NCBI GenBank assembly: GCA_054661495.1
Contig: BAAFSQ010000195.1
Span: 1-18,441 of the forward strand
Origin: Zygophlyctis sp. KS116
Taxonomy: Eukaryota > Fungi > Chytridiomycota
Direction: 5' to 3'
Length of the DNA: 18,441 nucleotides
The number at the start of each line of letters is the position of its first letter. Positions within the stretch are counted from its first letter, which is position 1. A program made the translations under genes and the position numbers. This document shows positions 1 through 18,441 of the stretch, one piece after another. The notes beneath the pieces are model-generated. The model saw only the letters and a program-made list of their open reading frames with translations. It ran no database searches and was not told the origin of the DNA.

Positions 1-679
1 CAAATCTCTGTTCAGCGTTTCTAGCCGCATTTATATTTCCTCTCAATTGATGACGAACAGGTGCGTGCCTGTTTAGTTGAATCGCTGGAGGAGGTAGCTG
101 AAGTTGGGGAAGGGCAGCAACTCGATGATCAGGAGGATTATGTCGATTAGCAGATCTAAGCCTTGCAGCGACAAAGGGATCAGGGGGGGCTTCCTGCTCA
201 TCAAAAGCATTACTACGAGGTCTTTGATGAATTCTAGGGGGTGCTTCCTGCTCATCAAAAGCATTACTACGAGGTCTTTGATGAATTCTAGGTGGTGCTT
301 CCTGCTCATCAAAAGCATTACTACGAGGTCTTTGATGAATTCTAGGAAGTGGTGCATCTTCCTCATCAAAAGCATAGCTTCTTCTTATTTCTGGAAAAGC
401 ATTATCATTTTCTGCCAAGTGATTACCAAAAGGTGACCTGACATTCATTCTAGCAACAGAATCATCCTCATCAAAAGCATTACTTCTTTGTATGCCTGGG
501 AAATCTAACTGATCTTCTTCATGAAGGAGTCTGTTTTGCTGAAGGCGCTGAGGAGATGCGGCTGCTCTATGAGGTAGGAAATTATGAGGAGGTTTTGGCG
601 GACTCGGCTTTCCTAATGGGAACTTAAATGTCATGGCAGAAGCTACAGCAATAATAAGCGAAAATCTTAATCCAATCAT
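1..679 (-). CDS. Secreted repeat-containing protein (family member A), 3'-partial, >=226 aa
   Basis: Hand translation from the ATG at 679 (context aaaaATG) is stop-free to the window edge, which is why the ORF track missed it. It reads MIGLRFSLIIAVASA|MTFKFPLGKPSPPKPP...IQRSNAFDEDD...IRRSYAFDEED...(PRIHQRPRSNAFDEQEAP)x3...NAARNAEQRF. The signal-peptide-like N-terminus ends in ASA, as in the paralog at 1582. Confidence 0.88.
   Translation of the reverse strand, partial: MIGLRFSLIIAVASAMTFKFPLGKPSPPKPPHNFLPHRAAASPQRLQQNRLLHEEDQLDFPGIQRSNAFDEDDSVARMNVRSPFGNHLAENDNAFPEIRRSYAFDEEDAPLPRIHQRPRSNAFDEQEAPPRIHQRPRSNAFDEQEAPPRIHQRPRSNAFDEQEAPPDPFVAARLRSANRHNPPDHRVAALPQLQLPPPAIQLNRHAPVRHQLRGNINAARNAEQRF
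189..350. repeat. 54-bp coding tandem repeat, 3 near-identical units (18 aa PRIHQRPRSNAFDEQEAP on the minus strand)
   Basis: gcttcctgctcatcaaaagcattactacgaggtctttgatgaattctagg starts at 189, 243 and 297. Degenerate cores cctcatcaaaagcat occur near 361 and 466, and a variant occurs in the next gene near 1288. Confidence 0.97.
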
Positions 680-909
680 TTTTAAAATTGTTAGTTTTGA
701 AACATGGAAGAGCTTCCTTTAGCGGCTGATGTGTTTCATAACGATCAAACCAATCTAGATTTTACAGCCAATGATTATTTGTCTCAATTTCACCCCTTAT
801 TTTACAGTTTGATATGCCAGTTACTTATTCACTTCATGTTCCACTGCATGAGTTTGATAGCATCTTACAAACCAGTGTTGAAAGTATAGTGTTTAACTAC
901 TAACGTCTT

Positions 910-1091
910 ATCTAATCGATGTGATTGTACATCGAAATCAAGTGTTTCATTAATACACAATTCCTCAAAAGATATTTTGAAAGTTCAAACAGAAGGTTTA
1001 ATTGAAATTTCTATAATATTCCTGTTATAAAACTTGATCTTTGCTTTGTTAATCTAACTGCTTTCGGACACGATGTATTTAAGCCACTGGA
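910..1091. repeat. ~180-bp direct repeat, copy 1 (3' flank plus terminal codons PVA* of the secreted-family gene unit)
   Basis: Aligns with small indels to 1792-1971, from atctaatcgatg through cgatgtatttaagccactgga. Confidence 0.95.
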
Positions 1092-1279
1092 GCAATGGCT
1101 TCAAACCCCGCCATACATACCCGGGACTTGAGGAATTGGATTCATTATTATGCAGATCGATCGGACTCTGGACCGCGCTCTCTTTTACTGATGATTGCTC
1201 AAATATTCACATTTTGACTATCGTTTAAAATCACTTTGGAATTTATTCTATTAAGCTCGTTCGCCAATTGTAAGACTGA
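1079..1279 (-). pseudogene. Decayed former 3' coding half of secreted protein B
   Basis: The ATG-1582 frame continues past TAG-1280 as SVLQLANELNRINSKVILNDSQNVNI*AIISKRERGPESDRSA***IQFLKSRVCMAGFEAIAPVA*. It ends at 1079 in the same PVA* as paralog C. The span 1079-1582 is 504 nt, i.e. 168 codons. Confidence 0.65.
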
Positions 1280-1582
1280 CTATTCATCCTCATCAAATGC
1301 ATTGTTTCTTTTTATCTCGTATTTTTGTCTAAGATTGTCTTCATGCGCTTCTAGTTGAGCTTGCTTCAGTTTTTTATATTGAGCAGCAGCTTGGCGATAT
1401 TCGCTGACTTTAAGACCATTATTTTCTTTTGGAATCGCTATTACATCATCCTGTGGGGCAAATTGAACATCTCTTACAGTGTTTTTTGCGGCACCAGATG
1501 GCTTTAGAATGGAACCAAAGTTCAATTTCATTGGCATTGCAGAAGCAATTGCGATCATAATCCAAAAAATAAATCCTTTCAT
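1280..1582 (-). CDS. Small secreted protein (family member B), 100 aa, with SILK/RVxF-like motifs and C-terminal IKRNNAFDEDE
   Basis: Signal-peptide-like MKGFIFWIMIAIASA followed by MPMKLNF (paralog C has FPVKLNF). aaaATG context; no intron needed. Confidence 0.85.
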   Translation of the reverse strand: MKGFIFWIMIAIASAMPMKLNFGSILKPSGAAKNTVRDVQFAPQDDVIAIPKENNGLKVSEYRQAAAQYKKLKQAQLEAHEDNLRQKYEIKRNNAFDEDE

Positions 1583-1791
1583 TTTAAAATTCTAACATAT
1601 GAAACGTAGAGAACGGCACATTTAAACGGCAATGCGGTACAAGATCAAACCGATCAATTCTTGATGGATTAACTTAACGTCCATCCTAGTAAACTTAATA
1701 GCATCATGGCTCCATTTACTACTTTGGAACATAGAATTATAAACCCCGCCCGATTCCTGACTTTTACAAATCACAACGGTGTCAATGCCTC

Positions 1792-1971
1792 ATCTAATCG
1801 ATGCTGATTGTACATCGGAAATCAAGGGTTTCATTAATAAACAATTCCTCAAAAGATATTTTTGAAAGTCAAACAGAAGGTTTAATTGAAATTTCTATAA
1901 GATTCCTGTTATAAAACTTTATCTTTGTTAAATCTAATTGCTTTAAGACACGATGTATTTAAGCCACTGGA
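1792..1971. repeat. ~180-bp direct repeat, copy 2
   Basis: Homologous to 910-1091 at an offset of about 880 bp. It includes the stop codon and last codons of gene C. Confidence 0.95.
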
Positions 1972-2507
1972 TTAATACTTCTCTGAATTGATTTCTGAGA
2001 TATCCCAGCTTGTCCATTTATCGCTTGTTTTGCATCATATATTGCCTTATGTGCATCAGATATAACTGCACGAATTTCATCTTCATTTGACGCTGAACTT
2101 TCTTTATGTTTTAATTTAGAAACTCCTCTTTCGGCTTTTTCCTGTAGTATTGCTAGATGTTTCATAGCTTCCTTCAGGGCATCATCAAGATCATCTTCAG
2201 CAGCTCTTTGGGCTAAAAATGAATTATCATTTGCTGCAATTGCAATTTCTTCTTTGGGGGCATAAGGGATTAATCTTACTTCTGTATTTGGAGAAAATCT
2301 AACATGCGTTTGGGTGTTTCTTTCAACTCTAGATGATGATTTTAGAATGGGTTGCAGATTTGCTTCCTCATAGGGTGCGTTTGGTGAGGCAGGCGGCTCT
2401 TCCAGAGATGATCTTCCAAATTTCGATTTCAGCGATTTCATAAAGTTCAACTTCACTGGAAATGCAGAAGTGATTGCAATCAATAGAAAAATCATAAATT
2501 TTTTCAT
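1959..2507 (-). CDS. Secreted protein (family member C), 182 aa, with a PILK...HVRF...VRLI motif cassette and a helical C-terminal part
   Basis: Signal-peptide-like MKKFMIFLLIAITSA; aaaaaATG context. The N-terminus and motif block align with member B. Confidence 0.88.
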   Translation of the reverse strand: MKKFMIFLLIAITSAFPVKLNFMKSLKSKFGRSSLEEPPASPNAPYEEANLQPILKSSSRVERNTQTHVRFSPNTEVRLIPYAPKEEIAIAANDNSFLAQRAAEDDLDDALKEAMKHLAILQEKAERGVSKLKHKESSASNEDEIRAVISDAHKAIYDAKQAINGQAGISQKSIQRSINPVA

Positions 2508-2698
2508 TTTTTAAGTATGAAACTCCTGAAACTAATCATCCTTGTAATTACGGCAACTAGTGTTTCAGGTAATCTAAATGATCTGCATTAATGCATCTTT
2601 AAATTTGACATGTTATGAGTGAATTTAGTAGATTCGCCATATTAAGCATAACAAATAAATCACTTTAAACGGTTTAAATTTGGTAAATGATACATTTA

Positions 2699-3151
2699 TT
2701 ATTCGGACTGAAAATTCAACTTGAAATCACTTTCTTCTTTTGTGAGTTTACTGCTCTTGGCTTTCCACAACTTCTTATTTTTAGTAGCTCCATTTGCGGT
2801 ACGTTGTGCTAATTCCTCGGTCTCCTTTTCCCACTGTTTAGTCAGATCAGGATCTCCTTTTAGGCATCTCCACCCCATTAAGCAAATCACAATTAACATT
2901 ATAAATCCCAAAACACCACCAAGAACAATTAAGAAGTCTTTAAGTACAAAGAATGCAGCATCCTTTGAAGGTGCAGGAGTTGCAGTTGTTTTGGGTGGTA
3001 AGTTCTCCGGACGATTGGGCAGATAAGGATTTGCAGTTGGGACAACTTGGCCCAATAATGCAGAAGGTAATTGAATTCCCGTTGGCACAGGGATTTGGGC
3101 ATTGATTACAATACATAAAATGGGTAGAATTAAAAGAGACTTGAGATTCAT
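2699..3151 (-). CDS. Single-pass type I membrane protein of unknown function, 150 aa
   Basis: Signal peptide MNLKSLLILPILCIVINA, Pro/Thr-rich ectodomain, hydrophobic segment FLIVLGGVLGFIMLIVICLMGW, and a basic cytoplasmic tail. aaaaATG context. Confidence 0.82.
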   Translation of the reverse strand: MNLKSLLILPILCIVINAQIPVPTGIQLPSALLGQVVPTANPYLPNRPENLPPKTTATPAPSKDAAFFVLKDFLIVLGGVLGFIMLIVICLMGWRCLKGDPDLTKQWEKETEELAQRTANGATKNKKLWKAKSSKLTKEESDFKLNFQSE

Positions 3152-3237
3152 TTTTAGTCAAAGATTAAAATGTCAAGTCCGAAGGCGTCCAGAAATTAAA
3201 AAGGCTGAACTGAATACAAATAATCTGATTAATCATT

Positions 3238-4235
3238 TTAAGCTCGCAAGAATTTGGATCGTTCATAAACAGCATTTTGTCCTTTACTGATTAAAAGATC
3301 TGAAAACATTTGGCTACTTGGATTACGAACAATATTGTCGTGATCATGGGTAAAAACTAGAGCCTGACTATCCAAGTCCAATTCATTAATATTAAATCCA
3401 GCCAAAAGAATTTTCTTGCCCAATTTAAAAGATCCTGACGCCATGAATAAAGCCTTCATAATATCATCATGATCCCATAAATCAAACTCTTTAGCAAGAT
3501 CATTATAACTTTTCAAGAATTGATTAATATGATTTTTATCAACTTCTGAAATCATGCTTTGGTCAAGATCTTTTTTAGTAATATTAGAAATTAAGATTTC
3601 CCCTGTAATGTCCGAACCCTTACTCACCAACGACGTTTGAGCAGTGTATTCATCAGTAGCTAGAGTATTTTGATCATAATTTGCATTGGTATCATTTTGA
3701 TTATCAACATTTTCTTGGTCCGCAACGATTGCTTCTTTTTCAACATTTGGTAAATACTTTTTTATAGCATAATCCCTCCAAGATTGCCATGTATGATGAG
3801 GAAAACTTTTTGCGAGGTCAATATACAATTTATTCCCAGTGGGACATTCTTTTGAAGATTTCAACGCTTGTCTTAATATAGCATGATCTTTGCTAGTGAA
3901 TAATGTTTTTTCCTTTGATTTTGGTAAAGACTCGACAGTGTTCAGTCTAAAAGAGTCCGAATCCAACAACTTATTAGCCTATAAATAAGAGGCATATAAG
4001 ATTACATCGATACATGCCTGAATATACTCTGTAGAAAAGAACTCTCCTTGAATGGTCGATGTCTCTGGATGCGCAAGGCACATATCAGCAGCTCGCGTTT
4101 GGGATATTAAGCCCCCACTATTCTATCTGATTAAGTAATGCACAATACAGTTATAATTTTAGAAAGTTCCTTTTTGCCTTTGGAGCTTTTAATATAAAAG
4201 GACATTGCATTATTATCTCTTTCAAATAACGACAT
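3238..4235 (-). CDS. RAP1: Telomeric Rap1 / TERF2IP homolog (BRCT + single Myb + RCT), 3 exons, ~314 aa
   Basis: Exons 4235-4149, 4122-4006 and 3978-3238; introns 4123-4148 (26 nt) and 3979-4005 (27 nt). BRCT region LFERDNNAMSFYIK...GEFFSTEYIQACID...LLDSDSFRL resembles human RAP1 LFVRDDGSSMSFYVR...FISTQYILDCV...LEAYRL. Myb domain TGNKLY...HHTWQSWRD; RCT end KGQNAVYERSKFL. Confidence 0.9.
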
Positions 4236-4255
4236 CACGAATGTTTCCGTTTGTA

Positions 4256-4546
4256 TTAAACGCCTTCTTGCTCAAAAGCAATCTTCATTAACGAATTTAA
4301 AAATATAATTTCTGATCTTTTCTGAGTAAATTCCATCCAAATGGAAAGTTGTTTATCTAGTTTTGATTGATAGTCCTCTTGTCCCTTTAGAGATCTCTCT
4401 GTGACTGAGTGGTGTAAATTACCAGATCTGTTGGACAATGAATTTTTCCCTTGAGTCAATGAAGGTAAAGAAGTAGTCTTCTTCTTATGGATCGCTGGTA
4501 ATCGTTTGTTGGACCGGCGAGACTTCAACTCAGTCTCTGGTGACAT
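4256..4546 (-). CDS. Hypothetical small basic protein, 96 aa
   Basis: ATG-initiated ORF filling almost the whole gap between ELMO and RAP1. Basic N-terminus and helical-looking C-terminus; no family recognised. Confidence 0.5.
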   Translation of the reverse strand: MSPETELKSRRSNKRLPAIHKKKTTSLPSLTQGKNSLSNRSGNLHHSVTERSLKGQEDYQSKLDKQLSIWMEFTQKRSEIIFLNSLMKIAFEQEGV

Positions 4547-4576
4547 ACTTTAATGAATGACGTTACTATTTCAAAA

Positions 4577-6740
4577 CTATAAAAGAGTATAATTGTAGAA
4601 AAAATCCAAATTCGGACGTTGTAGAGCAATACTCTGCGATTTAAAAGGTACACTAGAATCAATGGTTACTAAGCAAGATTTCACGTCTTTCAAGACAGAT
4701 GATATCATTTCCCCATTATATGGTAGATCATTTTGGAGTAGAGAATTTTGGATGATAATCCCAAGTCCCTCATACCATTCAACAAACTGGGATGATGAAT
4801 TTGTACGAAAGTTGAGCTCGAATTCCTTCATTTCTTCCCGATCAAAGCCAGAAGCACTAAATTGAAAAGAATTTTTGGATTTTGCATCTATTACATTTAA
4901 TGAAATATTTTGAATATCTTCAAGTCCAACTATAAAATTAGTTTATATAATAGTACCAAAGGAATGCAATTCTTCAATACTTGGAATTAAAGAGAGTTGT
5001 TCTGAAAAATCTTGAAAATATAAATACTGTTCGTCAGCAGAGAGACGATAACATCGAATTTTTTCAGATTTTAAGTTTGTTGTATGAAACCATGATCCTT
5101 TCTTCATACAAGAGATTCGCTGGTTTCTAATAATAGGAAAAAATTCATTTTCCCCACTTGATTCATTCAAATATTTATCTTTTGTCCGTGAAACAAAATC
5201 CAAAATCATATCCTGCTGAAGTATTTCTAAATCAATATCATTCAATAAATTTTCAACTTCATTAAAATTTATAGAAGAAGTCTCTATAAATGACATTTTC
5301 TTATAGAAATGCTCCTTGAACATGAGAGCAACCTTTTCCAAGTCACCTGAATTTAAATCATTTGTAGCTTCCATCAGAGTCCAAATAGTGAAGAATGACT
5401 TTAAGGAAAGTATAAATACATTTTCAAAATTTAAAAAATATGACTGAAAGGATTCAATATGATAATCTTGATAATATAGGCCCCAGTAATTCAAAAGAAC
5501 AAAAACTACTTGACAAGACGCACGAATGATAGGGCATAAATTTTCTTTTTTGGCCAATAACTGAGTTTGAAATACCTTGAATTCAACAAAATCAACATTT
5601 ACCTTTTCAAAAATTAAGACATCCTTTTTAGCCGCATAATACAAACACTCCAAACCTAGGACACCAACAGATTCAAATTCTTCAAAAGGATTCTAATAAG
5701 ATTAAATTTTGGTGAATGCTTACATTGACTCCCAAATCCTTCCAAGACAATTTCGGTAAATTTAAAGCTTTTTGAAATTTATATAAAATCTGATCTACTG
5801 CTTTAACATGTAAAGAATTTGACTCTTGTACTTTCATTAAACTTCTTCGCCTAAATTCTTTTCTAATTAAAGTTTCAAATTCTTTGATATAGACTTGTAA
5901 ATCACTTGACTGATTACTTCTAATTTGTTTTAATAGAAAATTTCTAAATCCCAAATCATCCAAATCATAAATTTGTGTAGATCTCTTCAAATTATCCTCT
6001 ATTGACCCAACAATCCCACAAATCAACCTAACTGTACTTGATTGTAACTGAAAATCTGAATCAGCCTTTAGTCTTTCGACTAAATTAGGAAGAATATTAT
6101 AGTTATCCAAGATTTTAACTACTTTATCCCTTGATCCATCATCTTCAATCATAAAACAAAGTAATTTTGTCGCTGCTTTAGATAAATTTGCCAATTTCTT
6201 ATCCTTGACTATTCCAACCAATTTATCAATAAACCCATAGTCCCAAATCAATTTTGACCCATATTCTAATCCAAATACAAGACAATTTAATGCATATGCT
6301 AGTGAATTCCCATTTAAACTATTAATCCTATCCAAGAGTACATCAAATCCACCTTTTTTCAAGAATTCCTGAACAAATTCTGGATTTTTAACTTTTGATT
6401 GTAACAAGAATATTGTTTTTTTTGGATCTTGAGAATTAATTCCTTGAATCAGCGAATCTATTTTTGAATTTAAATCTAGCGACAGATGATAATGATTTCC
6501 AGGAATTATTTCATTTGCATTCCTGATAATCTTTCCATCCTTGAATAATTCTATATTTTCCTGATGAATATTGAATTTCTTCCTGAAATCAAGTTTTAGT
6601 TTTGCAAAATCCTTTTCCAAAAAGAAATTCTCTGCTGCAGTTTCCCCATTCAAGCCTTCAAATGTCACTAGAATCCTTCCCTTGGTCTGATTAGTTGCAG
6701 GCGCAGTGGTCTGATTAGTCGCAGGATCCGTCGTTAGCAT
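4577..6740 (-). CDS. ELMO: ELMO/CED-12 family protein (ubiquitin-like N-terminus, ARM repeats, ELMO domain, PH domain), 3 exons, ~701 aa
   Basis: Exons 6740-5724, 5692-4957 and 4929-4577; introns 5693-5723 (31 nt) and 4930-4956 (27 nt). Spliced WKDLGVN-NPFEEFESVGVLGLECL fits the ELMO domain. RNQRISCMKKGSWF...YRLSADEQYLYF and EWYEGL fit the ELMO PH domain. C-terminal PNLDFFY. Confidence 0.85.
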
Positions 6741-6759
6741 AAAATTGAGAAATTTAAAG

Positions 6760-6842
6760 GGTTATAAGCGCTTTAAAATTGCTTTAATATTAGGAATTAT
6801 CCACTAGGTTATAAGACTTGCTTTAAAATTGCTTTAATATTA
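6760..6842. promoter_or_regulatory. Duplicated element in the 125-bp divergent ELMO/kanadaptin intergenic region
   Basis: gctttaaaattgctttaatatta is identical at 6770-6792 and 6820-6842, each copy preceded by ggttataag. The regulatory role is inferred from position only. Confidence 0.55.
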
Positions 6843-6865
6843 CAAGAGACATCAGAAGAGAACTT

Positions 6866-8386
6866 ATGAATTATCAAGAACCGCCAAACTCATCTCTCCC
6901 AGAGGCTCCTCTAAAATTAGAAATCTTAAAATCAGGAACAATACTATCAGATTTAGAATTTCAGCGCTCAAAGATTGTTTGTGGGAGGTTGCCCGATTGT
7001 GATATTGTTTTGGATCATCCGTCAAGTTCTAGATATCATGCGCTGTTTCAGTTTATGGATAATGATTGGTTTATTTATGATTTGGAAAGTGCACATGGGA
7101 CTTTTCTCAACAAGAAGAAATTGGACCCAAAGAGTTTTGTAAAGATTTATGATGGAGATTTGGTTAAATTTGGAGGTTCATCTAGATTATATATCATTCA
7201 TGGAGCAAAAGAACGGGTTTTACGAGATCCGAAAATTAATGTTAAAACTGCTGTTAAACAAAAAATATCAATGGATTTAGAGGATGATCAAGTTAATTTA
7301 CATGGAAAACCAATTCCTTCAAGTGTGTTTTATAAAGATCCAAAAGGAATTCTCTCAAATTGGTTTGAGCAACAAGGTTATGATTTAAGTATTGATTTTT
7401 CTCAGCCTGATCAGATTGAAAATAACGATCAAAATGAATATGAAGATGAAGAAGATAATAGTAAGATTCGGAAAGGGGGAAAACAAGGGTTAATTGCATC
7501 TATACAATTACCAGTTGAAATTATTTCTTTTTTAGCTACAGGAAAAGCCTTGAAAAAGAAGGATGCAGAAAAGGAAGTTTGTTTGGCTGCTTGTAGAAAA
7601 TTATATGAAAAAGGATTATTAGTAGATTCAGAGGCTGCATTAACAGAAGCTGAAAAGAGAAAAATTAGAAATCAGGTAATTTACTCTTGATTAATTATAG
7701 ATGTTTGGTGATTCTGATAATGATGATGATTTGGTATACGATAAAACTACTAAAAAGCTAAAAACTGTTCAGAAAAAGAAACCTGAAACTTTTGAGTCAT
7801 TAAATGAAAAGAGGTTGGCATTAAAGACAGAGCTTGAATCTATTCAAAATACTATGAATAGTTTACAAAGTAAATATGTTGCAGAAGACGAAGAGGATTC
7901 TTTAGATGCATTCATGACTAATATTGAGTCGCAAAGTATTCAAGACTCTCGTGATTCATTACAAAAAAGGTTGCCATTTGTAAAACATGTACATTATAAC
8001 TTTACTAATCAAAGGAACTTGAAAAAATAGAAAAACTTTTAGAAATTGTGCGTCCAAGTGCTCTTATCTCTAGTCAAAATGTCACCAATGATAATGATTT
8101 AAAGCATGTTTCAAATCACCAAGAATTCAAACTTCCCAAGCCAATTTTAAAAAATAGTCAAAAAACAGAAACTCCAATTCAACCCCCACCTGTCTTTTTA
8201 AAGCCTGAAACAGAATTAAGTATAGAAATCACCGAGAAGAAGGCTTCTCGTCAGTACGGAGCCATGACTTTAGACGAATCAGCTAAACATTCTGCAGTTG
8301 AAACTGAGGACGTAGAAGAAGCTCCAGATTTGGATCATACAAAGAAGAGTAAAATAGCAGATCTTAATGCTGCATATGGTTACTAA
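6866..8386 (+). CDS. SLC4A1AP: Kanadaptin / SLC4A1AP homolog (FHA + dsRBD-like + coiled coil), 3 exons, ~489 aa
   Basis: Exons 6866-7675, 7701-7988 and 8015-8386; introns 7676-7700 (25 nt) and 7989-8014 (26 nt). FHA motifs GR...HPSSSRYHA...DLESAHGTFLN; dsRBD-like GKALKKKDAEKEVCLAACRKL; DSLDAFM; family-typical end LNAAYGY. Confidence 0.88.
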
Positions 8387-8409
8387 AGATCTTTTCAGTT
8401 TTATATACT

Positions 8410-9303
8410 CTATTTTGACTTCTTTTTTGAGATAAAAAAATTATAGAAATCCAATTTATCCTTACTAGTCAAGTTTGTGATTCGCTGCCTTGTTAAAGAT
8501 GAAAGACCTTTTAGTACATTTGCATTCACATCATCTTTACCATTTTGAAAAACTGAACGCTTCACCAGCAATTTGTTTTCTAACTGGCATGATAAATTAT
8601 AGAAATGCTTAAATCCGGATCCTACAGAATAAGATGGAGAGAAATCGGCTTTAGAGTATAAAAGTCCAAACAGAATCGTATTTTGCGGCAAAGGATCAGT
8701 AAATACATTAAATTTCAAGAGCGCACGACCATTCGTAGTCGACCCTTCAGGGAAAATAACAATAGGACATTGCATAGATTCCGCTTCTTTAATTATTTTA
8801 TCCAGAGAAATCTCTCCCTTTGCAAGATTAACATTAAAGATTCTTGATAGAATTTCCATCGTTCCTTCTCTACAAAACCGTCCATCGCTTCCAGATACAA
8901 AAATAGGCGAATAAAAGGTCCAAAAGTACAAAACATCAATCCACGATGAATGATTAGAAATCAATATTTTTCCTGAAACAGAATTTAATTGATCGTTTCC
9001 AGAATGAGGAATTGAATAGAAACCAAGAATAAATAGCATTAAACGGCCAATTACAAAATGCAAATAATAAGAATAGGTTCTCTTTGCAGTCTGAGCAGGA
9101 ATTATATAAGCGATTGGCTCTAGAAGTGTATAGACCAAGATCATTAGAATTATTAAAACTGATCTCATCACAAACAAAATCGGGCTTACAAAAATCAGTA
9201 TTCCTGATTGATTCTATTGTTACTATGTTTAAAGTACATTTTCATAAGGAATAAAAGGATGAATACCAGTCCCTGCATCTCTCCAACTGTTAAACTTTTC
9301 CAT
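8410..9303 (-). CDS. LOA1: Loa1/Vps66-type lysophosphatidic acid acyltransferase (PlsC fold), 2 exons, ~289 aa
   Basis: Exons 9303-9238 and 9213-8410; intron 9214-9237 (24 nt). N-terminus MEKFNSWRDAGTGIHPF resembles yeast MEKYTNWRDNGTGIAPF. Motifs NHSSWID (HxxxxD) and FPEG; lysine-rich C-terminus KKKSK. Confidence 0.88.
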
Positions 9304-9309
9304 ACCTTC

Positions 9310-10259
9310 CTATACCCCTTTAAAGGCCCAAGAAGGAACAAAACCAGGTCTTGAACTTGAAATTAATTCATTGACAGACTCTAGATCTGATCTTGCACTA
9401 TAAATAGACTTTACAAATTCATCACTTGGTGAATCCATGAATGCAGGATACGATTCTATATAATTTAAACGAGCTGAATCCATTTCATCCCATTTTCTTT
9501 CAAGACCAAGACATAAGAGATCTCTGAAAATATATTTCTCTCTCGAGAAATTTAATACATAATCAAGAATCTCCCTGAATAATTTTGATGCATTGGTAAA
9601 GTCTTGTTTTTCTGCGTACAAATCTCCTAGATCTCCCTTGATTCCATATACACGACTAAAGTTAAACAAAAAACCAGTTACTCATCTTGTAAATCTGATA
9701 AGAGCTTTACACCTCTGCCCAGGATGAGGATAGCTTCATCCCATTTTTTGGATTGCGTATAAACCTTTGAGATTGTAATGCAATGACGTGCAGCAATTGA
9801 GAGAGAAGACTTGTTTTTCATGTACTGATCAATTCCTTTTTTCAAATGAGACACTGCCAACTCATTATCATCAATCATTTTATACGTCTTGTACGACTCT
9901 TCATACGCTTTCCCTGATTCAAAATGATTTCCCATTTTAGAAAACTCTTGAGCTGCTGTTGCAAATGACTTGCCTGCATTCTTAAAGGATTTGGAATTTT
10001 TAAATTCGATTGCCTTTTGTAATTCTAATTCTGCTTTATCTGATTCCAGCTCATCTTGAACTGCATTGTTACCCATTAAGAAAATCCAAGATCCAAAAAT
10101 CCCCAAAAGAACTCTTCCATCTGATGAATAAGCAATTTTAAAGAAATAACAGTTTGAATAAGTGACTTTTACTTTAGTAAACCAAGTCTTTTCAACCGGC
10201 TCTGAAGTAGGAGTACTAATAGCTGCAATAAATAGAATCAATAAAACTAAAATCCACAT
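9310..10259 (-). CDS. Divergent SNAP-family (alpha-SNAP/Sec17-like) protein; start at 10259 (307 aa, signal-peptide-like) or 10076 (246 aa)
   Basis: Intron 9656-9681 (26 nt) joins the two ORFs in frame. FKNSKSFKNAGKSFATAA, SIAARHCITISKVY and YPAFMDS correspond to alpha-SNAP FKMAKNWSAAGNAFCQAA, TIAAKHHISIAEIY and FPAFSDS. The start codon is uncertain. Confidence 0.75.
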
Positions 10260-10433
10260 TTCACTCTTCTGGATATTGCTTGGATTTTTGGAACGTAGTG
10301 CTTTGAAGTAAAATCTTTCTTGGAACCTCCGCTCGGCCTGCAAATCTATTATTTCCTTTGTACTTTATGGCTTTGATTCATTTATGCGTGTCTTATCTTC
10401 ACATGGGAATATTGATTTTTGAATTTTGTATTA

Positions 10434-10687
10434 ATGACTACTACTAAGAAAGACAATGATGCTAAATACCAGATTAACTGTAAAAAGTGTAGGAAAGAAC
10501 ATGAATTCAAGAAGAAAAAGTATTCAATGCAGGAGGTGCATTTATTGGTTTTATTTCTTCGGCTTTAGGTGTTGTCACTGGTCCCAAAATATTTATGGAG
10601 TATTTTGAATGCCTTACTTGTGGGCAATCAATACTAGCAAAAAAGATTGATCTGGAGAAAATTACAAAGATTGATGTTCAAGTATAA
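10434..10687 (+). pseudogene. Frameshifted small CxxC-hydrophobic-CxxC (LITAF-like zinc ribbon) ORF
   Basis: Frame 0 reads MTTTKKDNDAKYQINCKKCRKEHEFKKKK. The -1 frame continues VFNAGGAFIGFISSALGVVTGPKIFMEYFECLTCGQSILAKKIDLEKITKIDVQV*. One extra A in the A5 run at 10515-10519 gives an intact 84-aa protein. Confidence 0.55.
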
Positions 10688-10931
10688 ATGACTTCATTTT
10701 AAGATTTATTATAGTAATTAAGCGAATTTTTGCAGAGAACATTTGAAATTCCCTTTAGAGGAAGAGTCCTTTGATAATATCATTTTTCTGGATAGTGCTT
10801 TGCTTTGGAAATTGGTGAAATTTTTCTTGGATCTTCCGCCTCGGCTGTGATTTTTCTCTTATTGATCAGACGCAGACTAACTATTAAAGTTTTAGGAATT
10901 ATTAATTTTGATTCTGAGAAATTAAAAGATA

Positions 10932-13900
10932 ATGTCTGCAAAGAAACAAACTTCTTTAACGTCTTTTTTCACTCCCAAAAACGTTAAAACAACAAAAGTG
11001 GCACCTAAAGATGATGAACAATCCAATTCAACTGGGACTGGGAAGAAGAGAGGACCCGTTTTTGAAACTCCGAATGCTAAAAAGACAGCAGTTAATGTGG
11101 TAAAGATGAAAATAGTCGAATCAGACTCTGACGAACAGGAAAATAATGTACCAATGGCGGATATTACGCCAAGTCAATCAATGGATTTATCCGTATTTAG
11201 ATCAAATGATACAACGCCAATTGGCAAAATTAATGTAAGTCTTTTTGGTTTAGATTATAGACGCCTCGGACGTTGGTTGATTCTGCCAGAAAATCGACTA
11301 AAGCAGAGAAATTTAAAGAACTAAACCAAAAAAGATATGGTTGGCTATTGGATATTAAGGATGCTCAGGGTAGAAGAGAAACCGATCCTGATTATGATCC
11401 TCAAACTCTATTAATTCCAGTAAGATCTGAAAAATAGCAAATTAATGCAAAGAATACTGCTTGGAAAGAATTCACACCTTTTGAAAAGCAGTTCTGGGAA
11501 ATTAAAAGTCAGCACTGGGATAAAGTGGTCTTTTTCAAAAAAGGGAAGTTTTATGAATTATATGAAAAAGATGCGACGATCGGACATCAGCAATTTGACC
11601 TAAAATTGACAGATAGAGTTAATATGCGGATGGTTGGAGTACCTGAAATGAGTTTTGATCATTGGGCAGCTCAGTTTATTGCAAAAGGTTACAAGGTTGC
11701 AAAGGTTGAGCAATTGGAAAACTCTATTGGGAAAGCGATAAAAGACAAACAATCTACAAAGAAAAAAGATGATATTATTAAAAGAGAGCTTAAATCTATT
11801 TTAACTACTGGAACTCTTGTAGATAGTGGGCTTTTGAATAGTGAAATGTCGACGTATTGTCTATCGGTAAAGGAAGAAAATCAATATTTCGGTATTGCTT
11901 TCGTGGATACTGCTACTGCTGAGTTTCATTTATCTCATTTCCAAGATGATAAAGAATGTAGCCTATTAGAAACTATAATAATGCAATTAAAGCCGAAAGA
12001 ATTGGTCTTGGAAAAGAGTAATTTATCTCGTAATGCTCTACGGATTTTGAAAAATTCTACTTCGGCAAATGCCCATTTCAACTATCTTCTCCCATTAAAG
12101 GAATTTTGGGACTCACAAGCAACTTTGGACGAATTAAAATTTGCAAATTATTTTAAAAATCAGGATGGGCAGTCGGATATTGAATACTGGCCCCATCCTT
12201 TGAAAAATATTCTCAATAATGCTGCCGCTATGTCTGCATTTGGTGGACTGGTCTCTTATCTTCGTGGGTTGAAAATAGACAAGGAGCTCATCTCGACCAA
12301 CAATTTCAGTGAATACGATCCAACCAAAAAAGCAGATAGTTTAGTTTTAGATGGTCAGACTTTACTAAATCTGGAAATTTTTGAAAATACCTTTGATGGG
12401 ACCGAGAAAGGAACGCTGTTTAGTTTAATCAACCACTGTCAAACGCCTTTTGGAAAGCGTCAATTCAAACGCTGGGTTTGCCATCCATTAAAATCGGCTG
12501 CTGCAATTATTGATCGACAGGATGCGATTGAAGATTTAAGTGAAATCAGAGGTGTGGTTGACAATCTTCAGGCGGTATTAAAGAAGCTTCCGGATGTAGA
12601 ACGTTTGATCAGCAGAATACATGCTGGTGCATGCAAAGTCAAAGAATTTGTCAGAGTTCTCAGATCTTTAGAAAAAATTCTAATATTATCAAATGAATTT
12701 GAGCCACATATTAAGAATTTCAAATCCAAATCTTTAATCAAGCTCGTACTGGGATTTTCTCAGGATTTATTACCAGTTTTGGATTATTTCAACTCTGCAT
12801 TCGATAACAATGAATCTTTGGAAACAGATATTATAAAGCCTTATAAAGGATTTGATGCCGAATACGATTCGGCTGACGATAGAGTCAAAGAAATCGAAAA
12901 GCAATTCGGACTTCATCTTAAAGAATGTGAGAAGAAAATTCAGTAAGTATAAGATAATAGTTACGATTAGGCATCGTGGGCTAGTTTATAAAGATCTAGG
13001 AAAGGAAATTTATCAATTGGAAGTTCCAGCCAAAATCAAGGTCCCACAGGATTGGACAGTGATGTCGAAAACGCAATCTGTTTCCCGTTACTATAATAAT
13101 ACCATACAAAACCTTGTTAAAGAAATGCAAGAAGCAAAAGAATTAAGAGACGAAGCGCTGCGAACTGTAAAAAGGCGAATGTTTCAAAAGTTCGATGAAA
13201 ACTACCAAGATTGGTTGAATATTATCAAGCGCGTAGCTGATCTAGATTGCCTAATGAGTCTTTCATCTGTATCGAAATATTTGGGGGGTAATTGATATTT
13301 TTTTAAAACAAAGTTATGAGCTGCCGCCCAGAAATAATTTTAGATTCTACCCTGGCTGTTTTAGAAACTGTAGAACTTAAGCATCCATGCGTTATGCATT
13401 GGTAATGTGTATAATTTGTTTAAATCATAGCTTATCTTCTGGGGATTTCATCCCTAATGATACGCACTTGGGTGGATCCCATCCGAATATGATTTTATTG
13501 ACGGGGCCGAATATGGGTGGCAAGTCTACACTTCTTCGGCAGACGTGTATCGCAGTTATTTTGGCACAATTAGGATGTCATGTACCTGCGAAAAGTTTTA
13601 AATTCACTCCGTTTGATCGAATATTTACTCGTATAGGTGCAAATGATAATATCATGGCTGGTCAATCTACATTTATGGTTGAGCTAAATGAAACTTGTAA
13701 AATTCTTAAAGAAGCTACACCTCAAAGCTTGGTATGTATAATTTATTAATTAAAGGTAATTCTTGATGAATTAGGCCGTGGTACGTCTACCTTTGATGGC
13801 TATGCGATTGCCTTTGGAGTTTTAAATCACTTATTAATTCAATCTAGATGCCTTGGCCTATTTTCAACCCATTATGGCACATTAGCTAAAGAATTGGAAA

Positions 13901-14276
13901 CAAATCCTTTAATTTCTCTAATGCATATGGGATTCTTTGAAGATACAGAAAAGAAATTGATCACCTTTTTATACAAACTGAAACCAGGACGTTGTCCTAG
14001 GAGCTACGGTATGAATGTAGCGAGATTGGCAGGAATACCACCTGCCATTGTTGAAAAAGCAGAAATAGTTGCAAAGAACTTTGAAGATGAACAAAAGACC
14101 AAAGAACAAAAAACAAATATGTAAGATACTAAATGTCTTAAAAAAGGGATTCAATGACTCTTCAGGAATCATCTGGTGTTGAACAACTTCAACTGATATT
14201 GGAAAAACTCAAGGTTGGAAATATTGATCAACAAGATTTAATGATTGTGAAAACTCTATGGAAGAGTTTTCAATAG
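10932..14276 (+). CDS. MSH6: DNA mismatch repair protein MSH6, 8 exons, ~1050 aa
   Basis: Exons 10932-11234, 11261-11419, 11453-12942, 12971-13287, 13314-13401, 13431-13731, 13756-14120 and 14147-14276 (3153 nt in total). PIP box QTSLTSFF; [11 protein letters not shown] mismatch-binding F-x-E; Walker [11 protein letters not shown]; DELGRGTST; STHY; SYGMNVA. Confidence 0.96.
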
Positions 14277-14450
14277 TAAAATAAATGGAAATGAAGAAGA
14301 CTGACTACATCTTGCGATGAGTTTAATAGCCATTTCACCATATTGATCTTCCAAAACAATAGCACAGACATGACATTAAAAAGAACAGGCTGTGACTCTT
14401 ATGCTTTGGGAAATTTTTTAGAAGAAAAGTGGCGCATTCAAATTGATAAT

Positions 14451-15994
14451 ATGCCTCCATACATTACAAGAGATCAAGTTGCGGCCAAAAAGGATGAATG
14501 TTGGGTGATTATTCATGGTTCGGTTTATAATTTAAAGCCATTTCTAAGTAATCATCCGGGCGGCTCAAAAGTTATATTGAGGGAAGCGGGTCGAGATGGA
14601 ACAAGAGCATTTGACGCAATTCACCCCATAGATATAATTGATCGTGTATTGCCAAAAGAGCTTTACGTAGGACCATTAGACCCAAAGGAATCTAAATCAG
14701 ATAATGAATCAGTCGATCAAGTAGTGTCCACGATCAAAAAGCCGCCATTGGGAGCGATGCTCAATGTGTTTGATTTCGAAGCGGTTGCTAAACTTTCACT
14801 ATCTGAAGAAGCTTTTGCTTATTATTCAAGTGGTGCAGATGATGAATTGACTCTACAAGAAAATCATTCTGCATTTCATCGGATTTGGCTTCGGCCAAGA
14901 GTTTTGATAAATGTAAAAAATATTGATACAGCTACTTCTCTTTTGGGATGTAAATCTAGATTGCCTATATGTACGTTTTTTGTGATAAATGTCTAGATAT
15001 CACGGCAACTGCATTAGGAAAATTGGGACATCCGGAAGGAGAGACTGTGCTTACAAGAGCTGCTGGATCAAGGGGTATAATTCAAATGATTCCTACATTA
15101 GCTTCATGCTCATTGAATGAGATGATTCAAGCAAGTATGCCCGGTCAAAATCAATGGTTCCAATTATATGTTAATAATGGTACCAATTTCTTTCACTTAT
15201 CATAGATCGTAAAATAACTGAAAAATTAATACATACTGCTCAAGAAAAAGGATGTAAAGGTCTCTTTATAACCGTTGATGCTCCGCAACTGGGAAGAAGA
15301 GAAAAGGATATGCGTGTGAAATTTGTGGATGATGCTCCAGATGTACAGGAGGATCAGCATTTAGATAGATCTCAAGGAGCTGCTCGAGCTATCTCTTCAT
15401 TTATTGATCCTACTCTATGTTGGGATGATATAGCTTGGTTCAAATCAATAAGTAAAATGCCAATTGTTCTAAAGGGTATTCAAACAGGCGAAGATGCTGT
15501 TTTGGCTGCAAAATCTGGTGTAGCTGGCATTGTGATTAGTAATCATGGCGGGAGACAACTGGGTAATATTTAAATTCATATTTGACTGATTAGATACGTC
15601 AAGATCAGGAATTGAAGTTTTGGAAGAAGCTATGATCGCATTGAAGGCAGAGGGGTTAGAATCAAAAATTGAAATTTATGTAGATGGTGGATTTCGAAGA
15701 GGAACTGACATTTTTAAGGCTCTTGCATTAGGTGCTAAGGCAGTTGGAATTGGAAGGCCGTTTCTTTATGCAATGGCCAGTTATGGGCAACAAGGCGTAG
15801 AAAGGGCTATAGATATCCTGGAAGAAGAGCTTATTGTGTGCATGAGACTAATGGGATGTGCTAATCTCAAACAGATCCAACACAACATGGTTACCACTTC
15901 TGGATTGCAAAGTCACTCTGGTAATCCTCCACGGGATTCACTGGCTCAGGATAATTATGAAAAATTAGTGCTGCCTAAAATAAGTAAACTTTAG
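14451..15994 (+). CDS. CYB2: Flavocytochrome b2 / L-lactate dehydrogenase (cytochrome) family, C-terminal SKL, 4 exons, ~486 aa
   Basis: Exons 14451-14970, 14997-15179, 15206-15562 and 15594-15994; introns of 26, 26 and 31 nt. Cytochrome b5 domain CWVII...HPGG. FMN alpha-hydroxyacid dehydrogenase motifs YYSSGADDE, TVDAPQLGRREKD, SNHGGRQLD and DGGFRRGTD. An in-frame upstream ATG exists at 14370. Confidence 0.93.
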
Positions 15995-16025
15995 AACATG
16001 CTTAATTATATCTATCTACTTTACT

Positions 16026-17781
16026 TCAATATTTTGAGACTCTAATATGTTCTATTTGCCTCCATTTCGAACAAATTTCATCCTTATGTACATCATTTTC
16101 TACCAAAATATTATGCACGGGCGTGTGCAATACGACGTTCATTCTTCTTCTAGAAAATGAAGTGTCATTTGCCAAATATCTAGGCCAGGGAATCTGTTCA
16201 TTAGTTGTAGGAGAGGATAGTATGGGCACCCCTGTTTTAGCAAATGTTACCCATGCATTCACCATTGTTTGAGATAGCCTTCTTTCCTCACGTCCAAACT
16301 GTAAAACTTTGAGAGGAAAGATGAAAGGTATTTCGCTAAAATGAAAAACACCCAAACTACCAATAAATGGTTGAGTCCATTTGGATAATATGGGCTGATG
16401 ATTAAATCTGTACTTGTAAACAGGAACATCCATTTGGGCAAGGCCAAGTGCCAAATCGATTGTTGGACAATAGAAAAATCTATCTCCAATCATTGCTGCT
16501 GCTTGGTAGAATGGGCTATTCAAATAGTTTGCTGCAGGATACCATGTCATTATTGTCTTTACTTCAGGTAATGATAAAAATGGTAAGATCCACCTCAGAT
16601 TATGAATAACGTCCGCTTCGGTTTTAATGCCCCTGGTAGCGAAAAATGTTCCCTAAAAGATAAAGGACAAAATAAATTACTTCATTAGTGTTGGATCCTA
16701 ATAAAATTGGAATACGACTGATGTAGCCTTTTCTAACAGCCTCGACCGGTTGATATTCTAACAAATCCCCATCAATAACAGGAAATGACTCAGCCACTTC
16801 TATAAGTGTGTTATTTGCTAAAATCTCTGGAGGAATCTTTTTCATACAATCCACAATATGACTATTTCTCTCACATCCAATTTCTTTGAAGATGGTATCA
16901 TAGCCCTCTTCAAATTCAGATAATGTAGGAATAGTAAATCCTGAAGTTCCAGATTCTAAAATTGCATATTCAAATAGCTTTTGCGTCCCTAGATTTATAA
17001 ACAAAAGACATCCGACAAGAACTAATCATTAATAAAAATTCAATATACTTCCTCCAGCAGATTCACCGAAAGCTGTCACCCGATTTGGATCTCCACCAAA
17101 CTTGTGAATATATTTCTTAACCCACTCAAAAGCAGCAATTAGATCACGGATCCCCATATTCAAGAGCCCAGCATCTTGAAATTCTTTAGAAGCCGTCCAA
17201 CCAAATAATCCCATCCGATAATTAAAAGATACAACCATGACTTTTTCATGAGAATTCCTTACTATATTCCCACCATCTACCATTAAACAAATAAATTTAC
17301 TATAAAGGGGGTTTGAAACATATCCCGATGTAAAACCTCCTGGCAAAATCCAGACCATGACTGGTATTTTCTCATCCTCTTCTGAATGCCCTTCAGGAGC
17401 CCAAATACTAAGATTTAGACAATCTTCTGATCTATTTAAAGCCAGCCCAAATAGCGGCGGTGCCATTGGATCTTGAAAACAACCATTGCCATGATTAAAT
17501 GCTTCCTTCACTCCATAAAACTTTCGAGGAGGTTGAGGAGGCATAAATCTCAGATCTTTGATCGGCGGAGCAGCATAAGGTACTCCAAAGTATTGCCTGG
17601 TTCTTCTCTTGTCTCGACCGATAAAAGTTCCATAATCAAGCCTTACCATAGCTTCTCTTTTGAAAAAGGGATACGTATCCACATCCTCTTGTGGAAGATC
17701 CTTGACTGTTGGATGTGATTTAAAGATTGAAGGGAAACATTTTACTGAAACAAGCGAAAGAAAAATATATAAGAGTTTCAT
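16026..17781 (-). CDS. Secreted type-B carboxylesterase/lipase, 4 exons, ~558 aa
   Basis: Exons 17781-17301, 17276-17049, 17021-16681 and 16652-16026; introns of 24, 27 and 28 nt. Signal peptide; GVPYAAPP; SEDCLNL; catalytic triad contexts GESAG, NTNEG and GVFHFSEI. Confidence 0.92.
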
Positions 17782-18072
17782 ATCTGTAAACGTGCAATCA
17801 AATTTTATTTTGTGGCAAAGTCAAAGCTCAAACAGGAAAGTTTGATGTCGTTGTTTATGCTTCAACTCTATGATGCTTAATCTACTCAAAGCGTCCCCGT
17901 GAAATTATGATCTTCATATACTCTGCCCTCCATGCATTACTAATTCTAGATCGAACATCATGATTTGCAAGTGATTTCATGCTTTTGTAAAGACTGGATT
18001 TGATTGCTTGCAGATCTGTGCGTGCAAATCAACACGTGGATTAGCATATAAATATAAACTAGAAAATATTCA

Positions 18073-18285
18073 ATGGATGATAATTGGTGTCCATGTGGTA
18101 AATCAACTGTTAAAGTAAATATTCTTATTAAACGTTAGAATAATCTGTATTGTTCGAGTAGATGTAAACAAATGGATACAAATTATTGGAAACTTTTGCC
18201 AATCTCTAATCTTATAGATCCATTAGAGTATGGAAGATCAGGATTATATATTAAATGCAAGTATGCAAAACATGTTTTAAGTTAA
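18073..18285 (+). CDS. Ecl1-like (extender of chronological lifespan) Cys-rich microprotein, 2 exons, 62 aa
   Basis: Exons 18073-18114 and 18139-18285; intron gtaaatattcttattaaacgttag (24 nt). The product MDDNWCPCGKSTVKNNLYCSSRCKQMD... resembles S. pombe Ecl1 MDLDFCTVCGATTQDGSLYCSSECHLLD. Confidence 0.78.
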
Positions 18286-18330
18286 AATGATTATTGTGAA
18301 ATATAAAAATTACATGATCTATTTCTGATA

Positions 18331-18361
18331 AGATCTACTAGAGATCAGATCTACTAGAGAT
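18331..18361. repeat. 16-bp tandem duplication
   Basis: agatctactagagatc is followed directly by agatctactagagat. Confidence 0.85.
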
Positions 18362-18441
18362 GGAATGAGCACAAGGTACAAATGTAGATCAGGAAACTAA
18401 CATTGTCCAGTTGTACACGCGAAACTCTGTCAATTTAAAAT

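Follow-up and report, generated by a model that had tools for sequence, protein, structure and literature searches.

A tandem cluster of paralogous genes at the contig start

The window, by which we mean the whole stretch of DNA analysed, covers the initial 18.4 kb of contig C195 in a eukaryotic assembly of 12.7 Mb and 1175 contigs. Its GC content is about 35%, and the neighbouring genes within it are ordinary eukaryotic ones (Rap1-like, ELMO, FHA, MutS/MSH6, cytochrome b2 and carboxylesterase). At the contig start lie three paralogous genes, here called A, B and C (Table 1). Protein A is incomplete and has lost its C-terminus, because the contig begins inside the gene. Translation of the reverse-strand frame running from 679 to 1 gave all five motif copies of protein A exactly as the first-pass annotation had written them, and protein B was likewise found to end in the motif that had been reported for it. 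This frame was chosen because a constrained motif and mostly synonymous differences between copies appear only there; two other open reading frames, at 104-436 on the forward strand and 73-375 on the reverse strand, lack a signal peptide and were rejected as coding frames.

Tandem Repeats Finder recovered the near-identical 54-bp units described earlier for gene A, with the period, copy number and match given in Table 1. The three full units differ by only 1-2 bases, at third-codon positions of Ala-Pro-Pro codons. The older 105-bp unit of gene A carries, in addition to the motif, a second conserved block, PFGNHLAEND. Genes A, B and C form a tandem cluster in which a conserved upstream block marks a gene-duplication unit of about 900 bp; the starts of the signal-peptide exons and a 185-bp upstream block are repeated within the cluster. 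Gene C ends in IQRSINPVA (1962-1988), where the motif breaks off after R-S, at the start of the conserved intergenic block. P0003, a metagenome variant of C, shares this motif-less ending with one substitution (IQRNINPVA), indicating that the ending of C is an old state.

Table 1. Features of the cluster at the contig start and members of the gene family elsewhere in the genome
Feature	Location	Strand	Motif copies	Description
Member A, partial gene	this window, 1..679	-	5	open frame of 226 codons running off base 1, cut at contig start; predicted signal peptide, Pro-rich disordered region, five RSNAFDE-type motifs
Predicted signal peptide of A	635..679	-		basic n-region, hydrophobic core, small A-S-A before the cut; judged by eye from aligned N-termini
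Motif copy 1 in A	467..487	-		R-S-N-A-F-D-E, context IQR...DD (IQRSNAFDEDD)
Motif copy 2 in A	362..382	-		R-S-Y-A-F-D-E, context IRR...ED (IRRSYAFDEED)
Motif copy 3 in A	305..325	-		54-bp unit 1, RPR context (RPRSNAFDEQE)
Motif copy 4 in A	251..271	-		54-bp unit 2 (RPRSNAFDEQE)
Motif copy 5 in A	197..217	-		54-bp unit 3 (RPRSNAFDEQE)
Tandem array in A	182..375	-		54-bp (18-residue) units; period 54, 3.5 copies, 93% matches (Tandem Repeats Finder)
Two copies of older unit in A	356..518	-		105-bp (35-residue) unit
Conserved block upstream of A	934..1096			second copy at 1818-1976, upstream of B; 89-93% identity
Member B, gene	this window, 1280..1582	-	1	100 aa; predicted signal peptide, disordered stretch with GSILK and RDVQF, long helix, motif
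Motif of B	1289-1309	-		C-terminal end of the protein, IKRNNAFDEDE; translation and pattern match
Member C, gene	this window, 1959..2507	-	0 intact	182-aa paralogue, ends IQRSINPVA; translation and N-terminal alignment
Member D	start on contig C904, end at end of C263		at least 6	assembly break within 105-bp repeats
Member E	C904		1	internal
Member F	C18		1	C-terminal; close to G
Member G	C70		1	C-terminal; close to F
Member H	C263		0	without motif
Members I and J	C112		0	more distant, without motif

An orphan family of putatively secreted, disordered proteins

When the organism's own genome was searched by protein, profile and pattern, the cluster proved to belong to a family of about ten signal-peptide genes within 12.7 Mb, seven of which carry the motif, in 15 copies altogether (Table 1). 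The family proteins contain no cysteines. Gene D is spliced, with a 30-nt intron (GTAAT...CAG) that is kept in frame in its lake-metagenome orthologue; it was searched and aligned exon by exon and contig by contig, and a joined model was left out. Assembly breaks fall inside repeat arrays on contigs C195, C263 and C904, and the copy numbers of A and D are lower bounds because A is truncated and D is split by such breaks.

All members begin with a signal-peptide-like N-terminus as judged by eye from the aligned N-termini, the type seen in A being common to B, C, D, F and G, and from these N-termini we infer that the family is secreted. The repeat proteins are predicted to be fully disordered (AlphaFold2; mean pLDDT of 49.6 and no secondary structure for a repeat-type protein). 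The model of B, of low confidence (pLDDT 61), has a signal-peptide helix, a disordered region at 15-58 and one long helix at 59-95 that ends inside the motif. These models suggest that the family proteins have no fold and would be carriers of short linear motifs, or else precursors. The nucleotide transporter PF03219, sought as a lifestyle marker, was not found in the genome, a result that is uninformative on lifestyle.

Several members share a second element, a cassette consisting of [S/P]-I-L-[K/R], ten residues, an RVxF-like V-x-F and V/I-x-x-I-P, which is common to B, C, exon 1 of D, H and the two C112 genes. As definitions of docking to protein phosphatase PP1 we used ELM-type expressions, namely [RK]-x0-1-[VI]-{P}-[FW] for RVxF and an optional preceding [GS]IL[KR]. 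With the former, strict RVxF was found in B, in exon 1 of D and in the first C112 cassette. The remaining C112 cassettes have a degenerate form, as do C, H, F and G, and at least one of the two docking motifs is missing from each of A, E, F and G.

Beyond the organism's own genome, relatives were few. Word-based searches of 5.8 billion proteins matched only P0001, an orthologue of D that is 59% identical to A, and P0002, an orthologue of B at 97% identity, both from ENA metagenome assemblies taken to be lake samples. A profile search of 1.84 billion representatives returned six same-species variants and one false match; P0008, a WD40 repeat protein matched on V-T-S-V-S-F-S-P-D, was rejected as a false positive. 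The family was not found in two JGI metagenome scans, Pfam scans of ten family members or fragments gave only noise at E values up to 1 or 10, neither the family profile nor the repeat region retrieved anything relevant from PDB sequences, an ESM Atlas feature search with B gave no usable match, and a full-text literature search retrieved no paper containing the motif strings. Homology to the PP1 regulator Inhibitor-2 was rejected: the Pfam IPP-2 profile (PF04979) did not match the family at E values up to 10 and, scanned against the genome, found only a canonical Inhibitor-2 at C508, hhalign of family against Inhibitor-2 alignments gave a probability of 0.2%, and the PDB profile search with the family did not recover 2o8a. 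A likeness at the level of motifs remains. As far as can be seen from these searches, the family is an orphan one, restricted to a single species-level lineage.

The motif is conserved at the protein level

The first-pass annotation had put the invariant core at R-x-x-A-F-D-E. The motif proved real, but the conserved core is longer, R-S-N-A-F-D-E followed by two mostly acidic residues. Back-translated R-x-x-A-F-D-E had 20 matches across the 12.7-Mb genome, compared with 2 for a backwards control pattern, and 15 of the 20 fall in this one gene family. Alignment of 21 copies, comprising those of the family and those of the two metagenome orthologues, gave the consensus [I/L/R]-[Q/P/K/R]-R-S-[N/Y]-A-F-D-E-x-[D/E], in which R, F, D and E are invariant (21/21) and the Ser after Arg, the Asn or Tyr and the Ala are each present in 20 copies. 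This near-invariant core of seven residues is kept in very different surroundings, whether rich in Pro, rich in Gly/Ile or at a helix end.

The motif codons vary synonymously (CGT/AGA for Arg, AGT/AGC for Ser and GCT/GCA/GCC for Ala), indicating that conservation acts at the level of the protein. Pairwise comparisons gave a similar picture. Between A and D, pN and pS were 0.023 and 0.343 in the motif and 0.151 and 0.225 in the other codons; between B and F, pN was 0.057 in the motif and 0.333 elsewhere; and between D and its metagenome orthologue the pN/pS values were 0.046/0.286 in the motif and 0.094/0.226 in the other codons. The pN/pS ratio was about 0.07 for the motif and about 0.67 for the rest of the protein. 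Judged by these substitution patterns, the motif is a constrained element in otherwise fast-evolving proteins, real and under selection.

The suggestion that copy number has expanded recently also stood up, given the near-identical 54-bp units and the fact that the unit amplified in A (18 residues, three times) is not the one amplified in D (35 residues, at least three times).

Alternative readings of the motif

It is highly improbable that the repeats have no specific function and reflect neutral low-complexity expansion in a fast-evolving orphan gene: the family is indeed an orphan one, predicted to be disordered, recently expanded and without homologues, yet the motif is kept in seven genes in unrelated contexts, with synonymous changes, at a pN/pS roughly tenfold below that of its flanks. 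A more substantive, though still rather unlikely, possibility is that the proteins are peptide precursors, in which the invariant Arg would be the P1 residue of a proprotein-convertase site and cleavage in the secretory pathway would yield small acidic peptides starting SNAFDE, pheromone-like or otherwise signalling, or would serve to remove a spacer. The signal peptide, the internal repeats and the invariant Arg before a near-invariant Ser (20/21) are consistent with processing, as are the classical K-R directly before a C-terminal peptide of 8-9 residues in B, F and G and the kexin-type convertase encoded in the genome (S8 pro-domain, S8 and P-domain), and pheromone precursors typically vary in copy number among paralogues. 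Chytrids moreover have Kex2-processed repeat proteins, which are defined by a signal peptide, internal repeats and KR or RR (less often KK) between the repeats (PMC6339444). Compared with that definition, the present proteins have the signal peptide, judged by eye, and the internal repeats but largely lack KR/RR sites between the repeats. The conserved Ser is preceded by QR at nine sites, PR at seven, KR at four and RR at one, such that KR or RR is found at 5 of 21 sites, and only one of the five sites in A is dibasic. The released peptides would also differ in length (8, 18 or 35 residues) and have no more than the first six to eight residues in common, P0007, a strain variant of F, extends the C-terminal 'peptide' by five residues, and the Ile or Arg conserved two residues before the motif Arg is not a Kex2 feature.

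Two further readings place the motif in the catalytic cleft of a signalling enzyme. The first-pass annotation had proposed multivalent pseudosubstrate inhibitors, and we consider it quite unlikely that the copies are such inhibitors, or stable binders, of basophilic Ser/Thr kinases specifically. With Ala at the phospho-acceptor position, Arg at -3 and Phe at +1, copies with Ile or Leu at -5 would be CaMK/CDPK-like and those with Arg at -5 Akt/S6K-like. The two proposed flavours do fit at the motif level, 14 of 21 copies conforming to phi-x-R-x-x-[A]-phi and 7 to R-x-R-x-x-[A]-phi, with Phe as the final residue, and the alternation of Ile and Arg at -5, which this reading explains naturally, is the best single point in its favor. 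The R-x-R-x-x-S/T-type pattern is Akt-type, Asp at +2 is favored by CaMKII, and PKI uses R-R-N-A-I. Among natural CaMKII binders, Tiam1 has Ala and densin-180 has Ile at the acceptor, as documented together with a structural consensus of R/K-x-x-phi-x-R/K-x-x-S/T-phi (bioRxiv 10.1101/2020.10.25.354241). However, the match was found after the fact and is purely one of motifs, the basic residue at -8 of the full CaMKII consensus occurs in only 2 of 21 copies, and Ser at -2, Asn at -1, Glu at +3 and the acidic residues at +4/+5 are as conserved as the kinase determinants yet are left unexplained. The claim that Ala occupies the acceptor position in every copy holds for 20 of 21, the exception being a natural Ser in the third 35-residue unit of P0001 (R-S-I-S-F-D-E). 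In addition, proteins with predicted signal peptides would have to enter the cytosol of another cell, and since all members have such N-termini a cytosolic kinase would be reachable only inside a host cell; a PDB sequence search revealed no similarity between the repeat region and solved kinase-inhibitor chains; and stretches of the motif no longer than these also suit at least two other readings. One such reading is that the proteins are PP1-directed effectors, with the motif acting at the end of a helix over the PP1 cleft like HYNE of Inhibitor-2 (PPP1R2) and the upstream SILK and RVxF-like sequences docking, which we regard as unlikely. Inhibitor-2 binds PP1 through SILK, RVxF and the HYNE-containing IDoHA helix, the active site being blocked by HYNE (PMC11561318). 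Protein B has the same order of elements, with GSILK, RDVQF ten residues on, a hydrophobic pair and a long helix ending in the motif, and the strings themselves are alike (Y-E-I-K-R-S-N-A-F-D-E in the family, F-E-M-K-R-K-L-H-Y-N in Inhibitor-2 and F-N-K-K-R-K-S-H-Y-Q in the organism's own Inhibitor-2). SILK and RVxF-like sequences at a fixed 10-residue spacing also occur in C and the two distant C112 paralogues, at a frequency in shuffled sequences of about 0.001-0.002 per protein, and a pathogen effector that captures host PP1 through RVxF has been described in Legionella (LpPIP; PMC12313075). In contrast, A, which with five copies carries the most motifs in the window, has neither SILK nor RVxF, K-V-T-V is all that F and G have, a number of cassette copies do not conform to strict RVxF, and the His-Tyr that Inhibitor-2 places at the PP1 active site is replaced by Ala-Phe. 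The likeness to Inhibitor-2 that remains is architectural, and possibly reflects mimicry.

A selected, multivalent binding motif as the favored reading

The reading that we favor, with moderate confidence, is that RSNAFDE and the two mostly acidic residues after it constitute a short linear binding motif, selected and multivalent, in disordered proteins that are secreted and effector-like. On this reading the motif would be a peptide ligand and not part of a fold. The general mechanism includes the kinase and PP1 readings as special cases. The conserved Arg followed by a conserved peptide also looks like a processing site and a released peptide, which counts against it.

Unequal crossing-over has recently changed the number of motif copies. 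Under the binding-motif reading, the secreted copies would jointly form a multivalent sequence that docks on, or acts as a decoy for, a single partner protein whose pocket is both basic and hydrophobic. Foremost among the candidate partners is a Ser/Thr phospho-signalling enzyme of the host or prey, bound at its catalytic cleft, either a basophilic kinase or PP1, the latter being included because several members also carry SILK and RVxF-like PP1-docking motifs. A bolder version, which we offer as a speculative and probably incorrect extension, is that the amplified RSNAFDE of a chytrid-like freshwater parasite plugs the catalytic cleft of a host phospho-signalling enzyme that is universally conserved, either PP1, with SILK/RVxF as the anchor in an independent mimic of Inhibitor-2, or a CaMK/AGC kinase, and that copy number tunes potency.

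Little is known, to our knowledge, about the molecular interaction of chytrid-like lake fungi with their hosts, and we know of no characterized effector from this fungal lineage. If cleft plugging were correct, the family would be the first described case, among early-diverging fungi, of a multivalent effector of the pseudosubstrate type, and if the partner were PP1 or a basophilic kinase, it would represent motif mimicry of core eukaryotic signalling and a natural scaffold for peptide inhibitors. Should the proteins be processed into peptides, they would indicate a new signalling peptide of a flagellated fungus. In either case a short, selected and amplifiable motif is a synthesizable handle, and a peptide of 10-20 residues could be used to fish for the partner.

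Comparison with known systems

Each of the known systems that resembles the family differs from it in particular ways. Kex2-processed repeat proteins (KEPs) and precursors of the alpha-factor type likewise combine tandem repeats, each bounded by a basic residue, with a signal peptide, differences in copy number between paralogues and a kexin gene in the genome. In the present family, however, most boundaries are Q-R or P-R and not K-R or R-R, and conservation straddles the putative cut, with no peptide of fixed length. Kinase pseudosubstrates such as PKI, Tiam1, densin-180 and AIP similarly have a hydrophobic residue or Arg at -5, Arg at -3, a non-phosphorylatable small residue at position 0 and a hydrophobic residue at +1. 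They are single-copy and cytosolic, whereas the RSNAFDE copies lie in tandem in signal-peptide proteins and have additional invariant S, N and E residues and an acidic tail that kinases do not read.

Inhibitor-2 (PPP1R2/Glc8, PF04979) resembles the family in its disorder, its SILK and RVxF-like sequences and a long helix that ends in basic-basic-x-x-small/aromatic-aromatic-polar-acidic. The family differs from it in having no detectable homology, A-F in place of H-Y, a signal peptide and a repeated motif, and the genome has an ordinary Inhibitor-2 of its own. Finally, secreted disordered effectors that capture host signalling enzymes through tandem short linear motifs are represented by Toxoplasma GRA24, which has two kinase-interaction motifs for p38, and by Legionella LpPIP, with RVxF for PP1. 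Although these proteins have no sequence relationship to the family, and RSNAFDE matches no curated motif class tested, they are like it in that they carry a secretion signal, do not fold, use a short conserved peptide as the unit of function and become multivalent by repetition.

Genes of the cluster and their relatives

Analysis of the sequence upstream of A and B, two of the tandem genes in the window, revealed a 185-bp block located approximately 250-400 bp upstream of each start codon. The two copies are 89-93% identical, whereas the coding sequences of A and B are only 35-45% identical, and a genome-wide search found no further copies. The block may be a common promoter of A and B, maintained by selection or gene conversion. 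Adjoining the cluster is a gene whose product combines a signal peptide with a Pro/Thr-rich stretch and a single transmembrane helix; a Pfam scan of this protein gave no significant match.

Comparison of B with its metagenome orthologue showed three non-synonymous and no synonymous differences, counts too small for a test; the pattern is nevertheless as expected for a fast-evolving secreted protein. The lake-metagenome orthologue of D, a family member on other contigs, shares with D a 30-nt intron (GTAAT...CAG in D) at the same position and phase. F and G, found on separate contigs, are near-identical (pS 0.10, a single 3-residue indel); they may have arisen by recent duplication or may represent two haplotypes.

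Location of features in the gene family (L with a number, locus; C with a number, contig)
Feature	Location	Strand	Product
185-bp block upstream of A	window 934-1096		
185-bp block upstream of B	window 1818-1976		
Adjoining gene	window 2699-3151	minus	150 aa
B	window 1283-1582		
B orthologue	L020:301-600		
D intron	L005:1407-1436		
D orthologue intron	L019:150-179		
F	L009:1501-1737 (C18)		
G	L010:1513-1740 (C70)		
Second conserved block, A	window 383-466		
Second conserved block, D	105-bp units of L007:1405-1905		
Cassette, B	window 1460-1513		
Cassette, C	window 2250-2350		
Cassette, D exon 1	L005:1221-1406		
Cassette, H	L045:1426-1662		
Cassettes, C112 genes	L046:1357-1875 and 2122-2814		

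Conserved blocks and repeat arrays

The 35-residue repeat unit contains a second conserved block, V-R-x-P-F-G-N-H-L-A-E-N-D, which is invariant in A, D and the metagenome orthologue of D and may be a second linear motif. Three contig ends fall within the repeat arrays of the family: the start of C195 (window position 1), which cuts A, and the ends of C263 (13851) and C904 (1624), between which D is divided. The motif and repeat copy numbers of A and D are therefore underestimates.

The disordered part of the family also carries a conserved cassette, consisting of [S/P]-I-L-[K/R], exactly 10 residues, an RVxF-like V-x-F-[A/S]-P and then V/I-x-x-I-P; one of the C112 proteins has two copies. The cassette is similar to the SILK, RVxF and phi-phi motifs by which proteins dock on PP1, but only some copies fit the strict definitions of these motifs.

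What the first reader, a model, noticed from the sequence alone, without database searches (positions are those of the whole stretch)
1430..2351. Conserved SILK + RVxF + PhiPhi PP1-docking cassette in secreted proteins B and C
Seen: B has GSILKPSGAAKNTVRDVQFAPQDDVIAIP (1430-1516) and C has QPILKSSSRVERNTQTHVRFSPNTEVRLIP (2265-2354). In otherwise divergent proteins the retained residues are ILK, VxF and V-x-x-IP at nearly the same spacing. Known: PP1 regulators use SILK upstream of RVxF and a hydrophobic PhiPhi pair a few residues downstream. HVRFSPNTEVRLI resembles ICP34.5 RVRFSPHVRVRHL and DP71L HVRFAAAVEVW. Inference: these are secreted PP1-targeting subunits or inhibitors. Caveats: RDVQF has a disfavoured acidic residue, and PILK is a variant of SILK.
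Basis: partly seen in the sequence, partly recalled or inferred. Interest (0 to 1): 0.8.

Follow-up and report, generated by a model that had tools for sequence, protein, structure and literature searches.

The report
Secreted proteins carrying PP1-docking cassette
Two neighbouring genes of an uncultured freshwater fungus encode small, secreted-looking, largely floppy proteins whose only shared internal block copies, in order and spacing, the short handles that cell proteins use to grip protein phosphatase 1; they may be tools for tampering with another cell's signalling, but no binding or delivery has been tested.

Summary
B (window 1280-1582, minus) and C (1959-2507, minus) have the quoted residues at the quoted coordinates. 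The block is a homologous module. A profile built from B, C and one paralogue finds it only in three further leader-bearing ORFs of this 12.7-Mb genome. In 1.84 billion representative proteins it occurs only in strain variants of the same genes.

The cassette reads S-I-L-K/R, 11-12 residues, basic-x-V-x-F, 5 residues, V/I-x-x-I-P. This order and spacing fit the SILK, RVxF and PhiPhi[xF] pockets of PP1. In the Inhibitor-3:PP1 crystal, 9 residues bridge the first two pockets. AlphaFold places the cassette in low-confidence coil ahead of helices. The mature parts of B and C have no cysteine.

Caveats:
- C lacks the basic residue of RVxF.
- Two paralogous cassettes carry V-to-A or F-to-V changes.
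- About one chance match to the composite pattern is expected per proteome.
- PP1 is cytosolic, so a delivery step is needed.
- Nothing has been tested experimentally.

My verdict is a plausible (about 0.4) PP1-mimicry effector family. It is lineage-restricted and evolves by tandem duplication. The scan had already reported the same cassette on another contig of this genome (note s1-560706).

The parts
1959..2507 (-). Gene C, 182 aa plus stop: leader, disordered N-terminal half with the cassette, C-terminal helical hairpin
   Evidence: ORF. (AF2: coil with pLDDT 46-57 to aa 90; helices 91-134 and 139-178 with pLDDT 72-86). (a metatranscriptome contig lies on 2262-2468). (98% identical strain variant P0001).
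2463..2507 (-). C leader, aa 1-15, signal-peptide-like; candidate cleavage after T-S-A
   Evidence: uncharged run of 13 aa and small residues at -3/-1; variant strains have a different 5' end that still encodes a leader of the same kind.
2340..2351 (-). C SILK-like motif PILK (aa 53-56)
   Evidence: P replaces G/S, so it fails the strict SILK pattern.
2295..2306 (-). C RVxF-like motif HVRF (aa 68-71)
   Evidence: It has the same four residues as the DP71L short form KHVRF but lacks the K/R.
2265..2279 (-). C PhiPhi[xF]-like VRLIP (aa 77-81)
   Evidence: V/I at +6 and I at +9 after F are invariant in class across the 6 cassettes. The mapping to PhiPhi[xF] is inferred.
1280..1582 (-). Gene B, 100 aa plus stop: leader, cassette in coil, single long helix, C-terminal R-x-x-A-F-D-E module
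   Evidence: (AF2: coil to aa 58; helix 59-99 with pLDDT 83-91). (strain variant P0004). No RNA contig lay on it.
1538..1582 (-). B leader, aa 1-15; candidate cleavage after A-S-A
1502..1513 (-). B SILK motif (aa 24-27), canonical
   Evidence: matches the SILK pattern.
1460..1474 (-). B RVxF-like RDVQF (aa 37-41)
   Evidence: matches the RVxF pattern. The acidic D next to V is unfavourable (my knowledge of the stricter consensus).
1430..1444 (-). B PhiPhi[xF]-like VIAIP (aa 47-51)
1283..1312 (-). B C-terminal K-R-N-N-A-F-D-E-D-E module, shared with gene A and other paralogues
2..679 (-). Gene A (runs off the window start): same leader, no PP1-like cassette, five R-x-x-A-F-D-E repeats
   Evidence: RNA-library contigs lie on 263-412.
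934..1096 (.). Copy 1 of a direct repeat (3' flank of B), including a relic of C's last codons and stop
   Evidence: D2 and D4: 89-93% identity, spacing 880-884 nt..
1818..1976 (.). Copy 2 of the direct repeat (3' end and flank of C). It defines an ~884-bp tandem unit that holds B.

Best explanation
B and C belong to a small, lineage-restricted family of secreted, cysteine-free, largely disordered modular proteins. The proposed mechanism has three steps:
1. The leader sends the protein out of the fungal cell.
2. The protein reaches the cytosol or nucleus of another eukaryotic cell (host or prey) by an unknown route.
3. The cassette wraps around a PP1-type catalytic subunit. S-I-L-K/R sits in the SILK pocket. 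The mildly basic 11-12-residue linker lies over the acidic patch between the pockets. Basic-x-V-x-F sits in the RVxF groove. V/I-x-x-I adds a short strand at the PhiPhi site, with the invariant Ile in the pocket that normally takes the Phe of PhiPhi[xF].

The helices that follow in B and C, or the R-x-x-A-F-D-E modules, would then redirect, block or sequester the phosphatase.

What is shown: the motifs, their order and spacing, their conservation, the leader, predicted disorder and lineage restriction. What is inferred: secretion, delivery, binding and the outcome.
For: The cassette is a homologous module found only in leader-bearing ORFs.

The predicted PP1-contact columns are the best conserved: identity 0.76 against 0.48, permutation p about 0.0007, post hoc. 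A basic residue sits two positions before V in 5 of 6 cassettes.

In strain variants, changes fall on the x and flanking positions, while I-L-K/R, V, F and I-P stay fixed. The A at the V position in one cassette is V in two other strains.

The SILK-to-RVxF gap of 11-12 residues exceeds the 9 residues that span the two pockets in the I3:PP1 crystal. That structure has an acidic PP1 surface under the linker.

RVxF followed by PhiPhi[xF] is used by about 90% of solved holoenzymes.

The x position is T or S in 4 of 6 cassettes, as in more than half of known regulators.

AF2 places the cassette in low-confidence coil ahead of confident helices.

Leaders have 11-16 uncharged residues and small residues at -3/-1. 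The mature parts of B and C contain no Cys.

Precedents exist. Phytophthora effector Pi04314 binds host PP1c through KVTF. ICP34.5 and DP71L use RVRF and KHVRF.

The family shows tandem duplication, a possible presence/absence difference for B, and module shuffling, all typical of effector families.
Against: No experiment has been done.

One chance match to the composite pattern is expected per proteome of this size. All copies descend from one ancestor, so this is effectively a single event found in a very large scan.

C lacks the K/R of RVxF. C112b has V at the F position in both strains. C112a cassette 2 has A at the V position in this genome. The C904 copy has no SILK. V and F are the residues whose loss cuts I3 binding about 200-fold.

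Several conserved columns are not explained by PP1 contacts: N-T in the linker, P after the Ile, and a hydrophobic residue before SILK.

The same profile picks up WD40 and LRR repeats. V-x-F-S-P...hydrophobic is therefore also an ordinary beta-hairpin signature.

A signal peptide puts the protein in the wrong compartment for PP1 unless it is taken up by another cell. The organism's lifestyle and host are unknown to me.
Confidence: 0.4

Rival explanations
1. The block is a lineage-specific module of secreted proteins with a function unrelated to PP1. It could be a beta-hairpin that binds another partner, a wall or adhesion element, or a sorting or processing signal. Its likeness to SILK, RVxF and PhiPhi would then be coincidence.
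For: The composite pattern is expected about once per proteome by chance. WD40 and LRR repeats score next in the profile search, so the V-x-F...hydrophobic part is a common hairpin signature. The only fully invariant residues are I-P, and N-T is conserved without a PP1 explanation. Two cassettes carry substitutions of the kind used to kill RVxF binding. Secreted proteins do not normally meet PP1.
Against: Three separate PP1 motifs occur in the right order with workable spacings. The cassette lies in predicted coil, not in a fold. There are no cysteines, which is unusual for small proteins that act outside cells. A basic residue at -2 and T/S at x add to the match.
Confidence: 0.4
2. The proteins are not secreted. 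The N-terminal hydrophobic stretch is an uncleaved membrane anchor with the rest of the protein facing the fungus's own cytosol. They would then be endogenous membrane-tethered PP1 regulators.
For: The 15 residues after the hydrophobic stretch carry a net charge of +2 to +4 in the leader-1 group. By the positive-inside rule, this could keep the C-terminal side cytosolic. It removes the need for delivery into another cell. Some PP1 regulators, such as PPP1R15, are membrane-associated through their N-termini (my knowledge).
Against: The uncharged run is only 11-16 residues, short for a membrane span. It is followed by A-x-A-type cleavage sites and preceded by K/R. Three different leaders carry the same modules. 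The family is absent from all other organisms searched, unlike core PP1 regulators. The genome has its own ordinary Ypi1.
Confidence: 0.12
3. B and/or C are not real protein-coding genes but chance ORFs in a duplicated intergenic region.
For: No RNA contig lay on B. B sits in an ~884-bp duplicated unit that one variant contig lacks. All five strain differences in B change the amino acid.
Against: The ORFs stay open and 97-98% identical in other samples. A profile finds the same module in six ORFs on four contigs. A contig from an RNA library covers C's leader and cassette. Leaders and promoter-like elements are shared.
Confidence: 0.05

Closest known systems
Inhibitor-3 / Ypi1 (PPP1R11)
   Same: It is a small disordered protein. 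A SILK-type motif lies a few residues (9) N-terminal to RVxF, with a basic linker over the acidic patch of PP1. The residues after the aromatic are also alike: S/T, D/N, T, then V. This can be seen in the organism's own Ypi1.
   Different: There is no Pfam PPI_Ypi1 match for B or C. There is no CCC motif, and B and C have no cysteine at all. I3 has no signal peptide and is conserved across eukaryotes, whereas this family is confined to one lineage. I3 turns towards the active site after RVxF instead of using a PhiPhi strand.
PPP1R15 (GADD34/CReP) and viral mimics ICP34.5 and DP71L
   Same: V-R-F-S-P is identical between C and the PP1-binding ICP34.5 peptide. H-V-R-F is identical to the DP71L short form. 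In these proteins RVxF is followed by alternating hydrophobic residues, and they are pathogen-encoded surrogates of a PP1 regulatory subunit.
   Different: There is no PP1c_bdg match. No eIF2alpha-recruiting motif was recognised. The spacing after F differs. The known proteins have no SILK and no secretion signal.
Phytophthora infestans RXLR effector Pi04314
   Same: It is secreted by a filamentous parasite through a signal peptide and acts inside the host. It binds host PP1c through K-V-T-F, the same core as in the C904 and C112 cassettes, and so acts as a surrogate regulatory subunit.
   Different: Pi04314 has an RXLR uptake motif and a WY-type fold and relies on a single RVxF. The family here has no RXLR and no detectable fold around the motif. 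It carries a three-part cassette, sometimes twice in one protein.
Inhibitor-2 (PPP1R2 / Glc8)
   Same: It has SILK, then an RVxF-type motif, then a long helix in an otherwise disordered protein (discussion). B and C likewise have a long helix after the cassette.
   Different: In I-2 the gap from SILK to RVxF is about 27 residues, and the RVxF is degenerate (SQKW). Its inhibitory helix carries H-Y-x-E, which I did not find here. I-2 has no leader. Pfam gave no match.

Membership tests
PP1-interacting proteins defined by docking motifs (RIPPOs/PIPs) | RVxF motif, pattern [RK]-x(0,1)-[VIL]-{P}-[FW] (pattern from my knowledge of ELM; consensus also) | tested here: inconclusive
   The pattern is met in B, C904a and C112a cassette 1, and in cassette 2 of two other strains. 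It is not met in C (T-H before V), in C112a cassette 2 of this genome (A at the V position) or in C112b (V at the F position).
PP1-interacting proteins defined by docking motifs (RIPPOs/PIPs) | SILK motif [GS]-[IV]-L-[KR], N-terminal to RVxF | tested here: met
   It is canonical in B, in both C112a cassettes and in C112b. C has PILK and C904a has none. It always lies 11-12 residues before V, against 9 in the I3:PP1 crystal.
PP1-interacting proteins defined by docking motifs (RIPPOs/PIPs) | PhiPhi or PhiPhi[xF] a few residues after RVxF | tested here: inconclusive
   V/I at +6 and I at +9 are present in all 6 cassettes. The authors state that this motif cannot be identified reliably from sequence alone, and here Ile replaces Phe.
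PP1-interacting proteins defined by docking motifs (RIPPOs/PIPs) | Motifs lie in an intrinsically disordered region | tested here: met
   Single-sequence AF2 gives coil with pLDDT about 46-57 over the cassettes of C and B. This is weak evidence because no deep alignment exists.
PP1-interacting proteins defined by docking motifs (RIPPOs/PIPs) | Physical, motif-dependent binding to PP1 catalytic subunit | not testable with these tools
   No complex prediction or binding assay was available. Fused or multi-chain inputs are not accepted by the fold tool.
PP1-interacting proteins defined by docking motifs (RIPPOs/PIPs) | Shares a compartment with PP1 (cytosol or nucleus) | tested here: not met
   Every cassette-bearing ORF starts with a signal-peptide-like leader. 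Contact with PP1 therefore needs uptake by another cell, which is untested.
PPP1R15 / ICP34.5 / DP71L (Pfam PP1c_bdg, PF10488) | Profile match to the PP1c-binding region | tested here: not met
   hmmscan of B and C gave no match at E<=1. The genome scan also found none, but its controls did not ring either.
Inhibitor-3 / Ypi1 (Pfam PF07491) | Profile match and the CCC motif that covers the active site | tested here: not met
   B and C give no Pfam match and have no cysteine in their mature parts. The genome's own Ypi1 lies elsewhere, on contig C27.
Translocated (cytoplasmic) effectors of filamentous parasites | Signal peptide, lineage-restricted fast-evolving tandem family, host-cell uptake | tested here: inconclusive
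   The leader, lineage restriction, and tandem duplication with a possible presence/absence difference are met. Uptake, infection-specific expression and the parasitic lifestyle of the organism could not be tested.

The most novel reading that the evidence does not exclude
An early-branching aquatic fungus deploys a modular set of secreted, disordered proteins built from mimics of cytosolic phospho-signalling motifs. One module is a complete SILK-RVxF-PhiPhi dock for host PP1. Another is a hydrophobic-x-R-x-x-A-F-D-E module resembling a basophilic-kinase pseudosubstrate. The modules are shuffled behind shared leaders. I found no report of a true-fungal effector family that hijacks host PP1, and I found none that uses the full three-pocket dock as a portable cassette.
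Probability: 0.3. Interest if true: 0.75.

Novelty: new member of a known kind. Interest (0 to 1): 0.5.

Why it matters
Little is known about how aquatic chytrid-like fungi manipulate the cells they live on; the paper searches here returned no report of a true-fungal or chytrid effector that uses PP1-docking motifs. PP1 is one of the most conserved eukaryotic enzymes, so a docking mimic would work in almost any host. If the cassette binds PP1, it gives a compact, testable handle (about 28 residues) on host-signalling takeover by these fungi. It would also be a natural example of the SILK, RVxF and PhiPhi motifs packaged as one mobile module, and a sequence signature for finding such effectors in metagenomes. 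If it does not bind, the case is a useful warning that short-motif look-alikes arise in conserved hairpin-like blocks.

Tried and rejected
- Pfam scan of B, C and neighbours found nothing relevant for B or C.
- Word search with C alone and with a family alignment returned only strain variants.
- An exhaustive profile search of 1.84 billion representatives returned five same-lineage proteins. The next hits were WD40 and LRR repeat proteins, which I rejected as hairpin look-alikes after reading them.
- A profile search of PDB sequences gave only E>1 noise.
- ESM Atlas gave no usable hit.
- Foldseek on the C model gave only generic coiled coils at E>=0.8.
- PP1c_bdg was searched in the genome with no hit, but the controls were silent, so this is uninformative.
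- I considered the C904b ORF (G-I-L-R followed by R-V-F-R-I) as another cassette and rejected it. It fails the RVxF pattern and the profile.
- I considered a peptide-precursor reading (the cassette as a released bioactive peptide) and set it aside because no dibasic processing sites flank it.
- Strain variation was too sparse for a selection test.
- The spliced model of the C904 paralogue was not joined or searched as one protein. Its exons were read separately.
- The organism's taxonomy and lifestyle could not be established with these tools.

Full report
WHAT IS THERE

The window is eukaryotic, AT-rich DNA (GC about 0.35) from a 12.7-Mb, 1175-contig assembly. Its neighbours are ordinary nuclear genes: a Rap1-type Myb protein, mismatch-repair, flavocytochrome and esterase pieces. 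The same sequence is present in contigs of freshwater, lake and estuary metagenomes from 16 studies.

Three small genes lie in tandem at the left end, all on the minus strand:
- A: 2-679, running off the window
- B: 1280-1582
- C: 1959-2507

CHECK OF THE OBSERVATION

The quoted peptides and coordinates are exact.
- B has SILK at aa 24-27, RDVQF at 37-41 and VIAIP at 47-51.
- C has PILK at 53-56, HVRF at 68-71 and VRLIP at 77-81.

The K-to-V gap is 11 residues in B and 12 in C. The F-to-V gap is 5 residues in both. BLASTP aligns only the first 27 residues of B and C, so the two proteins are indeed otherwise divergent.

IT IS A FAMILY MODULE

Searching the genome with B and C found paralogues on contigs C904, C112, C263, C18 and C70.

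A profile of six cassettes (A1) hits only seven places in the genome: the six cassettes and a partial copy on C263. To avoid circularity I rebuilt the profile from B, C and the C904 copy only. It still finds C263 (E 7e-6) and two of the three C112 cassettes (E 6e-5 and 5e-4), and nothing else at E<=10.

One C112 protein carries the cassette twice.

A leader profile shows that seven genes share the B/C-type leader. The C112 pair uses another leader.

Modules are shuffled between genes:
- leader + cassette + R-x-x-A-F-D-E: B, and the C904 gene after a 30-nt intron
- leader + cassette + helical hairpin: C
- leader + A-F-D-E modules only: A, C18, C70

Outside this lineage nothing was found. In 1.84 billion representative proteins the profile finds only five strain variants. 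The next hits are WD40 and LRR repeat proteins, which I judge to be false positives. The word search gives the same picture.

FIT TO PP1 DOCKING

The consensus is S-I-L-K/R, 11-12 residues (net basic, with a conserved N-T), basic-x-V-x-F, S/A-x-x-x-x, V/I-x-x-I-P.

Published structures give three yardsticks.
- In I3:PP1, S-L-T-I-K occupies the SILK pocket and K-V-E-W the RVxF pocket, with nine residues between K and V. These residues lie over an acidic PP1 surface. A gap of 11-12 is therefore sufficient.
- The SILK definition has been widened experimentally to G/S-I/V-L-K.
- RVxF is followed in about 90% of solved holoenzymes by PhiPhi or PhiPhi[xF], a short strand plus a Phe in a hydrophobic pocket.

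I infer that V/I at +6 and the invariant Ile at +9 play the PhiPhi[xF] roles. This would explain why Ile is invariant.

The DP71L short form has K-H-V-R-F. An ICP34.5 peptide containing R-V-R-F-S-P-H-V bound PPP1CA in a peptide assay. The core of Pi04314 is K-V-T-F, the same core as in the C904 and C112 cassettes.

Columns that the PP1 model predicts as contacts are more conserved than the rest: identity 0.76 against 0.48, class identity 0.85 against 0.59, permutation p about 0.0007. That test is post hoc, because the motifs were noticed from the conserved residues.

CONTEXT OF THE MOTIFS

Single-sequence AlphaFold models put both cassettes in low-confidence coil. In C a helical hairpin follows (aa 91-178, pLDDT 72-86). 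In B one long helix follows (aa 59-99, pLDDT 83-91). Foldseek finds only generic coiled coils.

The leaders have 11-16 uncharged residues, a K/R before them in most, and small residues at -3/-1. The mature parts of B, C, A and four of the five paralogues examined have no cysteine (C112b has two), and all are 60-72% polar or disorder-prone. By general experience with effectors, this suits proteins that act inside cells better than proteins that act in the extracellular space.

In other strains C has a different 5' end that still encodes a leader of the same type.

A contig from a metatranscriptome library covers C's leader and cassette, and two more cover A's repeats. None covers B. DNA carry-over in that library cannot be excluded.

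WHAT WEAKENS THE PP1 READING

- B passes both patterns but has Asp next to V.
- C112b has V at the F position in both strains. C112a cassette 2 has A at the V position in this genome, though V in two other strains. V and F are the positions whose replacement lowers I3 affinity about 200-fold.
- The composite pattern is expected about 1.2 times per 3 million random residues. All copies are paralogous, so the occurrence itself is one event in a very large scan.
- The WD40 and LRR hits show that V-x-F-S-P followed by hydrophobic residues is also a common hairpin signature.
- PP1 is cytosolic or nuclear, so a secreted protein can meet it only inside another cell. I could not establish the organism's lifestyle.
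- There is no homology to PPP1R15, I3 or I2 families. The genome has its own ordinary Ypi1.

EVOLUTION OF THE LOCUS

Direct repeats at 934-1096 and 1818-1976 (89-93% identity) define an ~884-bp tandem unit that contains B. The copy downstream of B holds a relic of C's last codons and stop.

A contig from another sample (L013) runs from the C orthologue straight into the A orthologue across this repeat. Either B is absent in that strain or the assembler collapsed the repeat.

All five strain differences in B are non-synonymous, and none touches a motif position: Q44H, K52R and three in the C-terminal half. The four differences in C's variant lie outside the cassette. The numbers are too small for a selection test.

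VERDICT

The best single explanation is a secreted PP1-docking mimic, at about 0.4. About equal weight goes to an unrelated lineage-specific module. Smaller weight goes to an uncleaved anchor with a cytosolic PP1-regulator role.

The closest architectures are Inhibitor-3 (SILK close to RVxF) and, by role, Pi04314 and ICP34.5/DP71L. Membership of those protein families was tested and not met. The claim is one of working alike, not of descent.

The scan already holds a follow-up report on the C112 pair of this genome with the same reading (note s1-560706). This window adds three further family members, the leader group, the leave-group-out test, the geometric comparison with I3 and the locus dynamics.

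The spliced C904 model was read exon by exon only. The joined protein was not built or searched.

Noticed in passing
window 2-679 (-), B aa 91-100 (1283-1312), and loci L005, L006, L007: A second shared module, hydrophobic-x-R-x-x-A-F-D-E, occurs five times in gene A and once at the C-terminus of B and of the C18, C70 and C904 paralogues. It has Arg at -3, Ala at the would-be phospho-acceptor position and Phe at +1, so it looks like a basophilic-kinase pseudosubstrate. PP1 also has a recently described 'AF' pocket. Neither idea was tested.
   Followed up: partly
window 934-1096 and 1818-1976; locus L013: An ~884-bp tandem unit contains gene B, with a relic of C's 3' end downstream of B. One contig from another sample joins the C orthologue directly to the A orthologue. 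This is either a presence/absence difference for B or an assembly collapse.
   Followed up: partly
L005:1405-1434 (+): A likely 30-nt in-frame micro-intron (GT...AG, with a stop inside) in the C904 paralogue links its cassette exon to an exon with A-F-D-E modules. This agrees with the micro-introns another reader noted in this window.
   Followed up: partly
window aa 16-23 of A, B and C (e.g. 1514-1537, 2439-2462): Directly after the predicted cleavage site the leader-1 genes share a short motif, roughly hydrophobic-P/T-x-K-L/F-N/P-F. It may be a second sorting or uptake signal. In B and C its K-L-N-F also matches the loose RVxF pattern.
   Followed up: no
window 1583-1732, 680-829; L006:1234-1383: The upstream regions of A, B and C18 share short elements: a GAT-GGTTTGATC-like box, a TTTAAA box and GTTTCA just before the start codon. 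This hints at co-regulation of the family.
   Followed up: no
L002:1480-2106 (-), aa 19-39 of the C112 two-cassette protein: The N-terminal block after the leader is nearly invariant in three strains and ends in L-I-A-I-P. It is preceded by I-K-Y-F seven residues upstream and may be a third, degenerate half-cassette.
   Followed up: no
window 2497-2507 and loci L012, L013: In other strains the first codons of C are replaced by a different sequence with an upstream ATG. This gives a longer leader of the same kind, so the 5' end is structurally variable while a leader is kept.
   Followed up: yes
L003:1423-1659 (-): The C263 paralogue keeps the leader and the K-N-T...H-V-L-F part of the cassette but has no SILK and no V-x-x-I-P. 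It looks like a decaying or diverged copy. I describe it only and propose no repair.
   Followed up: partly
window 2699-3151 (-) and 3238-3969 (-): Next to the cluster lie a 150-aa single-pass membrane protein with its own leader and no family match, and a Rap1-type Myb / Rap1_C protein.
   Followed up: no
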